Shown piece after piece: positions 1 to 64,000 of a stretch of DNA of 64,000 nucleotides; positions within the stretch are counted from its first letter, which is position 1, and every line of letters starts with the position of its first letter. This DNA is from Patescibacteria group bacterium (GTDB lineage Bacteria; Patescibacteriota; Patescibacteriia; Patescibacteriales; JBAZCA01). Made by a program: the position numbers and the translations under genes. The stretch spans positions 47,144 to 111,143 of the forward strand of contig JBAZUF010000001.1 of NCBI GenBank assembly GCA_041661505.1. The letters are read 5' to 3'. Below the pieces are notes generated by a model that had not been told where the DNA came from, searched no databases, and was given only the letters and a program-made list of their open reading frames with translations.

Positions 1-1234
1 TAAAAAAAATTGCGAACTCCGGAATATCAGATGCGATATCAATGAACTCCTTTTTTTGGATGAAAAAAGACGCAAGCTCCTTAAGCAGTCCGAGGATTTA
101 AGCGCGGAAAAAAATAAGCTGAATGAACTAATCCAAAAAGCGTCAAAAGAGGAAAAGAAAAAACTTATAGAAAAAGGGAAAGAAGTGAAAGAAGAGCTGG
201 AAAAAAATAAGCCGGAACTGGAGTCGGCTGAAGAAGAGTACCGGAGTTTACTTTTACAGGTTCCGAACATGACTCATCCAGCTTCGCCAACCGGCAAGGA
301 TGATAATGAAAACAAAGAAATCGAAAGATACGGCGAACCGCCTAAATTCGATTTTGAACCCAAGGGCCACGAAGAGCTGATGACCGCGCTGGATTTATTG
401 GATTTTGAGCGCGGCGCCAAAGTAACCGGCTCTAAATTTTACTTTTTGAAAAACGAAGCCGTGCTTTTAGAATTGGCTCTAACCCAATTTGCTTTTGAAA
501 AACTGATCGCCAAAGGCTTTACGCCTTTTGCCACGCCTGATTTAGCAAAAGACAAAGTGCTTTTAGGCATCGGCTATAACCCGCGCGGCGCCGAAACCCA
601 GATTTATTCGGTTGAAAATACCGATTTAAACCTCGTCGGTACAGCGGAAATCACCATGGGCGGGTACCACATGGACGAAGTTATTCATGAAGACAAACTG
701 CCTCTAAAATACGCCGCGCTTTCCCATTGCTACCGCACCGAAGCCGGCTCTTACGGCCGCCATAGTTCCGGACTTTACCGCGTGCACCAATTTACGAAAA
801 TTGAAATGTTCGCTTACACCGCCCCGGAAGACTCGGAAAGAATGCACACTGAATTAAAAGACATTGAAGTGGAAATTTTTAAGGACTTGGGCGTGCCTTT
901 CCGGGTGGTGGATATTTGTACCGGCGACTTAGGCGGTCCGGCTTACCGGAAATACGACCTTGAAGCCTGGATGACTTCCCGGGACGACTGGGGGGAAATC
1001 ACGTCCACCTCCGACACTACTACTTACCAGGCCCGGCGCTTAAACGTAAAAGTTGAACGCAAAGACGGGACTAAAGAGTTTTTACACATGCTAAACGGAA
1101 CAGCCATCGCGATTTCCCGGGGATTGATTGCCATAATCGAAAATTATCAAAATGCCGACGGCTCGATCGTCATTCCCGAAGTGCTTCGGAAATATTTTCC
1201 CAAAGGCCAGACAAAAATCGTTAAAAAAACATAA
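1..1234 (+). CDS. serS: seryl-tRNA synthetase, 5' partial (frame open to window edge; TTG at 56 is the first in-window start)
   Basis: N-terminal coiled-coil arm followed by a class II aaRS catalytic core (HCYRTEAGSYGRHSSGLYRVHQF, NGTAIAISR); no stop codon in frame back to nt 2. Confidence 0.9.
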   Translation, partial: KKNCELRNIRCDINELLFLDEKRRKLLKQSEDLSAEKNKLNELIQKASKEEKKKLIEKGKEVKEELEKNKPELESAEEEYRSLLLQVPNMTHPASPTGKDDNENKEIERYGEPPKFDFEPKGHEELMTALDLLDFERGAKVTGSKFYFLKNEAVLLELALTQFAFEKLIAKGFTPFATPDLAKDKVLLGIGYNPRGAETQIYSVENTDLNLVGTAEITMGGYHMDEVIHEDKLPLKYAALSHCYRTEAGSYGRHSSGLYRVHQFTKIEMFAYTAPEDSERMHTELKDIEVEIFKDLGVPFRVVDICTGDLGGPAYRKYDLEAWMTSRDDWGEITSTSDTTTYQARRLNVKVERKDGTKEFLHMLNGTAIAISRGLIAIIENYQNADGSIVIPEVLRKYFPKGQTKIVKKT

Positions 1235-1285
1235 CAATCTTAATTCTTTACCGGCTTTCGCTGATAAAATTTTTGTTTTACTCTT

Positions 1286-1501
1286 ATGCCTATTAAAATT
1301 GATTATTCGAAATGCTGCTGGAAAGATGGCAAATGCACTTCGAGCTGTTCCTGCGGCGGCGGCGCTTGCGCGGGATGCGTTGAAGTTTGCCCCGTTAACG
1401 CGGTTAAACGCGAGGATGTCGTAAAAATTGACGCGGCAATTTGTATTAACTGCGGCGCTTGCGTCGCTTCGTGCAAACACGAAGCTTTGTCCATGGAATA
1501 A
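1286..1501 (+). CDS. small 2x[4Fe-4S] ferredoxin
   Basis: 71 aa with two Cys clusters (CxxCxxC...CP and CINCGACVASC). Confidence 0.7.
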   Translation: MPIKIDYSKCCWKDGKCTSSCSCGGGACAGCVEVCPVNAVKREDVVKIDAAICINCGACVASCKHEALSME

Positions 1502-1507
1502 ATCTTT

Positions 1508-2638
1508 ATGAAGCGAATATTGTTTTCAGGCGGCGGTACAGCGGGCTCGGTAAGTCCGCTTTTGGCTATTGTAGATGAAATTAAATCCCGGTCAGCGGAT
1601 ATCGTGCATCAGCCTGCTGGCCAGCCGGTTAATGATTTCGAATTTTTATGGATCGGCACGAGGCAGGGGATTGAAAGGGGTATGGTGGAAAAAGAAGGTA
1701 TTGCGTTCAAGTCCATTTTTTCCGGGAAACTGCGCCGATATTTTAGCTGGAAAAATTTTACGGACATTGCATTGCTTAAGCTCGGTTTTTGGCAATCTTT
1801 TTTTATTATGCTTAAATGGCGGCCGGATTTAGTAATTTCCGCCGGCGGATTTGTTAGCGTTCCGGTTGTTTGGGCCGCCTGGCTTTTGCGCGTCCCGTGC
1901 CTTATCCATCAGCAGGACGTCCGCCCCGGACTGGCAAATAAACTAATGGCGCCTTTTGCCAAAGTTATTACCGTAACTTTTGAAAAATCATTGGAAGATT
2001 ACGGAAAAAAAGCTGTCTGGACCGGCAATCCGGTTAGAAAACGGATGACCGCATTGCCTGATGCTCATTTCTTCCAGCTAAAGACAGGTCTGCCAACCCT
2101 CTTAATCGTCGGCGGCGGAACCGGCGCCATGTTTATAAACAGATTAGTCGCTGATTGCATCCATGACTTATTAAAATTAAGCCAGGTGATTCATGTTACC
2201 GGAAAAAATAAATCCGCACACAGTGCGGCGCCGAACGACGCGGCATCACGGCCGCAGCAACTCATTGAAAACTACCATTCTTTCGAATTTTTAAACGTTG
2301 ACCAGTTTTCCGAAGCTATGCAAAAAGCCGACCTGGTCGTTACCCGCGCCGGACTCGCTACCTTAAGCGAGCTTAGTTTTTTAGGGAAACCCATTATTAT
2401 TATTCCTATCCCTGGTTCGCACCAGGAAGAAAACGCGCGTATTTTCGCCGGACATGGCGCCGCCGTAGCATTAGCACAAAAAAACTTAACCGCTGAAAAA
2501 TTTATTAAGCAAATTAAAAATATCCTATCTGACCCATCAAAAATGTTTCATCTAAAAAATAATATTTCGCAGATTATCAGGTCGCATGCAAACAAAATGG
2601 TGGCGAAAATTATTGATGAAATATTAGTAAATAACTAG
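1508..2638 (+). CDS. murG: undecaprenyldiphospho-muramoylpentapeptide beta-N-acetylglucosaminyltransferase
   Basis: N-terminal GGGTAGSVSPLLA glycine-rich loop and C-terminal RAGLATLSEL...PIPGSHQEENA, typical of MurG (GT28). Confidence 0.85.
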   Translation: MKRILFSGGGTAGSVSPLLAIVDEIKSRSADIVHQPAGQPVNDFEFLWIGTRQGIERGMVEKEGIAFKSIFSGKLRRYFSWKNFTDIALLKLGFWQSFFIMLKWRPDLVISAGGFVSVPVVWAAWLLRVPCLIHQQDVRPGLANKLMAPFAKVITVTFEKSLEDYGKKAVWTGNPVRKRMTALPDAHFFQLKTGLPTLLIVGGGTGAMFINRLVADCIHDLLKLSQVIHVTGKNKSAHSAAPNDAASRPQQLIENYHSFEFLNVDQFSEAMQKADLVVTRAGLATLSELSFLGKPIIIIPIPGSHQEENARIFAGHGAAVALAQKNLTAEKFIKQIKNILSDPSKMFHLKNNISQIIRSHANKMVAKIIDEILVNN

Positions 2639-2641
2639 TTT

Positions 2642-3115
2642 ATGCTAGACAACGACCAGAAAAAAATCATTAGCGATAAGTTGCCTTATGTTATTTACAC
2701 AACTTTATCAATTTATTTTAATTACGCGATTGTTAATGGGAAATCAGTAAAGCTACCTATTATTCTTTTGTCAGCATGCGCAATATATTGGTTAATGACA
2801 AACATTATTTTATACTTTAAGGATAACGTAAAAGCAATAATGAACAACCTATCAGAATCAATATCTGATATTATATTAAGTACAAGCATTTTGACTAAAA
2901 AAAATTCACGATTTATTTTTTTACTGCTTTTAACTCTTGTTATTTTTGATTTTTTTCTTTTTCCTTTACCCGAATTAAATAAAAATCAACAATTGCCAAG
3001 CGTTCAGCATAATTTTATTTTACTTATTCCAATTGCAATTTTTGCGCTTGGCTTTATTGCTCTGTATATCACTAAAGTGATGTTAATATTTTATTACAGA
3101 AAAAAAAGAAAATAA
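2642..3115 (+). CDS. hypothetical integral membrane protein
   Basis: 157 aa, several hydrophobic helices, start 4 nt after the murG stop. Confidence 0.45.
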   Translation: MLDNDQKKIISDKLPYVIYTTLSIYFNYAIVNGKSVKLPIILLSACAIYWLMTNIILYFKDNVKAIMNNLSESISDIILSTSILTKKNSRFIFLLLLTLVIFDFFLFPLPELNKNQQLPSVQHNFILLIPIAIFALGFIALYITKVMLIFYYRKKRK

Positions 3116-3117
3116 AT

Positions 3118-4440
3118 ATGCTCGCAATCAAAGGAAAATACGTTTTGCCGATTAATGAATCAATGGATATTACTGAAGACGGTATTGTTATAGTAGAAGG
3201 CAATAAAATTAAAGCTGTCGGCAAAAGGGAAGAGCTGGAGGCGCAATTAGAGGCTGCACATGATAACCAGCATGAAATCGAAGTAATTGACGCTGGAAAT
3301 AGTATTGTCATGCCCGGACTCATAAACACCCATACGCACGCGGCCATGGCTTATTTTCGCGGGCTGGCTGACGACCTTCCGCTGGACATCTGGCTCGGCG
3401 AGCATATCTGGCCGGCCGAAAATAAGCACTTAAGCCCGGAATTCGTAAAACAGTCCGGCGAATTGGCGATACTCGAAATGATAAAATCCGGCACAACTTT
3501 TTTTAACGACATGTATTTATTCGAAGACGTACTTGGAAAGGCAGCCGAAGAAGCCGGGATTAGGGCTATGATCGGCAGCGTGATTTTTAATTTTCCCTGC
3601 GCCTCGTCAAAATCCCCGGAAGACACGCTTAATCAGGCCTTGGAGCAAATGGAAATGTTCAAAGGCAGTGAACTGATAACCGTCGCCCTTGATCCGCACG
3701 CGATCTACACTTGCGCCGGGAACATCTTAAAGAAAATCAATGAAATTTCCAAAGAAATGAATGCCGCAATCCATATACATTTGTCGGAAACAGAAAAGGA
3801 GGTCGAGGACTCTAAAAAAGAGCACGGGAAAACGCCGGTTGAATATTTAAATGAGCTAGGATTATTATCGCCAAGATTAATAATCGCCCACGCGGTTTGG
3901 CTTTCGGATAACGACCTGGAACTGCTCGCGAGAAATAACGTTAAAGTCGCCCATTGCCCGGTTTCCAATAAAAAGCTCGCTTCCGGCGTCGCGCCAATTT
4001 CTAAGATGCTTAAAAAAGGAATTACCGTTGGTCTGGGAACGGATGGAGCGGCCTCCAATAACACATTAGACATGTTTTCTGATATGCGGATTACCGCGCT
4101 TTTGCATAAAGTCAGTAATATGGATCCGACGGTAATATCTGCCAGGGAAGCGGTAAAAATGGCAACCATCGACGGCGCCCGGGTTTTGGGATTGGATCAA
4201 AAAACCGGATCCTTAGAACCCGGTAAGCTTGCTGACATTATTACTATCAATTTGGATAAGCCGCACTTACAGCCGATAACCGATCCTTATTCACATCTGG
4301 TTTACTGCGTGAACGGCGCTGACGTTGAAAACGCTATCATCAACGGAAAAATCGTAATGCAGGGCCGGAAAGTAATAACCTTGGATGAAGAGAGAATTAT
4401 TGAAGCCGCCAAAGCTTTCAGCTATTCAGCCGAAAACTAA
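3118..4440 (+). CDS. amidohydrolase-family deaminase (MTA/SAH deaminase-like)
   Basis: GLINTHTHAAMAYFRG metal-binding motif and conserved HxH, H and D positions of the amidohydrolase superfamily; 440 aa. Confidence 0.8.
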   Translation: MLAIKGKYVLPINESMDITEDGIVIVEGNKIKAVGKREELEAQLEAAHDNQHEIEVIDAGNSIVMPGLINTHTHAAMAYFRGLADDLPLDIWLGEHIWPAENKHLSPEFVKQSGELAILEMIKSGTTFFNDMYLFEDVLGKAAEEAGIRAMIGSVIFNFPCASSKSPEDTLNQALEQMEMFKGSELITVALDPHAIYTCAGNILKKINEISKEMNAAIHIHLSETEKEVEDSKKEHGKTPVEYLNELGLLSPRLIIAHAVWLSDNDLELLARNNVKVAHCPVSNKKLASGVAPISKMLKKGITVGLGTDGAASNNTLDMFSDMRITALLHKVSNMDPTVISAREAVKMATIDGARVLGLDQKTGSLEPGKLADIITINLDKPHLQPITDPYSHLVYCVNGADVENAIINGKIVMQGRKVITLDEERIIEAAKAFSYSAEN

Positions 4441-4509
4441 TCTTTGATATAATGCAGGTGAATCATCTGCCGCTGGCCGGAAAAACTAATTATTAATTAC
4501 TAACCGCCT

Positions 4510-5601
4510 TTGACGGCGGACGGAAAAAGTATGGAAAAAATCATTGGTTTAATAAAATCCAGTTTTCCTGATCAGCATTACCTTCTCTTCTTGATCGGCG
4601 TGATGGTTATCGCCGGAGTCTTAAAGGAAAAAAATTATTTATTGGATATTTTCCGGATCATAATCAGCCGGCTGAAAAATAAAAAAATGGTACTGGCTTT
4701 GATATCCCTTATCGGCGGCATACTGCCGATTAGCGGACGGGTAGTCGTATCGGCTGGCCTTCTCTCCACCATCGCCCCAAAAGGAGAAACGGCGCGGGAC
4801 GAAACGGCGCGGCAAAAATACGGCATTATCGATTATCTTTCCACCCACCACTATTATTTATGGTCGCCTTTGGAAAAAACCGTAATTCTTCCTATGGCGG
4901 CGCTGGGATTAAGCTGGGCCGGATTTATGAAATATACTTTGCCGCTTTTGGTAATCAGCCTGGCCTACGTATTATGGTATATATCTTTTAAAATCGAAGA
5001 GGATGAAATAGAGATTGCCGTGAGCCCGGAAAAGGTTAACTGGAAGCGCCTTGTTTACGGCTTTCTCCCTTTTGCCGGCGCCGTCGCTTCGGCTTTTTTC
5101 TTTGAAAGAGGCTCTTCGTTTATTATGCTGGGTGCGGCCGCCTATTACATCTTTTTAAGCCGGACTTCTTTTAAGAAAGCTTTTTCCTATATCAACTGGC
5201 CATTGGTATTGCTCCTCGGCCTAATTATAGTACTGGCTAAATTCACCGGCGGGTACAGTAAAGAAATTGAAGAATTTATTAAAAGTTCAAGCTGGTTAAA
5301 TCTTACAACCGTTACCGGCGTCCTGGCCCTATCGTCTTTTGCTTTTATCGCCAGCTGGTTTATGGGATCTTCGGGAAAATTTGCCGGAATTTTAGCTATC
5401 CTCGTTACAATTTTCGGCCCCCAGTACCTTGTCTGGTTTTTTGTCCTTGAGTTTGCCGGCTACAATTTATCGCCAATGCATAAGTGCGTGCCTATCGGAA
5501 AATCGTATTTCCATACCCCCTTGGCGACTTACATGACCGTGCTCACAACCTGGATGCTTCTTCTTTTAGGTTATGCTTACTTCTATACTTTTGTCCTCTG
5601 A
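4510..5601 (+). CDS. polytopic integral membrane protein (unknown function)
   Basis: 363 aa with about 10 predicted TM helices. Confidence 0.55.
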   Translation: MTADGKSMEKIIGLIKSSFPDQHYLLFLIGVMVIAGVLKEKNYLLDIFRIIISRLKNKKMVLALISLIGGILPISGRVVVSAGLLSTIAPKGETARDETARQKYGIIDYLSTHHYYLWSPLEKTVILPMAALGLSWAGFMKYTLPLLVISLAYVLWYISFKIEEDEIEIAVSPEKVNWKRLVYGFLPFAGAVASAFFFERGSSFIMLGAAAYYIFLSRTSFKKAFSYINWPLVLLLGLIIVLAKFTGGYSKEIEEFIKSSSWLNLTTVTGVLALSSFAFIASWFMGSSGKFAGILAILVTIFGPQYLVWFFVLEFAGYNLSPMHKCVPIGKSYFHTPLATYMTVLTTWMLLLLGYAYFYTFVL

Positions 5602-5605
5602 TTAT

Positions 5606-6808
5606 TTATTTTTTAAAAGCGCAGGAGACTAGGGAAAATTCCGGACAGCCGCCGAGGCAGTCATTATTCGTCCGGCAAGACGCGCAAGCCGGGTCGTTTT
5701 GTATTCTAGCTGTAAATCCGTCGCGCCAGGCTTTGGCTTTTTCTCCTTGCCAGGCCTCATGGATTGAAATATTGGAAAAATTCCCCAAGACCCGGCTGGA
5801 AAAACTGCAGGGAACAATATCCAGATTGGCGTTTATAGCCAGGCTGGTTCTCAAGGCGCTGCAACCCTCAATCGCGATCCCTTTGGCCGCCCCCAGGCCT
5901 TGCAGGGCGTTTCCAAGACAGCAGTCGTAGCCGAACCTTGTTGTCCCGCTTGATTGCGAAAGTGCTTCTTTTAAAATTTCCTCCACCTTTAAAAAATCTT
6001 CATTTTTCAAGGGAGCGTCAAAACTTTTCGCCCGGCCAACCGGTTTGTAGGTTAAAAGTACGATCCCGTAAGGCTTAAGGCCAAGGCAAAATTTAATAAT
6101 TTCCGGCAGCTTATAAAGGTTTGTCTGGCTTACGGTAAGCTGGAATACGACTTTAACTTTAGCTTTTTTTAAAAGCCAATAAGTCCGCAAAAACCGGCTA
6201 AAGGAAAAATTGCGCCGCCGGGAAAAATCATCTTCTATCCCTTCCAGGCTCAAGGCCGCGGCCCCGGCGTATTTTGAGATGGCGGCGATATTTAAAATTC
6301 CCGGCGAGAATCCGTTGGCTGCCAGGTTGGGGACAATCCCTTTGGCCCTGGCCGCTTTTAAAATTTTTCTAAAATCCGGATGCAGAGTCGGCTCGCCCCC
6401 GCCTAAGGCAATTTCCAAAACTCCCAATTCCGCGCATTGGCCGAGTATTTTTTCTATGTCTTTAAATGGAAGATGATAGCCGCCCGCCCCGGCATTGGCG
6501 TAGCAGTGAGGGCAATTCAAATTGCATTTAGTCGTAATCTGCAAATCAACCAGCGCGGGAGAGTTAAAAACCGTAAAGGGGTAATCCGGGATTTTCGAAT
6601 CAATACTTTTTTTTAAATATTTATCGCCGGTTTTATATTGGAGTTTTAGAAGCGTTTGGCTTAAGAATTTTTTTTCTTCCGGGCTGACCGGTTTTTTTTC
6701 GAGCCATTTTTCCAGAGCCATTTTTCCCTCGTTATCGATATTTATCTGAATCCCGGCGGAGTTATTAAAAATAACCGCTCCGGATTTCTCATTTCGCATG
6801 ATTAGCAT
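5606..6808 (-). CDS. radical SAM enzyme with C-terminal SPASM/twitch domain and an approx. 90-aa N-terminal extension
   Basis: CNLNCPHC (CxxxCxxC) rSAM cluster and a Cys-rich C-terminus (CCLGN...EGCS...PCS...CASC...CLGGCPE); N-terminal extension could be a peptide-recognition domain. Confidence 0.8.
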   Translation of the reverse strand: MLIMRNEKSGAVIFNNSAGIQINIDNEGKMALEKWLEKKPVSPEEKKFLSQTLLKLQYKTGDKYLKKSIDSKIPDYPFTVFNSPALVDLQITTKCNLNCPHCYANAGAGGYHLPFKDIEKILGQCAELGVLEIALGGGEPTLHPDFRKILKAARAKGIVPNLAANGFSPGILNIAAISKYAGAAALSLEGIEDDFSRRRNFSFSRFLRTYWLLKKAKVKVVFQLTVSQTNLYKLPEIIKFCLGLKPYGIVLLTYKPVGRAKSFDAPLKNEDFLKVEEILKEALSQSSGTTRFGYDCCLGNALQGLGAAKGIAIEGCSALRTSLAINANLDIVPCSFSSRVLGNFSNISIHEAWQGEKAKAWRDGFTARIQNDPACASCRTNNDCLGGCPEFSLVSCAFKK

Positions 6809-7106
6809 GTTTATTATTTTTATGTTTCCCGGATTTTTTTATTTTAATTTTTTCCCGCCGGTAGGAAATAAGCTCCTTTATAAGAAAAAAAAGGGAAGCA
6901 ACGCCCAAAACCAGGCTCAATGTTAATATTGCCCAATCCGATCCTTTCATTTGCGGCGAGCCCGCTTGCTCCGGCGCCGCGGCCAGAGTGCTTGATGCTT
7001 CGGTGGCGGCGGCCGGAGTGGAAGAGGCAAATAGCCCGCCGGGGAACCACTCGTAGCTTCCGGATGAATTAGTGGTAAAGCCGTTTTTAATCTTCAGTAT
7101 TTTCAC
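6789..7106 (-). CDS. small membrane-anchored protein (GTG start); overlaps the rSAM start by 20 nt
   Basis: 105-aa ORF with a low-complexity Ala/Ser/Thr region, one TM helix and a Lys/His-rich tail; an internal Met would give a 52-aa version; weak RBS. Confidence 0.35.
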   Translation of the reverse strand: MKILKIKNGFTTNSSGSYEWFPGGLFASSTPAAATEASSTLAAAPEQAGSPQMKGSDWAILTLSLVLGVASLFFLIKELISYRREKIKIKKSGKHKNNKHANHAK

Positions 7107-7170
7107 AACGCGCCAATATTTAATTAATGTGTTTTTCGTGATAATATAATAATATCATTAAATAGAACTT

Positions 7171-8331
7171 ATGCAAAAAATTTCCCGGAATGTCCTGCTT
7201 TTGGGCCTGGTTAGCCTCTTAACCGACATCGGCTCGGAAATGGTTTATCCGCTTATCCCCGTAATTTTGTCGACCATGGCTTCGGCGCCTTTTGCCCTCG
7301 GCTTGATTGAAGGCGTTGCCGAAAGCACGGCCAGCCTCGCGAAATTTTATTTCGGTTATTTATCCGACAAAATCAAGAAAAGGAAAAGGTTTGCCGTTTT
7401 CGGCTATGGATTGTCTTTAGTCGGGCAGGCCGTCCTTGCCCTGGCCGGCAATTGGCCGCTGGTCCTGGCATCGCGCTTTATCAACCGCTTTGGCAAGGGA
7501 ATAAGGACCGCTCCCCGGGACGCCCTGATAAACGAAAGCGTGCCTAAAGAGAGGCTGGGGGCGGCTTTCGGCCTCCACCGGGCGATGGATACGGCCGGCG
7601 CTCTTATCGGCGTTCTTATCGCCTATTTTCTTATCGCCAAGTTTTCCTTTTCCGCCAGCCGAGCCATATATTTCTCATTAATCCCCTTATTGCTCGGCAT
7701 CGGCGCGCTTTCTTTGGTAAAAGAAAAACCAAAAGAGGAGGACGACAAAAAAATATTGCCCAGGCTGGCAATATCAATTTTTTCTAACCGCTTAAAATTT
7801 TTCTATCTTGTAAGCTTTATTTTCGCCCTGGGAAATTCGTCCAACCTCTTTCTCATCCTCCGTTCCTTAAATCTCGGGTTTAAGCCGGCAAGCGCGATAC
7901 TTCTTTACGGCTTATACAACCTTTTCCATGCCCTGTCCTCATATCCTTCGGGCCGGCTGGCTGACCGGCTGGGTTTCGAACGGGTATTGATGCTGGGCTA
8001 TTTCCTTTATGGGCTGGTTTACCTTTCTTTCTCCTTTGTCGACGGTAAAATTTTCACTATCCTATTATTCGCGGTTTACGGGCTTTACGCCGGTTTGACC
8101 GAAGGAGTGGAAAAAGCTTTTGTCGCCAATGAGGCTGGTCCGGAAAGGAAAGCTACGGCCCAAGGCGTCCACGCGACTATCGTCGGTTCTATGTTGTTTC
8201 CAGCTTCAATTTTGGCCGGCGCGGTCTGGCAATTTTTTGGGTTTACTTTCACCTTCTTATTCAGCGCTTCGCTCGCGTTCCTCTGCGCGATATTAATGAT
8301 CCGTTTAATGAAGATGAAAGCGCGAACTTAA
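7171..8331 (+). CDS. MFS transporter
   Basis: 386 aa, 12-TM topology, MFS signature-like GxxxDRxGRR-type loops (SDKIKKRKRF). Confidence 0.8.
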   Translation: MQKISRNVLLLGLVSLLTDIGSEMVYPLIPVILSTMASAPFALGLIEGVAESTASLAKFYFGYLSDKIKKRKRFAVFGYGLSLVGQAVLALAGNWPLVLASRFINRFGKGIRTAPRDALINESVPKERLGAAFGLHRAMDTAGALIGVLIAYFLIAKFSFSASRAIYFSLIPLLLGIGALSLVKEKPKEEDDKKILPRLAISIFSNRLKFFYLVSFIFALGNSSNLFLILRSLNLGFKPASAILLYGLYNLFHALSSYPSGRLADRLGFERVLMLGYFLYGLVYLSFSFVDGKIFTILLFAVYGLYAGLTEGVEKAFVANEAGPERKATAQGVHATIVGSMLFPASILAGAVWQFFGFTFTFLFSASLAFLCAILMIRLMKMKART

Positions 8332-8352
8332 AGCCCGCTGATAAAAAGGGGA

Positions 8353-8823
8353 TTACTCGGCGGAAAGAGCGCTGGCAAATTTTTTTATTTTATCTCCAAT
8401 ATCTTCCCTGGAAACTTCCAAAGTCTTAAAACTCAAAGTCGCGGCCGGCTTAACGCCGATAATTTCACCCATGCCGGAGAAAGCTTTTTCGTCGCCCGAA
8501 CCGCCCATGGTGCAAAAAAAAGCGGCTTTTTTTATCTGTCCCTTGTTTTTATTAAGGTACGACCGGATCGGGCTGGACATATCCCAGCCCCAAATCGGCG
8601 TGCCGACGATAACTAAATCGTAATCAGCCGGATTTTTCGCGAATTCAACCGGCGGCATGGCCTTTTGCATGGCTTCTTTGCCGGATAATAAATAGCCTAA
8701 AACCCCTTTTCTGTTTTTCGAATCTTTTATTTCATCGGTCTCGCAATTTAATTCTTGCGCTATCCTTTCGGCCGCTTTTTTAGTAATTCCGGTCCGGGAA
8801 TAATAAGCGATTAATGTTTTCAT
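8353..8823 (-). CDS. flavodoxin-like protein
   Basis: MKTLIAYYSRTGITKKAAE FMN-binding N-terminus; 156 aa. Confidence 0.75.
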   Translation of the reverse strand: MKTLIAYYSRTGITKKAAERIAQELNCETDEIKDSKNRKGVLGYLLSGKEAMQKAMPPVEFAKNPADYDLVIVGTPIWGWDMSSPIRSYLNKNKGQIKKAAFFCTMGGSGDEKAFSGMGEIIGVKPAATLSFKTLEVSREDIGDKIKKFASALSAE

Positions 8824-8866
8824 AATTTGTTGAATTAATTTTTAAATTCCTCAAACGCAATTAATC

Positions 8867-9580
8867 TTAATATTTTAACAGCTCTGATATTGTCGCGAAA
8901 ACATATCCTTTTTCTTTTAATCCGCTGATAATTTTCGGGAGGGCCTCTCTATCGGCCGCGCACTCTTTTTCACAAAATGGATGAAGTAAAATTATTGATC
9001 CCGGTTTCGCGTTTAGAAGGGTATTTTTAGTAATGAGTTCCGCGTTGCCGGAATAATTCGTATCCGGTTCAATGTCCCACATAATCGTTTTTATATTGTT
9101 TTCATTAAGATACCGCGGCAAACCCAATAATTTTTTTCCGTTTGGCGGGCGGAAGGTAATTTCACCCTGATAGCCGGAATCGCGGATAAGCTGGTTTGTT
9201 TTTTCTATTTCACTTTTAATGAATGCCTGGGATTTTAAGATCAAGCGCCGGTGCGAATAAGAATGGTTGCCCAGTTCGCTTCCTTGCCGGACAATTTCCT
9301 TGGCCTGATTGGGAAATTTTTCCAAAGATTGCCCAATGGCATAAAAAGTTGCCTGGACATTGTTTTCTCGCAATATTTTCAACACTTCATCCGTATATTC
9401 CGTAGGCGCGTCATCGAATGTTAAGGCCACTACTTTCTTGTCGGTATCTGCATGACTGGCAAGCCTTCCAAAAAACTGAAAAGTTCTTGACTTGCTAAGT
9501 TCAAAGAGACCGTAGGCGGTTATTGCCAGCACGGCCAAGACCAGCGCGCAAATTATATAAATTCTAATATTAATCTTCAT
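8867..9580 (-). CDS. polysaccharide deacetylase (NodB-type) with N-terminal membrane anchor
   Basis: VALTFDDAPTEYTDEVLKIL...ATFYAIGQ NodB motifs. Confidence 0.8.
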   Translation of the reverse strand: MKINIRIYIICALVLAVLAITAYGLFELSKSRTFQFFGRLASHADTDKKVVALTFDDAPTEYTDEVLKILRENNVQATFYAIGQSLEKFPNQAKEIVRQGSELGNHSYSHRRLILKSQAFIKSEIEKTNQLIRDSGYQGEITFRPPNGKKLLGLPRYLNENNIKTIMWDIEPDTNYSGNAELITKNTLLNAKPGSIILLHPFCEKECAADREALPKIISGLKEKGYVFATISELLKY

Positions 9581-9656
9581 TTATTTGGGCGATTTTGCAG
9601 AATAAACTACAGTTTTCTGTTCATGCTTCGTTTATTAGGCTCCACTCAAACTGCGT

Positions 9657-10298
9657 TTATACTTTTCGCTGATCGTATATCTCCAAAAATTTATCTTTCT
9701 CGTCAGGACTAAGAAAAAATTTCTTTCCATTTTTCAAGGTCATAAGAAGAAAGTCTCCCCGTGCTTTAATATCAACTTTTCTTGCTGAACCGGGATACTT
9801 TGTATACTGAACGGTAAATGGGGAGATACTGTAGCAAATCAACTCACCTTCGCTATAGGCATCTCCGGTTGGGTCTTTTTCTCCTCTGTCGCACTTCTCG
9901 TAAAAATCGATAGCTAAATCTTTTGCCTGATCATTTGATATTTTTTTTACGCTTTCAATTTCTTGGAAAGCAATCTTATCGCTTAGTGTTCCAACTTCGC
10001 AGAGTATGCCTGTTTGATCAATTTCGTAATATTGATTTGACGAAGATGATTTCTTAAAAATAATCAATAAAACAACGCTTGAAAAAAGAAAAAACACCAA
10101 ACCCAATTTTTGTTGGCTAGACAGGAACGGAGTATCGGGAAGTTTATCCACGGTGACATTTCCAACTCCATTCATTATCCCGGAAAGAAACAGCAAGCCA
10201 ATGCACCAAAAAAACAAAAATACTATAATAGTAAACCAGGGACGTGATGAAACATTTTTACAGTAAAATCTATCCATAATGTTATTAATTACATTCAA
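9657..10298 (-). CDS. hypothetical membrane protein
   Basis: 213 aa, two N-terminal TM helices and a soluble C-terminal domain; no recognisable family. Confidence 0.5.
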   Translation of the reverse strand: MNVINNIMDRFYCKNVSSRPWFTIIVFLFFWCIGLLFLSGIMNGVGNVTVDKLPDTPFLSSQQKLGLVFFLFSSVVLLIIFKKSSSSNQYYEIDQTGILCEVGTLSDKIAFQEIESVKKISNDQAKDLAIDFYEKCDRGEKDPTGDAYSEGELICYSISPFTVQYTKYPGSARKVDIKARGDFLLMTLKNGKKFFLSPDEKDKFLEIYDQRKV

Positions 10299-10368
10299 AG
10301 GTTATGACTTGGCCTGTTTGCATATTTGTCGTTTTCCCGATTATAATTATAAAAGGAACCGTCAAAAA

Positions 10369-10716
10369 TTATTGGCATAATTGTTCAACGTATTGCCCGT
10401 CTTTTGACCTATGTCCGCAAGCGCATGTGCAATACCCGTCTATACAGAAAGGATCACCGCCGATTCCTAATTCTTTTTCTCTCTCATCGCAAGAGTTTTT
10501 CATAACCTTCACGCAGTTTGAATCGGTTTCACACGACCAACCGTTATCTTTATCATAAGAAGGTCTAGCCGCGTCATTTTTTACCGAATTTGATTGAAAG
10601 CTGGCCGGCGGTAAGGCAGCGGGTATTTTTTGTTGGTTTTTTATTAGCATAACATAACCACCCAGCAACAATAAAAAGATGGCTACTATGATTGTTGCTT
10701 TTGTTAAATTTTTCAT
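10369..10716 (-). CDS. small secreted/anchored cysteine-rich protein
   Basis: 115 aa, N-terminal signal/anchor, 8 Cys in the C-terminal 55 aa (CETDSNC...CDE...CIDGYCTCACG). Confidence 0.5.
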   Translation of the reverse strand: MKNLTKATIIVAIFLLLLGGYVMLIKNQQKIPAALPPASFQSNSVKNDAARPSYDKDNGWSCETDSNCVKVMKNSCDEREKELGIGGDPFCIDGYCTCACGHRSKDGQYVEQLCQ

Positions 10717-10750
10717 AATGTTGAGTATTATTAGCTTTCTAATCTCTTCC

Positions 10751-10937
10751 TAACGGCTTCGGAATAAGCGAAGTGGCCGGAGGCATCCCGCCATCAGGCG
10801 GGAGGCCGGAAGGGCATTTCGCGTATTCCGAGTTAGGCGATGTCGCGAGCGGAGCGAGCGGCGAGCCTGACGAGGAAGAATTCCGAAGCCGTTAGGCCGA
10901 AAGGAAAGCGAGCGACAGCGAGCGATTTCGGCCTAAC
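10751..10937. repeat. 187-bp GC-rich structured repeat, copy 1 (two nested hairpins bounded by TAAC)
   Basis: 100% identical to 13227-13413 and 14542-14728; 15-bp terminal stem TAACGGCTTCGGAAT/ATTCCGAAGCCGTTA plus hairpin GTTAGGCCGAAA-N19-TTTCGGCCTAAC. Confidence 0.95.
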
Positions 10938-11151
10938 GTATCCGAATATGAGAAGTTTTTGCCCGCCTCCTTATTATATTATAATTGAAGAAAAGGGCAA
11001 AAATTTGGGTAAAAAATGAAATTCAAGTCCATAATTATATAAAAGAGAATTTCATTTTTTCCTCATATTCGGTGTTGTGCGATGTAAATTTTTTATCTCG
11101 TTGTTTATTGTACTAAATCTTAATGTTACTAAAAGAAAATTTGATTTTTTC

Positions 11152-11201
11152 GTTTTGTTTCAAAAAAAGAGGGGTAGGGGTGAATTTTTTTGAAACAAAA
11201 C
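11152..11201. terminator. 17-bp perfect inverted repeat with G-rich loop, immediately 3' of the KilA-N gene (bidirectional terminator-like)
   Basis: GTTTTGTTTCAAAAAAA-gaggggtaggggtgaa-TTTTTTTGAAACAAAAC. Confidence 0.6.
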
Positions 11202-11204
11202 TCC

Positions 11205-12053
11205 TCAGCGTATTTCTTTTTTAGATGATTCCAGCTTTTTTACTCTATCGTTTGTTAAAAGCGATTTCATCTGAATAATTGCAGTATTATTTAATTTCAA
11301 AATTCTATCTTTCTGCGAAAGTCCTTCGCGAATTAATAATGCGTTTATACTTTCAAGATTAGACAAAACTACCAACTGCTCAATTGAAGCATAATCTCGA
11401 ATATTTCCTTTTAACTTTGGATTCTTATCTCGCCACATTTTGGCGGTTATCCCGAATAGGGCAACATTGAGCAAATCCGCTTCATCGGCATATTTCATAT
11501 TAACCTGTTCTTTCGTTAATTCATGTGGAATTAGCTTTTCTTTTATGGCATCGGTATGAATTTTGTAATTGATTTTTGCCAGCGTTCTTTGAAGATTCCA
11601 TTCAAGCTTCAAACGGCTATTTTCATCTTGTTTAAGCCGCTGGAATTCAACTAATAAATATAGCTTGAATTCCGCGCTTACCCAGGAAGCGAACTCAAAC
11701 GCAATATCTATATGCGCGAAAGTGCCGCCTCCATATCTTCCAGATTTTGAAATTAAACCAATGGCATGTGTCTTTTCTATCCATTTTTGCGGCGGCAACA
11801 CAAAAGAATTGGCTCCAGCTTCATTTTTAAACTGGTCGAATTCGACCAGTTTAAAAACAGGATTATGCAGTCTTTCCCAAAGTCCTAGAAAATCAATCGT
11901 GCCACGAGTTCTCATCCAATTTTTTACGACATCGGCTGGAAATGCCGGGTTTTTGTGTCGCGCTATATCGGTCAAAGAAATATAATCACTATTATTTTTA
12001 GTAAAAGTGACTATTTCTATGCCTTCAACTTTTATTTTTTGTTTCTTTGCCAT
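11205..12053 (-). CDS. KilA-N domain protein (phage/mobile-element associated)
   Basis: N-terminus IKVEGIEIVTF..NSDYISLTDIAR matches the KilA-N/APSES-like DNA-binding domain; 282 aa. Confidence 0.7.
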   Translation of the reverse strand: MAKKQKIKVEGIEIVTFTKNNSDYISLTDIARHKNPAFPADVVKNWMRTRGTIDFLGLWERLHNPVFKLVEFDQFKNEAGANSFVLPPQKWIEKTHAIGLISKSGRYGGGTFAHIDIAFEFASWVSAEFKLYLLVEFQRLKQDENSRLKLEWNLQRTLAKINYKIHTDAIKEKLIPHELTKEQVNMKYADEADLLNVALFGITAKMWRDKNPKLKGNIRDYASIEQLVVLSNLESINALLIREGLSQKDRILKLNNTAIIQMKSLLTNDRVKKLESSKKEIR

Positions 12054-12121
12054 AAAGTATTAAGTTAGATTGAATTTAACTTAATTTTACCATATTTTTT
12101 ATTTTTTAAAAAAGAGGGTTG

Positions 12122-13066
12122 CTACAACTTTAATCCAAGTTTATATTTTCCATTAAATCTTGCAAATTCATAATCTTCACCAGTAAACATCCTTGCGAAA
12201 ACAGTTAATCTTTTTAACTCTGTCAAGAAATCTCTGCCGAATGTCTCTTTAAATAAAGATACTATTTCTTTATTTTCCATAATCCTTTCTCCTTCGATAA
12301 AGCCTCTTTTTAAGGCATTCCAAATTTGATCTTTCGGAAGTTTATTTTTTATGGCCAACTTCTTAATTATCGCATCGACTAACGTAACTTCAACACTGTA
12401 AGTAAATTTTTCCGGATTTATTTTTCTATTCCTTCTGTATAATTCCTTTTCTTCGTTTGACCAGCCAGAACTATTTAAATACTTTTCCAATATTTCTCTT
12501 GCTATTTTTTCAGTTACACCCTCATTAAATAAACCAAAATCATTGTTATGATAGCCAGACTGAATTTCTTTCGCATGCGCCTTATGATGACCAGATGGTT
12601 CCAGACCGACGCAAATATTTTTACTTATAGCATGAGCTTCTTCGTGTACGATAGTATGTAACATGTTCATTTCTTCAGTTCCGTAGGTTTCAGCCAGTCT
12701 CTCATAATAATATTTTTTTTCTGACTCTGGAGATGTGGGAATTGAACCAGGCGCCCTAAGCTTTATTAAATTATACTTACCGTCGTAATTACTATATGTT
12801 GCTTCGCTTGAAATAATTTTTTCAGGCCATATAAAATTACTTCTGTCTGCTGTAATTCCACATTTTTTTTCTAATTCAGAAAATAGGTCGCGCAATAAAT
12901 TAAAATCTATTTTATCAAAAAAACTTTCCCATTCGGGTAGGTTTTGTCGTCCCCACATTTCAACAAAATCGTCAATAAATTTTTGTTCTCTATTCCTAAC
13001 TTGTTCTTCGGGTTCCGCAATATCCTTTTCCAAAAAAATTTCTCGTTGATTTGGAATTTTTTCCAT
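12122..13066 (-). CDS. hypothetical protein with HEExH zinc-metalloprotease-like motif
   Basis: HTIVHEEAHAISK (HExxH) in a 314-aa otherwise unrecognised protein. Confidence 0.6.
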   Translation of the reverse strand: MEKIPNQREIFLEKDIAEPEEQVRNREQKFIDDFVEMWGRQNLPEWESFFDKIDFNLLRDLFSELEKKCGITADRSNFIWPEKIISSEATYSNYDGKYNLIKLRAPGSIPTSPESEKKYYYERLAETYGTEEMNMLHTIVHEEAHAISKNICVGLEPSGHHKAHAKEIQSGYHNNDFGLFNEGVTEKIAREILEKYLNSSGWSNEEKELYRRNRKINPEKFTYSVEVTLVDAIIKKLAIKNKLPKDQIWNALKRGFIEGERIMENKEIVSLFKETFGRDFLTELKRLTVFARMFTGEDYEFARFNGKYKLGLKL

Positions 13067-13226
13067 AATATTTTTGAAAATAGGAAATTAATCCGTTTTT
13101 TCTGCGATTCCAGGAGCAGAAAAAACACCTTTTACCCCTCTATAAAATAAATAAAAAATCAAATTTTCGTCGTGGTTCAATGCACAAAACCTGAAATTAC
13201 ACCCAAGATAAAAAATTTATTTCACT

Positions 13227-13413
13227 TAACGGCTTCGGAATAAGCGAAGTGGCCGGAGGCATCCCGCCATCAGGCGGGAGGCCGGAAGGGCATTTCGCGT
13301 ATTCCGAGTTAGGCGATGTCGCGAGCGGAGCGAGCGGCGAGCCTGACGAGGAAGAATTCCGAAGCCGTTAGGCCGAAAGGAAAGCGAGCGACAGCGAGCG
13401 ATTTCGGCCTAAC
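13227..13413. repeat. 187-bp GC-rich structured repeat, copy 2
   Basis: identical to copy 1. Confidence 0.95.
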
Positions 13414-13711
13414 GTATCGGGATAAGCGAAGTTCGCTTTCCGGGTTTATTGCTTTTAGCTTAACAATAAAAATGGCTAATGTAAATGCACTTATCGTGGA
13501 ATACGGACTAACAAAGGGAAGCGAATTTGGGAGAAGAAATTTTTCTTTCCTTAGCGTAAAAAATTTAAAAAACGAAAAATTTCTGAACCGCTTATCCCGT
13601 GTTAGACGACCCGAAGGGCTTGAGTTTCATTTTTAATAAAATGATTTTTTGGCTTGATTATAATTATCCTTTATGCTATTGTCATATGTCTTCCAATAAA
13701 CTCGAAAGGGG

Positions 13712-13915
13712 GTGAGTACATTCATGGAGGAAGGGCGTATCGCAGTGATTACAGTGGAATTCGTTAATCCCGATGAGCTAAAGAGAAGGGGTGAAGACGA
13801 ATCTTTGAAGAAACGGGGATGCCTCGGAACAGGAGGGCTGGGAAAATACATACCACTTCTCGCTGACTTTCCCGCGGACGTCAAAAGTGCGGTTCTTTTT
13901 ACCAAAAAGCAATAG
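13712..13915 (+). CDS. small hypothetical protein (67 aa from GTG; 63 aa from ATG 13724)
   Basis: AAAGGGGG RBS upstream; followed by a strong intrinsic terminator. Confidence 0.4.
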   Translation: MSTFMEEGRIAVITVEFVNPDELKRRGEDESLKKRGCLGTGGLGKYIPLLADFPADVKSAVLFTKKQ

Positions 13916-13940
13916 ATACTCCAATCAGGGCAAAAAAGCC

Positions 13941-13972
13941 GAAGACCAGACCGTAAATCTGGTCTTTTTTTT
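13941..13972 (+). terminator. rho-independent terminator (A-tract upstream makes it bidirectional)
   Basis: GACCAG-accgtaaat-CTGGTC followed by TTTTTTTT. Confidence 0.7.
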
Positions 13973-13998
13973 ATTAAAAAATTATTTTATTAAAAATG

Positions 13999-14130
13999 AA
14001 ATTTCGGCCTAACGTTTCCGAATATCGGAAGTTGCCGAAGCGTAGCGAAGGCAATTTGCGAAAAGTCCGAGCCGAGGACTTTTCCCGATATTCGGTGTTA
14101 GGCGAGGGTTCTTTTGCCCTTCCTTATTGT
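13999..14130. repeat. degenerate fourth site of the repeat family (solo right end ATTTCGGCCTAAC plus related palindromic insert)
   Basis: shares TTTCGGCCTAAC-GTtTCCGAATAT with the copy-1 right junction and ATTCgGtGTTAGGCGA with the repeat interior; 11-bp arms CCGAATATCGG/CCGATATTCGG. Confidence 0.6.
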
Positions 14131-14245
14131 AATTATACAAAAGAAAGGGGCAAAAGAAAGCGCAGCGACCCCTTGAGTTTTCTTTAAAAATATTTTTGCT
14201 TAAATGGTTGGGTGGCCGCCTGTCGAAGGAAGCCACCCTGTGATC

Positions 14246-14476
14246 TTACCAAAATTTGGAGCCCTCCAGGTTTTTCTTTTCTTTATACAGCTTCTTTAAT
14301 TCTGCTTCACGCACTTCTTCTCCTGTGAGGCTCTCATAATGAGCAATTTTTTGGTTCGTCTCGATAATGCGCTTGTTATTGGTTGAATTTGCGAGCCATA
14401 CTATAAGCACGCATAACATCACAAATACCAGAAAGGCGCCGGAGTAAAGTTTCGCTTCCTTTTTATCCACTTTCAT
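14246..14476 (-). CDS. small membrane protein
   Basis: 76 aa, one TM helix, Lys/Glu-rich tail. Confidence 0.4.
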   Translation of the reverse strand: MKVDKKEAKLYSGAFLVFVMLCVLIVWLANSTNNKRIIETNQKIAHYESLTGEEVREAELKKLYKEKKNLEGSKFW

Positions 14477-14541
14477 AATGTCCTCCAGTTGGGGTTGGTT
14501 TATCGAAAAAAAGCAAAAATATTTTTAAAGAAAATTTCGCA

Positions 14542-14728
14542 TAACGGCTTCGGAATAAGCGAAGTGGCCGGAGGCATCCCGCCATCAGGCGGGAGGCCGG
14601 AAGGGCATTTCGCGTATTCCGAGTTAGGCGATGTCGCGAGCGGAGCGAGCGGCGAGCCTGACGAGGAAGAATTCCGAAGCCGTTAGGCCGAAAGGAAAGC
14701 GAGCGACAGCGAGCGATTTCGGCCTAAC
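14542..14728. repeat. 187-bp GC-rich structured repeat, copy 3
   Basis: identical to copies 1 and 2. Confidence 0.95.
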
Positions 14729-14839
14729 TCGTCGTAAGACGAATAGTTGGGTAAATAATATTAGAAAATTGTATCTTATGCGTAATTATGGTAACATTCT
14801 GATATACTGACGGGCTACTTAAATGTTAGCATAAAAATA

Positions 14840-15661
14840 ATGGATGTAAAAGAACTCTTGGCTAAAATTGAAGAAGAGTTAAAGCTGAGGAATTACTCAA
14901 AAAAAACGATTAAGAGCTATATTGCGTGCTTAAACGATTATTTTAAATTTATTAAAATCGTTACGAAAGATCCCGACTTGGCCGCGATAAAAAAATTTCT
15001 CTTAGAAAAGCAGGACAGGGGACTTGCTCCGCAGACTATTAACCTTTACTTATACGCGGTAAAATACTTTTACTCGGAAATTACTAAGTGCCCGCGTAAA
15101 ATAAATATTAAATTCGCAAAAACTTCAAAAAAATTGCCGATTGTGCTATCCAGAAGTGAAATAGAAGGCTTGATAAACTGTTTGACAAATAGAAAGCATA
15201 AATTACTTATCGCCTTAGCTTACGGTGCGGGGCTAAGGTTAAGCGAGACATCCGCTTTAAAAATCAAGGACTTGGACTTAAAAGAACTAACCCTCCATCT
15301 AAAAGGCGCGAAAGGCAACCGGGACCGGATTACGATTGTTCCGGAAAAGTTAGTGCCGAAAATTTCCGAACTTATTGCCTTAAGGGATAAAAATGAGTAT
15401 ATTTTTTTAAGTAACCAGGGCGGAAAACTGTCCAGCCGGGCTTTGCAAAAAGTATTTGAAAAAGCGCTAAAGAGTGCTAAAATTGAAAAAGACGCTACTT
15501 TCCATAGTCTAAGACATAGCTTTGCCACCCATCTTTTAGAAAACGGCGTGGACGTGCGCTTTGTCCAGGAACTTTTGGGCCATAAAAATATAAGGACCAC
15601 GCAATTATACACGAAAGTTACCAACCCGATTTTAAAAAATATAAAAAGTCCTCTAACATAG
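14840..15661 (+). CDS. tyrosine site-specific recombinase/integrase (short, 273 aa)
   Basis: R...KGxKGNRDR...HSLRHSFATH...LGHKNIRTTQLYTKV catalytic signature; SAM-like N-terminal domain. Confidence 0.85.
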   Translation: MDVKELLAKIEEELKLRNYSKKTIKSYIACLNDYFKFIKIVTKDPDLAAIKKFLLEKQDRGLAPQTINLYLYAVKYFYSEITKCPRKINIKFAKTSKKLPIVLSRSEIEGLINCLTNRKHKLLIALAYGAGLRLSETSALKIKDLDLKELTLHLKGAKGNRDRITIVPEKLVPKISELIALRDKNEYIFLSNQGGKLSSRALQKVFEKALKSAKIEKDATFHSLRHSFATHLLENGVDVRFVQELLGHKNIRTTQLYTKVTNPILKNIKSPLT

Positions 15662-15662
15662 T

Positions 15663-17126
15663 ATGGATTTCTCTAAAATAAAAAAAATTTACATGATCGG
15701 GATCAAGGGCACCGGCATGGCGGCTTTGGGGCAGTACTTGTCGGAAAAAGGATTTGAAGTGATTGGATCTGACACAGCTGAAAATTACTCTACGACTGCT
15801 GACACTTTAAAAAACTCTAAGATTAAAGTGATTGATGGATTTGATGAAAAAAATATTCCTTCTGACGCCGGCCTGATAATTTATTCTACCGCCTATAATG
15901 CCGAGCGGAATGTCGAAGTGGCAAAAGCTTTGTCTGGAAAAATAAAAACCCTGACTTACCCGGAAGCTTTGGGCGCGGTTTTTAATTCGTCTTACGGCAT
16001 TGCCGTGGCTGGAAGCCATGGAAAAACTACGACTACCGCCTGGCTCGGATTTGTCGCCCGCGAGGCCGGAATGGAGCCGAGCGTCATGAACGGAAGTTTT
16101 GTCCCGCAATTCGGCGGCAATAGTTTAGCAGGGAAGTCGGATTACCTGATAGTTGAGGTGGATGAGTACCAAAACAAATTACAGCACTATAATCCCAAAG
16201 CGGTATTACTAAATAACATCGACTACGACCATCCGGATTTTTTTCCTGATCCCGAGTCTTACGAAAAAGTCTTTATAGATTTTATAAAAAAAATTCCGAA
16301 GAAAGGCTTTTTAGTCGCCAATTTTGACGACTCGGTTATTAAAAAAGTCGCCCGGGTAAATTGCCAGGGCAAGATCATCACCTATGCCTTAGAAAACTCC
16401 GAAGCGGATTTTATTGCTTATGATATTAGGACGCAGGGCGATAAACAATATTTTAAAGTCAAAGCCCGGTTTAATAATAAAGACGCGGAGCACGGGATTG
16501 ACAGCGCCGAAGAATTGGGAGACTTTTCTACGAGCCTGATGGGACAACACAATATTTATAACGGCCTGGCGGTTATTGCCGCGTCAATTGAATTAGGGCT
16601 GGATCTCCATAAAATCCGCGAATATTTGGGAGAATTTAAGGGTACGGCCCGGCGGATGGAACTCTTGGGCCAATTTAACGGCGCGGACATTTATGACGAT
16701 TACGCCCATCACCCGACTGAAATAAAAACAACGCTTCTTGGCTTAAAAGAATCGCAGGCGGATAAAAATTTAGTGGTAGTATTCCATCCGCACACTTTTA
16801 CGCGGACCAAAGCGCTTTTGGATGATTTTGCCAAAGCTTTTGGTTCGGCGGACGAGCTTATCGTATTGGACATATACGGAAGCGCCCGGGAAAAGCAAGG
16901 AGGCGTGCATACGACCGAGCTGATTGAAAAAATAAAAAATGAGAATCTGGCCAGCCAGGATGCGGGACACGACACCGGGCGTGAAGAACAGGTAATTAAA
17001 TACATTCCTGCCTTGGAAGAATGTGAAAAATACTTGCGCGCTCGCTTAAGGCGCGGCGACTTATGCGTTTTAATGGGCGCCGGCGACGTTTTTAGGATTG
17101 GTGAAAATCTATTGAAAGACATTTAA
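15663..17126 (+). CDS. murC: UDP-N-acetylmuramate--L-alanine ligase
   Basis: IYMIGIKGTGMAALGQYL N-terminus, GSHGKTTTTAW P-loop; Mur ligase middle and C-terminal domains. Confidence 0.9.
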   Translation: MDFSKIKKIYMIGIKGTGMAALGQYLSEKGFEVIGSDTAENYSTTADTLKNSKIKVIDGFDEKNIPSDAGLIIYSTAYNAERNVEVAKALSGKIKTLTYPEALGAVFNSSYGIAVAGSHGKTTTTAWLGFVAREAGMEPSVMNGSFVPQFGGNSLAGKSDYLIVEVDEYQNKLQHYNPKAVLLNNIDYDHPDFFPDPESYEKVFIDFIKKIPKKGFLVANFDDSVIKKVARVNCQGKIITYALENSEADFIAYDIRTQGDKQYFKVKARFNNKDAEHGIDSAEELGDFSTSLMGQHNIYNGLAVIAASIELGLDLHKIREYLGEFKGTARRMELLGQFNGADIYDDYAHHPTEIKTTLLGLKESQADKNLVVVFHPHTFTRTKALLDDFAKAFGSADELIVLDIYGSAREKQGGVHTTELIEKIKNENLASQDAGHDTGREEQVIKYIPALEECEKYLRARLRRGDLCVLMGAGDVFRIGENLLKDI

Positions 17127-17186
17127 TTTGGACGAAAATATTGCCCATGAGGCCATGTTGTTGCAGAATCATGATGTTATAAGACC

Positions 17187-18143
17187 ATGACTATGGAAAA
17201 AATCATAAAAATCCAAAAAAACATTCCTTTAGCGCCGTTCACCACTTTTAAAATCGGCGGCCCGGCTAAATTTTTTATTGAAGTAAAAGCTAAAGCCGAA
17301 TTGGTAAGTGCCATTGCCTGGGCAAAAGAAAAGAAGGAAAAAATTTTTATTGTCGGCGGCGGGAGCAATATGCTGGTGAATGACCAAGGCGTGGACGGAT
17401 TGGTGATTCGGTTGGCTAACGAGTCTATGAGCATAAATAAAAACACGATAATTGCCGGAGCCGGCGTCAGCTTGGCAAAAATTTTAAAGGCTGCCGCGGA
17501 AAAAGGTTTGTCCGGAATGGAATGGACGGCCGGGATTCCAAAGGCGACAATCGGCGGAGCAGTCCGGGGGAATGCCGAAGCCTTTAGCTCGCCAATCGGA
17601 AAAATCGTGAAGATAGTAGAAATTTTTGATATTAGAAAAAATAAGTTTGCCGCGCTAAAACAAAAAGACTGCCAGTTCAAATACCGGGATAGTATTTTTA
17701 AAAAGAAAGACAATTATATAATCTGGGAAGCGAAACTCGCGCTAAAAAAATCCAACCCGGAAAAAGTGAAAAAGCAAATGATAGAAAATCTAAAATTCCG
17801 GCAAGCCATGCCGAAACTTCCTTCAGCCGGAAGCGTCTTTAAAAATATCCCCTTAAAAGATATTAAACGAGCCAGGCCGGAATTAGCGGCTAAATTAAAG
17901 GCTCTGGGCAATGCGCGGTTAGGGAATATCGGCGCTGGACTGGTAATTGATAAAATCCTTGATCTAAAAGGAAAAAAAATCGGCGGGGCTATGATTTCCC
18001 TAGAGCATGGTAATTTCATTATTAATACGGGAAAAGCCACAGCCGAAGACATTGTTAATTTAATCTGCGTTATTAAGCAGAAAGCGCGGAATAAATTAAA
18101 CTTAAAATTAGAAGAAGAAATAAAATATCTGGGGTTTGAATAA
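17187..18143 (+). CDS. murB: UDP-N-acetylenolpyruvoylglucosamine reductase
   Basis: FTTFKIGGPAKFF, IVGGGSNML FAD-binding motifs. Confidence 0.85.
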   Translation: MTMEKIIKIQKNIPLAPFTTFKIGGPAKFFIEVKAKAELVSAIAWAKEKKEKIFIVGGGSNMLVNDQGVDGLVIRLANESMSINKNTIIAGAGVSLAKILKAAAEKGLSGMEWTAGIPKATIGGAVRGNAEAFSSPIGKIVKIVEIFDIRKNKFAALKQKDCQFKYRDSIFKKKDNYIIWEAKLALKKSNPEKVKKQMIENLKFRQAMPKLPSAGSVFKNIPLKDIKRARPELAAKLKALGNARLGNIGAGLVIDKILDLKGKKIGGAMISLEHGNFIINTGKATAEDIVNLICVIKQKARNKLNLKLEEEIKYLGFE

Positions 18144-18157
18144 TTCAGCTTTATATT

Positions 18158-18550
18158 TTGACTATCTTGCATACTATGAAAATTGACCAAGGCTTTCAAA
18201 AATTAGGCGACTATCTTACCGGCGCCAAGAATCCGCGGAAAAAACCGCCGGCTTATGAATGGCAGGACTTGGCTTTAAAAGTTATAAAGCTTTTAAATAT
18301 TCCTGCCTTTAAAAAAAATTCAGTTTTTAAGGCGGTGAAGGATTACCCGAAATCAGTGATTGTTACGGCCCTAAACGACACTTTAGAATTATGTCAAACC
18401 GGGGAAAAGTGGAAATATTTTTTTAAAGTCCTTGCCAGCCCTCCGAGGCAATCACTCCCTGAAGAGAGTATAACCGGCGGAGAACAAAAAAAGGCGCTAG
18501 CCAGGCGTCCGAGATCTAATTTTTTTTCCGAGTGGGATAAAAAATTATAG
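18158..18550 (+). CDS. hypothetical protein
   Basis: 130-aa ORF, no recognisable family. Confidence 0.45.
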   Translation: MTILHTMKIDQGFQKLGDYLTGAKNPRKKPPAYEWQDLALKVIKLLNIPAFKKNSVFKAVKDYPKSVIVTALNDTLELCQTGEKWKYFFKVLASPPRQSLPEESITGGEQKKALARRPRSNFFSEWDKKL

Positions 18551-18588
18551 CTTTTATTTTTTTAGGGGGGAAGGTGAAATATGCCCGG

Positions 18589-19377
18589 CTAGAATTTAAA
18601 TTGCATTGCAAGATACCCGATGCCGAAAGGGGATTCATAAGAAAGCTCAATCGGGCGGCATTTCATTCCGTCAAGGATCCCTAATAAAATAGCGATGGAT
18701 TTCAGTCCGCACTCGCAGGCTTCATGGATGAATTTTTCATCCATTTTTATTATCTCTTGGGTTTTTCCGGTTAAAAGCAATTCAATTAATTCTTTGTCGA
18801 ATTTTTTTCCTTTAGGCGAGTAGCCAGCCGGGGAATTTTTGGAAAGCCGGTGCGACAAATCTCCCGAAGCAACTACCGCCACCCGTTCCTTGGTGCGCAG
18901 AATCTCTTTTTTCAAAAGCCGGCCAAAAAGATAATTGGCTTCCAAATTTTGGCCCGAGTAATAAATGGGTATTATTTTAATTTTCGGCAAATGGGGAACA
19001 AGCTGGAGAAGCGGAACAGAAGCCCCATAGTCCAGTTTCTCTTCCGAAATCATCTGGAGCGGCGCCTTTGTTTCCAGGCGTTCGCGGATTTTATGGGCCA
19101 GCATTATATTTCCCGAGACCGTGAGTTTGGTCGAAAAATCGCCGAAGCCTTCCATATTAGCGGTAAATTCCGGGCTTTGGTTTAACGAAAAAGAATTCTC
19201 CTGGATACAGCCATGAGGCGAAATTATAATAAGCGTCTCCGGCTGGGAGGCGTACAAATCTTCCTCAAGCTTCTTATAGCTCTCGGAAGTTTTTTTTAAC
19301 AAGGCGGCGTTTTCTTTTCCGACCGAAGGGATGATTAACGGCGGGTGGGGAACGATTGATGAAAAAACTAATGACAT
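18589..19377 (-). CDS. Memo1/class III extradiol dioxygenase-fold protein (AmmeMemoRadiSam system protein B-like)
   Basis: VPHPPLIIP...IISPHG and conserved His positions typical of the Memo/LigB fold. Confidence 0.55.
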   Translation of the reverse strand: MSLVFSSIVPHPPLIIPSVGKENAALLKKTSESYKKLEEDLYASQPETLIIISPHGCIQENSFSLNQSPEFTANMEGFGDFSTKLTVSGNIMLAHKIRERLETKAPLQMISEEKLDYGASVPLLQLVPHLPKIKIIPIYYSGQNLEANYLFGRLLKKEILRTKERVAVVASGDLSHRLSKNSPAGYSPKGKKFDKELIELLLTGKTQEIIKMDEKFIHEACECGLKSIAILLGILDGMKCRPIELSYESPFGIGYLAMQFKF

Positions 19378-19379
19378 AT

Positions 19380-20831
19380 TTAATTATTAACCTGGCTGAT
19401 TAATTCGCCATCCGGATAAAGATCAAGCACTTTCTGCGAGGCGGTTATTACATTATTCCACTTATATCCCATTTTTTCAAATACTTCCCCGGATGTAAAG
19501 GCCCGTCGCAGGCCGTTCGAAATCAAATACACGCCCGGCGAGGAAGATGATTTTAAGAGTTCTCCGTCGTCGAATTTAACCGGCGCGGCTGTCTGGTATT
19601 TATCCAATTCGCCTTTGGCGGCTCTTTGGATTGTTTTGGTTTTGAATTTGGTCGTTAAAAATATCCGGTCCCAAATCGGCGCTTTAGTATTGTCGATTAC
19701 GTAAAAAACTCCGCCGGTCTTCGGGTCCTGCAAAAGCGCGCCGGTCGCGTAAGTCGAAGTCGCGGTAATCGGCGCGATCTCGCGAAAAGGCGCTAAATCA
19801 TTAAAAGTCACGTCGATTATTTCTTCAGGGTTTATCCCGGTCTTCCTTAAAGCTTCTCTTGAGGCAAAACCGCGGCGGGTATCGTCAACCAAAAGGTAAA
19901 CAGTACCTTTGGGCGAGCGGACTAAAGAATATTGGGAGAATTTAATCGGATCGCCGGCCGGGTATTTATCGATGTCGGACTTGGCTACCATAATAACTTT
20001 ATTGATGTCATATCGGGAGGTTAAGGCGCCCCGGCTGGTAAAAGGCCGTTTATTTCCGCTTTTAATCAGCCAAACGACGCTTTCGCCGGATACTTGCAGA
20101 AGCGATCCGTCGGGATAGTTCCTTACAAAATACTTAAGCCACAATTTGTAAAAATTGTAATTGCCGTTAAAAACATGCGGCGTGTAATTATAGAGGGCGG
20201 CGGTCGCCTGATTGGCCGGCGTAACGCTCATCGGCTCATTGGAAACGGTTCCGTAGGGGTTGGTGAAGGTATAAGTCACGCCGGCTTTGTAAGTATAAAG
20301 CTGGGGATTGTCTAGGTAGTCGCGAAATTGCAATGAGGCGGAATTTATTTGCTTCCAAAGCCCTTTCCACCTCGGATTAGGGCTGGAATTATCCGGACAG
20401 CCGTAGCCGGTTGCCCAATCAAGCTGTGATTGGGACGGCGAGCTGTCCTCAATCAGCCCCTGCTCTTTTTGCAAAAGCACCAGCAAAAATTTCGGATTAA
20501 TGCTGTTGGCAATTGCCCGGTCATATATGATTTGCGCGGCGGTCATAGCCGGGCCGGAACAGGCGGCGGCGTTTAATAAGTCGTCCGATGTACAGCTATT
20601 CACCTTATAGCCGGCCAAAAAGCTTCCCTTCAAAAGTAAAAACTCCTGGATATCGTCCTGATCCATTGAGTTAGAATCCAAAATTTCCAAATCGCTTATT
20701 ATGTAGTTTGGGTTAAAGTTGGAGTCAATGGTTTGCGCCAAAGCCTCCGGCGAAAAATAAAGGCTTTGCGCCATTGAAACGGCCATAAACAAAAAAAGCC
20801 AAGCGGCGCGGTTTATTATTTTTTTACGCAT
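19380..20831 (-). CDS. secreted protein with N-terminal domain plus four approx. 35-aa C-terminal repeats
   Basis: signal peptide; repeats GESVVWLIKSGNKRPFTS.., GTVYLLVDDTRRGFAS.., GGVFYVIDNTKAPIW.., PGVYLISNGLRRAFTS.. Confidence 0.6.
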   Translation of the reverse strand: MRKKIINRAAWLFLFMAVSMAQSLYFSPEALAQTIDSNFNPNYIISDLEILDSNSMDQDDIQEFLLLKGSFLAGYKVNSCTSDDLLNAAACSGPAMTAAQIIYDRAIANSINPKFLLVLLQKEQGLIEDSSPSQSQLDWATGYGCPDNSSPNPRWKGLWKQINSASLQFRDYLDNPQLYTYKAGVTYTFTNPYGTVSNEPMSVTPANQATAALYNYTPHVFNGNYNFYKLWLKYFVRNYPDGSLLQVSGESVVWLIKSGNKRPFTSRGALTSRYDINKVIMVAKSDIDKYPAGDPIKFSQYSLVRSPKGTVYLLVDDTRRGFASREALRKTGINPEEIIDVTFNDLAPFREIAPITATSTYATGALLQDPKTGGVFYVIDNTKAPIWDRIFLTTKFKTKTIQRAAKGELDKYQTAAPVKFDDGELLKSSSSPGVYLISNGLRRAFTSGEVFEKMGYKWNNVITASQKVLDLYPDGELISQVNN

Positions 20832-21020
20832 AATTCCAGTTTATTCAAATGTTCAGATAATAATTTGCGAACAAAAATTTTCCTCACTCATTCTATTATA
20901 ATATACGTCGCCTAGTCCTGGCAAATTACATCTATTTCTTCAATAAAATTCAAATTTGGCTAAGGTTTAACGATTGTGCAAATGCCAGGGTAAATCTGCA
21001 ATAATCCGTCAAAATTCCGT

Positions 21021-21049
21021 TTGACAGGTCCTTATTTTAATAATATGTT
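21021..21049 (+). promoter_or_regulatory. sigma70-like promoter (TTGACA-N17-TATGTT)
   Basis: TTGACA at 21021-21026, TATGTT at 21044-21049. Confidence 0.45.
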
Positions 21050-21168
21050 TAAATCATATCCCCGGGGTTGGCAGTTATATGCCCACTAACATGGGGAAAG
21101 CTGTTCAGGTTTTACTGGAGCGGGCGGTTTTACTGGACAGCAGTACCAGTTTGGAAGGAGAAAATCCG

Positions 21169-21315
21169 ATGATTAAAATTACCGAAGTTGAACGCAAAAT
21201 TCTCGGAATAGGGGCGGCCGCAACATGCCAGCCCAGTCCCGAGACTCCTTCGTGCCATGCCCCGTTGGGCCATTCTTCGTTGCCGTGCCATGCGCCAGTA
21301 GCCCAGGCAACTTGA
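21169..21315 (+). CDS. 48-aa Cys/His-rich small protein (MIKITEVERKILGIG-AAATCQPSPETPSCHAPLGHSSLPCHAPVAQAT)
   Basis: GGAAGGAG RBS 8 nt upstream of ATG; repeated CHAP motif. Confidence 0.35.
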   Translation: MIKITEVERKILGIGAAATCQPSPETPSCHAPLGHSSLPCHAPVAQAT

Positions 21316-21430
21316 CACGGTCCGACGGAACTCTCCAGTTAATGGAGAACAACGGGGTTTTCGCCATAGTCTAAGGGAGGCGTGGCGATTCAAATCCGCT
21401 CCAGTTCTTTTAAATTTTTCACAACTCCAG

Positions 21431-21476
21431 GGCCAGACCATCCGTTTTATTAGGATGTTCTGGCCTAATTTTTTTA
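21431..21476 (+). terminator. rho-independent terminator
   Basis: GGCCAGA-N21-TCTGGCC then TAATTTTTTT. Confidence 0.55.
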
Positions 21477-21640
21477 TGAAAATTCTTAATAAAGTTAGCT
21501 GAATTGGCCAATTAGCGGTAAATTGACTTTTGGTAAAAAATAAGCTAATATAAAGACAAGCTAAATAACCAAAATTTTTTAGCTAATTTTAAAGTAGTGT
21601 CCAGAATTTTGGAGATAAAAGTTCTTTAAATTTTACTAAT

Positions 21641-22226
21641 TCCAGGGTAAGCGGATAGTCGCTCCGCCCCGCATCTGCGGGGCGGAGAGGAAAGTCCGGA
21701 CTCCCGTCCCGTCCGCGTTTTGCAGGCGGGATGATAGCGGCAGTGGGTAACGCCCACCTATCCGCCCGGTAATCGGACGGATAAGGGAAAGTGTCTTGCC
21801 CGTACTGCGGGCAAGATCCTGCTTCCTTAATTCACATTAAGAAAGCAGGGCCACAGAGACAATACTAACCGCGGGGCGTTTACCTTGAGTGAAAAAAACG
21901 TACCGAAGGGCTTTAGGGCCTTTTGATTGCGCTTTAGTCTCGCTTAAGGTAATCGCTTCGCGGTGAAAGGTGAAAAGCTGCTTGGTGTTTTTGGTTATAC
22001 CGGATATCCATATAACTTTAAGCTACAAGTATTCCCGGCTGGTAACAGCCGCGGATGGCAAACCCTGCCTGGAGCAAGAACAAAGCCTCGCCCATATTTT
22101 GAGCGGGGTAAAAAGTAGTTCGCTTGATCCCGCGGGCAACCGCGGGGCTAGATAAATGGCTATCCATCCTTAGCTTCGCATTGAAGAAAAGGAGGACAGA
22201 ATCCGGCTTATAGCTTGCCCTGGAAT
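21641..22226 (+). ncRNA. rnpB: RNase P RNA, bacterial type A, unusually long
   Basis: GAGGAAAGTCCGGACTC (P4/CR-I), GGGTAACGCC, GGCTGGTAACAGCCGCGG...GGAGCAAG, ACAGAATCCGGCTTATAG (CR-V); P1 pairing CCAGGGTAAGC/GCTTGCCCTGG. Confidence 0.85.
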
Positions 22227-22287
22227 TAGTGGAATTTACTCTCGAAGATCCTAAATCATTCTAAATAATTATCTTCTAGTAATTATT

Positions 22288-23703
22288 ATGAAGCGCTCCG
22301 AACTCTTCTTTTCATTCCTTCTCGTTCCTCTCGATTTTATAATGATTATTTTAGCCGGCCTTTCGGCTTACTATATCCGGTTTGCCCGTTTTTTTACGGA
22401 AATAAGGCCGGTTATTTTTAATTTGACGGTAAACGATTATTTAAAAATTTTAATTCCCATCGGTTTATCCTGGCTCGTGATTTTTGCTTTGGCCGGACTT
22501 TACCGGATTAAATCGAAACGCCGGTTTGCCCGAGAATTTTACCGCGTGGTTTTAGCCTGCTCGACCGGATTAATGCTGATAGTCGTTTTGATTTTCGTCC
22601 GCCGCGAGCTTTTTGACTCGCGCTTCATCGTTTTAGCCGGCTGGATTTTTGCCGTCGTCTATATCACCTTAGCCCGGGGCTTTATCCGCGGCGTCCAAAA
22701 TTATCTTCACAATTTCGGAATCGGCGTCCATAAATTGGCTATAGTCGGAAATTCAAAAACTACTGAAATTTTAGTCCACGACTTTTGCTCTAATAAAAAA
22801 CTGGGCTACGGCGTGGCTAAGCGCCTACGGGGCTTTTCTATAGCCGAAGCGCAGGAATTGGAGGAATTTTTGAAAACCGGCGAAGTTGACGAAATTCTCC
22901 AAAGCGATCCGAATTTATCCAAAGCCGAAATTATCCGCCTTTATGATTTTGCCAGCGAACACCATCTTACTTTTAAATACGCAGCCGACCTTTTAGGAGC
23001 TAAAGTCTTAAAAACCGAGGTTACGGATATTTCCGGAGTTCCGATTGTTGAAGTTATAAAGACTCCTTTAGAAGGCTGGGGAAGGATTGTCAAAAGATTT
23101 TTCGATGTTGCGGTTTCATCAATCTTAATAATCATCCTTTCGCCCATTCTCGCCATTACCGCTGTTCTAATAAAAATCGATTCGCACGGGCCGATTTTTT
23201 TCTCGCGACGAGATGACGGTTCCCGGCTTTTTCGGGTGGGCCAGGGGGGCAGATTATTCAAATATATAAAATTTCGGTCAATGATACCGGGCACTGATGA
23301 AATGCGTTATAAGGAATTAGCGGAAAAAAACATTCGCAAAGGCGAACCGCTGGTAAAAATAAAAGACGACCCGCGAATAACCCGAATCGGGAAATTTATA
23401 CGAAGGACCAGCATTGATGAATTGCCTGAATTGTTTTTGGTCTTAAAAGGCGATATGAGCCTGGTCGGCCCGCGCCCGCATCTTCCCGAAGAAGTAGCCA
23501 AATACGAACTGCACCATAAAAAAGTTTTGACCATCAAGCCCGGCATTTCCGGACTGGCCCAGATTTCTGGCCGGAGCGATTTGAATTTTGAAGATGAAGT
23601 TAAATTGGATACATATTATATTGAAAACTGGTCTTTACTTCTTGATATGTCCATTCTTTTAAGGACGCCTTTTGCCGTAGTCCGGCCGAGAAAGGCGGAA
23701 TAA
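22288..23703 (+). CDS. polyprenyl-phosphate hexose-1-phosphate transferase (bacterial sugar transferase, WbaP-like)
   Basis: C-terminal VGPRPHLPEE...KPGISGLAQISGRSDL...LDTYYIENWSLLLDM. Confidence 0.85.
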   Translation: MKRSELFFSFLLVPLDFIMIILAGLSAYYIRFARFFTEIRPVIFNLTVNDYLKILIPIGLSWLVIFALAGLYRIKSKRRFAREFYRVVLACSTGLMLIVVLIFVRRELFDSRFIVLAGWIFAVVYITLARGFIRGVQNYLHNFGIGVHKLAIVGNSKTTEILVHDFCSNKKLGYGVAKRLRGFSIAEAQELEEFLKTGEVDEILQSDPNLSKAEIIRLYDFASEHHLTFKYAADLLGAKVLKTEVTDISGVPIVEVIKTPLEGWGRIVKRFFDVAVSSILIIILSPILAITAVLIKIDSHGPIFFSRRDDGSRLFRVGQGGRLFKYIKFRSMIPGTDEMRYKELAEKNIRKGEPLVKIKDDPRITRIGKFIRRTSIDELPELFLVLKGDMSLVGPRPHLPEEVAKYELHHKKVLTIKPGISGLAQISGRSDLNFEDEVKLDTYYIENWSLLLDMSILLRTPFAVVRPRKAE

Positions 23704-23708
23704 AAATT

Positions 23709-24320
23709 ATGAAATTATATATTGTCAGGCATGGCGAGACAGATTACAATACTAAGAAAATTATTCAGGGCCAGGTTAATACGCCGCTGAACAAAAAAGG
23801 CGAAAAACAAGCTAAGTTGATAGCAAAAAGATTAGGTGTCGTTAACTTTGACCTCATATATTCCTCTGATCTTAGGCGGGCCAAACAAACCACCAAAGAA
23901 ATAATGAAATTTCAGAAGTGCCTGGTGAAATATGTCAAAGAACTAAGAGAAAGACATTATGGAATTTTTCAAAATAAGTTCGAGCAAATTTATTATGAAT
24001 ATCTTGCCCAAAACAATGTTTCCAGCCATAATCCGGACTACCGGATTCCCGGCGGCGAATCGAGACAGGATCACTATATAAGAGTAGAAAAATTTCTGGA
24101 AAAAATCTATAAAAAACACAAAGATAAAACCGTATTGCTATCCACTCACGGCGGAACAAAAAAGGCGATTTTAAGGTATTTAATAAATATCCCTCGCAAC
24201 CAATATGGCATAAAGGACCCTGATAACGCCAGCCTCACCATTGTTCAATTCCATGAGAATGGGAAACATAAGATAGAGCTGGAGGGCGATGTTAAACACT
24301 TAAAAAATCTAAAACAATGA
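23709..24320 (+). CDS. histidine phosphatase family protein (phosphoglycerate mutase-like)
   Basis: LYIVRHGETDYN catalytic RHG motif. Confidence 0.8.
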   Translation: MKLYIVRHGETDYNTKKIIQGQVNTPLNKKGEKQAKLIAKRLGVVNFDLIYSSDLRRAKQTTKEIMKFQKCLVKYVKELRERHYGIFQNKFEQIYYEYLAQNNVSSHNPDYRIPGGESRQDHYIRVEKFLEKIYKKHKDKTVLLSTHGGTKKAILRYLINIPRNQYGIKDPDNASLTIVQFHENGKHKIELEGDVKHLKNLKQ

Positions 24321-25432
24321 AAGTCGCGTTAATTCATGACCATCTCGCCCAGGACGGCGGAGCGGAAAAAGTCCTAAAAGCGTTTTCGGAAATTTATCCG
24401 GACGCGCCGATTTATACTTTGCTTTACAATAAAAAGAATATTGATAAATATTATCCCGGCCGGCGGGTAGAAGCTTCGATTATCCAAAAAATGCCCGGCG
24501 GGGTTAAACATTACCAGTGGTACATGCCGTTCATGCCGATGGCGATCGAGTTTTTCGATTTGCGCGGTTTTGACGTGGTTCTTTCCGATACCGCTTCATT
24601 CGCCAAGGGAGTAATTACCGGCCCGGAAACTTTGCATATTTGTTATTGCCATACTCCCACCCGATATTTATGGTCGGATACGCACCAGTATATTAATGAA
24701 TTAAAGTACAATAAATTTTTCAAAAAAATCATCTCCATGGTTTTGAATAACGTAAGGATGTGGGACCGGCTGGCCGCCGACCGGGTAGACGTATTTATCG
24801 CCAATTCCAAAGTCGTCGCCCGCCGGATAAAAAAATATTACCAGCGTGAAAGCGTAGTTATTTATCCGCCTACGGAAATTGAAAAATTCCACGCCAGTGA
24901 TAAAGTCGGCGATTACTTTTTGTGCGGCTGTCGGTTGGTTCCATATAAAAGAATTGACATCGTTATTGAAGCTTTCAAAAAGCTAGGTGCTCCATATAAA
25001 TTGAAAATTTTCGGTGATGGAATTGATTTGCCGCGCTTAAAAAAAATCGCCGGCGAGGCGCAAAATATTGAATTCATGGGCCGCGTTTCCGACGAAGAAA
25101 GAGCCAAGCTTTTTGCCGAATGCCAGGCCTTTATCAATCCCCAGGTCGAAGATTTCGGCATAACCATAATGGAAGCTATGGCCTCGGGCCGGCCGGTCAT
25201 TGCCTTAAAGCAGGGCGGCGCCTGCGAAAGCGTTATTAAGGGGAAGACCGGGGAATTTTTCCGCGAAGAAACACCCGAACAAGTTATTGAGGCAATAGAA
25301 AAATTTGATCCAGCTAAATACGATTCGGCTGAAATCCGCGCCTACGCCGAAAAATTTTCCGGAGAAAAATTTAAACAATCCATAAAAGATTTTGTTGAAA
25401 AAGAATATAATAATTTTGTTAATTGCAATTAA
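24317..25432 (+). CDS. GT4-family glycosyltransferase
   Basis: C-terminal EDFGITIMEAMASGRPVIA motif (EX7E-type). Confidence 0.85.
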   Translation: MKVALIHDHLAQDGGAEKVLKAFSEIYPDAPIYTLLYNKKNIDKYYPGRRVEASIIQKMPGGVKHYQWYMPFMPMAIEFFDLRGFDVVLSDTASFAKGVITGPETLHICYCHTPTRYLWSDTHQYINELKYNKFFKKIISMVLNNVRMWDRLAADRVDVFIANSKVVARRIKKYYQRESVVIYPPTEIEKFHASDKVGDYFLCGCRLVPYKRIDIVIEAFKKLGAPYKLKIFGDGIDLPRLKKIAGEAQNIEFMGRVSDEERAKLFAECQAFINPQVEDFGITIMEAMASGRPVIALKQGGACESVIKGKTGEFFREETPEQVIEAIEKFDPAKYDSAEIRAYAEKFSGEKFKQSIKDFVEKEYNNFVNCN

Positions 25433-25433
25433 T

Positions 25434-25485
25434 TGACAAGTTGTTCGTCAGTATGATAATGTAAGAAAGTAAGAATTTCTTACTT
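25434..25485 (+). promoter_or_regulatory. promoter (TTGACA-N15/17-GATAAT/TAATGT) plus palindromic operator AGTAAGAAtTTCTTACT upstream of the TA pair
   Basis: TTGACA at 25434-25439, GATAAT at 25455-25460, inverted repeat at 25469-25485. Confidence 0.5.
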
Positions 25486-25506
25486 TTATTCTTAAACCAA
25501 AAATTT

Positions 25507-25758
25507 ATGCCTACCGTGGTAAAAACAACTTCCAAAGGACAAATAACTTTGCCGATAAAATGGCGAAGAAAATTTAAAACCAATCAGTTTATCTTAGAGT
25601 GCCAAGGCAACAGTCTAACGATTCAGCCGCTGGATTTAACCAAGATTCCAAAACCCAGAAAGAATGAGCAGGTTATTTTTGACGCGATAAGAGATAACAA
25701 GGGCAAGGGTATTCCGGCCCGGGAAATTTTAAAAATTTTACAAAAACTGAATGGATGA
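25507..25758 (+). CDS. AbrB/MazE/SpoVT-type antitoxin
   Basis: KGQITLPIKWRRKF swapped-hairpin motif; 83 aa; 8-nt overlap with the downstream toxin. Confidence 0.65.
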   Translation: MPTVVKTTSKGQITLPIKWRRKFKTNQFILECQGNSLTIQPLDLTKIPKPRKNEQVIFDAIRDNKGKGIPAREILKILQKLNG

Positions 25759-25999
25759 AGTTGAAAAACTTCTGAACAAAATCTCAAAAAGGGAAAGGGA
25801 GGCGGTAGAGGAGGTTATCGCTCTTTCAGTGTCCGGCCGAACAAAAAAACTGAATATCAAAAAAATAGCCAACAGCTGTCTCTTCAGAGTTAAAGCCAAA
25901 AGGTTCAGGATTATTTATCATTTTGATTATAGCGAAGTAATAATTGATACGATAAGGATTCGAGACAAAAATACTTATAAAAACTTGCCTAAAATATAA
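25751..25999 (+). CDS. RelE/ParE-family toxin
   Basis: C-terminal FRIIYHFDYSEVIIDTIRIRDKNTYK resembles the RelE/ParE/YoeB core; 82 aa. Confidence 0.65.
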   Translation: MDEVEKLLNKISKREREAVEEVIALSVSGRTKKLNIKKIANSCLFRVKAKRFRIIYHFDYSEVIIDTIRIRDKNTYKNLPKI

Positions 26000-26002
26000 T
26001 TT

Positions 26003-27463
26003 ATGTCCAACATAAGGGTCAGAATCGCTCCATCTCCCACCGGCTTTTTACATATCGGCAATTTACGCACTGCGCTTTTTGATTATGTCATCGCCAAGCA
26101 TTACGGCGGCAAGATGATAATCCGCATTGAAGACACTGACCAAAAAAGGGAGGTGCCGGGCGCCGTTGAAAGTTTACTCCGGGTTTTTGACTGGATCGGA
26201 ATAAAATTCGATGAGGGTCCTGAAATCGGAGGCCCGTTCGCGCCGTACATCCAAACCCAAAGACTCGATATTTATAAAAAACACGCCGAAGAACTTTTGG
26301 AAAAAGGCGGCGCTTACCCTTGTTTTTGCTCACCGGAAAGACTGGACCAGATGCGGCGCGACCAGCAGTCAAGAAAAGAACCGCCGCACTACGACCGCCA
26401 TTGCCGGGAACTTTCAAAGGATGAAGCCGCGAAAAAAATCGCGTCCGGAGAAAAATTTGTCCTCCGCCAAAAAATGCCTCTGGACGGAAAAACTGTTGTC
26501 CATGATGAATTGCGGGGCGACATTGGATTTAATAATAGCGAGCTGGAAGATCACGTTTTAATAAAATCCGACGGAATTCCGACTTATCAGTTCGCCAGCG
26601 TGGTTGACGACCACCTGATGGAAATTTCGCACGTTCTTCGCGGCGAAGAATGGATTCCGTCTTTTCCAAAAAATATTTTACTCTACCAGGCCTTTGGCTG
26701 GATCGCGCCTAAATTTATTCACATGGCGCTCACTTTAAATAAAGGCGGCGGAAAATTAAGTAAGCGCCAGGGCGATGTCGCGGTCGAGGATTACAAAGCT
26801 AAAGGGTATCTGCCCGAAGCTTTAATTAACTTCAGCATCCTGCAAGGCTGGCATCCCAAGGGCGACGAAGAAATTCTAACCCTCGCCCAGATTATCGAAA
26901 AATTCAGGATTGAAGACATGGGCACCAGCCCGGCGATTTTTGATATTGAAAAACTGGATTACTTTAACGGCTATTATATCCGCCATAAATCTTTGGATGA
27001 AATTTATAAACTGTGCCTGCCGTATTTAGAAGAAAATTTAAAAAAAACATCCAATCCCAAAAAAAAATCCAAGTCTTTCATTAAAGCCGTTATTTCTCTT
27101 GAGCAGGAAAGACTGAAAAAACTGTCCGAGATCGGCGAGCTTACTGAATTTTTGTTTGTTGATAAGCCCGAATACGATCCGGAACTTTTGGTTTGGAAAA
27201 AAATGACTATTGATCAGGTGAAACAAAATCTGCAGGAGATAATTGAGGTTTTAGGACGCATCCCCGAAGATAATTGGACCAATGATTCGATTGAAGACGC
27301 GGTAAAATCGCATATACAGGCGAAAAACGGCAGTATGGGCGAATATTTATGGCCCATGCGCGTCGCTTTAACCGGCCGCAAGGCCTCGCCCCCGCCCTTT
27401 GATGTCGCCGAAGTATTAGGGAAGGAGGAGAGTATTAATAGAATAACACAGGTGATTAAATAA
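26003..27463 (+). CDS. gltX: glutamyl-tRNA synthetase
   Basis: PSPTGFLHIGNLRTALF (HIGH) and KLSKRQG (KMSKS) class I motifs. Confidence 0.9.
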   Translation: MSNIRVRIAPSPTGFLHIGNLRTALFDYVIAKHYGGKMIIRIEDTDQKREVPGAVESLLRVFDWIGIKFDEGPEIGGPFAPYIQTQRLDIYKKHAEELLEKGGAYPCFCSPERLDQMRRDQQSRKEPPHYDRHCRELSKDEAAKKIASGEKFVLRQKMPLDGKTVVHDELRGDIGFNNSELEDHVLIKSDGIPTYQFASVVDDHLMEISHVLRGEEWIPSFPKNILLYQAFGWIAPKFIHMALTLNKGGGKLSKRQGDVAVEDYKAKGYLPEALINFSILQGWHPKGDEEILTLAQIIEKFRIEDMGTSPAIFDIEKLDYFNGYYIRHKSLDEIYKLCLPYLEENLKKTSNPKKKSKSFIKAVISLEQERLKKLSEIGELTEFLFVDKPEYDPELLVWKKMTIDQVKQNLQEIIEVLGRIPEDNWTNDSIEDAVKSHIQAKNGSMGEYLWPMRVALTGRKASPPPFDVAEVLGKEESINRITQVIK

Positions 27464-27512
27464 AGAATATATTTTATTGCTCATTCTAAGCTAAAAGCAC
27501 AAGGAGACGATT

Positions 27513-27710
27513 ATGCCACGAAGAGCAAAACGAATTGAACTTGATGGTGAGGACGGCCCGTTTAGTAGTGTTGGCTCAAACACCGCTACCGTGGGAGACA
27601 TTATCGGAATCGGGCCTAAAAACGGCGACCTGCTCGACGAGCAGATAGCTATAATCGCCAATGGTCCCGAAAAGCTCAAAAAGGGACCGGGTAAGGAGGA
27701 AATCTCATGA
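27513..27710 (+). CDS. small acidic hypothetical protein (65 aa)
   Basis: AAGGAGA RBS 6 nt before ATG; locally elevated GC. Confidence 0.5.
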   Translation: MPRRAKRIELDGEDGPFSSVGSNTATVGDIIGIGPKNGDLLDEQIAIIANGPEKLKKGPGKEEIS

Positions 27711-27970
27711 AGGAATGGGAGTTTACCGATCTGTTTTTGGTAAAAATCTTCGACGGTTTTTGCTGCCTGCTCTGTTTCTCGGGCAGTTACAGTTTCGTTA
27801 TGAAAGACGGAACTCGGACCAAAGCCGTGTCAAAAGCCGACGAACATCTGATCAACTATTGCGAATGCGACAACTGCACTACGCATTTCGCCGATCCAAG
27901 GAGATTCACACGTCCCTTTGTTCCCCAAATGCCCGACAAAATTCATCCCGACCGCGCCGAATTGAGCTAG
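27707..27970 (+). CDS. small Cys-rich hypothetical protein (87 aa; CCxxC...CxCxxC)
   Basis: AAGGAGG RBS; ATGA overlap with the upstream gene (translational coupling). Confidence 0.5.
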   Translation: MKEWEFTDLFLVKIFDGFCCLLCFSGSYSFVMKDGTRTKAVSKADEHLINYCECDNCTTHFADPRRFTRPFVPQMPDKIHPDRAELS

Positions 27971-28048
27971 GCCTTGGGGCAGGGTTTCGGCACCGAAGCT
28001 AAAGGAGGCGGACAACAACAAGTTCGCCTCCTCCCAAAACCTAAAAAC

Positions 28049-28543
28049 ATGGAAAACAAACTTAAAAACGCCTTAAAGTGGATTACCGGAATTTTGGAAG
28101 AGTTGAATATACCTTATCAGATTTCCGGCGGTTTCGCGGCGCATATTTACGGAGCGGCCCGCCCGGTCAACGATATTGATATCGACGTTCCGGAAGACCG
28201 GATGGAAGAAATCGTGCCTCGGGTTAAAGATTTTATTATTCAGGAGCTTGGGCATTTCCAAGACAAAAAATGGGACGCGAAGCTTATGGTGCTCGATTAC
28301 CACGGACAGATTATTGATTTGGATGGCGCCGAGAACATGAAAATTTACGATGAGGTAAATAATATCTGGGTGCCTTGCCCGGCTAACTTAAAAAGCTCGC
28401 GGATATTAAAAGTTTTTGGCCTGGATATTCCGGTTGTTAATCCGCGTGATCTTGCCGATTATAAAAAGCTATTGATCGCCGAAGGTCATGAGCACCACGT
28501 CGGAGATGTAGAGGCAGTGGAAAAATATTTATCAATAAATTGA
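28049..28543 (+). CDS. nucleotidyltransferase, aminoglycoside 2''-adenylyltransferase (ANT(2''))-like
   Basis: IPYQISGGFAAHIYGAARPVNDIDIDV (GS-x-DxD Pol-beta NTase motif) aligns with the ANT(2'')-Ia N-terminus; ATG at 28049 preferred over TTG at 27974. Confidence 0.6.
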   Translation: MENKLKNALKWITGILEELNIPYQISGGFAAHIYGAARPVNDIDIDVPEDRMEEIVPRVKDFIIQELGHFQDKKWDAKLMVLDYHGQIIDLDGAENMKIYDEVNNIWVPCPANLKSSRILKVFGLDIPVVNPRDLADYKKLLIAEGHEHHVGDVEAVEKYLSIN

Positions 28544-28546
28544 AAT

Positions 28547-28810
28547 ATGGAGGAGCTGAAAACAGAGGTAGAAAAAATAAAAGACAGAAACGCGAGGGTT
28601 GAGGCGGACAAAGCCTGGGAGACAAGCTGGACCCGCCGTATGCTTGTTGCCTTCCTGACCTATCTGGTTATCGTGATATTTTTTCTAACGGTTAAGGTGC
28701 CGAGGCCTTTTATAAACGCAATTGTTCCGACTTTAGGCTTCGTGCTTTCCACTTTATCCATATCGTATGTAAAAAAACTTTGGCTGAAAAAGTATTATAA
28801 AAATTCATAA
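28547..28810 (+). CDS. small membrane protein (87 aa)
   Basis: two TM helices; its 3' end is duplicated at 31149-31232. Confidence 0.5.
   Translation: MEELKTEVEKIKDRNARVEADKAWETSWTRRMLVAFLTYLVIVIFFLTVKVPRPFINAIVPTLGFVLSTLSISYVKKLWLKKYYKNS
28724..28810 (+). repeat. left copy of an approx. 85-bp direct repeat (3' end of the 28547-28810 gene)
   Basis: about 75-80% identical to 31149-31232. Confidence 0.7.
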
Positions 28811-28817
28811 AATAAAA

Positions 28818-29420
28818 ATGGACGCGATAAAACTTATAAAACCCGATTTAAAAAAAGGCTTGCCGCTAATGGAAGCGCTAAATTTAAGGCGTACCATCCG
28901 GGATTTAAAGCCCGATGAATTGTCTTTGGAGCATTTGTCTGAAATCCTTTGGGCGGCTAACGGAGTAAACAGGGAAGACGGCAAACGCACCGCTCCGTCG
29001 GCCTGCAATAAGCAAATGACCGAAGTGTACGCTATATTGCCGGACGGTATTTATTTTTACGATGCTCCGGCGCATGAATTAAAACCGGTTGCCAAAGGGG
29101 ATTTTAGGAAATTAACCGCCGTCCATGAATTCGCTTTTAGCGCTCCACTAAATTTAATTTTTGCCGCTGATTTTGATAAGATGGAAAAGATGCCCCGCCA
29201 GGAGCCGGAAGAAAATAAAATATCGTACGCCCGCGTTGAAGCCGGGCACCAGTCAGAAAACGTTCATTTGTATTGCGCTTCCGAAGGGTTGGGCGCGGCT
29301 GTCAGGATCATAATTCCGAGGGAAGAACTCGCGAAAGTTATGGGTTTAAAGCCAAACCAAAAAATTATTTTAGCCCAGACAATCGGCTATCCTAAATTAT
29401 CGGATGTTCAACCAAAATAA
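28818..29420 (+). CDS. nitroreductase-family protein
   Basis: 200 aa with nitroreductase-fold motifs (LRRTIRD..., SAPLNLIF, GHQSENVHL). Confidence 0.75.
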   Translation: MDAIKLIKPDLKKGLPLMEALNLRRTIRDLKPDELSLEHLSEILWAANGVNREDGKRTAPSACNKQMTEVYAILPDGIYFYDAPAHELKPVAKGDFRKLTAVHEFAFSAPLNLIFAADFDKMEKMPRQEPEENKISYARVEAGHQSENVHLYCASEGLGAAVRIIIPREELAKVMGLKPNQKIILAQTIGYPKLSDVQPK

Positions 29421-29422
29421 AT

Positions 29423-30325
29423 ATGGAAGGTAGACATAAGCGCCTTTGTTTAAATATTAATGCTCTGAAAAAATGCTGTCCCGGCGTTGGGATTGGGATT
29501 TTCAGGATGCCTTTGGATGAAGCAATTGATATTTTTAACACCGCCGGAATCCCGATGCAGTTTAAGCCGAAATCAATTTCTGACATGAAAAAAATAAACG
29601 CCGGGATAAAATATTTCGGCTCTCCAGCCACTCTTCATTTGCCGAATTTAAGGTATGAGGAAAACGGTTTGATGCAAAGAAAAGATGAGCTGATTAGAAT
29701 CGTTAAAGAAAAAACTCCTTCCAATATAAGACTGGTAACCGTGCATCTGGGATGGAAAGACGCCGATCTGGTTTTGGATAAAAAAGGCAATTGGAAAAAT
29801 ACCGAAGAGGGCAAAAACGTAAAGAATGACCTCTTTGAATTGTTCATAGCCGGCATCAAGTCTGGCAAAACCATAACCATTGAAAACTTGCATTACAAGC
29901 CATACAAGCATTTTTTTCGGGAACTTTTGAGCTCGCGGCCGGAGCATCTAATAAAAACCAGGAATATGATCGCGAAAAACGCCGCCCGGTCAACCGGTTG
30001 GCCGCTAAAAAAGATATTGAGGCAGACCGGATTTACCCTTGACGTCGGGCATGCGTCCGCCAACGCCCATCTCAATAAAAAATACCCTCTTTCCGCCTGG
30101 CTAAAAACCCTAGGCGCGGACATAAAAATTATCCATCTCCACGACATGCAAATACAAATCCAAAACGGCATGAAAGTCGAACAAGCGCACATTCCGATGG
30201 GGAGCGGAGTGGTTGACTGGAAAAATTTCTTTAAATTGAAAAAAAAGCATTGCCCGGACGCGCCGATGATAATCGAGCTTCCGGAAGAGGACGCGATAAA
30301 ATCAATTGAATTTCTAAGAAAATAA
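29423..30325 (+). CDS. TIM-barrel sugar phosphate isomerase/epimerase-like protein
   Basis: weak xylose-isomerase-like TIM-barrel signatures (VHLGW, IHLHD, IIELPEED). Confidence 0.45.
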   Translation: MEGRHKRLCLNINALKKCCPGVGIGIFRMPLDEAIDIFNTAGIPMQFKPKSISDMKKINAGIKYFGSPATLHLPNLRYEENGLMQRKDELIRIVKEKTPSNIRLVTVHLGWKDADLVLDKKGNWKNTEEGKNVKNDLFELFIAGIKSGKTITIENLHYKPYKHFFRELLSSRPEHLIKTRNMIAKNAARSTGWPLKKILRQTGFTLDVGHASANAHLNKKYPLSAWLKTLGADIKIIHLHDMQIQIQNGMKVEQAHIPMGSGVVDWKNFFKLKKKHCPDAPMIIELPEEDAIKSIEFLRK

Positions 30326-30330
30326 TAATT

Positions 30331-31086
30331 ATGAGAACGGCGCGTGAAAAAATTGATGATTTTCAGCCAAGACAGCGAAACAACGACAAAAAGGAAATAG
30401 CCGAATTATCGGCAGTCTTGTCGGGACAATCAAAAAAAGCCTTATCAAACGATTCGTTAATTGCCTTGGCGCCCCAGCGGATTTTTGAAATTGCCGCCGA
30501 TAAAAAAAATGTCCGGGTGCTTCAAATGCCCAGTGAGCCCGGCTGTATTTCTGTTATGGTCGTGGAAAGGGACTTTCCCGAAGAGCTGACCAATTTTAAA
30601 GCCTGGAACGCGTGGCAAAAGGATATTAAAACTGCCTTGGAAAATAAAAAATCTCTCCCCAGGGCGCCAGAAGGAGTCGATCGTCTGCATGCTAAGTTCA
30701 GTTCCAAGATTAACAGAGGAGATCTTCAATTAGATGACAGAATTTTTATGGCTTGTGATTTTCTCATCCATCCGGGCAATAAAGAAGCGGCGCGCATTGA
30801 AGACTTTGACGGAGAAACGCACCAAGGCATAGGCCAGGACTTTTATTTAAACACTCTTCCGGATCTGGCCAGAAAACTCGGGTTAAGATACATTGTTGGG
30901 AGGAATAATGAAATGAACCTGTCGTTTTTTAAAGAGGCGCTAAAAAGATATACCCTGGACGACGTAAAACCTGAATTTTATGATCAATTATTCCCCGAGA
31001 ACGCCGGCGATCCTTATTTTACCATCCAATTTTTATACGACGAAGATGTTCGCAAGTATATTAAAGAGGCAAGTATAAAAAATTAG
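30331..31086 (+). CDS. hypothetical protein
   Basis: 251 aa, no recognisable motif. Confidence 0.45.
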   Translation: MRTAREKIDDFQPRQRNNDKKEIAELSAVLSGQSKKALSNDSLIALAPQRIFEIAADKKNVRVLQMPSEPGCISVMVVERDFPEELTNFKAWNAWQKDIKTALENKKSLPRAPEGVDRLHAKFSSKINRGDLQLDDRIFMACDFLIHPGNKEAARIEDFDGETHQGIGQDFYLNTLPDLARKLGLRYIVGRNNEMNLSFFKEALKRYTLDDVKPEFYDQLFPENAGDPYFTIQFLYDEDVRKYIKEASIKN

Positions 31087-31148
31087 TTCTAAAGAAGATT
31101 TTTTTATGAGCGACTTCCAATCTCTGGAAAATGAAATTGAACACCCTG

Positions 31149-31232
31149 GTTCCGACGCTAGGATTTATCCTTTCCACTTTGTCCGTTTCCTATATAAAAA
31201 AGCTATTGGGTTAAAAAAATATAATAAAAAAT
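31149..31232 (+). repeat. right, decayed copy of the approx. 85-bp direct repeat; carries a 42-codon remnant ORF (31107-31232)
   Basis: aligns with 28724-28810 including the ...YKK..LKKY..K* reading frame at its end. Confidence 0.7.
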
Positions 31233-31240
31233 AAAATCTT

Positions 31241-31993
31241 ATGCAAATTGATTTGAAAGGAAAAAATATTCTCGTAACCGGCGCCAGTCGGGGAATAGGG
31301 AAGGCTATTGCCGAAACGATTGGAGGAGCGGGCGCCAAAGTCGCGGTCCATTTTTACAGCGCGGAAAAAGAGGCTTCTTTGGTAGCCCGGTCAATCGGAA
31401 ACGGCGCAAAAACTTTCCAGGCCGGGCTCGAATCTCCCGCCGAATGCGAAAAACTTTTCGAAAACGTTATAAAAGATTTTGGCTCGCTTGACGTTTTAGT
31501 AAATAACGCCGGCGCGATGATTATGGCCGGGCTGGATGACAAAGACTGGGTGGAAAAATGGGACCGAACCATGGCGATTAATTTAAGATCTGCCGGCATC
31601 CTTTCACGGCTGGCGGTTTTACATTTCAAAAAAAAGGGCGGGGGAAGAATAATCAATATCGCTTCCCGGGCGGCCTTCCGCGGAGATACGCCTGAATTTC
31701 TCGCATACGCCGCCTCCAAAGGCGGAATGGTGGCCTTAAGCCGCTCAATTGCCCGAGATTTCGGAAAAGACGGCATTAAATCATTTATAATAGCTCCGGG
31801 CTGGGTCCGGACCGAAGCGACCCGGGAATCGATTGAAGAGTATGGCGAAGACCAGATTCTTGGCGGAATCGCCTTAGACCGGCTTACCGAACCAAAAGAC
31901 ATCGCTCCGCTGGCAGCTTTTTTAGCGAGCGGACTGGCTGACCACGCGACCGGCGGCACTTTTGACGTAAACGCGGCCAGTTATGTCCATTAG
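31241..31993 (+). CDS. SDR-family oxidoreductase
   Basis: VTGASRGIGKAIA Rossmann motif, NNAG, YAASK catalytic motif. Confidence 0.85.
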   Translation: MQIDLKGKNILVTGASRGIGKAIAETIGGAGAKVAVHFYSAEKEASLVARSIGNGAKTFQAGLESPAECEKLFENVIKDFGSLDVLVNNAGAMIMAGLDDKDWVEKWDRTMAINLRSAGILSRLAVLHFKKKGGGRIINIASRAAFRGDTPEFLAYAASKGGMVALSRSIARDFGKDGIKSFIIAPGWVRTEATRESIEEYGEDQILGGIALDRLTEPKDIAPLAAFLASGLADHATGGTFDVNAASYVH

Positions 31994-32010
31994 CATCTCG
32001 GGGAATCTAA

Positions 32011-32787
32011 ATGACCAGCCTAAGAATAAATTTAGACAATATGGGATACAAAAGGCATCAAATTAAATCGCACGAAAAAGCTTGCATATTTCTGGAAAAA
32101 ATTGTTAAAGAGGCGTTTCAATATATTGAAAAAAATAAAAACTGTACCGAATACGAAGTGCAAAGATTTATTTTAGAAAGATTTAACCATTATAATCTAA
32201 AAACTGACAAAAGCCGGACGCCGATAGTAGCGTTCGGAAAGAGCACGTCCAATGTTCATTATTATCCTGCCAAGCGATCTTCAAGGCGCCTCCAACCCAA
32301 CTCGCTTATCATGATCGACATTTGGGCCCGCCTTGAAAAAAAGGGCTCGATTTTTTCCGATATCACCTGGATGGCTTATTATGGGAAAAAAGCGCCCGAA
32401 GAAATTATGAAAGTTTATAATCTGGTGATTGGAGCCAGGGACATGGCGATAAAGCATATCGCGGCCAGCCTTAGGAAAGGGAAGCTGCCGACCGGCAGGC
32501 AAGCCGACTTGGCCGCCAGAGACACCATTAAGCAGGCGGGCCATGGCAAGCGATTCATCCACACCACCGGCCACAGCCTCGGCTTAAACCATCCGCACGG
32601 AAGCTATAAAGGCCTAAGAACCGACAATCATCGGCCGCTTAAACCAGACATCCCCTATACTATCGAACCGGGGGTTTATCTTAAAAATCGGTTCGGCGTC
32701 CGAAGTGAAATTAATTTTTACATTTCCTCCGGCTTGAAGCTGAAAATTACGACAAAAATGCAGAAAAAAATGGTTTTACTTGCTTAA
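32011..32787 (+). CDS. M24-family metallopeptidase catalytic domain (aminopeptidase P/prolidase-like, lacks N-terminal domain)
   Basis: HTTGHSLGLNHPHG and YTIEPGVYL...GVRSEINF pita-bread fold motifs. Confidence 0.65.
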   Translation: MTSLRINLDNMGYKRHQIKSHEKACIFLEKIVKEAFQYIEKNKNCTEYEVQRFILERFNHYNLKTDKSRTPIVAFGKSTSNVHYYPAKRSSRRLQPNSLIMIDIWARLEKKGSIFSDITWMAYYGKKAPEEIMKVYNLVIGARDMAIKHIAASLRKGKLPTGRQADLAARDTIKQAGHGKRFIHTTGHSLGLNHPHGSYKGLRTDNHRPLKPDIPYTIEPGVYLKNRFGVRSEINFYISSGLKLKITTKMQKKMVLLA

Positions 32788-32890
32788 AATTCTATGCTAT
32801 AATTCTATAAAATATTTATATTTCACTTATTTACAAATCAAGCCGGGTAAAAAACTTTCGTTACTTTGGCTAAAATAAAAATATAAGCTT

Positions 32891-33922
32891 ATGCCTTCTA
32901 AAAAGGGAAACATTAATGTAGCTATTAACGGCTTTGGCCGGATCGGCCGGGCAGTCTTTAAGGCCATTCTAAAACGGCATCCGCATATTAACATCGTTGC
33001 CATCAATAATTTAACCGATCCGAAGACTACCGCCCATCTTTTTCGCTATGACAGCTGTTACGGGGTATACTGTAAAGATGTAAGCTATACCGAAAATAGC
33101 CTGATAGTCGACAAAAAGGAATATCCGCTAATCTCCGAGAGGGAGCCGTCCAACCTCCCCTGGGAAAAATTAAAAGTCGATATAGTTATCGAATCGACCG
33201 GCATATTCCGCGACATGGCCGGCGCCGGAGGGCATTTGAAAGCCGGGGCCAAAAAAGTGATAATTTCCGCGCCGGCTAAAGATGATGCGATAAAAAATAT
33301 CGTACTGGGCGTAAACGAAGAGGAGCTTAATAAGGAAGATGAGATAATTTCCATGGCCTCCTGCACTACCAATTGCCTGGCGCCATGCACTAATGTAATT
33401 AAAAATAATTTCGGCATAGTTAAAGCGATCATGACTACCATCCACGCCTATACTTCGGACCAGAATTTAATCGATAACCCCCATAAAGACCTAAGAAGAG
33501 CCCGTTCGGCCGCCATAAACATGATTCCGACTACAACCGGAGCGGCCCGGGCCGTAGCCAAAGCTATTCCGGAATTAAAAGGCAAGTTTGACGGTATGGC
33601 TATCCGCGTCCCTACTCCGGTAGTCTCAATTTCAGACATGGTTTTTATAACTTCCAAAAAAGTAACCGAGGAAGAAGTAAATAATGCCTTTAAAAAAGCT
33701 GTTAAGGAAAATAAATACAAAAACATAATTGACGTAACCAGCGATCCGGTCGTTTCAAGCGATATGCTTGAAAACCCTCATAGCGCCATAGTCGATTTGG
33801 CGCTCACCAAGGTGGTAGACGGCGATATGCTAAAAGTCGTCGCCTGGTACGATAACGAATGGGGATATTCTTGCCGTATGGCCGACTTGTGCGACTATAT
33901 TTCTAAAAAAGGCCTGGTTTAA
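32891..33922 (+). CDS. gap: glyceraldehyde-3-phosphate dehydrogenase
   Basis: INGFGRIGR and SCTTNCLAP active-site motifs. Confidence 0.9.
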   Translation: MPSKKGNINVAINGFGRIGRAVFKAILKRHPHINIVAINNLTDPKTTAHLFRYDSCYGVYCKDVSYTENSLIVDKKEYPLISEREPSNLPWEKLKVDIVIESTGIFRDMAGAGGHLKAGAKKVIISAPAKDDAIKNIVLGVNEEELNKEDEIISMASCTTNCLAPCTNVIKNNFGIVKAIMTTIHAYTSDQNLIDNPHKDLRRARSAAINMIPTTTGAARAVAKAIPELKGKFDGMAIRVPTPVVSISDMVFITSKKVTEEEVNNAFKKAVKENKYKNIIDVTSDPVVSSDMLENPHSAIVDLALTKVVDGDMLKVVAWYDNEWGYSCRMADLCDYISKKGLV

Positions 33923-33993
33923 TTACCGGCAAACCTACTCCGATATTATCGGCTTTTGGCATTAACTGCCTCTTTCTCCTACTCATTTAAACT

Positions 33994-35106
33994 ATGGAAA
34001 AAAATATTCTGCAGAAGATAAAAAAAGCCGGGCTTATAGGCCGGGGAGGGGCTTGTTTTCCGGTCTGGGAAAAATGGTCGGCCGTTTATAATGAACTCTT
34101 AAAAAAGCCGGTCAAGGAGAGAAAATGCTATGTAATCTGCAATGCTTCCGAAGGCGAGCCGGACGTAAAAAAAGACCGGCATATTTTAAAAAAATTTCCC
34201 GAAACCGTCCTTAAAGGAATGATGGCGGCCGTTGATTTTTTAGGCGCCAGGCAGGGATATATATATCTAAATTCCCAATACTACCGGGAGATAGCGCCGC
34301 GGCTTGAAAAAATTATCGGAGATTATGCAATTGAAGTCTTGGAAAAGCCGCATAAGGCGGGCTACATTGGAGGCGAAGAATCGGCAATTCTAAACGCCAT
34401 TGAAGGCAAGAAAATTGAGCCCCGGCTAAAGCCGCCTTTCCCTTTCAGTAAAGGCTTGTTCGGCCAGCCCACGCTTACCAACAACGTAGAAACATTTTAT
34501 AACGTCGGGCGGCTCCTCCTTGCTAGCTACGAACCAAACCGCTTTATAACCATAACCGAACACTTTCCCAAATCTTACCTGGGGACAGTCATCCGCCTAA
34601 AAAATTTCGTAAAAAAGGAGGTCTTTTTATTTCCCGAAGACTGGAGCGTAAAAAAAATTTTGAAGGCTTCCGGGCGCTGGCCCTTGTACAAATTTTTTGT
34701 ACAAGTAGGAGGAGGGGCGAGCGGCATAATCTTAAACTCAAACCAGTTAAATAGTCCGGTCCAGGGCTCGGGGTCAATTTCCATCTTTAGCCTGGAGAGG
34801 CATGATCCGATTGAGCTTATAAGGGGCTGGGCGAATTTTTTTCAAATGGAATCCTGCGGCAAATGCACCCCTTGCCGGGAAGGAACTTACCGCTTAAAAC
34901 TTGAGCTCCAAAACGAAAATCCGAACTGGGAGATTGCGAGGGAACTTTTGGATAATTTATCCGAAGCCTCTTTTTGCGGACTCGGCTGCGCGGCGCCGAT
35001 TGCTATTACCGGATATTTTAAAAATGTTTTTCCTCTGATTTCCGGCAAAGACAGCGGCTTTTCCGGGGAACAGGTTAAAGCCGTTTGCGAGTGCTTTTCC
35101 GAATAA
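33994..35106 (+). CDS. NuoF-like NAD(P)H-binding flavoprotein subunit of hydrogenase (HydB/HndC-like)
   Basis: GRGGACFPVWEKW, CNASEGEPDVKKDR, ESCGKCTPCREG (51-kDa subunit motifs). Confidence 0.8.
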   Translation: MEKNILQKIKKAGLIGRGGACFPVWEKWSAVYNELLKKPVKERKCYVICNASEGEPDVKKDRHILKKFPETVLKGMMAAVDFLGARQGYIYLNSQYYREIAPRLEKIIGDYAIEVLEKPHKAGYIGGEESAILNAIEGKKIEPRLKPPFPFSKGLFGQPTLTNNVETFYNVGRLLLASYEPNRFITITEHFPKSYLGTVIRLKNFVKKEVFLFPEDWSVKKILKASGRWPLYKFFVQVGGGASGIILNSNQLNSPVQGSGSISIFSLERHDPIELIRGWANFFQMESCGKCTPCREGTYRLKLELQNENPNWEIARELLDNLSEASFCGLGCAAPIAITGYFKNVFPLISGKDSGFSGEQVKAVCECFSE

Positions 35107-35167
35107 TCATTTATAATAACATAGTATAACTCGCTCTTCCGCACGCTGCCAGCGTGCGGACTCACTC

Positions 35168-36883
35168 ATGCCGATTATGAATAAACTGGTAAATATTAAA
35201 ATAAACGGGAAAAAGATCAAATGTTCGCCGGATATTACTATCTGGCAGGTGGCGCGCGACAACGGAATAGAAATTCCCGGCCTTTGCGGCCACCCGGATT
35301 TCCCGCCTAAAGCCAATTGCCGGGTTTGCGTGGTTGAGATAAAAGGCCGGCAAAAACTGGCTACTTCCTGTTCAATAAAACCCGAAGAAGGCATGTCGAT
35401 AACGACTGACAGCCCGCGGGTTAAAAAGGCGCGCAATTTTAATCTTGAGCTTATCTTTGCCGAGCATATAGAAAAATGCCCGACTTGCATCCGGAATACT
35501 AACTGCCGCCTTCTAAACTACGCTGAAAAATATAAAATTGAAATTGCCCGCTTTTCCGACCGGAAAGGGAAGAGAAAAACCTATAAATTCGCCAACGCGG
35601 TGGAAATTGACGGCTCCCAGTGCGTTGACTGCCGGAACTGCGTTGACGCCTGCTCCCTCTTGCAAAAAATTAACTACTTGGAGATCCAGGGAAAAGGAAT
35701 TAACCAGGAAATCGTACCGGCCAAAAATACTTATATCGATTGCATATATTGCGGCCAATGTGCCCTGCACTGTCCGGTAGCTTCCGCCCAAGAACAAACC
35801 AGCTGGGAAGAAATCGATAAGCTTTTAGCTAACCGGGGAGATAAAATTTTAGTGGCCATGTTTGCCCCCTCCATAAGGGTAAGCATCGGGGAAGAATTCG
35901 GCTTGCCGCACGGCAAAGTAGTTACCGGCCAGTTAGTATCAGCCTTAAAAAATCTCGGATTTGATTACGTATTTGACGTAATCTTCGGAGCGGATATGAC
36001 GACAGTTGTTGAAGCCGCGGAACTTATAGAGCGGATAAACGGTAAAAAAAATCTGCCGATGATTACTTCCTGCTGTCCTGGCTGGGTGAAGTATGCCGAG
36101 TTTTATCATCCGGAAATATTGCCTAACTTAACAACCGCCCGTTCCCCGCATGTCCATTTAGCCGGAGCCATAAAAACTTTTTGGGCCCAAAACCAAAAAA
36201 TTGACCCGAAAAAAATCGTTACCGTATCGATAATGCCCTGTACGGCCAAAAAATTCGAGTCGCGCCGGGTGGAGTTAAAAATTAACGGGCTGGCTCCGGT
36301 TGATTACGTCCTTACCACCCGCGAATTCGCCTGGCTTTTAAAAAGGAAGAAAATTGAACTGGGAAAATTAAAACCGTCCGAAGTTTCAACTCCGGCATCT
36401 GGAGGCGATTCAGCCGGCTCCATATACGGAGCTTCCGGAGGAGTTATGGAATCAGCCTTGCGAACGGCCGCATCGCTTATCTGCAAAGGAAATAAAATCT
36501 GCGATAATAGATTAGACTTTAAAGAAGCCCGGGGCATGGCCGGAATAAAGGAAGCCAAAGTGAAAATCGGTAATAAGAACCTGCGCATCGCGGTGGTAAA
36601 CGGCATCGGAAATATTGACCCGATCATAAAAAGACTAAATAATTATGACTATATAGAGGTTATGGCCTGTCCGGGAGGGTGTATTGGCGGCGGCGGCCAG
36701 CCTATCCCAACCACGCCGGAAATAAGGAAAAAGCGCGCTGACGCGCTATATGGCATCGATAAAAATGCCCCCCTGCGAAAAGCCCATGAAAATAAAGGGG
36801 TTTTAGAAATTTTAAAATGGCTAAAAACCCAGGGAAAATTAAATTCCCAGGTTTTATATACCAAGTATATTAAACGTTCATAA
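35168..36883 (+). CDS. hydA: [FeFe]-hydrogenase catalytic subunit
   Basis: H-cluster motifs TSCCPGW (L1), MPCTAKKFE (L2), EVMACPGGCIGGGGQP (L3); N-terminal 2Fe-2S and 4Fe-4S ferredoxin domains. Confidence 0.9.
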   Translation: MPIMNKLVNIKINGKKIKCSPDITIWQVARDNGIEIPGLCGHPDFPPKANCRVCVVEIKGRQKLATSCSIKPEEGMSITTDSPRVKKARNFNLELIFAEHIEKCPTCIRNTNCRLLNYAEKYKIEIARFSDRKGKRKTYKFANAVEIDGSQCVDCRNCVDACSLLQKINYLEIQGKGINQEIVPAKNTYIDCIYCGQCALHCPVASAQEQTSWEEIDKLLANRGDKILVAMFAPSIRVSIGEEFGLPHGKVVTGQLVSALKNLGFDYVFDVIFGADMTTVVEAAELIERINGKKNLPMITSCCPGWVKYAEFYHPEILPNLTTARSPHVHLAGAIKTFWAQNQKIDPKKIVTVSIMPCTAKKFESRRVELKINGLAPVDYVLTTREFAWLLKRKKIELGKLKPSEVSTPASGGDSAGSIYGASGGVMESALRTAASLICKGNKICDNRLDFKEARGMAGIKEAKVKIGNKNLRIAVVNGIGNIDPIIKRLNNYDYIEVMACPGGCIGGGGQPIPTTPEIRKKRADALYGIDKNAPLRKAHENKGVLEILKWLKTQGKLNSQVLYTKYIKRS

Positions 36884-36887
36884 GCAT

Positions 36888-37157
36888 ATGATTAACGAAT
36901 ATTTGGGAACATTAAACATTTTGGTGTCAGAGAGGGAAGTGAACGCGCCGGAAATAAATAATGTTATTACTAAGTTCGGCCATCTGGTACGCGCCCGTCT
37001 CGGCATCCATCTTTCGCCTAAGTGCGTGAAAGGCTGTTCGGGATTAATTACCCTTGTCGTCCAGGGTGAAAAAAAGGAACTCGAAAAATTCGCAAAAGAA
37101 GCGGCTAAACATAAATACGCGGTCGCGAAACTTTGTTATATATCAAAGGTTAAATAG
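36888..37157 (+). CDS. small ACT-like protein, TM1266-type putative iron-only hydrogenase system regulator
   Basis: 89 aa immediately downstream of hydA; resembles the TM1266 family as recalled from memory. Confidence 0.45.
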   Translation: MINEYLGTLNILVSEREVNAPEINNVITKFGHLVRARLGIHLSPKCVKGCSGLITLVVQGEKKELEKFAKEAAKHKYAVAKLCYISKVK

Positions 37158-37170
37158 TAAATTTTATTTT

Positions 37171-37707
37171 ATGGACTATTTAAAAGAAAAAACTTTAGAA
37201 TTAGTAAATGTTCACGCGGCGATACAGTTTTTAGTCTTGGGAAGCATTGCCACTTTCTTGCCGTTTTTTATCCATGTCCAATTTTTAACCGGACCGATCG
37301 TTAACGCCATATTGATAATTGCCCTTTTTCTCTGTGGCATCCGGAGCGCTATCACGCTGGCATTAATCCCGAGCCTCATGGCCTTGGCGGGCGGACTATT
37401 GCCGGCAGTCTTAGCTCCGGTCGTGCCATTCATAATGATTAGTAATTGCATTCTTATTTTCACCATAGAATTCTTGTACAAAAAATTTGAACAGGCTAAA
37501 TCAGGATTCTGGATTGGCCTCGCGGCCGGCGCCGCGCTAAAATGGGTTTTTCTAATCCTGTCCACTGGATTTATTTCCAAGCTTTTACTTAAGCAGGAGC
37601 TGGCTGTTAAGGTTGTCCAGATGATGAGCTGGCCGCAACTCGCGACAGCCATAGCCGGAGGAGTAATCGCTTTCGGCATACTAAAACCTTTAAAATCCAT
37701 AAAGTAA
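37171..37707 (+). CDS. integral membrane protein (possible ECF-transporter S component); ATG at 37171 preferred over upstream ATG at 37054
   Basis: 178 aa, 5-6 TM helices; the longer 37054 start would overlap the preceding gene. Confidence 0.45.
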   Translation: MDYLKEKTLELVNVHAAIQFLVLGSIATFLPFFIHVQFLTGPIVNAILIIALFLCGIRSAITLALIPSLMALAGGLLPAVLAPVVPFIMISNCILIFTIEFLYKKFEQAKSGFWIGLAAGAALKWVFLILSTGFISKLLLKQELAVKVVQMMSWPQLATAIAGGVIAFGILKPLKSIK

Positions 37708-37867
37708 TCAAATAGAACGCGGCTCACGCTGAAAAACTACCTATCAGGAAAAACATACAATCCTTAATGTTTAGGCCGGCTTTGCTATAAGACATTATAC
37801 TGCGCCTAAATCCGCTTAGATTCGGCGCTTTTTTGACTTCGCATAATTAATCTTGTATAATTAATGC

Positions 37868-39310
37868 ATGAAAATTCCTAAATACATCAGGGAAATTTTA
37901 GATGTTTTGGAAAAAGCAGGCTTTGAAGGCTATATTGTCGGCGGATGCGTGCGAGATTTGATAATGGAAAAAGCGCCAAAAGATTTTGACGTTACCACCA
38001 ACGCCCGGCCCGAGCAAATCCAAAAAATTTTTTCCGGCGGAAAATATGAAAATTCATTCGGAACGGTTTTATTGCCGATTAGAGACGGGGAAGAGGTAAT
38101 TGACGTAGTCGAAATTACGACTTACAGAAGCGAACAAGGCTATTCGGACCGGCGCCATCCGGACCAAGTGGTTTTCGAAGAAAAATTGGACAAAGATCTG
38201 GAGCGCCGGGATTTTACGATTAATGCCATGGCTATGTCCCTCAAAGGCAAAAAAACGGAAATTATCGACCTCTTCGGCGGAAAAAAAGATATCGAAAAAA
38301 AGATTATCCGGGCCGTAGGGGAGCCGGCAGACCGTTTTAAGGAGGATGCTTTGCGAATGATGCGGGCGATCCGGTTTTCTTCGGAGTTAGGATTCGAGAT
38401 TGAGCCTAAAACCGAAAGGGCGATAGTCAGACTGGCAGGCGGGGTAAAATTTATTTCTAAAGAAAGAATCCGCGATGAGCTGATTAAAATCTTAGCGTCT
38501 GACGAGCCTTACGAAGGAATAATAAAACTCCATGAAATGAAATTATTGCAATATATAATTCCCGAGCTGGAAAGGGGAGTCGGGGTCAAGCAGGACCGGC
38601 ACCACATTTATACGGTATTCAAGCATTCGGTATTAGCCCTGAAATTTTGCCCGGGAAAAGACTGGCGGGTACGGCTGGCCGCGCTCCTGCACGACATAGC
38701 CAAGCCGCAAACCAAAGACATGAGCAAAGGCTATTCCACTTTCTATAACCACGATATTCTAGGCGCGAAAATCGCCAAAAAAATAATGGAGCGGCTTAAA
38801 TTTTCCAATGCCGAAATGGAAAAAGTTACCCTCTTGGTTCGCAACCACATGTTTTATTATAATGTCGGGGAAGTAACCGAAGCCTCGGTCCGGCGCCTCG
38901 TAAAAAAAGTCGGAGCGGATAACCTAAAAGATCTAATCGATTTGCGCATCGCTGACCGCCTAGGTTCAGGCGTTCCCAAAGCCAAACCCTATAAACTGCG
39001 GCACCTTGAATACATGATGGAAAAAGTGAAAAAAGATCCGATTTCCGCGAAGATGCTAAAAATCGGCGGCAATGATATAATGGAGTTATTGGCAATTGAG
39101 CCCGGACCGAAAATCGGGGCGATTTTGGAAGTCCTTTTGGCTGAAGTGATAGAAGATCCTAAACAGAATAAAAAAGACATCCTGCTAATAAGGGCGGCCG
39201 AATTAAACAAGCTGGATTTAGGCCAATTAAGGGACCGGGCTAAAGAAAAAATTGAAGAAAAAAAAGAGGAGGAAGATAAAGAACTAAAAAGCGAATTTTG
39301 GGTAAAATAA
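37868..39310 (+). CDS. cca: CCA-adding enzyme/poly(A) polymerase-family tRNA nucleotidyltransferase with HD domain
   Basis: GGCVRDLIM...DFDVTT NTase head, RDFTINAMA, HD domain LHDIAKP. Confidence 0.85.
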   Translation: MKIPKYIREILDVLEKAGFEGYIVGGCVRDLIMEKAPKDFDVTTNARPEQIQKIFSGGKYENSFGTVLLPIRDGEEVIDVVEITTYRSEQGYSDRRHPDQVVFEEKLDKDLERRDFTINAMAMSLKGKKTEIIDLFGGKKDIEKKIIRAVGEPADRFKEDALRMMRAIRFSSELGFEIEPKTERAIVRLAGGVKFISKERIRDELIKILASDEPYEGIIKLHEMKLLQYIIPELERGVGVKQDRHHIYTVFKHSVLALKFCPGKDWRVRLAALLHDIAKPQTKDMSKGYSTFYNHDILGAKIAKKIMERLKFSNAEMEKVTLLVRNHMFYYNVGEVTEASVRRLVKKVGADNLKDLIDLRIADRLGSGVPKAKPYKLRHLEYMMEKVKKDPISAKMLKIGGNDIMELLAIEPGPKIGAILEVLLAEVIEDPKQNKKDILLIRAAELNKLDLGQLRDRAKEKIEEKKEEEDKELKSEFWVK

Positions 39311-39319
39311 CAAATATTT

Positions 39320-40078
39320 ATGAAAAAATTCTTAATCCCAATAGTCATTTCCGCCCTTGCCTTAACCGGCTGCCGTGGCGAAAAAAATTCGTTAATTGAC
39401 GAAAAAAACGCAGAAGAAGGCATTAACAGTTTCGACAGCTCGGACGTAAATGGTAAGATTAAAGCCATCCGCAACGGATTAACGCCAAAAGTGGCGCCTA
39501 CCGGCAAGAGCCCTGATGGACAGGGCCTGGCAGGAGAAAACGCGCCAGCGGACGAACAAGCCAATACGGGCGGGAAAATCCAGTTAGAAAATTTAACTTC
39601 CGTTTACAGCCAAGCGGATATAAAAACCAACTTCGGCGATATCACGGTAAAATTTTATAGCCAGGAATCGCCGGTTACGGTGAATGTATTTCTGAATTTA
39701 GCCAAAAAGAACTTTTACGACGGCACAAAATTCCACCGGGTGATTAAGGATTTTATGATTCAGGGGGGCGATCCGTTATCCAAGGATGATGATCCAACAA
39801 ACGATGGCCAGGGCGGTCCCGGTTTCCAGTTTCAGGATGAGATCAATCCCCATAAGCTCGTCCAAGGCAGCCTGGCTATGGCCAATTCCGGCCCCAATAC
39901 CAATGGTTCGCAATTTTTTATCGTAACCGCGTCTTCCACCCCCTGGCTTGACGGCAAGCATACGAACTTCGGTTATGTCGTTGACGGCCTTGACACGGTT
40001 TTAAAAATAGGGGATTTAGAGACTAGAAGCGACCGGCCGCTGGAAGATGTTATAATCGAAAAAATCGAACTAAAATAA
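39320..40078 (+). CDS. cyclophilin-type peptidyl-prolyl isomerase lipoprotein
   Basis: lipobox LALTGC; FHRVIKDFMIQGGDP, GSQFFI cyclophilin motifs. Confidence 0.85.
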   Translation: MKKFLIPIVISALALTGCRGEKNSLIDEKNAEEGINSFDSSDVNGKIKAIRNGLTPKVAPTGKSPDGQGLAGENAPADEQANTGGKIQLENLTSVYSQADIKTNFGDITVKFYSQESPVTVNVFLNLAKKNFYDGTKFHRVIKDFMIQGGDPLSKDDDPTNDGQGGPGFQFQDEINPHKLVQGSLAMANSGPNTNGSQFFIVTASSTPWLDGKHTNFGYVVDGLDTVLKIGDLETRSDRPLEDVIIEKIELK

Positions 40079-40104
40079 TAATTCGCCTGTCCCGGCCGGC
40101 CATT

Positions 40105-40869
40105 TTGCGCCAGAAGGGCAAAAAGATTATGAAATCATCTTTGAAAATTGCCTTAAAGTATTACTTAAAAATTGTCGCCCGGCTGGCATTAATCATCCAT
40201 CGCCCGACGATAATCGCCATTGCCGGCAGTACCAATAAAACAATTATTAAAAGCCAAATTACTTCGGAGTTAAGCAAAGAAAGGGAAGTCCGCTCCAACG
40301 CACGGGGATTTAATACTGAAATCGGCTTGCCGGTAGCCATCCTTTCCCTGCCTTCGGGGTACGGATCTTACAAGGCTTGGTTCTCCGTAATTTTGAGGGC
40401 TCCCCTGGCGATTTTTGACGCCCGCTTTCCCAAAGTGCTGGTTTTAGAGCTCGGCGTCTCAAAGCCTGGAGACATGAAGTATCTTTTATCGATTATCCGG
40501 CCGCATATCGCCATTATTTCCGATATCACCCAAAGATATATCGGAAGCTTTTCTAATATGGGCCAGCTGGTCAAGGAATATGAATATCTTTTGAATCACC
40601 TTCGGAAAAACGCCGTTGCCGTCTTAAATTCCGATAATATGAAAATTTTTGAGATTTCTAAAGCGGTAAATTGCAAAAAGATATTTTTCGGCTTTGGAGA
40701 CGATGCCGATTTCAAGGTAACAGAGTGCGTGGCTAAACTGGAAAAACAGAGTATAAGAGTAAGTGTTGGCGGAGAAATAAAAGGCTACGAGATCAGCCGG
40801 CCGGGCAGGCATCAGGTTTATGCCGCACTGGCGGCGAAAATTTCAGAGGAAGCAATTAAAGCTTTTTAG
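40105..40869 (+). CDS. Mur-ligase-family protein, truncated with degenerate P-loop (MurF/FolC-like)
   Basis: IAIAGSTNKT replaces the GxxGKT/S motif; 254 aa, lacks the C-terminal domain. Confidence 0.5.
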   Translation: MRQKGKKIMKSSLKIALKYYLKIVARLALIIHRPTIIAIAGSTNKTIIKSQITSELSKEREVRSNARGFNTEIGLPVAILSLPSGYGSYKAWFSVILRAPLAIFDARFPKVLVLELGVSKPGDMKYLLSIIRPHIAIISDITQRYIGSFSNMGQLVKEYEYLLNHLRKNAVAVLNSDNMKIFEISKAVNCKKIFFGFGDDADFKVTECVAKLEKQSIRVSVGGEIKGYEISRPGRHQVYAALAAKISEEAIKAF

Positions 40870-40943
40870 GGTCTGTCGGCGAATGCGCTTTTGAAACGAA
40901 AAACTATAATTTATTACTAATTTTAGCTAATGTTAGCCAATTT

Positions 40944-41792
40944 ATGGCCTCAAGCTGGTCGAAATCAAGGGTAAAAAAGCCATATTATCGAAAAGCGTCC
41001 GGAAATCCTTTTTTCAACCGTCCGAAAAAAAGAAACAGCCTTTCGGCAAAAGCAAAAATAATTTCTTTTTTAGTATTATTTTTGATGGCGGGATTAATAT
41101 GGATTTTATTTTTTTCCAAATTATTTTTAATAAACAGCCTTGAAATCCAAGGCCAGCCCGAGGAAATAAAAAAGGCAATTGAGGAAAAAGCCTGGCAGGA
41201 GACAAAAAAACGGCGCTTTCTATTTTTTACCGAAGCTAATCTTTTTATCTTTGACAAAAACCGCCTGGCCGACAGCTTAAAAACCGATTATGCTTTTGAT
41301 CAGCTAATGATAAATAAGAGTTTATTCCATAAGATAAAAATCGAATTCCATCAAAAAGATTTTTCTCTTGTCTGGAAGGAGGGAGACAAGTATTATTTTA
41401 TTGATGATAAAGGGGTAATTTTAAAAGAAGCCGATCCGCTAAACATAAAAACCGATAATTTTCCGATAATTGAGAACCAGGGAGAGCCGCTGGCTGAAAA
41501 TAAGAAAATCGGCGACGAATTAAGCCGGCTGGATTATACCCGGAACCTTTTCGCGGCAATAAAAAGCAATAAAGACCAGGAAATAAAAATCGAAAAGTTC
41601 GTAATCGACAAAGATGCCCAGACAGTAAAACTCTTAGTCAATTCCGGCCCTCAAATATTATTTAGCATTGAAGCCGGCATGGACGGCCAGCTTACCCGGT
41701 TATTCTCTTTAATTAAGGAAAAGCTAAAGGACGAATATCTGAAAAAGAAGTACATTGATTTAAGATTTGGCGAGTTAATCTATTATCAATAG
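40944..41792 (+). CDS. ftsQ: cell division protein FtsQ/DivIB-like
   Basis: basic N-terminus, single TM, POTRA-like region (LINSLEIQGQ...). Confidence 0.7.
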   Translation: MASSWSKSRVKKPYYRKASGNPFFNRPKKRNSLSAKAKIISFLVLFLMAGLIWILFFSKLFLINSLEIQGQPEEIKKAIEEKAWQETKKRRFLFFTEANLFIFDKNRLADSLKTDYAFDQLMINKSLFHKIKIEFHQKDFSLVWKEGDKYYFIDDKGVILKEADPLNIKTDNFPIIENQGEPLAENKKIGDELSRLDYTRNLFAAIKSNKDQEIKIEKFVIDKDAQTVKLLVNSGPQILFSIEAGMDGQLTRLFSLIKEKLKDEYLKKKYIDLRFGELIYYQ

Positions 41793-42149
41793 CATAATAT
41801 ACCAGTTAAAACTTTCCGCCGGCGGGCGGAATGATAAACAAGCGTCTGGCAGGGCCGAAAGGAGCGGCTATCTGGCGCGGACTAAATTATATGGAAAGGC
41901 TTTTTAAAACATTATTCTATTTGGCGTTAATAATTTTCTGCCTCTTAATCATCGGGGTATTCCTTTTGATAATAAAAATTTCTTTGCTATTTTTGGCTGA
42001 AATAAATTTCTTCGGCATCCATTTTACATTAGGCTAAGGGGAAGAGCTTTTCTGGAAGACCCCTGGAAAAGCCGCTTATCACTTCGTTTAACCTACATTA
42101 TGCGAAGTATTAACATCAATAAACACAGGGGTTATATCGCTTCTCTTTA

Positions 42150-43118
42150 TTGCTTATGCCGCCTAAACCAATAACAAAATATCTAGTTGATTACCTTGAA
42201 TTCCTTGAGATCGAAAAGGGCCTCTCTTCTAAAACCCAGGAGAATTATTCCCGCTTTTTATCAAGATTTTTTAATTGGCTCAAAGAGGGAGGGATCGGGG
42301 AACTACTCCCCTCTCAACTTACCTATGAACACGTCTGGAAGTACCGCGTATACATGTCCAAGTTCGCGGACAAAAAAACCGGAAAAGGATTAAAAAAATC
42401 CACCCAAAACTATTATCTAATCGCCCTGCGCGGAATGCTTGAATACTTTATTGAGAAAGATATCCCTTCCCTTCCGCCTTCAAAAATTAAGCTCGCTAAA
42501 AATAAAGGCGATAAAGAAATTAAATTTTTAAATCTAGACCAGGTGGAAACCTTGCTTTTAGCCCCGGCGATGGATTCCATACAGGGATTAAGAGACCGCG
42601 CCATTTTGGAAACCCTCTTTTCTACCGGCTTGCGGGTGGCCGAACTCGTTCGCTTAAACCGCGACCAGTTTAAAATGAAAAACCTGAAAGGAGACATTGA
42701 AATAACCGTAGTGGGAAAGGGCGGCAAGGTAAGAACGGTATATTTTTCCGACAGGGCGGTAGCCAGTCTTAAAAGATATTTGGAAGCCCGCAAGGATTTT
42801 GATCCGGCGCTTTTTATTAATTTCAAGCGCGGCGAGAGTAAAACAAACGCTTCCCGCCGATTAACGACAAGAAGCATTGAGGATATCGTAAAAAAATATA
42901 TATTGATTTCCGGTCTGCCGGTTATGGCTTCCCCCCATACCCTAAGGCATTCGTACGCTACTGATCTATTGACCCAGGGAGTCGATTTAAGGACAGTTCA
43001 GGAATTCTTGGGCCACAGGAACATCGCCACTACTCAAATTTACACTCACGTAACCAATAAGCGCTTAAGGGATATCCATAAAAATTTCCACGGCGGAAAA
43101 AAAATAAAAGACCGGTAG
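42150..43118 (+). CDS. Xer-type tyrosine recombinase
   Basis: R..GLRVAEL, HTLRHSYATDLL, LGHRNIATTQIYTHV. Confidence 0.85.
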   Translation: MLMPPKPITKYLVDYLEFLEIEKGLSSKTQENYSRFLSRFFNWLKEGGIGELLPSQLTYEHVWKYRVYMSKFADKKTGKGLKKSTQNYYLIALRGMLEYFIEKDIPSLPPSKIKLAKNKGDKEIKFLNLDQVETLLLAPAMDSIQGLRDRAILETLFSTGLRVAELVRLNRDQFKMKNLKGDIEITVVGKGGKVRTVYFSDRAVASLKRYLEARKDFDPALFINFKRGESKTNASRRLTTRSIEDIVKKYILISGLPVMASPHTLRHSYATDLLTQGVDLRTVQEFLGHRNIATTQIYTHVTNKRLRDIHKNFHGGKKIKDR

Positions 43119-43127
43119 ATAGCGCTC

Positions 43128-43646
43128 TTAGTTGGTATATGGACCGGCTAAAATGTAATACGAATTAGCGTTGCCGCCACCGTCCAGGCCGGTAAAAGTC
43201 GTGCATATTTTAGAGGCATTGCCGCTTATCCGCTCCATAACTTTGGAATAAATTACGGCAATGCGCGCGTATTCTCCCCCGGTGCAATTAACATCGCCGT
43301 CATAGTAATAAAAATGGACGGAATTGGCCGGCGTATCGGATGATCCCAGCGGGTCAATCGGGGTCTTTTGCAAATACGGCCTCAAAGAGGCGTCAATCGT
43401 ACCGCCGATCCCGATAATGCCGGTCTGGGCGGACGGAGGATATTGGCGGTTGTCGTTAAAATACATTTCCATAGCATTTTTCAGTTGCTTTAGGTCTGAC
43501 AGCCTGGTTGTATCGCGCGCTTTTTCTCGCGCGTTTTTTAAATTCACTACTCCTAACGTGGAAAGGAACCCGATAATGGAAATAACCACCAAAAGTTCAA
43601 TCAGGGTGAATCCCAGGCTATTAAATTTCATTTGGCTCATAAACAA
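43128..43646 (-). CDS. type IV pilin/pseudopilin (prepilin N-terminal methylation motif)
   Basis: GFTLIELLVVISIIG class III signal. Confidence 0.75.
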   Translation of the reverse strand: MFMSQMKFNSLGFTLIELLVVISIIGFLSTLGVVNLKNAREKARDTTRLSDLKQLKNAMEMYFNDNRQYPPSAQTGIIGIGGTIDASLRPYLQKTPIDPLGSSDTPANSVHFYYYDGDVNCTGGEYARIAVIYSKVMERISGNASKICTTFTGLDGGGNANSYYILAGPYTN

Positions 43647-43731
43647 GGTGGGCGAGCCCTGCGTTCTGCCCCGTATTTCGCGGAACGGAGCGGGCCAAGC
43701 GATTAATATATACTTAGAGATATAAATTTTA

Positions 43732-45057
43732 TTAAGGCAAATATTCTAAAGGATTAACCGGTATGCCGTTTAAGCGGACTTCAAAATGGAGATGCGGCCC
43801 GGTAGTAAGCGGTCCGGCGCCGGGCGTTCCCGGCATTCCGCCAGAAAGACCGATAACCTGGCCTTGCGTTACGTATTCGTCTTCCTCAACATAAATTTTT
43901 GAAACATGCCCGTAAACCGTTGCCAGACCGTCGCCATGGATAAGCATAATATAGCTATAAGCTTTACCGCCGTTTTTAGCCCGGGCAACATAGCCGGATG
44001 AAGCGGCTTTGATCGGAGTCCCCTGCCCAGCCCGGATATCAACTGCCGGATGCTCAAAAACAAACCTGAAAGGATAATCCGGATCGTGGAATGTGGCGGT
44101 GACTACGTTGCGCGCTACCGGCCAGATCATGCCCGAGTCGTTATATTCCAGTTTTTTCGGGTCAAGCCGGGTGAGCCTTTCTCTTACGGTTTTTTCCAAA
44201 TTGCTGATATCCGCCGCGGCGGCCGCCTGCTCTCTCTTGGCCTGGCTCAAAAGAGACTGGTACTGGGATTCCGACTGGCGGGTTTCTTCCAATAAATAAT
44301 TCTTGTTATCATACTCGACCGCCAAATTTTGTTTTTTCTCTTCCAGCCCGGCCTTAAATTTCGCCAGTTCTGCCGCCTTGGCGTCGAGCTCAATCTTTAT
44401 TTTATCCAGTTCAGCCTTTCTATCCTTGACTTCGCCCAAGGCTTCCTGAATTTCCGAATTTACGTCTTCCAAATATTTTAACTGGTTTAAAAATTCCGAA
44501 AAAGAATCATTAAGCAAAAGCGCTTCCAGAGAGCTTACGTCATCCTGCTTATAAACCAGCCTCAAAACTTTTCCGATATATTCTTTCCGGGTTTGGATTT
44601 CATCCTCTTTTTCTTTTATTTCCAGCTGGGTTTTTTGGATTTCCAGCTGGGTCCGGTCAATTTCAACCTCGGTCTCGGCAATATCCAGCTCGGCTTTTTT
44701 TGCCCGGTTATCGATAATTGATAACTGGCTCCCCAAGCTCGCCTGCTCGGACTGTTTTTCCCGAATCGCCTGGCTGTAGGCGGTTTGCTGGTCCTGGATC
44801 TCCTTCAATCTTTTTTTTCTTTCTTCAATTTGCGAATTCAGATTCCGCACTTCTTCATTGGCTTGCGGTGAGCTTCCGGTGTCCGCCGCCATTCCGATCG
44901 CTTTAATTAAGAAAAACGAAGAAACTGACAGGCAGACAAAAAGAAATAAAATAATAATTTTTAGCTTTTTAGGCATGGGCATATATTCTATTATACCAAA
45001 AAGCCGGACAATGGGCAAAGCCCGGGTTGTCCGGCTAATATACTGCCAGTTTTCCAA
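43732..45057 (-). CDS. M23-family peptidase with long coiled-coil (EnvC-like)
   Basis: coiled-coil N-terminal half; C-terminal HxxxD...HLHFEV LytM/M23 motifs. Confidence 0.8.
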   Translation of the reverse strand: MENWQYISRTTRALPIVRLFGIIEYMPMPKKLKIIILFLFVCLSVSSFFLIKAIGMAADTGSSPQANEEVRNLNSQIEERKKRLKEIQDQQTAYSQAIREKQSEQASLGSQLSIIDNRAKKAELDIAETEVEIDRTQLEIQKTQLEIKEKEDEIQTRKEYIGKVLRLVYKQDDVSSLEALLLNDSFSEFLNQLKYLEDVNSEIQEALGEVKDRKAELDKIKIELDAKAAELAKFKAGLEEKKQNLAVEYDNKNYLLEETRQSESQYQSLLSQAKREQAAAAADISNLEKTVRERLTRLDPKKLEYNDSGMIWPVARNVVTATFHDPDYPFRFVFEHPAVDIRAGQGTPIKAASSGYVARAKNGGKAYSYIMLIHGDGLATVYGHVSKIYVEEDEYVTQGQVIGLSGGMPGTPGAGPLTTGPHLHFEVRLNGIPVNPLEYLP

Positions 45058-45063
45058 AAACGG

Positions 45064-46863
45064 CTAGTTTGAGGCCCTTTTTTCAATCTTTTCTTTCACT
45101 TCCCTAATCAGCTCGTCCTTACTCATCTGCTTCAAGTCTTTTTGCCCACGGAGGCGCACGGCTAATTGGCCGCCGCCCATTTCTTTATCGCCGATTACTA
45201 TTACGTAAGGTATTTTTTCTCCCGAAGCTTTGCGGATTTTGTTGCCTAGAGTTTCGTCCCCAGTGTCGGCTTCAGCCCGAATTCCGGCCATTACCAGCTC
45301 TTTAGCAAAATCTTCGCTAAAGTTAGCGTGTTTTTCCCCAACAGACAGTATTTTAACCTGAACCGGTGAAAGCCAAACCGGGAACGCTCCGGCGTAATAT
45401 TCAATTAAATATGAGAAGAAGCGCTCAAATGACCCGATCAGAGCCCGATGGATCATAAACGGCTGCTTCTTTTTTCCGTTTTCATCTATATAAGACAGTT
45501 CAAACCTTTCCGGCAGATTGAAGTCCACCTGGATGGTTGAAATTGAATCTTCTTTGCCGTAAACGTTAACTGCCTGGACATCCAGCTTCGGACCGTAAAA
45601 AGCCGCTTCGCCTTTGGCTTCGTAAAATGGCACGTCATTTTTTTCGAGCACTTTGCGCAAAGTTTCCTCGGCCTTTTTCCAGCTTTCCTTGTCGCCCACG
45701 TATTTTGATTTTTCCGCGTCGGAAAGCGAGAGCCGGTATTTATAATTGGTAAACCCTAAATCTTTATAAAAATTGTCCATCATTTTCATTACTTCCATAA
45801 ACTGGTCTTCAAGCTGTTCCGGCGTACAGAAGATATGGGCGTCGTTTTGAGTAAAGCCGCGGACGCGCTGGAGGCCGTGCACCTCGCCGGATTTTTCATA
45901 ACGGTAAACCGTGCCCAGCTCGCCGATCTTCATCGGCAGTTCCCGGTAGCTATGCGGCTTCATTTTATAAACCATAATGCCGGCCGGGCAATTCATCGGC
46001 TTTAAGACATAAGTTTCTTTGACTTTGGCTTTTTTGCCTTCCTGGGCGTCTTTCAAATTTTGGCCGACTTCAAAAGCCGGATACATGCTTTCGTTATAAA
46101 AACCCCAGTGGCCGGAAGTTTCAAAAAGCTCTTTCCGGTTGATGTGCGGAGTCTGGATATGGACGTAGCCGTAGCTGCGCTCCATTTTAATCATATAATC
46201 TTCAAGCGCGCGGCGGATAACATATCCTTTGGGGAGCCAAACCGGGAGTCCCGGCCCAATCTCATTAAAACTGGCAAAAAGCTCAAGTTCTTTTCCCAGC
46301 TTTATATGATTGCGCTTTTCCGCTTCTTCCATCCGTTTTAAATATTCTTCCAGCTCTTTTTTAGTTTCAAAAGCCACGCCGTAAATCCGCTGAATCATTT
46401 TATTTTTCTCGTCGCCCTTCCAATAAGCGCCGGCGAGCTTAGTCAATTTAAAGCCTTCCGGATTTATTTTCCCGGTCGAAGCGATGTGCGGACCCTTGCA
46501 CATGTTAATAAAATCTCCCTGTTCAAAAAATGTTATCACGCTCTCCCCCTCCCTTTCTAAATCCCGCGCCAGTTCAGCCGTATAAATATATTTTTTCTTT
46601 TCCAAAAACTCAATCCCCTTTTTAACAGGCATTTCTGATTTTTTTATTACTAAATCCTCCTTTATTATCTTCCGCATCTCTTCTTCGATTTTCGCCAAAT
46701 CAACTTCTGACACCTGGTGTTTTGCGTCAAAATCATGGTAAAAGCCGTTTTCAATTGACGGCCCGACGCCGGGAATCGCTTTATACATTTTTTCCAAAGC
46801 CTGCATCATTACGTGGGACAGCGAGTGCCTTAAAGCTTCGATATTTTTTTCATCTTTTGCCAT
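45064..46863 (-). CDS. thrS: threonyl-tRNA synthetase
   Basis: class II aaRS motifs plus ThrRS editing/anticodon-binding architecture; 599 aa. Confidence 0.9.
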   Translation of the reverse strand: MAKDEKNIEALRHSLSHVMMQALEKMYKAIPGVGPSIENGFYHDFDAKHQVSEVDLAKIEEEMRKIIKEDLVIKKSEMPVKKGIEFLEKKKYIYTAELARDLEREGESVITFFEQGDFINMCKGPHIASTGKINPEGFKLTKLAGAYWKGDEKNKMIQRIYGVAFETKKELEEYLKRMEEAEKRNHIKLGKELELFASFNEIGPGLPVWLPKGYVIRRALEDYMIKMERSYGYVHIQTPHINRKELFETSGHWGFYNESMYPAFEVGQNLKDAQEGKKAKVKETYVLKPMNCPAGIMVYKMKPHSYRELPMKIGELGTVYRYEKSGEVHGLQRVRGFTQNDAHIFCTPEQLEDQFMEVMKMMDNFYKDLGFTNYKYRLSLSDAEKSKYVGDKESWKKAEETLRKVLEKNDVPFYEAKGEAAFYGPKLDVQAVNVYGKEDSISTIQVDFNLPERFELSYIDENGKKKQPFMIHRALIGSFERFFSYLIEYYAGAFPVWLSPVQVKILSVGEKHANFSEDFAKELVMAGIRAEADTGDETLGNKIRKASGEKIPYVIVIGDKEMGGGQLAVRLRGQKDLKQMSKDELIREVKEKIEKRASN

Positions 46864-47179
46864 ATGTTTTCCGGTTCAGCCTGATGAAGCATCCCATCCG
46901 GCTGATATTAAATTAGACTTAAGTTATAAAATTATATAAACACAAAAACCTCGTCCTAATGCAGCCAAAACATGGTTGCACTGGGACGAGGTTTAACCCG
47001 CGGCTCCGGCCTTTAGCCGAAGTCCCTATGCTTAGGGATTCCACCCAGTTTTTCCGCCGATATGCCGGCGGAACTCTTAATTTATGCGGCTTAGTCCCGA
47101 TTATTCTGGATACCGCGAGGCCCATAGGCTTTGCGGCAGCCGGCTTGGTAAACCGGCCAATCGCCTCTTTGTTTAATTT
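46864..47179 (-). promoter_or_regulatory. thrS 5' leader (approx. 315 nt) with terminator/antiterminator potential (T-box-like)
   Basis: promoter at its 5' end, intrinsic terminator about 75 nt upstream of the start codon, GGGUGG and AGCCGCGGG elements, ACC-A in a hairpin loop. Confidence 0.45.
46938..46994 (-). terminator. intrinsic terminator within the thrS leader (attenuator)
   Basis: 11-bp stem AAACCUCGUCC/GGACGAGGUUU followed by a U-rich tract on the minus-strand transcript. Confidence 0.65.
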
Positions 47180-47186
47180 GTAAAAT

Positions 47187-47215
47187 AATCTTAATAAAAA
47201 TCCGCTTTTCTGTCA
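47187..47215 (-). promoter_or_regulatory. sigma70-like promoter for the thrS leader (TTGACA-N17-TAAGAT)
   Basis: minus-strand TTGACA at 47215-47210 and TAAGAT at 47192-47187. Confidence 0.4.
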
Positions 47216-47219
47216 ACCG

Positions 47220-48644
47220 CTATTTCATTACCTCTATTTCTATCCGGTCCAGCATCGCCGGAACCCGCTTAACGAACGAAGGGGAAAATTTGATTTCATA
47301 ATCAGCGATCCCCTCTTTACTTTTAAGATATTCCTCAAGCTGCGCTTTGGAAAGCCCGGCCAAATCTTTTGGGTCAAGAATTTTCGATAAATCTTTAACC
47401 GCCACCTTGCCGCTGAATTCGGCTTTTACTTCTGCCCGGCCGGCGGCGGCGTCAATATTAACCAATTCGTATTTAAACCCATCCCCGTTAAAACTCACTA
47501 ACTCTTTTCCGGCCGGTATAGTAAGGCTGAACCGATCCTTTACCAGACTGGCTGACTCGCTCTCCATAAAGCCGGCCATTTCCGCGGCCGTCTCTAACTT
47601 CACGGTAAAACTATCTTTCTCCTCATTAGCCATAGCGTCAATTTCTTTTTTTATGGCATTGTCGTCAATCTTTAAAAGTATTTGGTCATATTGGGGATAT
47701 TTAGCTCTGGCTTCAGCTAACGCCTTAGCGGCAAGAGACTCTTTAACTTTATTGATCCCGTTTTGGATGTCTTCCTCCTTAACAAATTTTTTCGAATTTT
47801 TCTTATAACTCATGGGTTCTTTAGACTCGGCGTATATTTTATCCTGCAGTCCGGCCCAAAGCCCCGGGATAGTAAATTTCGACGGGCCAATCACCATCGT
47901 AGAATCGGATTTATCGGCATAAACATCAACCGCTATATTTCCCCCGGCCGGCACATTAACCGTTTCTTTCGTCCTGAATAACTTTCCATCGGACGAAAGG
48001 AGCCTGGTTGAGGCGACCAGCGGCTGATTTTTTATATAGCTGTTATAAACAATTACTTTCCCCTGGACTTCTTCGCTTATAACTTTTTCTCCGGTGGCTT
48101 CTATTTTTTCTTCGCCGGCAACATTAAATTCGTCCAACGCTCCCCCAATGGCCGCCCCGCCGTTTCCGGGGTTTGAAGGCTGGCCTCCAACCACCTTAAA
48201 AGTTAGGCTGTCGGTTATTTCTTCCTGGCTAGGGACAATGACGATCTTAATTTTCACGAAAGAAAAATAAAACACTACGCCCAGAAGCACCAAAACTAAT
48301 AAAATAAAACTATAAGCGATTTTTTTATAAAGCCCCAATTTAGGAGGCTGGCCGCTTTTCCTCTCTCCGGCATTCCTTGCAATCACCTCTTTGGCCTTGG
48401 CCAAATAATCTTCCGGCTCTTTTTTTTCGTTCCGGTCTTTGGAAAATTCTTTTAGCGCGTCAATCGATCTCCCGCCTTCTTTAGGAAAAATCGGAGCGGA
48501 TAAACTAATCGGTATGTTAAATGAAGGGGCCCGGGGAACAGGCGACTTTTCGCTTTTCTTCACGCTTTTTTTCGGAGCCGGTTTTTTTCTTGGCCGGGAA
48601 GCCGGCTTGGCCGGCAAATTGCTTTTAGATTTTAAAGAAGGCAT
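47220..48644 (-). CDS. hypothetical membrane-anchored protein with basic Pro/Lys-rich N-terminus
   Basis: 474 aa, single TM around residue 110, no recognisable domain. Confidence 0.5.
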   Translation of the reverse strand: MPSLKSKSNLPAKPASRPRKKPAPKKSVKKSEKSPVPRAPSFNIPISLSAPIFPKEGGRSIDALKEFSKDRNEKKEPEDYLAKAKEVIARNAGERKSGQPPKLGLYKKIAYSFILLVLVLLGVVFYFSFVKIKIVIVPSQEEITDSLTFKVVGGQPSNPGNGGAAIGGALDEFNVAGEEKIEATGEKVISEEVQGKVIVYNSYIKNQPLVASTRLLSSDGKLFRTKETVNVPAGGNIAVDVYADKSDSTMVIGPSKFTIPGLWAGLQDKIYAESKEPMSYKKNSKKFVKEEDIQNGINKVKESLAAKALAEARAKYPQYDQILLKIDDNAIKKEIDAMANEEKDSFTVKLETAAEMAGFMESESASLVKDRFSLTIPAGKELVSFNGDGFKYELVNIDAAAGRAEVKAEFSGKVAVKDLSKILDPKDLAGLSKAQLEEYLKSKEGIADYEIKFSPSFVKRVPAMLDRIEIEVMK

Positions 48645-48727
48645 GTATTTTTATTTCCCGATTAAAATAAGACCCTTAAAATTAATAGAGAAAAAAATAT
48701 TAATTCTTCCCAATTATAACATCAAAA

Positions 48728-51700
48728 TCAAACCTTGTCTACAAGCTCCAAATTTAATTTTTCCACCCCCTGAATTTGGCCGGAGGCCAGCGCTTCGGCG
48801 CTTACCTTAAAGCCGGTTTCGACTATTTTGTCTTTTTGCCCTTCGTTTTTAACCTTTAAAAATACTTTTGAGCTTCCGGGGGCGGAGAGGAATATTTTTT
48901 TCAGGGTTTCAAGAAAATTATTGTCAAAATTACCGCCGATGGAAATTAAAACAATTTTTTCCTGGCGCGGCGTTTTTTTTACTCCGCCTTCATTCTTCGC
49001 GCTAAAATCGCCGCGGCCGCCCTCCTGGCCGTTTCCGTTAGTATTGCGCCCGTTAAAAGTGAACGAATTGCCGTTGGTCCGGTATTCAGGCTTTAGCCCC
49101 CTTAAAATTTCCTTTACTTTTCCCAATTCCAAAATTACGGCTTTATCGCAAAGCAATTTCACGTCCTGGTCTTTTTCCGAAAGTTTCCCCAGGAGGGCGA
49201 CAGCTTTTCCTTCCTGCCAGATTTCTCCGGAGCTTTTATAAAGCCGGGGGAAGACTAAAGCTTCAAGATTGTCCGTATCATCTTCAATTTTTACGAAGGC
49301 CATTGATTCTCCGTTTTTGGTAATGATTTTTTTTACGCTCGCTATAATGCCGGCTAAATTAACCGGCTCATTCCGGGAAGCGCGCTTTACTTCCCGGATG
49401 GGGGGAATTAGCGCTCCAGCTTCCTTTTTAAAATCTAAAAACGGATGGTCGGAAATATATAAACCCAAAAATTCTTTTTCCCAGGCCAGTTTTTTTTGCC
49501 TTTCGACCGGAGCGGCCGGCTTTAATTTTACTTCTTCAAACTGGTTTAACAGCGGCGCGTCAAAAAATAAACTTACCTGGGCGCTAGACTTAGCCCGGGC
49601 AATATCCTTATTAAAGCTTAGCATCGCCTCGATATTCTCTAAAAACATCCCTCTTTCCCCGAATTGGTCCAGACTGCCGGATTTAATAAGGCTCTCAAGC
49701 GACTTTTTATTTAAGTCCTTATCGACTACCCGCTTCAATAGGTCGCTTATATTTTTGAAAGGTCCGTTTTCCTTCCTTTCCTTAATTATGGCTTCGCCGA
49801 TATGGGCGCCGAAATTTTTTATGGCTTTAAGACCGAAGCGGATGGTATTAACCTTTTCATCTTCGCGCGCGATTTGGTTGGTTTGGGTGCCGGACGTTAT
49901 TACCGTAAAAAAATCAAATGACTGGTTTATGTCCGGCGCTAAAACCTCAATTCCCATTTTCCGGCACTCTTCAATTTCGATGGCTACCCGGTCAATATCG
50001 CCCTGATCGGAAATGAGTAGCGCCGCCATGAATTCAGTCGGCCAATGAGCTTTTAAATAGGCGGTCTGATAGCCGATTAAAGCGTAGCAGGCGGCGTGCG
50101 AACGGTTAAAGCCATACCCGGCAAAAGGCTCGATAAAAGAAAATATACCCTCGCCCAGCTCTTTGGAAATTCCGTTTTTAACGCATCCGTCAATGAACTT
50201 TTCTTTTTGTTCGGCCAAAAGCTCGGCGATCTTTTTTCCCATCGCTTTGCGCAAGACGTCGGCTTCGCCCATAGAAAACCCGGCTAATTGCCGCGCGATT
50301 TGCATGACTTGCTCCTGGTAGATCGCCACCCCGTAGGTTTTTTTTAAAATCGGCTCGAGCTTGGGATGCAAGTACTCGACTTTTTTCCTCCCATACTTTC
50401 TTTGGATATAATCCGGAATCCATTCCATCGGCCCCGGCCGGTACAAGGCTACCATGGCGACTATATCTTCAAAGTCGTTCGGCTTCAGTTCTTTCATATA
50501 CCGCTTCATGCCCGAGGATTCGAATTGGAATACGCCGGTTGTTTCTCCGTTCTGGAACAGCCCGAAAGTATCCGGATCGTCCAAAGGAATCTTATCGATG
50601 TCGATTTTCAATCCCCGAGTATTTTTTATTATCCGGATTGCCGACTCGATGATAGTCAGGTTCTTAAGCCCCAAAAAATCCATTTTGAGGAGCCCCAAGT
50701 CCTCAATTGGATGCAGAGAATATTGGGAGACAATACTCCGGTCAGACGAAGAAGCGTATTGCAGGGGGACGTAATCGGTTAAAGGATTTTTTGTAATTAA
50801 CACTCCGCAGGCGTGCGTTGATGCGTGGCGGGCGACTCCTTCCAGGCGCATGGCATAGGTTAATATTTTTTTGGCCGCGTCTTCTTTCTCATAAATTTCT
50901 TTTAGTTCCGGGACTAAGCCGATGGCTTTTTTCAGTTTAGTAAGCGGGGGGATCATCTTAGCCAGCCGGTCGCAATATTCATAAGGATAATCCAGTACCC
51001 GGCCGACGTCCCTTAATGAGGCCCGGGCGGCCATGGTTCCAAAGGTGATGATTTGGGAGACGTGCTCTTTGCCGTACTTTTTTTCGACATACCGAATCAC
51101 TTCATCCCTCCGAAGATCGGCAAAATCCATATCAATATCCGGCATGCTGATGCGGTCAGGATTTAAAAACCTTTCAAAAAGCAAATCATATTTAAGCGGA
51201 TCCAAATTGGTAATTCCCATCAAATAGCAAGCAAGCGACCCGGCCGCCGATCCGCGGCCCGGCCCGACTACTATCCCGTTGTCCTTTGCCCAATTTACAA
51301 AATCGGCCACAATCAAAAAGTATGACGGCCAGCCCATTTTTTCGATTACCGACAATTCATAATCCAGCCGTTCTTTTATTGCCGGTTCAGCCTGGCTAAA
51401 CTTTATCTGCCGCCTTTTTTCCAGGCCCTCTTCGCAAAGCTTTCTTATATAACCCATTTCGTTTTGGCCTTCCGGAACTTTAAAATACGGCAGCTGGACG
51501 TTTCCCATTTCGATTTCGACATTACATTCTTCGGCGATTTTTAAAGTATTCGATAGGGCTTCGGGGACATCGGAAAAAAACTTTTCCATTTCCCTGGCAG
51601 TCTTATAGTAATAATCGCTCCCGGACATCTCCATCCGGTTGGAATCTTCTTTTTTTCTCTTGGTCTGCAGGCACAATAAAACATCCTGAACATCCGCGTC

Positions 51701-52342
51701 TTCTTCCTTTAAATAATGCAGATCGTTGGTCGCGACCAGCGGCACCCCGAGTTCGCGCGAAAATTCGATTAGCTCCCGATTCACTATTTTCTGCTCCGGC
51801 AGGCTGGGATGGTCTTGCAGTTCAAGATAAAAATTCCCCGGGCCAAAAAGCTCTTTATATTCTAAAATTCTCTTCCTGGCTTTAGGAAGGTTTCCGGCGA
51901 TAATAAGCTTCGGGATTTCTCCCGAAGCGCAGGCCGTGCAGGCAATAAGTCCGTCTTTATATAATGAAAGCACTTCCCAATCGATGCGCGGCTTATAATA
52001 ATATCCTTCCAGATGGGCGATTGAAGTAAGTTTAAGGAGATTCTTATAGCCGGCATTATTTTTAGCGAGCAAAAGAAGATGGTAATTTCTTTCATCTTCT
52101 TTGGTGGCTTTGTCGGTGCGCGATCCGGGAGCTAAATACGCCTCCACGCCGACAATCGGCTTGATTCCCGCCTTCTTGCATTTTTCGTAAAACTCAATAA
52201 CGCCGTACATCGTACCGTGGTCGGTTATGGCAACGGCCGGCGCGTCGTCTTTTTTTGCCGCGCCAACTAGCTCATCAATTTTTGTGAGGCCGTCTAAAAG
52301 CGAATAATGGGTATGGTTATGGAGATGGACAAATTTAGCCAT
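48728..52342 (-). CDS. dnaE: DNA polymerase III alpha subunit
   Basis: PHP domain HLHNHTHYSLLDG; 1204 aa. Confidence 0.9.
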   Translation of the reverse strand: MAKFVHLHNHTHYSLLDGLTKIDELVGAAKKDDAPAVAITDHGTMYGVIEFYEKCKKAGIKPIVGVEAYLAPGSRTDKATKEDERNYHLLLLAKNNAGYKNLLKLTSIAHLEGYYYKPRIDWEVLSLYKDGLIACTACASGEIPKLIIAGNLPKARKRILEYKELFGPGNFYLELQDHPSLPEQKIVNRELIEFSRELGVPLVATNDLHYLKEEDADVQDVLLCLQTKRKKEDSNRMEMSGSDYYYKTAREMEKFFSDVPEALSNTLKIAEECNVEIEMGNVQLPYFKVPEGQNEMGYIRKLCEEGLEKRRQIKFSQAEPAIKERLDYELSVIEKMGWPSYFLIVADFVNWAKDNGIVVGPGRGSAAGSLACYLMGITNLDPLKYDLLFERFLNPDRISMPDIDMDFADLRRDEVIRYVEKKYGKEHVSQIITFGTMAARASLRDVGRVLDYPYEYCDRLAKMIPPLTKLKKAIGLVPELKEIYEKEDAAKKILTYAMRLEGVARHASTHACGVLITKNPLTDYVPLQYASSSDRSIVSQYSLHPIEDLGLLKMDFLGLKNLTIIESAIRIIKNTRGLKIDIDKIPLDDPDTFGLFQNGETTGVFQFESSGMKRYMKELKPNDFEDIVAMVALYRPGPMEWIPDYIQRKYGRKKVEYLHPKLEPILKKTYGVAIYQEQVMQIARQLAGFSMGEADVLRKAMGKKIAELLAEQKEKFIDGCVKNGISKELGEGIFSFIEPFAGYGFNRSHAACYALIGYQTAYLKAHWPTEFMAALLISDQGDIDRVAIEIEECRKMGIEVLAPDINQSFDFFTVITSGTQTNQIAREDEKVNTIRFGLKAIKNFGAHIGEAIIKERKENGPFKNISDLLKRVVDKDLNKKSLESLIKSGSLDQFGERGMFLENIEAMLSFNKDIARAKSSAQVSLFFDAPLLNQFEEVKLKPAAPVERQKKLAWEKEFLGLYISDHPFLDFKKEAGALIPPIREVKRASRNEPVNLAGIIASVKKIITKNGESMAFVKIEDDTDNLEALVFPRLYKSSGEIWQEGKAVALLGKLSEKDQDVKLLCDKAVILELGKVKEILRGLKPEYRTNGNSFTFNGRNTNGNGQEGGRGDFSAKNEGGVKKTPRQEKIVLISIGGNFDNNFLETLKKIFLSAPGSSKVFLKVKNEGQKDKIVETGFKVSAEALASGQIQGVEKLNLELVDKV

Positions 52343-52358
52343 AAATAAAAATAGAATT

Positions 52359-52415
52359 AAGAATCACGAATCAAGAATAGCCCCTTGATCCTTTATTCTT
52401 AATTCCTGATTCTCG
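52359..52415. promoter_or_regulatory. imperfect 21-bp inverted repeat between the parB stop and the dnaE start
   Basis: AAGAATCACGAATCAAGAATA ... TATTCTTAATTCCTGATTCTCG with T-rich downstream on the minus strand, only 16 nt before the dnaE ATG. Confidence 0.45.
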
Positions 52416-52417
52416 TT

Positions 52418-53308
52418 TTAATCAATCCCGCCGATCTTATCGATTATATCATCTAGCATTTCGTCTCCGTAATAAGTTATAATTATCCTCCCGCCTTTTC
52501 CGGTGCGCTGGATTTCCGCCCGGGTGCCGAAATACTTTTGCAAAACCTCTTCCCTTTTTTGGTCTCGCGGGTCGGCCTTAATCCGCGACTCTTTTGATCC
52601 GCCGAACTTTGTTTGCACTTCTTTAAAAACATCAACTGTATTAAGGCCTTCTTTCATTATCCTTTCAAATAGTGCCATTTGCTTCGCGGGGCTGTCAAGG
52701 CCGGCTAAAGCGATGGCGTGCCGGGAATTCAAATCGCCTTTTGTAATCGCTTCCTGGATTTTCTCCGGCAAGCCGAGGAAACGCAAAGTATTAGAAATCA
52801 CCGGCCGGGATTTTCCGATTCGGCGCCCTAATTCTTCGTGGGTAATATTAAATTCATCAATCAGCTTGCGGTAAGACAGAGCGAGCTCAATCGGATTTAA
52901 GTCTTCCCTTTGGATATTTTCTATCAAGGCCAATTCTAGTTTCTCCTGCTCCCCGGCTTCCCGGACAATGGCCGGCACTTCTTTTAGCCCTAAAGCTCTC
53001 GCGGCCCTAAGGCGCCTTTCGCCGGCGATAAGCTCATATTTATTTCCGGCGCGGGTTATTACCAAAGGCTGGATAATTCCGTACTGGGAAATTGATTCCA
53101 TTAATTCCTGAAGCTGTTTTTCATTAAAATCTTTTCTCGGCTGCTGCGGGTTGACGGAAATTTTCTCCGGCGCCAAATGCAAAACTTTGTCGCGGTCAAA
53201 ATCGCTTGATACGTCAACAACGGTCTCGCCGGCCGCGGTTGTAACTTTTTTCACTTTTTGGGGAATGAGCGATGAGAGTCCCCTGCCGAGTCCATTGGCC
53301 ATATGCAT
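52418..53308 (-). CDS. parB: chromosome partitioning protein ParB
   Basis: ParB-box GERRLRAA, HTH region. Confidence 0.85.
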   Translation of the reverse strand: MHMANGLGRGLSSLIPQKVKKVTTAAGETVVDVSSDFDRDKVLHLAPEKISVNPQQPRKDFNEKQLQELMESISQYGIIQPLVITRAGNKYELIAGERRLRAARALGLKEVPAIVREAGEQEKLELALIENIQREDLNPIELALSYRKLIDEFNITHEELGRRIGKSRPVISNTLRFLGLPEKIQEAITKGDLNSRHAIALAGLDSPAKQMALFERIMKEGLNTVDVFKEVQTKFGGSKESRIKADPRDQKREEVLQKYFGTRAEIQRTGKGGRIIITYYGDEMLDDIIDKIGGID

Positions 53309-53325
53309 TGTTTAAAAAAATTATT

Positions 53326-54087
53326 TTAATACAGGTCGATTATTTCCCTGGCCAGTTTTTCGTACGCCCGGCCGCCCCTTGATTTGGGGTCATAATGCAA
53401 TATCGAGCGCCCGTAGCTCGGCGCTTCAGCCAGGCGCACGCTTCTTGGGATTACCGTCCGCAATACCCGGTTGGGAAAATATTGGTACAATTCCTGCATG
53501 ACCGATCCGGAAAGCCGGTTCCTTCGGTCGAACATGGTAATGAGCGCCCCCAAAATATTCAAATTGGGCTTCAAATTGTTTTGCACCAGGCTGATAGTTT
53601 CCAAAAGCTGGCCCAGCCCTTCTAACGCGTAATATTCGCTTTGAATAGGAATTAAAACCTGATCAGCGGCTACTAAGCTATTAATTGTCAAAAGGCCGAC
53701 CGACGGCGGCCCGTCGATTATTACAAAATCGTATTCATCTTTTACTTCATCCAGTATGTTTTTCAGCCTGAATTCGCGGTCGTGCATGCTAACCAGCTCT
53801 ACTCCGGCGCCGGCTAAAGCAATTGTCGAAGGCGCGACTTTAAATCCGTCCTGCAAAGTCCTTTTTATCACTTCAAAAATCGGCTTGTTCCCGATTATAG
53901 CCTCATAAACGCCGTGCTCCAGATTCCGGTGGTCGATGCCTAAACCCGAAGTAGCGTTAGCTTGCGGGTCAATATCCACTAATAAAACTTCCTTGCCAAA
54001 ATAGGCCAGGTACGCCCCTAAATTAACGGCCGTCGTAGTTTTTCCCACTCCGCCCTTTTGATTGACAATAGAAATAATCTTGCCCAT
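53326..54087 (-). CDS. parA: chromosome partitioning ATPase ParA/Soj
   Basis: deviant Walker A NQKGGVGKTT. Confidence 0.9.
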   Translation of the reverse strand: MGKIISIVNQKGGVGKTTTAVNLGAYLAYFGKEVLLVDIDPQANATSGLGIDHRNLEHGVYEAIIGNKPIFEVIKRTLQDGFKVAPSTIALAGAGVELVSMHDREFRLKNILDEVKDEYDFVIIDGPPSVGLLTINSLVAADQVLIPIQSEYYALEGLGQLLETISLVQNNLKPNLNILGALITMFDRRNRLSGSVMQELYQYFPNRVLRTVIPRSVRLAEAPSYGRSILHYDPKSRGGRAYEKLAREIIDLY

Positions 54088-54261
54088 AGCAAAATTGAAA
54101 CGTTAGGACTTTTTTCCTTACCATAGTATTATACTTTAATTTATCCGCTTTGACAATTTAGGCTTTTTGAATTATACTAAAAACAGCCTTCGCCGTTGAT
54201 TAGGGCTTTTTTTGAGCCCAGATTAGCGATTAATCATCCTATCCTGACCCCGACGCTAGAA

Positions 54262-54345
54262 GCCGATGTGGTGAAACTGGCAAACACGCACGACTCAAAA
54301 TCGTGTGGCCTCACGGCCTTGTGGGTTCAAGTCCCACCATCGGCA
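54262..54345 (+). tRNA. tRNA-Leu (anticodon CAA), type II with long variable arm; CCA not encoded
   Basis: acceptor GCCGATG/CATCGGC, anticodon stem CACGA/TCGTG with loop CUCAAAA, variable arm GGCC-TCAC-GGCC, T-arm GTGGG-TTCAAGT-CCCAC, discriminator A. Confidence 0.8.
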
Positions 54346-54398
54346 CAGATTTAAGATGAGCTTTTTAAGGCTCATGCTAATGGATTTTAGTGTACATT

Positions 54399-54683
54399 TC
54401 ATTCTTGAAAGGATTGGGTCATGAGTATTGTCGTGCATCTTTCCGTTGTTTTTTTACAGGCGTCAATGCTGGCCGTAATCGCAGCAACGCTTTTTTGCTC
54501 CAAACTCTGCGCCGAAACGGAGGTATTTTTCTTCGGACCACTCATAATTTTCATAATTTCCTGCGGACTTATATTTTTTTGCGCGCGTGACGGAAAAATT
54601 ATCTTCTTTTCGGAGAGATTCAGCACGTTTTGCTGGATAATTTTCTTTACTGCGCTATCCGCGCTGTACTTGGTAATGGCCAC
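54399..54683 (-). CDS. hypothetical small protein (GTG start); overlaps a hydrophobic plus-strand ORF 54421-54801, so the strand call is ambiguous
   Basis: Lys-rich, non-hydrophobic 94-aa ORF; the opposite Phe-rich ORF could be its antisense artefact. Confidence 0.25.
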   Translation of the reverse strand: MAITKYSADSAVKKIIQQNVLNLSEKKIIFPSRAQKNISPQEIMKIMSGPKKNTSVSAQSLEQKSVAAITASIDACKKTTERCTTILMTQSFQE

Positions 54684-54937
54684 AGGTCAATCAGGCTCCG
54701 ACGATTTCCATACAGCTTTATTGTTCGGAGTGTTTGCGGTAATCTCCGCGCTTATAGCTATTGCTCCAGTGTGTAAGCTTGTCCGGAACGAATTATTTTA
54801 ATTCTCTTCCGCCTTGCCAGAAAATGAAAAACTCGGGGAAAAGGCCCGACAAGCTCATACAATATTAACCCTAAATACAAAAGCCCGGAAGCTTCACGCG
54901 TCCGGGCTAATTTTTTTATATTCTGTACTGCTAATGC

Positions 54938-56017
54938 TTATTTGAATTCATCCAATACCACGTTTATGACGATTGACTTGCCTCCCCTTAAAATCTTCAA
55001 GCCGATCTTGTTGCCCGGCTTGTACCTTTGGGTAATGCTCTGCAAAGTTTTTCCCCCCTCGATCTTAATCCCGTTTACCTCATAAACTATATCCCCGGCT
55101 TGAAGACCGGCCTTTTCCGCCGGCGAATCCGCTAAAATGGCCGGCGATCCGTTTTCACCCGCTATTATCCAAGCGCCCTTATCCCGGCCTAATTTTTTAT
55201 CTTTGGCTATTTCCGGGGTGAGCATAGTATAGTGCACCCCCAGCCGCGCCCGAACTATCCGGCCGCGTTCTTTTACGCTAGTTATTACCGGCCGGGCGTC
55301 GTTAATCGGAATAGCAAAACTCACTCCTTGGCCGTCTTGGTCAATCGCCGTATTGATGCCGACCACTTTGCCGCTTAAATCTATTAGCGGCCCGCCGGAA
55401 TTGCCCGGATTGATGTCCGCGTCAGACTGGATTACATTATCCAGTAATTCCGCCTGACCGTTTTTGTCGCTGGCCGCGACGCTTCTTCCCAGTCCGGAAA
55501 CGATTCCCTTGGTCACGGTATTTTGGTAGAGGCCTAAAGTATTGCCAATCGCTATTACCGTCATCCCTTCAACTAATTTATCCGAATCGCCCATCTCGAT
55601 ATACGGCAAATTCTTATCGAAAATTTTTAAAATCGCCAGGTCGTTCAAAGGATCTTTGCCGATAAACTGGGCGTAATATTCTTTGCCGCTCGCCAGTATG
55701 ATCCGGTACTCGGAAGTTTTTTCGCTGGCTACCGCGGCCACGTGCTTGTTGGTAATAATCAAACCATCGGATGAAATTATAAACCCGGTGCCCGAGCCCT
55801 TTTTTACCCGGATATCATCTTCTTTGTTGTAAATGATAACGCTTACAACTGCCGGTTTAACCTTATTAATCGCCCGGATGGTCGCTTCCTGGTCGTCTAA
55901 ACGCAGATTGTCGGCCACCGCGGTGGTTATGCCGTTGCGGACGGCGTAAACTCCGCCAACGATTATTCCGGCCGTGAAAGCCAGGCCAATAAAGAGATAA
56001 ACAAATTTTTTTGCCAT
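54938..56017 (-). CDS. htrA: HtrA/DegP-family serine protease with PDZ domain
   Basis: GNSGGPLI catalytic Ser motif, His/Asp triad, C-terminal PDZ. Confidence 0.85.
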   Translation of the reverse strand: MAKKFVYLFIGLAFTAGIIVGGVYAVRNGITTAVADNLRLDDQEATIRAINKVKPAVVSVIIYNKEDDIRVKKGSGTGFIISSDGLIITNKHVAAVASEKTSEYRIILASGKEYYAQFIGKDPLNDLAILKIFDKNLPYIEMGDSDKLVEGMTVIAIGNTLGLYQNTVTKGIVSGLGRSVAASDKNGQAELLDNVIQSDADINPGNSGGPLIDLSGKVVGINTAIDQDGQGVSFAIPINDARPVITSVKERGRIVRARLGVHYTMLTPEIAKDKKLGRDKGAWIIAGENGSPAILADSPAEKAGLQAGDIVYEVNGIKIEGGKTLQSITQRYKPGNKIGLKILRGGKSIVINVVLDEFK

Positions 56018-56049
56018 ATTTTTTAAAATATTTTTAATATTTCAATCCG

Positions 56050-57153
56050 TTAAATTCCGTCCTCGCTCAACTCCTCTAAAGTTTTTTTCAGCTTCCGGCT
56101 CAAGCCCTTAGGTATCCGCACGTTTACTTTTACCAGATGGTCGCCCCGCCCGCGGCCGCGGAGCCTTAAAACGCCCTTTTCTTTTAGCCGAAACACGGTA
56201 CCTGGCTGGGTGCCTTCGGGAATTTTTAATTCCACGTTTCCGTCCACGGTTTCCACTTCGATTTTAGCGCCAATCGCCGCCTGGGTAAATTTTATTTGCG
56301 CTTCGCTATAGATATCATAACCTTCGCGCCTAAAGCGCGAATCAGGCTTGACTCTTATTTTAATATACAGGTCGCCTGATGGCGCGCCTTTTTCGCCGGC
56401 TTCGCCTTGGCCCGCAAACCGGATTGATTCGCCGTTATCGATTCCAGCCGGGATTTTTATGGTAATGCTCGGATCGTTATTGTATACGCCCGAGCCGCGG
56501 CACTTGGAGCATTTCTGGCTTGGGATTTTCCCTTCGCCCTGGCAATTATGGCAGATAGTTTCCATCTGCACGGTGCCGAAAATCGTCCTTTGGTTTTTTA
56601 TTATCCTGCCGGATCCATTGCAGACCGGACAAGCCTCGATTTTAGCTCCCGGTTCCGCGCCCGACCCCTGGCATTTATCGCAAGCAACATTCTTCCTGAT
56701 TCGAATATCCTTTTCGACGCCAAAAACCGCGTCTTGAAAATTTATTTCAATTTCCGTTTCAATATCCCGCCCTCTTTTTGCTCTTCGCCCGCCTCCGCCG
56801 GATCGCCGGCCAAAGCCGAACATGTCCCCCAGTCCGCCGAACATATCGCCCAGGTCATCCATGTTAATGTTAAATCCGTTGGTGTAGCCCGAAAAATCGC
56901 GGAAGCCTTCAAAGCCGCCAAAGCCTCCGGCGCCTTGCGCTTGCTCGAATGCTGAACCAAACTGGTCGTATTGCGCCCGTTTTTTCGCGTCGCCCAAAAC
57001 CTGGTAAGCTTCATTTATTTCTTTGAATTTCTTTTCATCTCCGCCGCCTTTATCCGGATGGTGCACGTGCGCGAGCTTCCTGAAAGCTTTTTTTATATCG
57101 TCCTGCGAAGCATTTTTATCGACGCCTAAAATTTTATAGTAATCTTTTGACAT
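56050..57153 (-). CDS. dnaJ: chaperone DnaJ
   Basis: J-domain HPD, Gly/Phe-rich region, four CxxCxGxG zinc-finger repeats. Confidence 0.9.
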
Positions 57154-57186
57154 AATCTTTTAACCAGCCTTATTCAATAATACGCT

Positions 57187-57211
57187 AAATGCCAGAAGTC
57201 GCCTGGCATTT
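57187..57211 (-). terminator. 9-bp stem hairpin in the dnaK-dnaJ intergenic region (partial terminator/processing hairpin)
   Basis: AAATGCCAG-N7-CTGGCATTT; weak U-tract. Confidence 0.35.
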
Positions 57212-57293
57212 AACTATTATGTCTGATGACATAACCTCATTCGCTCGTCCCGCATAGTGCGGGGCTCACTCATTTCTAATTATAACAGATTAT

Positions 57294-59282
57294 CTACTTC
57301 TTTTCTTTAAACTCGCCTTCGACCGGCCCTTCGCCTTTTTTATCCTGTCCGTCTTTATTTTCAGCGCCGCCTTGTCCGCTAGCGTCAGGTCCGCTCTGGG
57401 CGCTTTCCGAGCCAGCTCCAGTTCCACCAAAACCCGGAGCACCCTGCGCACCACCCTGGGCGCCTCCTGTCTGTCCGCCTTGCGCGGATTGGTACATAGC
57501 CGCTCCAATCTTTTGCGCTATTTGGCTTAATTCTTCCATCTTTTTCTTAATATCCTCCATATTATCAGTATCCTTAACTTTCTTCAATTCCGCTGCCTTG
57601 TCTTCCAATTCCTTTTTATCTTCCGGCTTCATTTTTTCGCCGGATTCGCGCAAGAGTTTTTCCGTGGTAAAGACGAGCGAGTCCGCCTGATTTTTCATAT
57701 CAACAATTTCCCTTTTCTTTTTGTCCTCATCGGCGTGGAGTTCGGCTTCTTTGGTCATTTTTTCGATTTCATCTTTAGAAAGGCCCGAAGAAGAAGTAAT
57801 GGTAATTTTTTGTTCTTTACCGGTGGCTTTGTCTTTGGCTGAAACGTTTAAGATGCCGTTGGCGTCGAGGTCAAAAGATACTTCCACTTGCGGAACGCCG
57901 CGCGGCGCCGGAGGAATTCCGTCCAGCATAAACCGTCCGAGCGACTTATTATCCCCTGCCATTGGCCGCTCGCCCTGCAAGACATTAATTTCCACGCTCG
58001 GCTGGCTGTCGGCGGCCGTAGAAAAGACCTGCGACTTTGAAGTCGGAATCGTTGTATTCCGGTTAATTAATGGGGTCATAACGCCGCCCAAAGTTTCAAT
58101 TCCCAGGGTTAGAGGAGTTACATCTAATAACAGCACATCCTTAACGTCGCCCTGCAAAACTCCGGCCTGGACGGCCGCTCCGGCCGCGACTACTTCATCC
58201 GGATTAACGCCTAAGTGCGGCTCTTTGCCGAAAAATTCCTTAACCATTTTTTGCACCAAAGGCATTCTTGTCATTCCGCCGACCATAATCACTTCTTCAA
58301 TATCTTTAGTCTCCACTCCGGCGTCTTTTAGCGCCGCCCGGCAAGGGCCCAAAGTTTTTTCCACCAAATCCCCGACCAGTTCTTCCAGTTTGGACCGGCT
58401 AATTTTTAAAAGCAAATGCTTGGGTCCGGCCGCGTCCGACGTTATAAACGGCTGGTTGATTTCGGTTTCATTAGTCGAAGACAATTCAATCTTAGCTTTT
58501 TCCGCCGATTCTTTAATTCTTTGCAAAGCCAAAGGATCTTTTCCAAGGTCAATGCCCTGGTCTTTTCTGAATTCATCAATAATCCAGGAGGCGATTCTTT
58601 GGTCAAAATCTTCTCCGCCTAAATGGGTATCGCCGTTAGTTGATTTTACTTCAACCGTATCAGCGGAAATATCCAGCACGGAAATATCAAAAGTTCCGCC
58701 GCCCAAATCGTACACCGCGACTTGCTGGCCTTTCTTTTTATCAAAGCCGTAAGCTAAAGCGGCGGCCGTCGGTTCATTAATAATGCGTTTCACATCTAAG
58801 CCGGCAATTTTACCGGCATCTTTAGTCGCCTGCCTTTGCGAGTCGTCAAAATAAGCCGGAACCGTAATTACCGCTTCGGTAATTATTTCCCCGAGTTTCG
58901 CCTCGGCGTCGGCTTTCATCTTAGCTAAAATCATAGCCGAAACTTCCTGCGGCGTATATTCTTTATCGCCCATTACCACCTTAACTCCGCCGTTTCCTTT
59001 GACAATTTTATAAGGCGCGGTTTTTAAGTCGCGCTGGACTTCGTCGTCCTCGAATTTTCGGCCGATCAAGCGCTTAACCGCGTAAATCGTATTTTGCGGA
59101 TTAATAACAGCTTGCCGTTTCGCGGCCTGGCCGACAATCCGTTCGCCGTTTTTGGATACGGCAACGACCGAAGGCGTGGTCCGCGACCCTTCGGCGTTCT
59201 CTAAAATTTTCGGCACGCCGCCCTCAATAATGGCCATCGCCGAATTTGTAGTTCCTAAATCTATTCCTAAAATTTTCGACAT
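57294..59282 (-). CDS. dnaK: chaperone DnaK (Hsp70)
   Basis: [19 protein letters not shown]-terminal GGAQG repeats and EEK tail. Confidence 0.95.
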
Positions 59283-59291
59283 ACAATATAT

Positions 59292-59723
59292 TTAATTTTT
59301 CTTAATATTCACCCTCACCTTATTCGTCTTCGCTTCCGGCGCTTTGGGGATGGAAATTTTTAATACCCCATCCTCGGCCGCGGCCGACGCTTTATCGCCC
59401 TCCACTCTCATAGGAAGAGGAACACTGCGGTAGAAGCTCCCCCGCTGGATTTCCTTGCGGTAATAGTTTTTGTCTTCCACCTCGCTTCTTTTTTCGCTTT
59501 CGCCTTTGATTGTTAAAATGTCATTTTCAATCGAAATATCCACCTTTTCCGGATCCATGCCGGCCAAAGGCGCCTCGACGATTATATTGTCTTTGTCCTC
59601 ATACATGTCGATGGCCGGGATAAATCCCGACTTGGCCATCCGGCTTCTTACCGCCGGAATAAAATCGGAGAACATCCCCTCGATATCTTCGAATGGCTCC
59701 CTCCATCTTATTAATCCGTTCAT
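59292..59723 (-). CDS. Hsp20/alpha-crystallin small heat-shock protein
   Basis: alpha-crystallin domain with GVLKISIPK-type motif. Confidence 0.85.
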   Translation of the reverse strand: MNGLIRWREPFEDIEGMFSDFIPAVRSRMAKSGFIPAIDMYEDKDNIIVEAPLAGMDPEKVDISIENDILTIKGESEKRSEVEDKNYYRKEIQRGSFYRSVPLPMRVEGDKASAAAEDGVLKISIPKAPEAKTNKVRVNIKKN

Positions 59724-59797
59724 ATTTTTTTGCCTGATTAGCCAATGGTCCGGCAGACCCGGCCAGAGCGCTAATCCCGGTGCTAATTATTTGTAAA

Positions 59798-60694
59798 CTA
59801 TTTTTTAAACTCAAATACCTTTACTCTGGCCGGAACGATTACTTTTCCTTTCAGCCTATAGCCCGGCTTTAATTCTTCGGCTACTATTCCATCCATCTTT
59901 TTATCATTCGTCGCAGTGTGCCCCATAGCTTCCATAGCATGCGGATCATACGGTTTGCCGGCTGTTTCAATTTCTTTTACGCCTTCTTCTTCCAAAATAT
60001 TTTTAAATTGCCGGAGCACCATCTTCAAGCCTTCTTCAATCTGCCCGCCGTTTCCCGCCCCGTCTTTACCGCTATTTTTTTCATCACTGCCATCCTTAGC
60101 GCCGTTACTATGCATTAACGCCAGTTTCAAATTGTCGTAAACCGGCAAAATCGCCTGGATCAAATTTTCGCTCGCGTACTTAGCGCACTCGGATTTTTCC
60201 TCGGCTGTCCGTTTTAATAAATTCTGGTAATCGGCTAAAGCCCGTTTATATTTATGTTCAAAATCATGCTTTTCCCGCCTTTTGGTAAATTTTTCCACCA
60301 ATAGTTTTGTATAGGGATTCATTTCCAATGTTTTCAAAGCCTCTTCCGGCTTAATCCAGATATTCTCATCCATTTCTTCATTCATCTCCGCTAATTCTCC
60401 TCCGGCCAAATGGGCGAAATAATCTAAAAAGACAAAATGGGCTTTTCGGTGGTATAGCGGAGGATTTATTCCTTCGCCCACGTAAGCGAATTCGATTTTA
60501 TCGATTTCGTAGCCGGTTTCTTCCATTATCTCCCTTTTTAAAGCCTCTTCGGCAGTCTCGCCTAATTCAATGTGTCCGCCCGGAATCTGCCAGGCGTCTC
60601 CCCATTTCTTGCTTTTGGTTAAAAAAACTTCTCCCTGATCATTATATATTAACGCGGCCGCTACCGCTTCCGGACAATTGTATTGTTCCGCCAT
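59798..60694 (-). CDS. grpE: NUDIX hydrolase domain fused to nucleotide-exchange factor GrpE
   Basis: N-terminal Nudix box GGHIELGETAEEALKREIMEETG; C-terminal GrpE signature KPYDPHAMEAM...GYRLKGKVIVPARVKV. Confidence 0.8.
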   Translation of the reverse strand: MAEQYNCPEAVAAALIYNDQGEVFLTKSKKWGDAWQIPGGHIELGETAEEALKREIMEETGYEIDKIEFAYVGEGINPPLYHRKAHFVFLDYFAHLAGGELAEMNEEMDENIWIKPEEALKTLEMNPYTKLLVEKFTKRREKHDFEHKYKRALADYQNLLKRTAEEKSECAKYASENLIQAILPVYDNLKLALMHSNGAKDGSDEKNSGKDGAGNGGQIEEGLKMVLRQFKNILEEEGVKEIETAGKPYDPHAMEAMGHTATNDKKMDGIVAEELKPGYRLKGKVIVPARVKVFEFKK

Positions 60695-60729
60695 ATATAG
60701 TTTTTTATTTTAAATCTAAACCTTTATTT

Positions 60730-61437
60730 TTATCGCTTACTGGCCTGCGGGCGCCCTCCCGCCAATTTCTCATTAATTAATTTCATCAGCGACAAACTTT
60801 TTTCATAATCCATCCGCAGAGGCCCGAGCATAGCGATTAACCCCAGGTCGCCGTTGTACTTATACTTGAAAATTATGCTTGAGCAATAATTGCTGAACGG
60901 ATTTTCCGTCCCGATAAGTATCAAGGGCTCGCCCTCGACTTTGTCAAAAATTCTGCCTATTACTTCTTCCAGCTGGTCGATGATAAATGAGATGTTGTAA
61001 ATCAGATTACTTTCGATAAATTCAGGCTGGGTTAAGAGATTGGAAATTCCGGTGTAATATAAGTTACGACGATTTATGGCCCAAATTATGGCATTGCCGG
61101 AGATGCGGGCGAGCTCTTTGGCCGTCTGCTTAAAAGCTTCTTCCGTGCCCTTTTTTAAATGCCCGGTAACAATTTTAACATCTTCCGCGTTTAACTTTTT
61201 TTCTTTTAATTCGCTTATGTAAAATTTATAGGCTTTTTCGGTCGGCACCCGGCCGGCGGAAGTATGCGGCTGGATGATATAGCCCTCATTTTCCAAAGCC
61301 GACATCTCGTTTCTAACCGTGGCCGGCGAAATATCCAGTTTATATTTCTCGACCAAAACGCCGGAACCGACCGGCGCGCCGGTTTTTAGGTACTCTTTTA
61401 TGACAGTATTTAGGATGTATCTTTTTCTGTCCTCCAT
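60730..61437 (-). CDS. hrcA: heat-inducible transcription repressor HrcA (short form)
   Basis: N-terminal wHTH GAPVGSGVLVEKY...SPATVRNEMSALENEGYI. Confidence 0.8.
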   Translation of the reverse strand: MEDRKRYILNTVIKEYLKTGAPVGSGVLVEKYKLDISPATVRNEMSALENEGYIIQPHTSAGRVPTEKAYKFYISELKEKKLNAEDVKIVTGHLKKGTEEAFKQTAKELARISGNAIIWAINRRNLYYTGISNLLTQPEFIESNLIYNISFIIDQLEEVIGRIFDKVEGEPLILIGTENPFSNYCSSIIFKYKYNGDLGLIAMLGPLRMDYEKSLSLMKLINEKLAGGRPQASKR

Positions 61438-61518
61438 ATCCGTTTATGGGCGTCCGCGATAGCCCTGAAACCGGCTATTTTAACGCGTTGCCAAAGCTAA
61501 AAATATTATATACCCCCG

Positions 61519-61545
61519 TTAGCACTCTTGTCAAGAGAGTGCTAA
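61519..61545. promoter_or_regulatory. CIRCE operator (HrcA binding site) upstream of the hrcA operon
   Basis: TTAGCACTC-ttgtcaaga-GAGTGCTAA, a perfect 9-N9-9 inverted repeat. Confidence 0.9.
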
Positions 61546-61630
61546 TCCTTTGTTTTTAGGCAAGAAAAAAGGGACGGGCTGTGGAAAAACAAGCTCTCGT
61601 CCCTCGGGTTTTCGGGGGGGGTATGTGCCG

Positions 61631-61924
61631 TTAGGCGGCGAGCGGTTCGGCGAAAAAAAGCCCGTGTACAGCCGGGCATGCTGGAACATACGGCGGCGGG
61701 GGCGGCAAAGTCGGAACATACGGCTCGCCGGTGAGTTCAAAGTATTCATAAGCCAGCTCGTGAAGCAGGTCGCAAATTGTCGAGTAGTCTTCAAAGCAGA
61801 CTGCCCCGCACCAGATGCGATGCTCGGCTTCGAGCATACTTATAACTCCAAAAATTACTTCGGCCTTATCGGCCTTTTCCTTTTCGAACTCAACAAACTC
61901 CGCCATGTAATCATAATGTTGCAT
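61631..61924 (-). CDS. small hypothetical protein with poly-Pro segment (97 aa), locally GC-rich
   Basis: GGAAGGGAG RBS upstream of ATG; PTLPPPPPYVPACP. Confidence 0.4.
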   Translation of the reverse strand: MQHYDYMAEFVEFEKEKADKAEVIFGVISMLEAEHRIWCGAVCFEDYSTICDLLHELAYEYFELTGEPYVPTLPPPPPYVPACPAVHGLFFAEPLAA

Positions 61925-62155
61925 GCTTCTAATTCTCCCTTCCTTCGATTAAAGAACACCTTTATCGCTCCCAAATATTTCCCGGGAGCACCATTTATCG
62001 TTTCGCCAAAATTCTAGCGTTTACTTTGGTTTTTATTTCTTAAACAAACAAATAAGACCGCGGGGGTCTTATTTGCTAATACGCAAATTGGTGTTATTTT
62101 ATTGACTGCTATTTAATCATACTTCAATTTATTTGTCAACATCTAATCAAATTTA

Positions 62156-63922
62156 TCATTCAATATTAGCTTTTTTTAAAAAATCTTTCCCCTTATTAGG
62201 AAACTTGCTTTTCTTGGGATATTTATCTTTTTTGATTTTTTTACGGTTTTGCCTAAGGAACAATTCCCCGCGGCCCTCCCATTCTTCCATCTTATTTTTT
62301 TCCACTATAACATCCCGCCATCTCTTTATCGGCTTCCCGCTCCTTATTTCGTCAAGAGCTATCGCCCTGCCGGCGCAATTCAGCCATTCGGTAAGCGGTT
62401 CATGGCCCAATTGATGGATTATATCCTGCCAAGAACTGCCTCTTCTCTCAAGCATATCGACAGCCTTTAGAGCTTTAGTTATATATGACTGGTATTCTTT
62501 TACAAATATCTTTTCAAAAATCTCTTCTATCTTATTACTCTCCAGCCCCAGCTTTGTAAAAACTTTTTTATAGGCTTCCGCGCTTTCCTTTTCCCAATCT
62601 CTATAGTAGTTATACAATCCCCCCTGCTCCTCTTTTTTGGATAAAATAGAAGCAATATTTTTCAAAGATTCTTTTCCCGTTTTAATATAAGCCAGAATTT
62701 CATTTTTAGCGTCTTCCAAAAACTTATTTCTGTTTTTTTTCAGCTGCGATTCAAGAATTTCCTCTTCTTCGGAAATAATTTCTTTCTTGCCAAATCCATC
62801 TCGGGTTCCTGTGCCTTCTAATAACCTGTGAATGGCATGCTGTTCTTCGTGGGCATAAATTTCTTCGCTAATATAGTCAGCCACTCCCGGAGGCAAATGA
62901 TGGGAATTTTCGGCAATGATGCAATTTTTTAATCTTGCAATCCTGCATCGGGAAATAAAAACGCCGCCGCTTCTGTCGGCTTTTTGCCGCATTTCTTTGG
63001 TTACTTCCTTCCTTTGGACCAAGTCCTGGTTATAAATTAATGAGTAGTCGTCAAGTTCAAAGCAACGAAAATACAAAGTTATTGGCCCCTGGCGAACCTT
63101 TATTTCTCCTTTAGGTTCGCGGCCAAAGCATGAATTAAATAATTCATCGTCATCTTGGTAAATCCTTCGGTAAGTCTTTACTGTTTCGTGTTTAATCATG
63201 TAATCCGTAAGGCCTTTCTCAAAGAGCGATATTTGATGGGGAGTAAGCCTGGCCTTCGCCGCTCTGCCGTATAGCATGCTCTCCATTTCCTCGTAAGCCA
63301 GATCGGGATCACTCCATGTTGCTTCCTTTAAATCTTTAAGCAGATTCTTAATTCCTCTTTTTTGCTCATCTTGTTTCTTCTGGTATTCGGCCATTCTCGT
63401 TTTTTGAATAGAGCTCCTTTCCTCGTTCGGCAAGCCGGTTTTAAAATGCCTTATTTTCCTCATTTCCAAGTAAGGATCAAAAGGCTCGTAATCAAGCGTA
63501 CGCCATTGACTAGGGAGCTCCAGCGTATTTAAAATCCGCTCTTTTCTCTTTGCAAGAATCTCCATCTCAATCAACTCTTCCCGATTTTTGCCTTTTGGAT
63601 CAAATTTGTCTAGCTTCTCGACATCTTCTTGCTTGAGTAATACTGCCCCGTCGGAAATAATATCGCTATAAGATTCAACCAGCCTATAGTAAGAGTTTTC
63701 CGGTACGGTATTCATTATCCCCAAAATAATATGAGAAATTATTATTTTTTCTTTGGGCGAAAGTTCCTTTTTCCGGAGATTATCCAATTTCTCAAGAACA
63801 CTGCCCCAGGCTTCCAGGTATAATCTTCCAAGCTCTTTTGAAGTCTCGTCATATTCATCCTCGGCTTCGTCATCATAATTAAATTCTCCGTTAGTACCGC
63901 TTTTTTGCGCCAAAAAAATCAA
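62156..63922 (-). CDS. large hypothetical protein with HEExH motif (putative zincin-like metalloprotease)
   Basis: 588 aa, acidic N-terminus, EIYAHEEQHAIHRL motif. Confidence 0.55.
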   Translation of the reverse strand: MIFLAQKSGTNGEFNYDDEAEDEYDETSKELGRLYLEAWGSVLEKLDNLRKKELSPKEKIIISHIILGIMNTVPENSYYRLVESYSDIISDGAVLLKQEDVEKLDKFDPKGKNREELIEMEILAKRKERILNTLELPSQWRTLDYEPFDPYLEMRKIRHFKTGLPNEERSSIQKTRMAEYQKKQDEQKRGIKNLLKDLKEATWSDPDLAYEEMESMLYGRAAKARLTPHQISLFEKGLTDYMIKHETVKTYRRIYQDDDELFNSCFGREPKGEIKVRQGPITLYFRCFELDDYSLIYNQDLVQRKEVTKEMRQKADRSGGVFISRCRIARLKNCIIAENSHHLPPGVADYISEEIYAHEEQHAIHRLLEGTGTRDGFGKKEIISEEEEILESQLKKNRNKFLEDAKNEILAYIKTGKESLKNIASILSKKEEQGGLYNYYRDWEKESAEAYKKVFTKLGLESNKIEEIFEKIFVKEYQSYITKALKAVDMLERRGSSWQDIIHQLGHEPLTEWLNCAGRAIALDEIRSGKPIKRWRDVIVEKNKMEEWEGRGELFLRQNRKKIKKDKYPKKSKFPNKGKDFLKKANIE

Positions 63923-64000
63923 CTCTTTCAGTTCGCTGATCAGAATCTCGTTGCCGGGCCCCTCATTTTTTTCCGGTTCTGTATTGGAAATTAAATTTTC

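Follow-up and report, generated by a model that had tools for sequence, protein, structure and literature searches.

Radical-SAM/SPASM enzymes with an RRE are the main source of newly found peptide chemistries. The [4Fe-4S] cluster of radical-SAM enzymes is held by a CxxxCxxC motif, their core is a partial TIM barrel with a GGE-type motif that binds SAM, and SPASM domains are C-terminal and Cys-rich, with a CX2CX5CX3C motif and additional Cys that ligate two auxiliary [4Fe-4S] clusters. The RRE, or PqqD, fold is a winged helix, a three-stranded antiparallel sheet followed by three helices, that lies N-terminal to the radical-SAM core. SuiB and StrB are the maturases that form the Lys-Trp cross-link of streptide (PDB 5V1Q/5V1S/5V1T), and CteB and SkfB are sactisynthases (PDB 5WGG/5WHY and 6EFN), enzymes that join a Cys sulfur to a C-alpha atom. 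In anSME (PDB 4K36-4K39), which acts on the (C/S)xPxR motif of a sulfatase that occurs alongside it, both auxiliary clusters are fully Cys-ligated and the RRE domain is absent; PqqE goes with pqqA-D genes and a PqqA that bears Glu and Tyr. The leader peptide of CteB binds to the RRE by beta-strand addition (PMC6231123). Membrane-associated products of peptide modification have also been described: bufferins and DAG-RiPPs are ribosomal products that are modified in the cytoplasm, exported or membrane-tethered, and involved in metal homeostasis (PMC11626156; PMC13056109).

Here we describe an uncharacterised gene pair, consisting of a radical-SAM/SPASM enzyme and a small membrane protein, referred to as the partner. 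It lies in a 64,000-nucleotide stretch of Patescibacteria DNA, which was analysed as a whole (the window). The features of the locus are the following.

4510-5601, forward strand: polytopic membrane protein of 363 aa, convergent with the enzyme gene, part of a conserved Patescibacteria module.
5606-6808, reverse strand: radical-SAM/SPASM enzyme gene, 400 aa, product identical to P0001 of a Patescibacteria MAG.
5621-5923, reverse strand: SPASM region of the enzyme with nine invariant Cys (Pfam and 29-homologue alignment).
6503-6526, reverse strand: CxxxCxxC motif of the enzyme, C95, C99 and C102 (invariant in 29 homologues, PF04055 match).
6599-6808, reverse strand: predicted RRE-like N-terminal domain of the enzyme, residues 1-70 (AlphaFold2 secondary structure, Foldseek, profile match).
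6789-6808, reverse strand: overlap of enzyme start and partner end, 20 nt (ORF list).
6789-7106, reverse strand: partner gene, 105 aa, single-pass membrane protein with a GTG start (P0149/P0274, labelled 'hypothetical protein').
6792-6878, reverse strand: basic C-terminal tail of the partner, residues 77-105, predicted to be cytoplasmic.
6879-6935, reverse strand: TM helix of the partner, W58-I76.
6936-7040, reverse strand: Ala/Ser/Gly/Thr low-complexity linker of the partner, residues 23-57 (from composition).
7041-7106, reverse strand: N-terminal motif of the partner, residues 1-22, MKILKIKNGFTTNSSGSYEWFP (from alignments of 34 membrane-type partners).
7149-7177, reverse strand: promoter-like site TTTGCA-17-TATTAT with TG before the second hexamer (consensus match only).
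7171-8331, forward strand: MFS transporter gene, divergent from the partner gene (Pfam MFS_1, 180 bits).

The 20-nt overlap seen in the initial annotation is exact, and many of the related pairs likewise overlap by 4 nt or 20 nt; L002, L004, L005, L008, L021, L023 and L035 show such overlaps or direct abutment. A spacer of 64 nt separates the partner gene from the divergent MFS gene. The promoter-like site lies 43 nt upstream of the GTG codon, and the count of such sites in the region is not above that in shuffled sequences. The spacer (7107-7170) also holds an AT-rich imperfect palindrome, TGATATTATTATATTATCA, which was spotted by eye and is unsupported.

To describe the partner, its homologues were aligned. 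Per-position counts over 34 membrane-type partners gave an N-terminal consensus, M-K-I-L-R-x-x-x-G-[FY]-x-T-N-S-S...[WYF], in which M1, G9, T12, N13, S14 and S15 do not vary and aromatic residues fill position 10 (F or Y) and position 20 (W, Y or F); the partner in the window starts with MKILKIKN. The linker that follows ranges from 13 to 129 residues across homologues. The single TM helix and basic tail that were first noticed by inspection were recovered as a hydrophobic 19-mer (Kyte-Doolittle mean 2.41) followed by a net charge of +5 over 15 residues, and the 34 membrane-type partners share this bias, with a net charge of about 0 before the helix and +1 to +7 after it. The window partner has no Cys. 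It matches no Pfam or NCBIfam family, homologues are named 'hypothetical' everywhere, and it is the only ORF in the whole window that bears the motif.

Judged by its conservation, the small ORF is a real gene. The 22 N-terminal residues are conserved among loci of 30% to 74% G+C, which places the ORF far beyond chance, and in 35/35 evaluable related loci from at least eight phyla the enzyme gene is directly preceded on the same strand by a counterpart of the ORF, always with the motif at its N-terminus, a linker of low complexity, a single TM helix and a basic tail. A spurious ORF was rejected, and the proposal that the small ORF is a conserved partner of the enzyme holds; a potential precursor gene that adjoins a modifying enzyme and is conserved with it, as expected of a RiPP system, is found in each of these loci. 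The bacterial carriers belong to Patescibacteria, Myxococcota, Gamma- and Betaproteobacteria, Verrucomicrobia, Spirochaetales, Lentisphaerales, Brocadiaceae and Pseudobdellovibrionaceae, and there is one archaeon. The initial annotation had also considered that perhaps only the C-terminal 52 residues are real. This did not hold up, nor did a 53-aa product that starts at the internal Met53: the family consensus (MKIL...) begins at residue 1, the conserved part is the extreme N-terminus, and gene callers give the same product, so the full 105-aa reading from GTG is right.

The G-[FY]-x-T-N-S-S motif also heads soluble proteins that adjoin two more distant radical-SAM clades, being encoded upstream of the radical-SAM gene in Firmicutes (L042, L050, L059) and in L063 (labelled Vampirovibrio), and downstream of it in Asgard loci (L037, L039, L053). 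The Firmicutes enzyme retains only about 35 N-terminal residues and T-N-S-S is still invariant in its partners, from which it can be argued that this stretch meets the catalytic core and not the RRE alone. In two further partner variants, the partner is joined to a domain of six helices that matches Ferric_reduct weakly, under the cut-off, and a radical-SAM gene comes next; the fused protein P0157 displays a clean inside/outside alternation across seven helices. In an exhaustive search of representatives, the motif family comprised 1,852 cluster representatives, with soluble, LRR-fused, archaeal and phage-borne forms among them. A 47-residue motif profile returned only proteins of ≤83 aa, from 112 candidates, and is hardly informative on other architectures. 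Certain soluble proteins with the motif are encoded without a radical-SAM gene beside them, one on a phage-like contig, and phrog_7397 carries the same motif; the motif may hence be a more general fold element. Literature searches on the partner motif, on radical SAM in Patescibacteria and on radical SAM with FbpA found nothing relevant.

The enzyme belongs to the radical-SAM superfamily (Pfam Radical_SAM PF04055, 68.2 bits against a cut-off of 29.5) and its SPASM subfamily (PF13186/TIGR04085; Pfam SPASM, 36.6 bits against 21.5), in agreement with the CxxxCxxC motif near residue 95 and the Cys-rich C-terminus from which it was first recognised. A GGE-type SAM-binding motif, G136-G137-G138-E139-P140, is invariant among the 29 homologues, and the AlphaFold2 model (mean pLDDT 90.8) matches radical-SAM structures in Foldseek. 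In the SPASM region, the same homologues share C296, C297, C316, C334, C375-x2-C378-x5-C384-x3-C388 and C396. On sequence grounds, these nine conserved Cys could fully ligate two auxiliary [4Fe-4S] clusters, an arrangement that would fit a Cys-free substrate.

Ahead of the core, the AlphaFold2 model places strands at residues 2-7, 10-15 and 20-24, helices at 26-36 and 43-55, and a further strand at 64-68; relative to the RRE fold, the three strands are present, but there are two helices and one extra strand. The top Foldseek matches of the full-length model were SkfB, SuiB and CteB, over 394-461 columns. A profile of the N-terminal domain, compared with natural PDB entries, gave as its best match residues 28-56 of SuiB, the start of its RRE, which is weak (E 0.07); in this match, ILFRLEKFGGILINKTNFERIELD of SuiB pairs with the enzyme-family consensus liLRrEkfGGivFnpanGtqveLD. 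The Pfam PqqD profile (PF05402) found no match in ten family N-termini at E up to 10, and hhalign against a PqqD-fused radical-SAM protein aligned the core alone (residues 87-390). The N-terminal extension had been put forward as a possible RRE/PqqD domain; the predicted structure favours this, the extension being modelled with a probably RRE-like fold that resembles the peptide-binding RRE of SkfB, SuiB and CteB, but at the sequence level the PqqD assignment did not stand.

Compared with SuiB and StrB, the enzyme appears to share the layout of an N-terminal RRE (RRE-like here), a radical-SAM core and a SPASM domain with two auxiliary clusters (inferred here), and its candidate substrate is likewise Cys-free with an aromatic residue. 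The structural match to SuiB has an E-value of 1.8e-18 over 444 columns. The two enzymes are, however, only 18-19% identical in sequence, the KxxxW model (TIGR04080) scores 46.9 against 500 bits, and the partner lacks K-x3-W, is conserved at its extreme N-terminus and is anchored by a TM helix, unlike the short secreted streptide-type peptide. SkfB is the best Foldseek match (E 6e-19, 394 columns) and the best PDB sequence match, but has a twitch domain in place of a full SPASM, and its NCBIfam model reaches 55.4 against 300 bits. Identity as a sactisynthase was rejected: such enzymes need a substrate Cys, whereas 31/34 membrane-type partners are without any, and with the models for StsB, PapB and SkfB the enzyme reaches 49-72 bits where 300-625 are required.

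To investigate how the two proteins might meet, an AlphaFold2 model of the partner fused to the enzyme in one chain was built without a partner alignment. Partner residues 3-8 were modelled as a strand (pLDDT 65 for the first 10-residue block, about 30 for the linker), which suggests beta-strand addition as in CteB. Residues 9-55 had pLDDT <50, the T-N-S-S stretch was not placed in the active site, and a helix was predicted for residues 57-92. Charge complementarity was rejected as evidence of an interface: the net charge of the partner N-terminus correlates with that of the RRE segment (Spearman -0.67) and as strongly with that of the rest of the enzyme (-0.76), which points to lineage-wide composition and not to a specific interface.

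Most probably, the small protein serves this enzyme as its own substrate or as its docking partner. On balance, we favour the view that the two genes form a new maturase-substrate pair, in which the substrate is a membrane-tethered protein and which works with the neighbouring transporters. A cytoplasmic radical-SAM/SPASM maturase with an RRE-like peptide-binding domain and its dedicated single-pass membrane partner would then be a cognate pair. We infer, with moderate support from the model, that partner residues MKILKIKN would add a beta-strand to the N-terminal sheet of the enzyme, and that docking in this way would bring the invariant G-[FY]-x-T-N-S-S stretch up to the active site of the radical-SAM core. 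There, the 5'-deoxyadenosyl radical would abstract a hydrogen atom, leading to a Cys-independent modification of the partner, candidates being a C-C or C-O cross-link at the aromatic residue or oxidation of Ser, Thr or Asn. Since the invariant site is Ser-rich, Ser oxidation as in anSME, a SPASM enzyme that acts on a Ser or Cys of a folded protein and not on a natural-product peptide, is one conceivable chemistry. The C-terminal helix would finally insert with the basic tail inside, and by the positive-inside rule the modified head would end up on the membrane's outer face, held there by its flexible linker. The predicted N-out topology is also a point against a substrate role, as it sets the motif across the membrane from the cytoplasmic enzyme, and in proteobacteria the motif charge reaches +4 or +5, which disfavours N-tail translocation.

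A less probable reading, which we nevertheless take seriously, is that the partner stays unmodified and, through its N-terminal strand bound to the RRE-like domain, tethers the enzyme to the membrane beside a transporter, the enzyme acting on an imported small molecule or a transporter component. This would account for the fact that the pair always adjoins transporters, that the fused-chain model docks nothing of the partner with confidence except a short strand at its N-terminus, beyond which come linker and TM anchor, and that the neighbourhoods have no conserved protease or exporter of the kind usual in RiPP clusters. Such a tether would, however, face the same topology, its N-terminus lying outside and away from the cytoplasmic enzyme. 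The invariance of T-N-S-S exceeds the needs of a docking strand and is kept beside enzymes that have an RRE stub only, soluble partners cannot serve as membrane anchors, and the closest folds are all peptide-modifying enzymes.

To place the enzyme among described families, it was compared with the curated NCBIfam radical-SAM/SPASM models. All 56 matches were far under their cut-offs, the top one being GeoRSP (79.7 against 400 bits), in keeping with its description as an orphan in the initial annotation; the enzymes of L080, L042 and L053 were likewise under all curated cut-offs, and other models tried, including ScmE/F, MftC, SbtM and KxxxW, gave the same result. A PADLOC check for defence systems gave generic viperin-core similarity only, at about 53 bits. 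That the enzyme belongs to one of the known SPASM subfamilies outside RiPP synthesis, such as anSME, a PqqE/NirJ/AhbD-type cofactor enzyme or a tungsten-cofactor maturase, is very unlikely. It has generic similarity of 50-80 bits to many SPASM families, and anSME structures are found by Foldseek at E about 1e-11, but these align over about 350 columns, compared with 394-461 for the RRE-bearing enzymes, and the scores are far under the cut-offs for PqqE (TIGR02109, 54.9 against 381.35 bits), NirJ (68.7 against 515) and W_rSAM_matur (64.9 against 380). The neighbourhoods hold no conserved gene for a sulfatase, pqq, heme d1 or a tungstoenzyme. PqqE and anSME were each rejected as identities, the latter also because the partner has neither the (C/S)xPxR motif nor a sulfatase domain and the enzyme carries an N-terminal domain that anSME lacks; the anSME family is absent among the NCBIfam matches listed for the enzyme. 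The enzyme thus does not fall cleanly into anSME or another non-RiPP family, and the small ORF is conserved with it. Least credible of all is a maturase acting in trans on the Cys-rich proteins encoded at 10369-10716 or 21169-21315, with the upstream ORF incidental, as had first been considered: general precedent exists for radical-SAM/SPASM enzymes that act on Cys-rich peptides, and the 10369-10716 protein is Cys-rich with a hydrophobic N-terminus, but it has no homologue in about 40 related loci and no family match, the upstream ORF is conserved in every evaluable locus, and a single ORF in the window bears the motif.

Returning to the favoured maturase-substrate pair, its transporter partners would be the MFS transporter and the 363-aa permease in Patescibacteria and an FbpABC-type importer in diderm bacteria. 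The divergent MFS gene was already noticed in the first reading of the locus and proved to be part of the conserved Patescibacteria module: orthologues with 47-52% identity adjoin the pair in L001, L002, L004 and L018, and homologues of the 363-aa protein do so in L001 and L004 (48-49% identity) and in L002 and L003 (26-28%). For the 363-aa protein, the sole family match is weak (Pfam CitMHS, 23.6 bits, under the 31.9 cut-off), and NCBIfam and PDB gave no match. In 13-20 related loci outside Patescibacteria, the order is SBP-permease-ATPase-partner-rSAM, so that the pair is the distal part of operons of the fbpA-fbpB-fbpC (FbpABC/FutABC) type. These importers consist of a ferric-binding-type SBP, a fused two-domain permease and an ATPase with a TOBE domain, all co-directional; in comparison with FbpA (1q35) their SBPs reach 193 and 210 bits, and FutA and cFbpA are matched as well. 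To our knowledge, neither a radical-SAM enzyme nor a small membrane protein has been reported from canonical fbpABC operons. The window differs in that it has no fbp genes but the MFS gene and an unclassified permease. A search for Fur boxes found no operon-upstream site within five mismatches of GATAATGATAATCATTATC in any locus.

Because the pair adjoins transporters, and in diderm bacteria a ferric-iron importer of the FbpABC type, a role in the uptake of iron or another metal is our leading functional guess, drawn from gene context; for the window itself, the connection to iron is indirect. A more specific version, which we consider rather unlikely, is that the modified head, a new kind of membrane-tethered peptide, captures ferric iron or hands it to FbpA-type proteins, and that the pair founds a wider family of radical-SAM-modified proteins with a T-N-S-S tag at the N-terminus. 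Bufferins and DAG-RiPPs offer a precedent, by analogy, for a membrane-bound, enzyme-modified ribosomal protein with a role in metal handling. They differ in being modified on Cys by MNIO (DUF692) enzymes, in having Sec or lipoprotein signal peptides and in their link to copper, whereas the present system has a radical-SAM/SPASM enzyme, a Cys-free partner with a C-terminal TM tether in place of a signal peptide, and a ferric-iron context.

The pair is set apart by being widespread and wholly unannotated, by a candidate substrate that has no Cys or cleavable leader and carries its conserved site at the extreme N-terminus, and by the C-terminal membrane anchor in which this partner ends. Patescibacteria, whose genomes are very small, have retained it, and in sulfur-oxidising, anammox and myxobacterial lineages it lies within operons for ferric-iron importers. 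This pattern resembles that of a physiological function rather than of an antibiotic; the function is probably nutrient or metal acquisition under anoxic conditions. Cultured carriers exist in Thiohalocapsa and Halochromatium, and the target is compact, comprising two small genes and a 20-residue peptide. If the iron-capturing role is true, the N-terminal G-[FY]-x-T-N-S-S...[WYF] stretch would first undergo modification in the cytoplasm, then be flipped across the membrane and sit on its outer face on a flexible stalk, and in Patescibacteria the iron would be passed to the MFS transporter, the permease or the fused ferric-reductase-like haem domain. The pair would then be a hitherto undescribed accessory component of iron uptake. 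Study of the pair could bring to light both radical chemistry that is new and a part of FbpABC-type iron uptake that has gone unrecognised.

All the features described in the initial annotation were recovered in the window at unchanged coordinates, and the genes around the radical-SAM/SPASM enzyme are arranged as follows:

4510-5601, + strand: gene for a polytopic membrane protein of 363 aa, converging on the enzyme gene
5606-6808, - strand: radical-SAM/SPASM enzyme, 400 aa, from ORF analysis of the window
6789-7106, - strand: membrane protein of 105 aa with a GTG start (the partner), directly upstream of the enzyme gene
7171-8331, + strand: MFS gene, divergent from the partner gene, with a 64-nt spacer between them

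The partner and enzyme ORFs share 20 nt, and a protein 100% identical to the enzyme is encoded on a 463-kb Patescibacteria MAG contig. Two other genes nearby showed no conservation among the related loci. An amidohydrolase (3118-4440, + strand), two genes from the radical-SAM gene, falls in the MTA/SAH/5'-deoxyadenosine deaminase (TRZ/ATZ) group (PRK09045, 508 bits against a cut-off of 540; 5'-deoxyadenosine deaminase model, 392 bits against 522); 5'-deoxyadenosine is released by radical-SAM enzymes as a by-product. A flavodoxin-family protein of 156 aa (8353-8823, - strand; Pfam Flavodoxin_4/5), convergent with the MFS gene, scored 56 bits in the NCBIfam flavodoxin comparison, under the cut-off; radical-SAM clusters are usually reduced by flavodoxin.

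A scan limited to a single genome for each species gave 79 related loci. A small same-strand ORF was present directly upstream of the enzyme gene at all 35 own-family loci with upstream DNA present, frequently with a 4-nt or 20-nt overlap at the junction. The small ORF, which had been proposed as a co-directional membrane-protein partner, is therefore a real and conserved partner of the enzyme. The pair was found in Patescibacteria, Myxococcota, Verrucomicrobia, Spirochaetales, Lentisphaerales, Brocadiaceae and Pseudobdellovibrionaceae, in Gamma- and Betaproteobacteria (Thiohalocapsa, Halochromatium, Thiobacillus, Rhodocyclaceae and Sedimenticolaceae), and in one archaeon, Wolframiiraptor, at loci with a G+C content of 30% to 74%.

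Comparison of 34 membrane-type partners revealed that residues M1, G9, T12, N13, S14 and S15 are invariant, while F or Y occupies position 10, E predominates at position 19 and position 20 holds W, Y or F. Beyond residue 22 there is a low-complexity linker (13-129 residues), then one strongly hydrophobic helix, and then a basic tail. Since the window protein matches this pattern from residue 1, its GTG start and 105-aa product are correct; the same product is on record (P0149/P0274). Its name in every source is "hypothetical protein", no family in Pfam, NCBIfam, PHROG or PADLOC was matched, and literature searches found neither the motif by text nor a description of this partner-enzyme system. 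Proteobacterial and myxobacterial partners carry an acidic end after the basic stretch that follows the TM helix, e.g. ...RRNRRPDDDADE or ...ARHRAREDDDD (acidic ends in L010, L013, L016, L019, L029, L030, L031, L032 and L033), which is absent from Patescibacteria partners.

The enzyme scored over the Pfam cut-offs for Radical_SAM (68.2 bits) and SPASM (36.6 bits). It matched 56 NCBIfam radical-SAM families, all far under cut-off, the top match being GeoRSP (79.7 bits against 400), with SkfB at 55.4 against 300, PqqE at 54.9 against 381 and the KxxxW maturase at 46.9 against 500. The enzyme is thus unassigned among these NCBIfam families, in agreement with its earlier description as an orphan. 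A PADLOC check gave generic viperin-core similarity and nothing more. There are ~80 full-length homologues with 33-49% identity, N-terminal extension included, and across 29 aligned homologues C95/C99/C102, the GGGEP SAM-binding motif and nine more Cys are invariant. These nine Cys would suffice for full ligation of two auxiliary [4Fe-4S] clusters, as in anSME and SuiB.

An AlphaFold2 model of the enzyme, built on an alignment of homologues (pLDDT 90.8, pTM 0.91), shows an N-terminal domain preceding the radical-SAM barrel, with strands at residues 2-7, 10-15 and 20-24, helices at 26-36 and 43-55, and a further strand at 64-68. In a Foldseek search of the PDB with this model, the RiPP maturases SkfB, SuiB and CteB ranked first (E 6e-19 to 6e-13), with alignments spanning 394-461 columns compared to about 350 for anSME, which lacks the N-terminal domain present here. 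In SkfB, SuiB and CteB, the N-terminal RRE is a three-stranded sheet with helices, and the leader peptide is bound by beta-strand addition (PMC6231123). With a profile built on residues 1-70 of the family, the best natural PDB match was the start of the SuiB RRE (ILFRLEKFGGILINKTNFERIELD, E 0.07), and Pfam PqqD gave no match to the domain by sequence. Given structural likeness to an RRE but no PqqD sequence match, we label the domain RRE-like only; of the RRE/PqqD affinity raised earlier for the N-terminal extension, the RRE half is in line with the predicted fold and a place in the PqqD family is not supported. The initial interpretation thus holds in part: the small membrane protein is the conserved partner, and the enzyme is a putative RRE-like SPASM maturase unassigned to a known subfamily.

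The N-terminus of the enzyme family, MLILRxExFGGIxFN (residues 1-16, 6760-6808), resembles the partner's MKILRIRRGFTTN (residues 1-16, 7059-7106), and MAFFT put partner homologues onto the enzyme N-terminus instead of the partner. This resemblance may be coincidental or a case of strand mimicry at the RRE sheet.

Neighbour clustering gave two conserved contexts for the pair. Outside the Patescibacteria, the order is solute-binding protein, fused two-domain permease (~515 aa), TOBE-domain ATPase, partner and rSAM, all on one strand at 13-20 loci. Binding proteins from two of them, one gammaproteobacterial and one spirochaetal, match FbpA (1q35) with 193 and 210 bits, respectively, and also match FutA, cFbpA and HitA; judged by these matches, the transporter is an FbpABC-type ferric-iron importer. 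An ORF of 367-450 aa accompanies the fbpABC-partner-rSAM operon in L013 (417-1547), L019 (601-1704), L031 (472-1644) and L034 (7143-8495), with weak squalene-hopene-cyclase-repeat matches near or below Pfam cut-offs. At Patescibacteria-type loci, the pair is accompanied by MFS orthologues (47-52% identity; window, L001, L002, L004 and L018) and 363-aa permease homologues (26-49% identity; window, L001, L002, L003 and L004), in varying orientations. The rSAM, partner, MFS and 363-aa permease genes are the only ones in the window with counterparts in related loci.

In two Patescibacteria partners, P0157 and P0143, the TM helix is followed by a basic loop and a fused six-helix domain with paired conserved His:

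L080 1328-2182 and L081 188-1042: fused Patescibacteria partner P0157, six-helix membrane domain after the TM helix

The P0157 domain weakly matches Ferric_reduct (PF01794; E 5e-4, under cut-off), P0143 does not, and a 392-aa radical-SAM/SPASM gene lies ~120 nt downstream of the fused partners. A Fur-box scan of operon-upstream positions across loci found none. The link to iron is direct at the diderm loci; for the window we only infer it.

The motif at the partner N-terminus extends to further proteins:

L042 5491-5898, L050 3234-3635, L059 5492-5893 and L063 5491-5898: soluble motif proteins, 133-135 aa
L039 7218-8639, L037 8053-8514 and L053 7212-7586: Asgard archaeal motif proteins, 124-473 aa, downstream of a radical-SAM gene
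L084 4001-4570: tandem two-copy protein P0139, domain start MKxRxGFVSNSSSSSF, matching phrog_7397

A G-[FY]-x-T-N-S-S start is common to soluble proteins adjoining more distant radical-SAM enzymes. In L042, L050 and L059 (Firmicutes) and L063 (labelled Vampirovibrio), the soluble protein begins MKI[NS]NGFVTNSSSTS[FY], and its gene immediately precedes that of a 319-aa radical-SAM enzyme, in which the N-terminus and SPASM region are both shortened; the L042 pair adjoins a large P-loop protein that weakly matches Avs2 and Aga-REase. Leucine-rich repeats are fused to the motif protein in the Asgard cases L039 and P0232, and Wolframiiraptor has a 373-aa protein with the same start. An exhaustive profile search yielded 1,852 cluster representatives (E <=0.001), with the motif N-terminal or as two tandem copies; among the best 150 matches of the 1,852, about 44 are membrane-type and about 100 soluble. 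P0142, P0150, P0164, P0167, P0221 and P0255 likewise have two tandem MKxRxGFVSNSSSSSF domains and match phrog_7397 (PHROG 7397), a phage family of unknown function that shares the motif, and P0139 is encoded in a phage-like series of small genes that all read in one direction, where no radical-SAM gene occurs within 4 kb. A radical-SAM neighbour is thus not universal among motif proteins. The motif does occur beside three radical-SAM clades in differing gene orders, and T-N-S-S is invariant even where the enzyme retains a mere stub of the N-terminal domain; these two points suggest that the stretch meets the catalytic core of the enzyme.

When partner and enzyme were modelled as a single chain, with the partner's own linker as tether, partner residues 3-8 formed a beta-strand (pLDDT 65 for the first 10-residue block, about 30 for the linker, and under 50 for residues 9-55, T-N-S-S included). 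The model lends moderate support to docking of the partner's MKILKIKN as a strand on the enzyme. Charge complementarity between the partner N-terminus and the RRE segment (Spearman -0.67) was rejected as a signal, because an equally strong control correlation (-0.76) indicates that it reflects lineage composition only. In the 34 membrane-type partners, the part ahead of the TM helix has a net charge near zero and the part behind it one of +1 to +7, and basic and non-basic loops alternate cleanly in the seven-helix fusion protein P0157. Under the positive-inside rule, this charge bias predicts that the mature N-terminal head should lie outside the membrane.

We lean, with some reserve, towards a two-step process, in which the cytoplasmic enzyme would recognise and modify the N-terminal head ahead of insertion of the C-terminal helix, and the head would finally be tethered on the outside face of the membrane, adjoining the transporter. 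Pair conservation, enzyme architecture and linkage to transporters are what the analysis demonstrates, whereas binding, modification, topology and any part in iron handling are inferred. A thioether is excluded since the partner has no Cys; candidate chemistries are an aromatic cross-link at position 10 or 20, or Ser/Thr/Asn oxidation. Alternatively, an unmodified partner might only tether the enzyme beside the transporter, which is consistent with the transporter context but hard to reconcile with the predicted N-out topology, the invariant T-N-S-S and the existence of soluble partners, and we consider this rather unlikely. That the enzyme is an anSME, PqqE or another cofactor enzyme is highly improbable, as all of these fall short on both score cut-offs and gene context. 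The initial suggestion of a trans-acting maturase for Cys-rich small proteins elsewhere in the window is effectively excluded: the 115-aa protein at 10369-10716 (- strand), hydrophobic at its N-terminus and rich in Cys in its C-terminal half, has no Pfam or NCBIfam family match and no homologue at any related locus, and apparently has no connection with the radical-SAM pair.

The system sits among pairs of radical-SAM/SPASM peptide or protein maturases and their (putative) substrates, and is unusual in its conserved site at the extreme N-terminus, its C-terminal membrane anchor and its linkage to uptake transporters. Among modified ribosomal products that are exported or membrane-bound and act in metal homeostasis, bufferins and DAG-RiPPs come closest as precedents (PMC11626156; PMC13056109), although their enzyme class differs from that of the radical-SAM/SPASM enzyme described here. 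The interest of the pair lies in its being widespread, unannotated and directly testable.

Follow-up and report, generated by a model that had tools for sequence, protein, structure and literature searches.

The region at positions 10743-15661 of the window (the whole 64,000-nucleotide stretch of Patescibacterial DNA analysed here) reads, with a probability that we put at about 0.6, as an integron-like gene-capture platform whose enzyme is a short tyrosine recombinase from the XerA/IntI neighbourhood, and single-strand exchange between folded hairpins and a double-stranded primary site is probably its working mode. The array is a ~4-kb stack of small gene cassettes adjoining the recombinase gene, and the layout recurs across Patescibacteria and several other phyla. 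An earlier note on this DNA had linked a cassette-like array to the adjacent tyrosine recombinase, and this stands: every part on its list is present, displaced by no more than a few bases from the position given, and the arrangement is conserved in relatives. Its fallback of a different, undescribed recombinase/site system fits best, and no published description of such a system was found in the searchable literature.

The recombinase and the primary site

The gene at 14840-15661 (+ strand) encodes a 273-aa XerA/IntI-like tyrosine recombinase lacking the IntI-specific insertion, as the earlier note had expected: the I2 domain is absent and ~35-40 IntIA residues are unmatched in it. Among solved structures VchIntIA is the nearest relative (153 bits), ahead of archaeal XerA at 140 and 130 bits and E. 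coli XerD at 69. In the NCBIfam ranking XerA came first (221), and IntI (200) stood above XerC (176) and XerD (170). The protein falls short of the cut-offs for TIGR02249 (199.9 against 265) and PRK15417 (127.6 against 435). A canonical sedentary chromosomal integron (IntI, attI and attC), raised in the earlier note, is thus very improbable because the recombinase lacks the IntI-specific domain, even though divergent transcription of the recombinase, AAC...GTT boxes in the hairpins, orphan cargo and VchIntIA as the closest solved structure would all suit it. In the abstracts of PMC7790495 and PMC4792948 the I2 domain is described as an IntI innovation enabling recombination of folded single strands; unlike IntI, the 273-aa protein has no I2, which counts against the mechanism proposed below.

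The primary double-stranded, dif-like site (attI-equivalent), missed in the earlier note, lies at 14716-14745 (+ strand), past the last repeat and ~95 nt upstream of the recombinase, and consists of left arm ATTTCGGCCTAAC, central region TCGTCG and right arm TAAGACGAATA. The family consensus ATTTcgnAtAAC-TcgTTt-TTATgCGAAnT recurs in 21 of 30 related loci, where 66-151 nt separate it from the annotated recombinase start downstream. Further towards the gene, a promoter-like TTGTAT-17-TAACAT was read at 14769-14797 (+ strand), the spacer of which holds a right-arm half-site, CTTATGCGTAAT (14775-14786); the TTGTATnTTATgCGAA arrangement is present in most related loci, and the half-site may be an autoregulatory operator.

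The main rival, which we consider unlikely, is parasitism of housekeeping Xer. Here the 273-aa protein, alone or with a 322-aa XerC/D-type protein also encoded in the window (42150-43118), would be the chromosome-dimer-resolution Xer of Patescibacteria with 14716-14745 as dif, and the cassettes would be IMEX that insert at dif like CTX phage, via a folded hairpin and with no dedicated capture system. Conservation of the 273-aa protein does look like that of a housekeeping gene (~70% identity and constant length across thousands of Patescibacterial proteins), and its gene translationally adjoins housekeeping genes, murC here (1 nt between the ORFs) and such genes as prfA and lepA elsewhere. The primary site is built like a classical dif, is present even without a visible array (L010), and has nearly the same arms as a 28-bp dif-like site beside the XerC/D-type gene (42082-42109). 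However, the XerC/D-type recombinase is equally conserved and lies in conserved cell-division synteny, so that the housekeeping role need not fall to the 273-aa protein, whose gene, in contrast to that of the XerC/D-type enzyme, has no conserved neighbourhood; the primary site's central region is also 1 nt longer than that of the 42082-42109 site. Given the near-identical arms, the enzyme acting on the array could be either protein, and we infer that it is the 273-aa recombinase.

Repeats, hairpin sites and a putative mechanism

Three direct repeats, reported as a 207-nt family with 96-100% identity (10751-10957, 13227-13433 and 14542-14748), share a truly common unit of 183 nt, T1, which is identical in all three copies; the uniformity noted earlier therefore holds, at a length of 183 nt rather than 187 bp. 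T1-A occupies 10755-10937, T1-B 13231-13413 and T1-C 14546-14728 (all + strand), the last abutting the primary site. A 41-nt core of T1 is absent from the rest of the 64 kb and matched in 0 of 100 shuffles, and T1 folds far above shuffled sequence (z = -6.9, + strand). T1-A carries no ORF and ends in the left arm ATTTCGGCCTAAC (10925-10937). Its 5' arm GGCTTCGGAAT (10755-10765) has two alternative pairings, either perfectly with 10880-10890, followed by GTTAGGCCGAAA, or within an inner bulged hairpin (10759-10775 with 10815-10831), followed by right arm GTTAGGCGATGT (10832-10843), an architecture repeated in four related loci (L004, L035, L029 and L027). A contig of another assembly (L001) terminates exactly at the first bases of T1-C. 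T1 behaves like an ORF-less cassette, although its three identical copies, two alternative 3' arms and conservation across classes are left unexplained by, and tell against, a simple cassette model.

The role of cassette-end recombination site, previously given to the 183-nt repeats, is filled instead by a second, diverged class of hairpin, T2. Each T2 opens with a left arm that ends in ...TAAC, a bulge of 4 nt and an 11-bp stem that co-varies; after a variable interior come the return stem, 1 nt and GTTnnGCGATGT. The T2 of unit c5 (10925-11085, + strand) has AAC at 10935-10937, bulge GTAT, stem 10942-10952, return stem 11062-11072, a T and right arm GTTGTGCGATGT (11074-11085); that of c3 (13402-13612, + strand) has AAC at 13411-13413, bulge GTAT, stem 13418-13428, return stem 13589-13599 and right arm GTTAGACGACCC (13601-13612). 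T2 sequence thus sits immediately beyond repeat A (10938-11085) and repeat B (13414-13612). The T2 of c2 (14001-14108, + strand), with left arm ATTTCGGCCTAAC, bulge GTTT, stem 14018-14028, return stem 14085-14095 and right arm GTTAGGCGAGGG (14097-14108), is the 'degenerate site' near 14001 that had been taken for a decayed repeat. Nor are the boxes free of spacer or extrahelical bases, as was claimed, since T2 and the inner hairpin of the repeat have a conserved bulge of 4-5 nt versus 0-1 nt beside AAC/GTT. Whilst attC, as far as the abstract of PMC5027507 describes it, has a central unpaired spacer and extrahelical bases in the L box, T2 has an asymmetric 4-versus-1 bulge by the R box and then an uninterrupted 11-bp helix.

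Scanning ~1 Mb of loci with the pattern AAC + 4 nt + 11-bp stem ... stem' + 1 nt + GTT yielded 28 matches versus 1-7 in shuffles, and the Patescibacterial matches with arm motifs, which extend beyond the search pattern, all lay upstream of the recombinase in a single orientation (15/15). Among the 11 stem pairs nine were altered on both sides, and the arms were 73% paired even though only AAC/GTT had been selected for; values as high as these arose in none of 500 shuffles, and pairing in slid controls was 28-46%, whilst the 100% pairing of the stem is partly by construction because stem pairing was the search criterion. Telling against the platform, two related loci with a long upstream flank have no credible T2: L010 gave no T2 matches, and the single match in L042 lacks arm motifs.

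A reading of T1 and T2 as structured RNA genes, terminators or miniature inverted-repeat elements, gathered in a variable region and functionally unconnected with the neighbouring recombinase, is improbable. T1 is GC-rich within an AT-rich region and very stably folded on both strands, T2 sits at the 3' ends of ORFs as terminators do, and T2 interiors carry conserved motifs with no assigned role (among them GAAGTT, a TTGCC/GGCAA helix and AATTTGGGAGA), all of which would fit such elements. Against this, Rfam gave no matches, and the boxes that end T1 and T2 are arms of the double-stranded site, whose distance from the recombinase gene is fixed in many genomes. The elements lie on one side of that gene only, in one orientation, and the rest of the 64 kb has none.

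TAAC immediately precedes every T1 copy and every T2 site, and each unit boundary falls there; next comes T1, a T2 or the primary site's central region, as + strand exchange at the arm/central boundary would produce. The left arms of c5 (ATTTCACTTAAC, 13219-13230, + strand; junction after AAC) and c2 (ATTTCGCATAAC, 14534-14545, + strand) mark such boundaries. At the distal end of the array we read a degenerate left arm, CTCTTCCTAAC (10743-10754, + strand), which ends in the TAAC junction and agrees at ~10 of 13 positions with the genome's own left-arm variant ATTTCGGCCTAAC; repeat identity starts directly after its AAC. The central regions of T2 sites differ from one another and from that of the primary site, which disfavours complete double-strand exchange and favours exchange of one strand.

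The same features bear on a reading modelled on the pdif modules of Acinetobacter plasmids, namely a chain of double-stranded Xer sites that alternate in orientation, in which each T2 end would be a separate site and ordinary two-strand recombination would move or invert modules without folding. We regard this as distinctly improbable. Two arm-like sequences do occur per T2 end, the right end has canonical 11-6-11 spacing on the opposite strand, and site orientation alternates along the array; but the spacer of the left ends is 9 nt in every member, 3 nt too long for a double-stranded site, the central regions are unlike between sites that would need to recombine, the inner halves of the two ends co-vary together with no fixed consensus, and all junctions lie at one arm boundary only.

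In the capture model that we prefer, the recombinase would bind the double-stranded primary site (12-6-11 nt, with near-palindromic arms) ~95 nt upstream of its own gene, whilst the mobile cassettes would bear T2 as a long imperfect palindrome. Once the + strand, which serves most cassette ORFs as template, became single-stranded, T2 would fold so as to set left arm ATTTCGnnnTAAC opposite right arm GTTnnGCGATGT, with a second 11-bp helix beside the arms and a 3-4-nt bulge on one side, imitating the primary site. The + strand would then be cut after ...TAA(C) in both partners, one strand pair exchanged and the intermediate resolved by replication. The cassette would land immediately left of the primary site with its hairpin at the distal end, its own left arm becoming the primary site's new left arm, and repeated insertion would stack cassettes leftwards, divergent from the recombinase gene.

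Cassette cargo and related loci

The array in the window holds six units, of which c1, c4 and c6 are T1 units without an ORF. Unit c2 carries a 76-aa predicted membrane ORF (14246-14476, - strand) with no family matches among Pfam, NCBIfam, PHROG and PADLOC profiles, and c3 (cargo 13712-13967, + strand) a 67-aa ORF (13712-13915) and a terminator-like hairpin (13941-13967). The first gene of c5 (12122-13066, - strand) encodes a near-orphan HEExH protein (containing HEEAH) with no Pfam or NCBIfam matches and just two distant homologues among 5.8 billion proteins. The second (11205-12053, - strand) encodes a KilA-N protein (Pfam, E 5.5e-16) that matches the PADLOC candidate defence family PDC-S22 over its full length (E 1.3e-134), and also PHROG 2657, making it the candidate defence gene of c5. 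A hairpin (11152-11201) with conserved loop GAGGGGTAGGGGTGAAT (11169-11185) separates the T2 site of c5 from the first cassette ORF, and the same loop takes up the equivalent position in L004, L029 and L096.

KilA-N domains are common in phages, and the earlier note had offered a degraded prophage-like island as a further possibility. That the recombinase integrated such a degraded prophage or phage-like element is scarcely credible: structural and replication genes of phages, and any other phage genes, are missing, a comparison with 50,697 phage records showed no DNA similarity, the island is split into six site-bounded units, the KilA-N protein is a full-length match to a candidate defence family, and genomes that carry quite different cargo have kept the recombinase and its site.

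Cassette cargo consists of orphan or accessory genes, with the candidate defence gene among them, and units have short ORFs, for the most part encoded opposite the bulged strand, and a hairpin 3' of them (the window, L016, L029, L024, L075 and L019). The integron-like arrangement put forward earlier is borne out to this extent, with a divergent recombinase, a primary site next to its gene, AAC/GTT boxes and hairpins 3' of mostly minus-strand ORFs. ORF orientation is mixed, the small ORF of c3 being transcribed towards the recombinase, and the description of the cargo as promoterless fails for two extra metagenome cassettes that have strong sigma-70-like promoters of their own.

Among related contigs, 17 of 27 end within 600 nt upstream of the recombinase gene and one that close downstream, and several start at the TAAC junction itself. 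JGI sample Ga0172379 contains contigs 100% identical to c5 and to c2-c3 together with two further T1-flanked contigs (L096 and L097), the cassettes of which are absent from the window; cassette content thus differs between populations. We take the upstream contig breaks and extra T1-flanked cassettes as evidence for cassette mobility.

Outside Patescibacteria, recombinases without the insertion and 37-41% identical adjoin site arrays of the same type in Ignavibacteriota (L038, 9-10 sites), Desulfitobacterium sp. Sab5 (L067, 7 sites), a Bacillota MAG (L049), Spirochaetia (L039 and L041) and Nitrospirae (L060). The phyla of Desulfitobacterium and Ignavibacteriota are expected to have XerC/D, and the occurrence there of the same recombinase type with its site arrays argues against parasitism of a housekeeping Xer.

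Repeat units, cargo and hairpin sites of the island

The arrangement described in the earlier note stands: a 273-aa tyrosine recombinase gene (14840-15661, + strand) has on its left a series of ORF units set apart by three direct repeats. The repeats are as uniform as had been claimed, the shared unit (T1) being 183 nt long with its three copies (10755-10937, 13231-13413 and 14546-14728) 100% identical to each other. The inventory of sites was incomplete, having overlooked a second, diverged class of hairpin site at the cassette ends (T2) and a primary site beside the recombinase gene. T1 was restricted to the island when the 64-kb window was searched, and folds with z = -6.9 relative to shuffled sequence. 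Rfam returned no match for T1 or T2 at gathering or permissive thresholds, ruling out a known RNA family as the identity of either, and no tRNA or tmRNA attachment site lies close to the island.

Read along the sequence, each T1 copy follows directly on ...TAAC and itself closes with ...CCTAAC, and the DNA beyond this terminal TAAC is the start of a T2 element or, for the recombinase-proximal copy, unique DNA. Formally T1 is a cassette, with its start after TAAC and its own left arm at the end (arms being the terminal halves of sites). It contains an inner hairpin of T2 type terminating in GTTAGGCGATGT, and a second 3' arm perfectly complementary to the unit's own circular junction (10880-10902); because this second 3' arm exists, the 5' arm can pair as either a bulged or a perfect site. 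The dual-arm design is kept in five lineages, in all five of which T1 adjoins the primary site. Such conservation and position exceed expectation for a random ORF-less cassette, and T1 may be either a selfish mini-cassette of high activity or an accessory component belonging to the insertion platform.

The cargo comprises a KilA-N protein ORF (11205-12053, minus strand), an ORF for an HEExH (HEEAH) protein (12122-13066, minus), a 67-aa ORF with a terminator-like hairpin (13712-13915, plus) and a 76-aa ORF (14246-14476, minus), so that three of the four lie on the minus strand and one reads the opposite way. Along residues 1-280 of its 282, the KilA-N protein matched the PADLOC candidate defence family PDC-S22 (E 1.3e-134), and an anti-phage gene is thus likely to be present in one of the cassettes. 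The HEExH protein is a near-orphan, with two distant homologs (31% and 28% identity) among 5.8 billion proteins, neither of which sits in an array. None of the six site-bounded units (183 nt-2.3 kb, 0-2 ORFs each) gave matches to replication or phage families and no phage DNA similarity was found, which tells against an earlier suggestion that the island is a degraded prophage. Promoter and terminator scans of the window gave counts not significantly above shuffles (12 promoter-like sites against 10.4 expected), and therefore no common promoter can be claimed. The cargo is not promoterless throughout, since two cassettes known from a metagenome only carry promoters of their own.

The three T2 elements (10938-11085, 13414-13612 and 14014-14108) are diverged palindromes, in which a left arm running to AAC is followed by four unpaired nucleotides (GTWT) and then by an 11-bp stem whose two strands enclose an interior that varies; a single nucleotide (T) separates the return strand from the right arm GTTnnGCGATGT. 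A scan for gap-free AAC...GTT palindromes had recovered only T1 and done no better than shuffles, and a scan with an asymmetric loop was used instead. Applied to both strands of the fetched loci plus the window (~1 Mb) with at most one stem mismatch, this geometry gave 28 matches, compared with 1-7 across ten shuffles. Fifteen matches in Patescibacterial loci also bear the arm motifs, although within the arms only AAC/GTT had been selected and the motifs were not among the search criteria; every one of the 15 is found on the upstream side of the recombinase gene and in the same orientation. When both ends of 14 members were aligned, 9 of the 11 stem pairs were altered on both sides and the arms were 73% paired, with double changes in seven arm pairs. 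None of 500 shuffles reached the observed pairing values, and sliding the 3' partner by 1-3 columns lowered pairing to 28-46%. The 100% pairing of the stem is partly by construction, which does not apply to the arm pairing, the one-sided location or the fixed orientation. At the left end a 9-nt spacer was present in 15/15 aligned members and at the other arm it is 6 nt, whilst the central regions vary among T2 sites and differ from that of the primary site. T2 interiors (75-590 nt, able to contain an ORF) share semi-conserved features in a full-length alignment, namely GAAGTT, a TTGCC/GGCAA helix and AATTTGGGAGA.

Three further features were seen around these elements. A hairpin with the loop GAGGGGT(n)AGGGGTGAAT, which could be a terminator or a protein-binding site, is common to genomes with unrelated cassettes and always sits past a T2 right arm and ahead of the first ORF of the cassette; its copies lie at 11169-11185 in the window, 2109-2126 in locus L004, 8478-8494 in L029 and 2776-2793 in the metagenome contig L096. 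The motif CTTCCTTATTGTA, or close variants of it, recurs 10-25 nt past T2 right arms of different cassettes and genomes (window ~14121-14133; L004 ~1105-1120; just after T2 right arms in L096 and in a second metagenome contig, L097). On the reverse strand of L097, at 116-701, the arms of one T2 site are 586 nt apart and enclose a small ORF with its own TTGACA-17-TATACT promoter, which would mean either that cargo can be carried inside a hairpin or that one element was inserted into another.

The primary site, ATTTCGGCCTAAC-TCGTCG-TAAGACGAATA (14716-14745), is completed by unique DNA after the last T1. An equivalent site is present in 21 of 30 related loci, 66-151 nt before the annotated recombinase start, with the consensus ATTTcgnAtAAC-TcgTTt-TTATgCGAAnT, whose arms are mutually inverted repeats and whose anatomy, that of a dif/Xer core site, resembles E. 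coli dif. A right-arm half-site (TTATgCGAA) also occurs upstream of the recombinase gene at 14769-14797, in the spacer of a promoter-like TTGTAT-17-TAnnAT, and at the equivalent position in most relatives, including L008, L010, L012, L016, L020 and L035; from its placement it may be an autoregulatory operator of the recombinase.

Junctions and the proposed reaction

All junctions share the left-arm boundary of the primary site, which we infer to be the point at which cassettes would be inserted. Identity between copies always ends directly after TAAC and the central region goes with the DNA to the right, as would result if a tyrosine recombinase cut the exchanged strand, the + strand, where the left arm gives way to the central region. 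This strand is the template for most cassette ORFs. When it is folded the T2 arms are predicted to pair, as is the 11-bp helix, and folded T2 would mimic dif with a 3-nt bulge, having 9 nt and 6 nt between the arm-like segments. The differences between central regions would make a complete two-strand reaction awkward. If instead a single strand pair were exchanged and replication resolved the intermediate, differing central regions would be irrelevant; exchange of one strand with replicative resolution is how published accounts describe both attC x attI recombination and CTX phage integration (PMC4792948, PMC3442271). The order predicted by this scheme (old left arm, T2, minus-strand ORF, its own left arm, then the central region and right arm leading to the recombinase gene) is the order observed, and deletion of a cassette would leave a left arm joined directly to TCGTCGTAAGACG. 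On this sequence evidence the island is probably an integron-like capture platform that works by the proposed mechanism, to which we assign a probability of about 0.6; the choice of strand and the replicative resolution would be its inferred steps.

The recombinase and its nearest known counterparts

In order to place the 273-aa recombinase we compared it with curated families and solved structures. Its best NCBIfam model was that of archaeal XerA (NF040815; 221.3 bits, cut-off 220), whilst scores fell under the cut-offs for the integron integrase TIGR02249 (199.9 against 265, matched in two stretches), NF011946 (127.6 against 435), XerC (176 against 335) and XerD (170 against 330). Among solved structures in the PDB the ranking was VchIntIA (153 bits), two XerA (140 and 130), E. 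coli XerD (69) and XerH (55). The phmmer alignment to VchIntIA (2a3v) fell into two parts, query 6-206 on chain 5-210 and query 198-272 on chain 243-317, leaving about 35-40 IntIA residues (~205-243) with no counterpart; the IntI-specific insertion (the extra domain I2) is therefore absent, as the earlier note had expected, and a C-terminal ...SPL is common to both proteins. Smyshlyaev et al. (2021) placed Xer-related enzymes specific to candidate phyla in a 'Cand' subgroup with a presumed Xer-substitute role and did not describe sites or arrays for it (PMC8138268); the 273-aa recombinase very probably belongs to this subgroup.

The window encodes a second tyrosine recombinase, a 322-aa protein of XerC/D type (42150-43118, + strand), with ~70% identity across Patescibacteria and hence as conserved as the 273-aa protein. 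The synteny of its gene is kept (alr - FtsQ-like - x - xer - M23-peptidase), that of the 273-aa gene is not, and with such a recombinase in conserved synteny, dimer resolution need not be the task of the 273-aa protein. The site at 14716-14745 is built like a 28-30-bp dif site (two 11-bp inverted arms, 6-8-bp central region), yet a second such site, the 28-bp ACTTCGTTTAA-CCTACA-TTATGCGAAGT, lies at 42082-42109, 41 nt upstream of the 322-aa gene; it was absent upstream of a 67%-identical homolog (L102), the one relative read. GC skew in the 64-kb window just follows gene orientation. Because the arms of this second site almost match those of the cassette-array sites, the array might be read as hairpin-bearing elements that parasitise a housekeeping Xer system, an explanation we regard as unlikely given the second, equally conserved XerC/D-type enzyme in fixed synteny. 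Either protein, or both, may act on the array.

For a capture platform, several known systems offer partial parallels. XerS/difSL of streptococci and XerH/difH of epsilonproteobacteria likewise consist of a lone Xer gene with its cognate 11-spacer-11 site immediately upstream, but in those systems the site occurs once and is used to resolve chromosome dimers, and we know of no hairpin cassette array described beside it, whereas the recombinase here has one. Archaeal XerA is similar in length and domain make-up, and is the best NCBIfam model with a score barely at the cut-off, and the palindromic arms of the primary site would suit a homodimer; the present enzyme differs in its bacterial host and attached cassette array, XerA being known as a dimer-resolution enzyme without arrays. 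The pdif modules of Acinetobacter plasmids, which are modules flanked by Xer sites (PMC7399989), share the principle of short gene modules between Xer-type sites of alternating orientation, but are plasmid-borne, with ordinary double-stranded XerC/D sites, 6-bp spacers and no co-varying long hairpins, whereas each T2 pair has one end with a 9-nt spacer and both its ends co-vary. Equal 6-bp spacers of the pdif type are ruled out for T2 by the 9-nt left spacers of all 15 aligned members.

The likeness to integrons is broader. In both, a recombinase gene lies beside a double-stranded primary site next to which small, mostly single-gene and mostly co-oriented cassettes are stacked; at the end of each cassette stands an imperfect palindrome, conserved in structure rather than in sequence; the outer boxes are AAC/GTT, and on the strand serving the cassette ORFs as template the junction falls at AA|C; the hairpin has a polarity owing to its unpaired bases; ORF-less and repeated cassettes occur, as does orphan or defence-like cargo; and an integron integrase, VchIntIA, is the nearest solved structure. 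The differences lie in the recombinase, which is under the family cut-off and has no I2 insertion, in the primary site, here a plain dif-like 12-6-11 palindrome, in the conserved 183-nt ORF-less T1 that adjoins it in several lineages, and in the hairpin, where a bulge of 4 versus 1 nt adjoins the R box and the second helix runs for 11 bp without interruption, in place of the central unpaired spacer and the extrahelical bases in the L box of attC (PMC5027507). Read as a sedentary chromosomal integron, the island resembles one in function but falls outside the family as it is defined, the insertion being missing from the integrase and the curated scores not being reached; its hairpin geometry differs too.

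By analogy, the island looks like an integron in function and like CTX-type IMEX integration in its site reaction. In CTX integration, two inverted dif-like half-sites separated by ~90 nt or more fold into a forked hairpin, a dif mimic bulged in its central region; one pair of strands is exchanged with a double-stranded dif-like site, and the intermediate is then resolved by replication (PMC3442271). T2 is comparable as a bulged dif mimic with arms matching the primary site, and in both systems elements can stack. The island units, at 0.18-2.3 kb and without phage or replication genes, are nevertheless different; a single XerA/IntI-like protein is encoded at the site in place of XerC plus XerD, and the arrangement is kept across a superphylum rather than carried by one phage family.

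Related arrays and their turnover

Homologs of the recombinase number thousands in Patescibacteria, at ~273 aa and ~70% identity. The gene downstream of the recombinase varies (murC in the window; lepA, prfA or an aminotransferase in relatives), whereas upstream there is in every case a series of small ORFs, the majority of them lacking a Pfam match and the majority on the opposite strand, whose products include HD, cupredoxin, DpnI, NUDIX, ART and ArsP proteins. The whole design recurs with unrelated sequence in L004, where the recombinase is ~70% identical and three near-identical T1-type units are present, the last adjoining the primary site and the others followed by T2. In L029, a Gracilibacteria locus (48% identity), the order T2 - minus-strand ORF - T1 is repeated up to the primary site. 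The relative L006 has at 7200-9351 a site-bounded unit whose genes, for an ArsR-type regulator, a zinc-ribbon protein and an ArsP permease, are on the strand that cassette genes do not normally use; the unit looks like a multi-gene, self-expressed resistance cassette.

Among species-representative genomes, contigs ended no more than 600 nt from the recombinase gene on its upstream side in 17 of 27 cases and on its downstream side in one of 27, and the contigs of L001, L005, L008, L015 and L017 start at the TAAC junction itself, as would be predicted for repeated or polymorphic DNA to the left of the junction. No array-free or rearranged allele was found in other assemblies of the same species, in which contigs break at T1 and hold the same segments. 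JGI metagenomes were scanned for exact matches to the last 30 nt of T1, which gave four contigs, all from one sample. Two were 100% identical to window segments, one to the unit with the HEExH and KilA-N genes and one to the adjoining units with the 76-aa and 67-aa ORFs. The other two were L096, in which 2.9 kb absent from the window, with its own T2, a conserved-loop hairpin and a strong promoter, lies between two T1 copies, and L097, in which T1 is followed by two more T2-bounded units absent from the window. Because these units are missing from the window, arrays with identical segments differ in cassette content.

Outside Patescibacteria, 37-41%-identical homologs, whose translations also are without the insertion, adjoin hairpin arrays with the same arms and bulge. 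These are an Ignavibacteriota MAG (L038, 9-10 sites), the complete genome of Desulfitobacterium sp. Sab5 (L067, 7 sites), a Bacillota MAG (L049, 3 sites), Spirochaetia (L039, 3 sites), Spirochaetes (L041, 2 sites) and Nitrospirae (L060, 2 sites). The L038 protein scored 250.7 bits on TIGR02249, again in two stretches. The array is on the downstream side of the gene in most of these loci, though not in L041. The cassette ORFs that were read, those of L038 and L067, run in the same direction as the recombinase gene, and the bulged strand is again their template strand; in L067 a primary-site-like sequence lies between gene and array. The best plasmid matches, homologs on Clostridium plasmids, are adjacent to IS91-family transposases, from which it follows that not every 37%-identical protein is array-linked. 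On the Clostridium tagluense plasmid NZ_CP077609.1 (L099, 8959-10993), for example, an IS91-family transposase gene directly follows the 37%-identical homolog.

We found no literature on cassette arrays in Patescibacteria or with I2-less recombinases in a full-text search that covered few subscription journals, so that prior description is possible. The IntegronFinder 2.0 survey reported canonical integrons to be nearly absent from Firmicutes/Bacillota and did not mention Patescibacteria (PMC9024848), and the archaeal integron study made the IntI domain a requirement (PMC9668308); since integron-finding software needs that domain, it would miss the arrays discussed here, Bacillota members included. 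Tentatively, and with the odds leaning somewhat against so wide a claim, these loci may form an unrecognised multi-phylum class of integron-like capture platforms, combining short I2-less XerA/IntI-like recombinases, a dif-like primary site and bulged hairpins, near-universal in Patescibacteria and present also in Bacillota, Ignavibacteriota, Spirochaetota and Nitrospirota. Such a class may represent a pre-I2 state ancestral to canonical integrons or an independent solution to the same problem. Integron integrases are held to derive from Xer-like enzymes through gain of the I2 helix, presented as the step that enabled folded single-strand recombination (PMC4792948, PMC7790495). If the proposal is true, an I2-less relative that stacks hairpin cassettes would be either a living intermediate or proof that I2 is not required, and either outcome would lay the origin of integrons open to experimental test. 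Patescibacteria have tiny genomes, and little is known of how they gain genes; if real, a platform found in nearly all of them would be a major route of gene acquisition, with cargo that is orphan, defence-like or resistance-like (PDC-S22, DpnI, an ars operon, NUDIX, ART). Metagenome assemblies break systematically at these arrays, a short way upstream of the recombinase gene, and the array cargo is thus probably under-represented in MAGs.

Elsewhere in the window, a type A bacterial RNase P RNA at 21643-22226 (+ strand) spans 584 nt on a 367-position model, and therefore contains large insertions.

Follow-up and report, generated by a model that had tools for sequence, protein, structure and literature searches.

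Background

Integrons, single-recombinase Xer/dif systems, IMEX elements and the pdif modules of Acinetobacter plasmids are the described systems closest to the locus analyzed here. Integrons are known to hold ORF-less cassettes as well as duplicated cassettes, and IMEX elements, such as the CTX phage, integrate via one Xer-catalysed strand exchange of folded ssDNA that mimics dif.

The dif site is composed of two 11-bp imperfect inverted arms with a 6-bp spacer (11-6-11) (PMC2958812), and in the XerS/difSL system the site is genetically linked to its gene (PMC2731167). The pdif modules are bounded by ordinary duplex XerC/XerD sites in alternating orientation (PMC7399989, PMC9771954). What marks the integron integrase is an additional domain, specific to IntI, in the region of patch III (Messier & Roy 2001, cited in PMC9668308; PMC8138268), and this insertion is held to be necessary for attC recombination (PMC9668308, PMC8138268). 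Integron surveys have reported none in CPR (PMC9024848), for which Xer-related enzymes of a 'Cand' type have been described (PMC8138268).

In this study a 64-kb stretch of Patescibacteria DNA (the window) was analyzed, which contains three copies of a 187-bp GC-rich repeat. Each of the three is probably an insertion of the same mobile, ORF-less cassette, within an integron-like array beside an Xer/XerA-type recombinase gene. No earlier description of such an array or unit was found in the searched literature.

The 187-bp unit and the cassette array

The three copies of the unit (Table 1) are 100% identical, as a preliminary description of this DNA had reported. Identity stopped at TAAC on both sides in every pair: 0 nt were shared leftwards beyond the unit and 0 nt rightwards, except for 5 nt in the case of copies 1 and 2. 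In all copies and contexts the edge fell within TAAC (GTTA on the cassette strand), where both boundaries had been placed before, so that the bond is located to within the four shared nucleotides; the 7-mers GCCTAAC and GTTAGGC named at that time are likewise present. The ends coincide with crossover points of the integron type, which read G|TT along the cassette strand and TAA|C along the + strand. In minus-strand orientation the unit opens with G|TTA, and its last part is a folded hairpin site that GCCTAAC/GTTAGGC closes.

Hairpin 1 of the unit was measured at the dimensions given previously (15-nt arms TAACGGCTTCGGAAT / ATTCCGAAGCCGTTA with 114 nt in between), and hairpin 2 also exists, with a spacer of 23 nt instead of the 19 nt first given. 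The GC content of the unit, 0.61, agreed with the earlier value of about 60%; the GC contrast with the surroundings is genuine, but the 35–40% assumed for the genome was slightly low (37–40% in the local region vs 43.7% in the whole window). Each copy holds a 91-nt hairpin site of the family described below (DNA fold dG -34.4 and z -6.5 in copy 1; repeated at 13224–13314 and 14539–14629 in copies 2 and 3) and an inverted copy of the unit's own circle junction. The unit is a whole ORF-less cassette, almost wholly made of recombination-site DNA, and is not itself a recombination site; of the three options offered initially, the attC-like one is favoured.

Table 1. Features of the cassette array and the recombinase locus (positions in the window)
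Feature	Position	Strand	Description
Array distal end	10743..10754	+	ATCTCTTCCTAAC; presumed original left arm of the insertion site
Inner 91-nt family-type hairpin site of unit	10748..10838	+	TAAC-GGCT-stem ... stem-GTTAGGC-GATGT; scanner match
Unit copy 1	10751..10937	-	ORF-less cassette, distal array end; cassette proper 10754-10936 (C..AA on + strand)
Inverted copy of unit's own circle junction	10880..10937		ATTCCGAAGCCGTTAGGCCGAAA (10880-10902), 23-nt loop, left arm ATTTCGGCCTAAC (10925-10937)
Hairpin site B1	10931..11080	+	GCCTAAC-GTAT-CCGAATATGAG ... CTCATATTCGG-T-GTTGTGC, Y-shaped tip; 3' end of cassette 10937-13229
Cargo of two-ORF cassette 10937-13229	11205..13066	-	KilA-N domain protein 11205-12053; 314-aa orphan with HExxH motif 12122-13066
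Unit copy 2	13227..13413	-	Cassette proper 13230-13412
Hairpin site B2	13407..13607	+	GCCTAAC-GTAT-CGGGATAAGCG ... CGCTTATCCCG-T-GTTAGAC; 3' end of cassette 13413-14012
Cargo of cassette 13413-14012	13712..13915	+	67-aa orphan ORF; terminator-like hairpin 13941-13967 after ORF
Hairpin site B3	14007..14103	+	GCCTAAC-GTTT-CCGAATATCGG ... CCGATATTCGG-T-GTTAGGC; 3' end of cassette 14013-14544; 'fourth site' of the preliminary description
Cargo of cassette 14013-14544	14246..14476	-	76-aa orphan ORF, predicted membrane helix
Unit copy 3	14542..14728	-	Cassette proper 14545-14727; recombinase-proximal first cassette, abuts duplex junction site
Duplex junction site, attI- or dif-like	14716..14745	+	Left arm ATTTCGGCCTAA, 7-nt centre CTCGTCG, right arm TAAGACGAATA
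Promoter-like TTGTAT-N17-TAACAT of recombinase gene	14769..14797	+	Second TTATGCG box in spacer; putative promoter
Tyrosine recombinase	14840..15661	+	273 aa, Xer/XerA type, without IntI-specific insertion

The array consists of six cassettes (10754–14727) on the minus strand, three of which are the 187-bp unit. Every cassette bears a + strand hairpin site, and every cassette boundary is TAA|C within a conserved 12-nt arm, ATTTCGnnYTAA. This arm accounts for two features of the preliminary description, namely the left flanks that had been read as decayed copies of the unit's right end, and the 'fourth site', which is a real hairpin site (B3) and not a degenerate copy of the unit. The recombinase gene near copy 3 and the membership of the repeats in a six-cassette array were absent from that description.

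The cargo comprises for the most part short orphan ORFs and resembles integron cassettes; the 67-aa ORF of cassette 13413–14012 runs opposite to the remaining cargo. A consensus promoter scan for a cassette-driving promoter returned 13 promoter-like sites vs 11.3 in shuffles. The order of the cassettes rests on one assembly, as the sole contig across all three copies is the window's own. In the GC skew, which bears on a possible terminus location of the locus, a weak sign change with an origin-like sign was located near 13–14 kb, and a stronger change at about 42 kb of the window.

Hairpin sites

In a scan of the window, hairpin sites were confined to 10.7–14.8 kb. They share one geometry, enclosed by two 7-bp cores (RYYYAAC first, GTTRRRY last). 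Four nt separate the first core from an 11-bp stem that covaries and contains a TATGCG box; the stem leads to a variable, branched tip, and its partner arm is 1 nt away from the second core, so that the loop beside the cores is asymmetric (4x1 nt). Folding, proposed earlier as a check, yielded structures far more stable than those of shuffled sequences (z = -4 to -11, DNA parameters). Compensatory double changes were present at 11 of 11 stem pairs among 29 sites from 14 loci, and 98% of cells were paired in the same sites vs 25–47% in slid controls, a figure inflated by the site sets, which came from our own scanner and profiles and were pre-filtered for pairing. The outer core positions pair less well because each core takes one half from the neighbouring cassette. 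The strand with 5'-RYYYAA|C, which is antisense to the cassette ORFs, was the better folder in 24 of 27 sites (p = 3.5e-5).

Duplex junction site and adjacent recombinase gene

The array begins at a duplex junction site about 95 bp upstream of the recombinase gene, and the first cassette joins this site at TAA|C, between 14727 and 14728. The junction is conserved in 25 CPR loci, with the consensus ATTTcgnatAA for the left arm, CTngTtn for the centre and nTATnCgaAnT for the right arm, and the dyad symmetry of its 11-bp arms across the 7-nt spacer was 6.4/11 vs about 3.2 in shifted controls. In the CPR loci the arm-7 nt-arm site precedes the recombinase gene by 70–150 bp, and its joint with the first cassette is again TAA|C. 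The TATGCG-AAGT box of the junction matches the hairpin arms, and the TATGCG box is common to the hairpin stems, the duplex junction and the putative recombinase promoter, the last of which was represented in 13 of the 19 loci checked by TTGTAT-N16-18-TAnnnT with a TTATGCG box.

The recombinase gene starts 112 bp from unit copy 3, and its 273-aa product contains a tyrosine-recombinase catalytic domain. The best PDB match was the integron integrase VchIntIA (2a3v), and XerA structures (4a8e and 5hxy) were also matched. With the NCBIfam equivalog model NF040815 (recomb_XerA_Arch) the protein reached the cutoff marginally (221.3 bits vs 220); its scores were below the cutoffs of the XerC and XerD models and of the IntI model TIGR02249 (199.9 bits, in two stretches, vs 265). 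The alignment to VchIntIA breaks at chain residues ~210–243, IntI1 has 300 codons across the span where the recombinase has 255, and the IntI-specific insertion was absent from an alignment of 29 recombinase homologues.

The recombinase is one of the CPR enzymes of the Xer-related 'Cand' type, and its family, with thousands of members at about 70% identity, is conserved in Patescibacteria. Both its activity on the hairpin sites and its choice of strand are predicted from sequence. Given the high conservation of the family, the enzyme may be a housekeeping Xer whose neighbours are coincidental or parasitic. It might also combine its proposed role in the array with that of the cell's housekeeping Xer, the junction then being a candidate dif site.

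Occurrence in other genomes and metagenomes

The arrangement of the array and its polarity are conserved across Patescibacteria. Many other CPR genomes likewise have hairpin sites of this geometry on the strand of the recombinase gene and upstream of it. The scanner returned 63 matches in other CPR loci vs about 10 expected from shuffles, and every arm-profile match in these loci preceded the recombinase gene on the strand of that gene, whereas downstream there were none. Related arrays beside similar short recombinases were found in Bacteroidota and Spirochaetota, with unchanged polarity relative to the position of the gene. Many CPR contigs stop 80–600 bp upstream of the recombinase gene, some of them exactly at YAAC.

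The unit itself was found in at least five right-hand contexts (in the window B1, B2 and the junction; on metagenome contigs L085 and L086, where the unit adjoins further cassettes, two more hairpin sites) and at least four left-hand contexts, with four different left neighbours that all end in ATTTC-n-YAYAAC. Together with ends at the integron-type crossover, these contexts uphold the initial suggestion of repeated site-specific recombination at a TAAC core. Two other loci, L009 and L029, hold analogous multi-copy units of unrelated sequence, each with a copy at the junction and with an analogue of the inverted circle-junction design.

Alternative explanations

An ordinary integron remnant (CALIN), in which the hairpins are attC sites used by a true IntI elsewhere or in trans and the Xer gene is an unrelated housekeeping neighbour, would explain the integron-like cassette logic, the fit of the core 7-mers to RYYYAAC/GTTRRRY and the lack of the IntI insertion in the adjacent recombinase, and CALINs are common and taxonomically widespread (PMC9668308). 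This explanation is nevertheless unlikely: at least 12 CPR loci of different classes, as well as Bacteroidota and Spirochaetota, repeat the adjacency, strand and polarity seen here with respect to the recombinase gene, the TATGCG box links the junction, promoter and hairpin arms, the geometry of classical attC is different, the arm profiles of the array hairpins gave no match to a classical attC site, and the surveys cited above list no CPR integrons (PMC9024848).

Static duplication without site-specific mobility, by homologous recombination, replication slippage or gene conversion among hairpin-rich intergenic regions, appears more improbable. Gene conversion yields perfect identity, and the cargo proteins that were checked are confined to the same neighbourhoods in the window's own lineage. 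However, in all pairs both edges of identity coincide to the base with the conserved TAA|C, other hairpin sites adjoin the unit in L085 and L086, and the unrelated units of L009 and L029 each have a copy at the junction.

Very stable folds, covarying stems and an intergenic location might indicate structured ncRNA genes, an option of the preliminary description, or terminators/insulators repeated between genes. A search against Rfam found nothing within the array at gathering thresholds, and two sub-threshold, chance-level matches in 9000–16000. The hairpins are not terminators of the cassette ORFs because the better-folding strand is antisense to those ORFs. The core motifs are conserved and unpaired and the recombination joints are exact, which suggests a role at the DNA level; a role as ncRNA or terminator is highly improbable.

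Little probability is also assigned to the earlier option of a MITE, a non-autonomous transposon that would target and duplicate TAAC. The unit is small, structured, ORF-less and multi-copy, and TAAC at both ends can be read as a 4-bp target duplication, but its ends do not form the terminal inverted repeats typical of transposons (GGCTTCGGAAT vs GGCCGAAATCG), no transposase was found nearby, all copies are in one 4-kb array at sites with the 12-nt arm and none elsewhere in the 64 kb, and ORF-carrying cassettes are bounded by the same joints.

A collapsed or mis-threaded repeat is hardly credible, since, although short-read assemblies (ENA, Logan and JGI contigs) break inside the unit or exactly at its edge and one contig spans all copies, a true repeat gives such breaks, and the unit was joined to identical flanks at 100% identity in at least four independent datasets, so that the repeat is not an artefact of one assembly.

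Proposed mechanism

Insertion of a mobile cassette, the preferred explanation, could proceed as follows. The recombinase would bind the hairpin folded from the + strand (the bottom strand with respect to the ORFs of the cassettes), and this hairpin may mimic the duplex junction site. Cleavage would occur at TAA|C, and a single strand would be exchanged with the duplex site beside the recombinase's own gene or with another hairpin. Replication would resolve the intermediate, as it does when attI and attC recombine in integrons or when Xer enzymes integrate the ssDNA of CTX phage. We propose that the unit multiplies because it is a nearly pure recombination substrate; later cassette insertions at the junction would push its older copies farther from the recombinase gene.

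Comparison with known systems

The pdif modules are, like the cassettes of this array, discrete gene modules bounded by Xer-type recombination sites (PMC7399989, PMC9771954), but the sites here are long hairpins that all have one orientation and accompany one recombinase gene. With IMEX elements such as the CTX phage the array shares tandem accumulation at a site and, presumably, a folded single strand that mimics the duplex target; exchange of a single strand is implied here because central-region homology is absent. The array elements differ in being cassettes of 0.18–2.3 kb without phage or plasmid functions, bounded and arranged as in integrons.

Among single-recombinase Xer/dif systems (archaeal XerA; XerS/difSL), likeness to XerA is indicated by the marginal model score, and likeness to XerS/difSL by the gene-linked site. 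The junction resembles dif in its 11-bp imperfect inverted arms ending in ..TAA / TTA.., but has a spacer of 7 instead of 6 nt and is occupied by hairpin cassettes.

Several differences separate the array from integrons. It is hosted by Patescibacteria, and, unlike IntI, its recombinase is without the specific insertion and below the IntI model cutoff. Of the features of attC, the array sites show the cores, the hairpin, the asymmetric loop and the variable tip, whereas geometry and arm sequence are unlike those of classical attC, which has 6/5 spacers, a bulged G and extra bases on the arm opposite the cleaved core; the array hairpins have a 4x1 loop beside the core, an 11-bp stem and a conserved TATGCG-AAGT box, and their extra bases are on the other arm, adjacent to the cleaved core.

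The array nonetheless shares with integrons, including sedentary chromosomal ones with homogeneous attC (the Vibrio cholerae repeats), a recombinase gene transcribed away from mostly same-strand, mostly orphan cassettes, which end in an imperfect hairpin closed by RYYYAAC/GTTRRRY with crossover at G|TT, weaker pairing at the outer core positions and a strand-folding bias. Its layout of recombinase gene and array is the same as in the class 1 integron, and its junction has the arm-7 nt-arm geometry of attI1, which is cleaved at TAA|C. An integron-like array served by a recombinase without the integron-defining domain could bear on the origins of integrons.

The 187-bp repeat and its boundaries

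The three 187-bp copies were 100% identical, as the preliminary description had claimed, and the identity ended with the unit: no nucleotide was shared further leftward, and none rightward except for 5 nt that copies 1 and 2 share on account of their related right neighbours. The GC content of the unit is 61%, compared with 43.7% for the window and 37–40% for the local region. The first of the two hairpins described for the unit had the expected 15-nt arms and 114 nt in between; the second was also present, with a measured spacer of 23 nt instead of the 19 nt originally reported. On the + strand the unit folds with -58 kcal/mol (z = -11, DNA parameters), and the fold z values of the remaining candidate sites range from -4 to -8 with DNA parameters.

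The repeat is real. The unit and identical flanks were found at 100% identity in ENA, Logan and JGI contigs, which stop inside the unit or exactly at its edge; all three copies are threaded by the window's own contig only, and the segment order is that of one assembly.

Hairpin sites and cassettes of the array

A scan of the 64-kb window for RYYYAAC...GTTRRRY pairs with complementary flanks gave matches confined to 10.7–14.8 kb. Three of the sites, B1, B2 and B3, lie outside the units. The sites share a + strand geometry in which two 7-nt cores enclose an 11-bp stem with a branched tip; 4 nt separate the first core from the stem, and 0–1 nt lie between the stem partner and the second core. When the minus strand is read, the region resolves into six cassettes with boundaries at G|TTA, which is TAA|C in + strand terms, and each cassette has the hairpin as its 3' end. 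They are three 183-bp ORF-less units, one two-ORF cassette encoding a KilA-N protein along with a 314-aa orphan, and two further cassettes with one small orphan ORF apiece. The array extends away from the recombinase gene, which is transcribed the opposite way, and a control class 1 integron has the same integrase/array layout. A plus-strand cassette orientation was ruled out, as the unit boundaries would then lie off the crossover points.

Features of the array and its surroundings (coordinates within the window)
Feature	Position	Strand	Remark
Unit, copy 1	10751-10937		187 bp
Unit, copy 2	13227-13413		187 bp
Unit, copy 3	14542-14728		187 bp
Inner family-type bulged hairpin (copy 1)	10748-10838	+	91 nt; scan
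Perfect reverse complement of the unit's own joined ends	10880-10902		ATTCCGAAGCCGTTAGGCCGAAA; 3' of inner hairpin
B1	10931-11080	+	scan, outside units
B2	13407-13607	+	scan, outside units
B3	14007-14103	+	scan, outside units
Junction site	14716-14745		ATTTCGGCCTAA-CTCGTCG-TAAGACGAATA
Tyrosine recombinase gene	14840-15661	+	273 aa; starts 112 bp right of copy 3

Comparison of the cassette ORFs with NCBIfam and Pfam identified only KilA-N and a bPH_2 domain, the other ORFs being orphans. The 314-aa protein (12122–13066, minus strand), which neighbours the KilA-N protein, matched no family; its HExxH motif (VHEEAHA) suggests a zinc metalloprotease-like cargo. When the cargo proteins were sought in other neighbourhoods, only the same segments were found, in two other assemblies. 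Consensus promoters and terminators were not enriched in the array relative to shuffles.

In metagenome contig L086 (106–711 of the reverse complement) and in locus L009 (7905–8489), hairpin sites with perfect 11-bp stems have arms ~590 nt apart, and the loop of the second sub-hairpin in L086 contains a whole ORF plus a promoter-like motif; cargo may sometimes be carried inside the variable tip of a site, not beside the site. Tracts rich in GAGCGA/GCGAGCG recur across distant lineages, both in variable site parts and immediately ahead of the left arm (..AGCGAGCGATTTCG-RYYYAAC), for example at 10839–10872 and 10907–10924 of the window and in loci L010, L013, L029, L031, L036 and L057. They may reflect an accessory motif for binding or a mini-hairpin sequence that is favoured.

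The unit as a site-only cassette

The unit is a complete ORF-less cassette, not a recombination site. It contains an inner bulged hairpin of the family type, followed by a perfect inverted copy of the unit's own end-to-start joint, which in a circle or tandem would read TTTCGGCCTAA|CGGCTTCGGAAT. Together, the inner hairpin and the inverted junction copy explain both the perfect outer stem and the second hairpin, with one 5' arm having two alternative partners. The outer 150-nt perfect stem was considered as the attC of the unit and dropped; the inner 91-nt bulged site fits the family geometry. Left flanks that had appeared to be decayed copies of the unit's right end, and the supposed degenerate fourth site (B3), both turned out to be a conserved 12-nt arm, ATTTCGnnYTAA, which is common to every cassette boundary. 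A MITE was rejected, the unit being without terminal inverted repeats and without dispersed copies, and no relevant match to Rfam was obtained at permissive or gathering thresholds.

ORF-less multi-copy units of unrelated sequence and the same design were also identified elsewhere. A complete genome from Wolfebacteria has three copies, of ~190 nt, and a MAG from Gracilibacteria has two of 244 nt that are identical; in each, the last copy adjoins the junction that separates the first cassette from the recombinase gene. A left-arm hairpin at this junction was found in 6 of 22 loci, which ruled it out as a universal junction feature and indicates a recurrent cassette type, not a fixed part of the platform.

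The GC-rich units yield spurious ORFs of 59–106 aa, all beginning MSRAERAASLTRKNSEAVRPKGKRATASDFGLT (10840–11019, 13316–13636, 14631–14810 and 14489–14686). Such ORFs have been called as genes in other assemblies, e.g., a 47-aa call at the start of locus L001, and would seed a false protein family.

Evidence for selection on hairpin structure

Covariation was analyzed on 29 sites from 14 loci, found with the scanner and profiles built in this analysis. Compensatory double changes were observed in 11 of 11 stem pairs, and 98% of cells were paired, compared with 25–47% when the partner was slid; the sites had been pre-filtered for at least 9 of 11 pairs, which inflates the percentage paired but not the number of distinct pair types. 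The outer core positions paired more poorly, as is expected if the neighbouring cassette supplies half of the core, as in integrons. At 24 of 27 sites the fold of the 5'-RYYYAA|C strand is more stable than that of the complementary strand, by 3 kcal/mol on average (p = 3.5e-5). The better-folding strand is antisense to the cassette ORFs, which argues against a terminator role and in favour of a single DNA strand being folded.

Some 11-bp stems are the same in distant lineages of the Candidate Phyla Radiation (CPR), GCGTGTATCTG in loci L024 and L057 and CTGTGTATCTG in L009 and L086, suggesting either a sequence constraint beyond pairing or cassette exchange between lineages.

The tyrosine recombinase and the junction site

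The preliminary description had not included the tyrosine recombinase gene to the right of copy 3. Its product barely reached the cutoff of the NCBIfam XerA equivalog (221.3 vs 220) and remained below that of the IntI model (199.9 vs 265), which was matched in two pieces. The best PDB match was the integron integrase VchIntIA (2a3v), of which chain residues ~210–243, corresponding to the IntI-specific insertion, were skipped; XerA structures were matched end to end. For the stretch that takes 255 codons in the window recombinase, IntI1 has 300. The family is very conserved in Patescibacteria, with thousands of ~273-aa homologues at ~70% identity. CPR enzymes were assigned to a Xer-related "Cand" subgroup by Smyshlyaev et al., where the IntI insertion was called essential for integron function (PMC8138268).

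The motif ATTTcgnatAA|CTngTtn|nTATnCgaAnT was identified between the first cassette and the recombinase gene in 25 CPR loci. It consists of two 11-nt arms around 7 nt, with a dyad symmetry of 6.4/11 compared with ~3.2 in shifted controls, and the cassette joint is the boundary of its left arm. A mini-hairpin at 14722–14757, with a dG of only -6.3, was replaced by this duplex arm-7 nt-arm site after the cross-locus conservation was found. The hairpin stems also contain the right-arm box TATGCG-AAGT, at a distance from the core of 9 nt in the 5' arm and 6 nt in the 3' arm, so that the folded site resembles a distorted duplex site. The recombinase gene has a conserved promoter-like motif, TTGTAT-N17-TAnnnT, whose spacer contains the box a second time in 13 of 19 loci.

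The GC-skew sign change near the array (13–14 kb), looked at within the 64-kb window for terminus/dif location, is weak. A far stronger GC/AT-skew reversal (~+0.06 to -0.15) is located at ~42000–46000 of the window, which could be a replication landmark or a change of gene-orientation block. A bacterial RNase P RNA match (21643–22226, 145.6 bits) spans 584 nt over a 367-position model, and this CPR RNase P RNA therefore has large insertions.

Related loci

In the species-representative genomes scanned, 80 loci were found. Many CPR contigs stop 80–600 bp upstream of the recombinase gene, some beginning exactly at YAAC, and where upstream DNA exists, hairpin sites of the same geometry were found to precede the gene on its own strand in Peregrinibacteria, Saccharibacteria, Gracilibacteria, Wolfebacteria and others. 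In CPR loci, the arm profiles gave zero matches downstream of the recombinase gene. The scanner gave 63 matches in 1.06 Mb, compared with ~10 per shuffle set.

Arrays of ~132-nt or ~165-nt sites also flank related recombinases in Flavobacteria, Cytophagales and one Spirochaete. Compared with CPR, both the side of the gene and the strand are switched, so that the polarity of the array relative to the gene position is kept. All of these recombinases are without the IntI insertion and have scores like those of the window protein. In Bacteroidota, for example in the Flavobacterium difficile locus L053 (11438–19669), arrays of up to 8 near-identical ~132-nt sites (GCCTAAC-GTTCC-GGCGCTTGGCG...) lie beside short Xer/XerA-type recombinases, as do the ~165-nt sites of the Spirochaete; further loci noted with L053 for Bacteroidota/Spirochaete arrays are L078, L081, L074, L076, L058, L038 and L040. 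Weak arm-profile matches (E 0.02–0.1) were located downstream of related recombinases, on the minus strand, in loci L050 (11389–12658) and L054 (11484), from Saccharibacillus and Paenibacillus, and these two Firmicutes may have arrays of this kind.

Metagenomes were scanned with a 31-mer specific to the unit, and this yielded four contigs, all from one sample, two of which are inter-unit segments of the window. Contig L085 carries a unit, three cassettes that are not in the window, each with its own hairpin site, and a second unit, and in L086 a unit is joined to yet another hairpin site. Together with the window, these contigs place the unit in at least five right-hand and at least four left-hand contexts, all joined at TAAC.

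Proposed mechanism

The recombinase would bind the folded + strand hairpin and cleave it at TAA|C, one strand would be exchanged with the duplex site beside the recombinase gene or with another hairpin, and the product of this exchange would be resolved by replication. A second strand exchange is unlikely, because the central regions of the hairpins and the junction are without homology. The same logic applies to attI x attC recombination in integrons and to Xer-mediated integration of CTX phage. Being almost entirely recombination site, the unit would undergo frequent re-insertion, and as later insertions would push older units from the gene, units would become interspersed among cargo cassettes, as is observed. 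Replicative resolution has been described previously (PMC3458562).

Comparison with known systems

We tentatively propose, with slightly less than even confidence, that Patescibacteria and some Bacteroidota/Spirochaetota carry an unrecognised gene-capture platform, in which an Xer/XerA-type recombinase without the IntI-specific domain recombines cassettes, as folded single-stranded hairpins, into a dif/attI-like site next to the gene that encodes it. Such a platform would stand between Xer/dif and integrons as a living intermediate, would escape IntegronFinder-type searches and would be the cause of recurrent MAG breaks at this locus. The 187-bp unit would then represent a recurring class of gene-less "site-only" cassettes with their own circle junction inverted.

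If the adjacent recombinase services the array, the IntI extra domain is unneeded for cassette capture, the integron-like range reaches CPR, whose tiny genomes have little known gene-exchange machinery, and the junction, the hairpins and the 183-bp site-only cassette form a substrate set for studying the evolution of single-strand recombination. The arrays would mark a blind spot of integron-finding software and explain why many CPR assemblies break just upstream of the recombinase gene.

To our knowledge, no natural system has been reported in which an Xer-like enzyme without the IntI extra domain heads a hairpin-cassette array. No description of such arrays in CPR was found in the literature searched, the coverage of which is incomplete, with most subscription journals outside it. 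Published surveys list no integrons for CPR and hardly any for Bacteroidetes (PMC9024848, PMC8618304).

Xer-like recombinases are the presumed ancestors of the integron integrases, which would have gained one extra domain that enables the use of folded single-stranded sites (PMC4792948). The present locus is integron-like, yet its recombinase lacks the IntI-specific insertion on which membership among the integron integrases is decided. In the control integron, the attI1 simple site (GCTAA|CTTTGTT|TTAGG) is laid out like the junction, as arm-7 nt-arm. The classical attC of aadA2, with 6/5-nt spacers and a bulged G, was unmatched by the hairpin arm profiles. The locus is also similar to single-recombinase Xer/dif systems in that the site lies beside the gene, and differs from them in its 7-nt spacer and in the cassette array that occupies the site.
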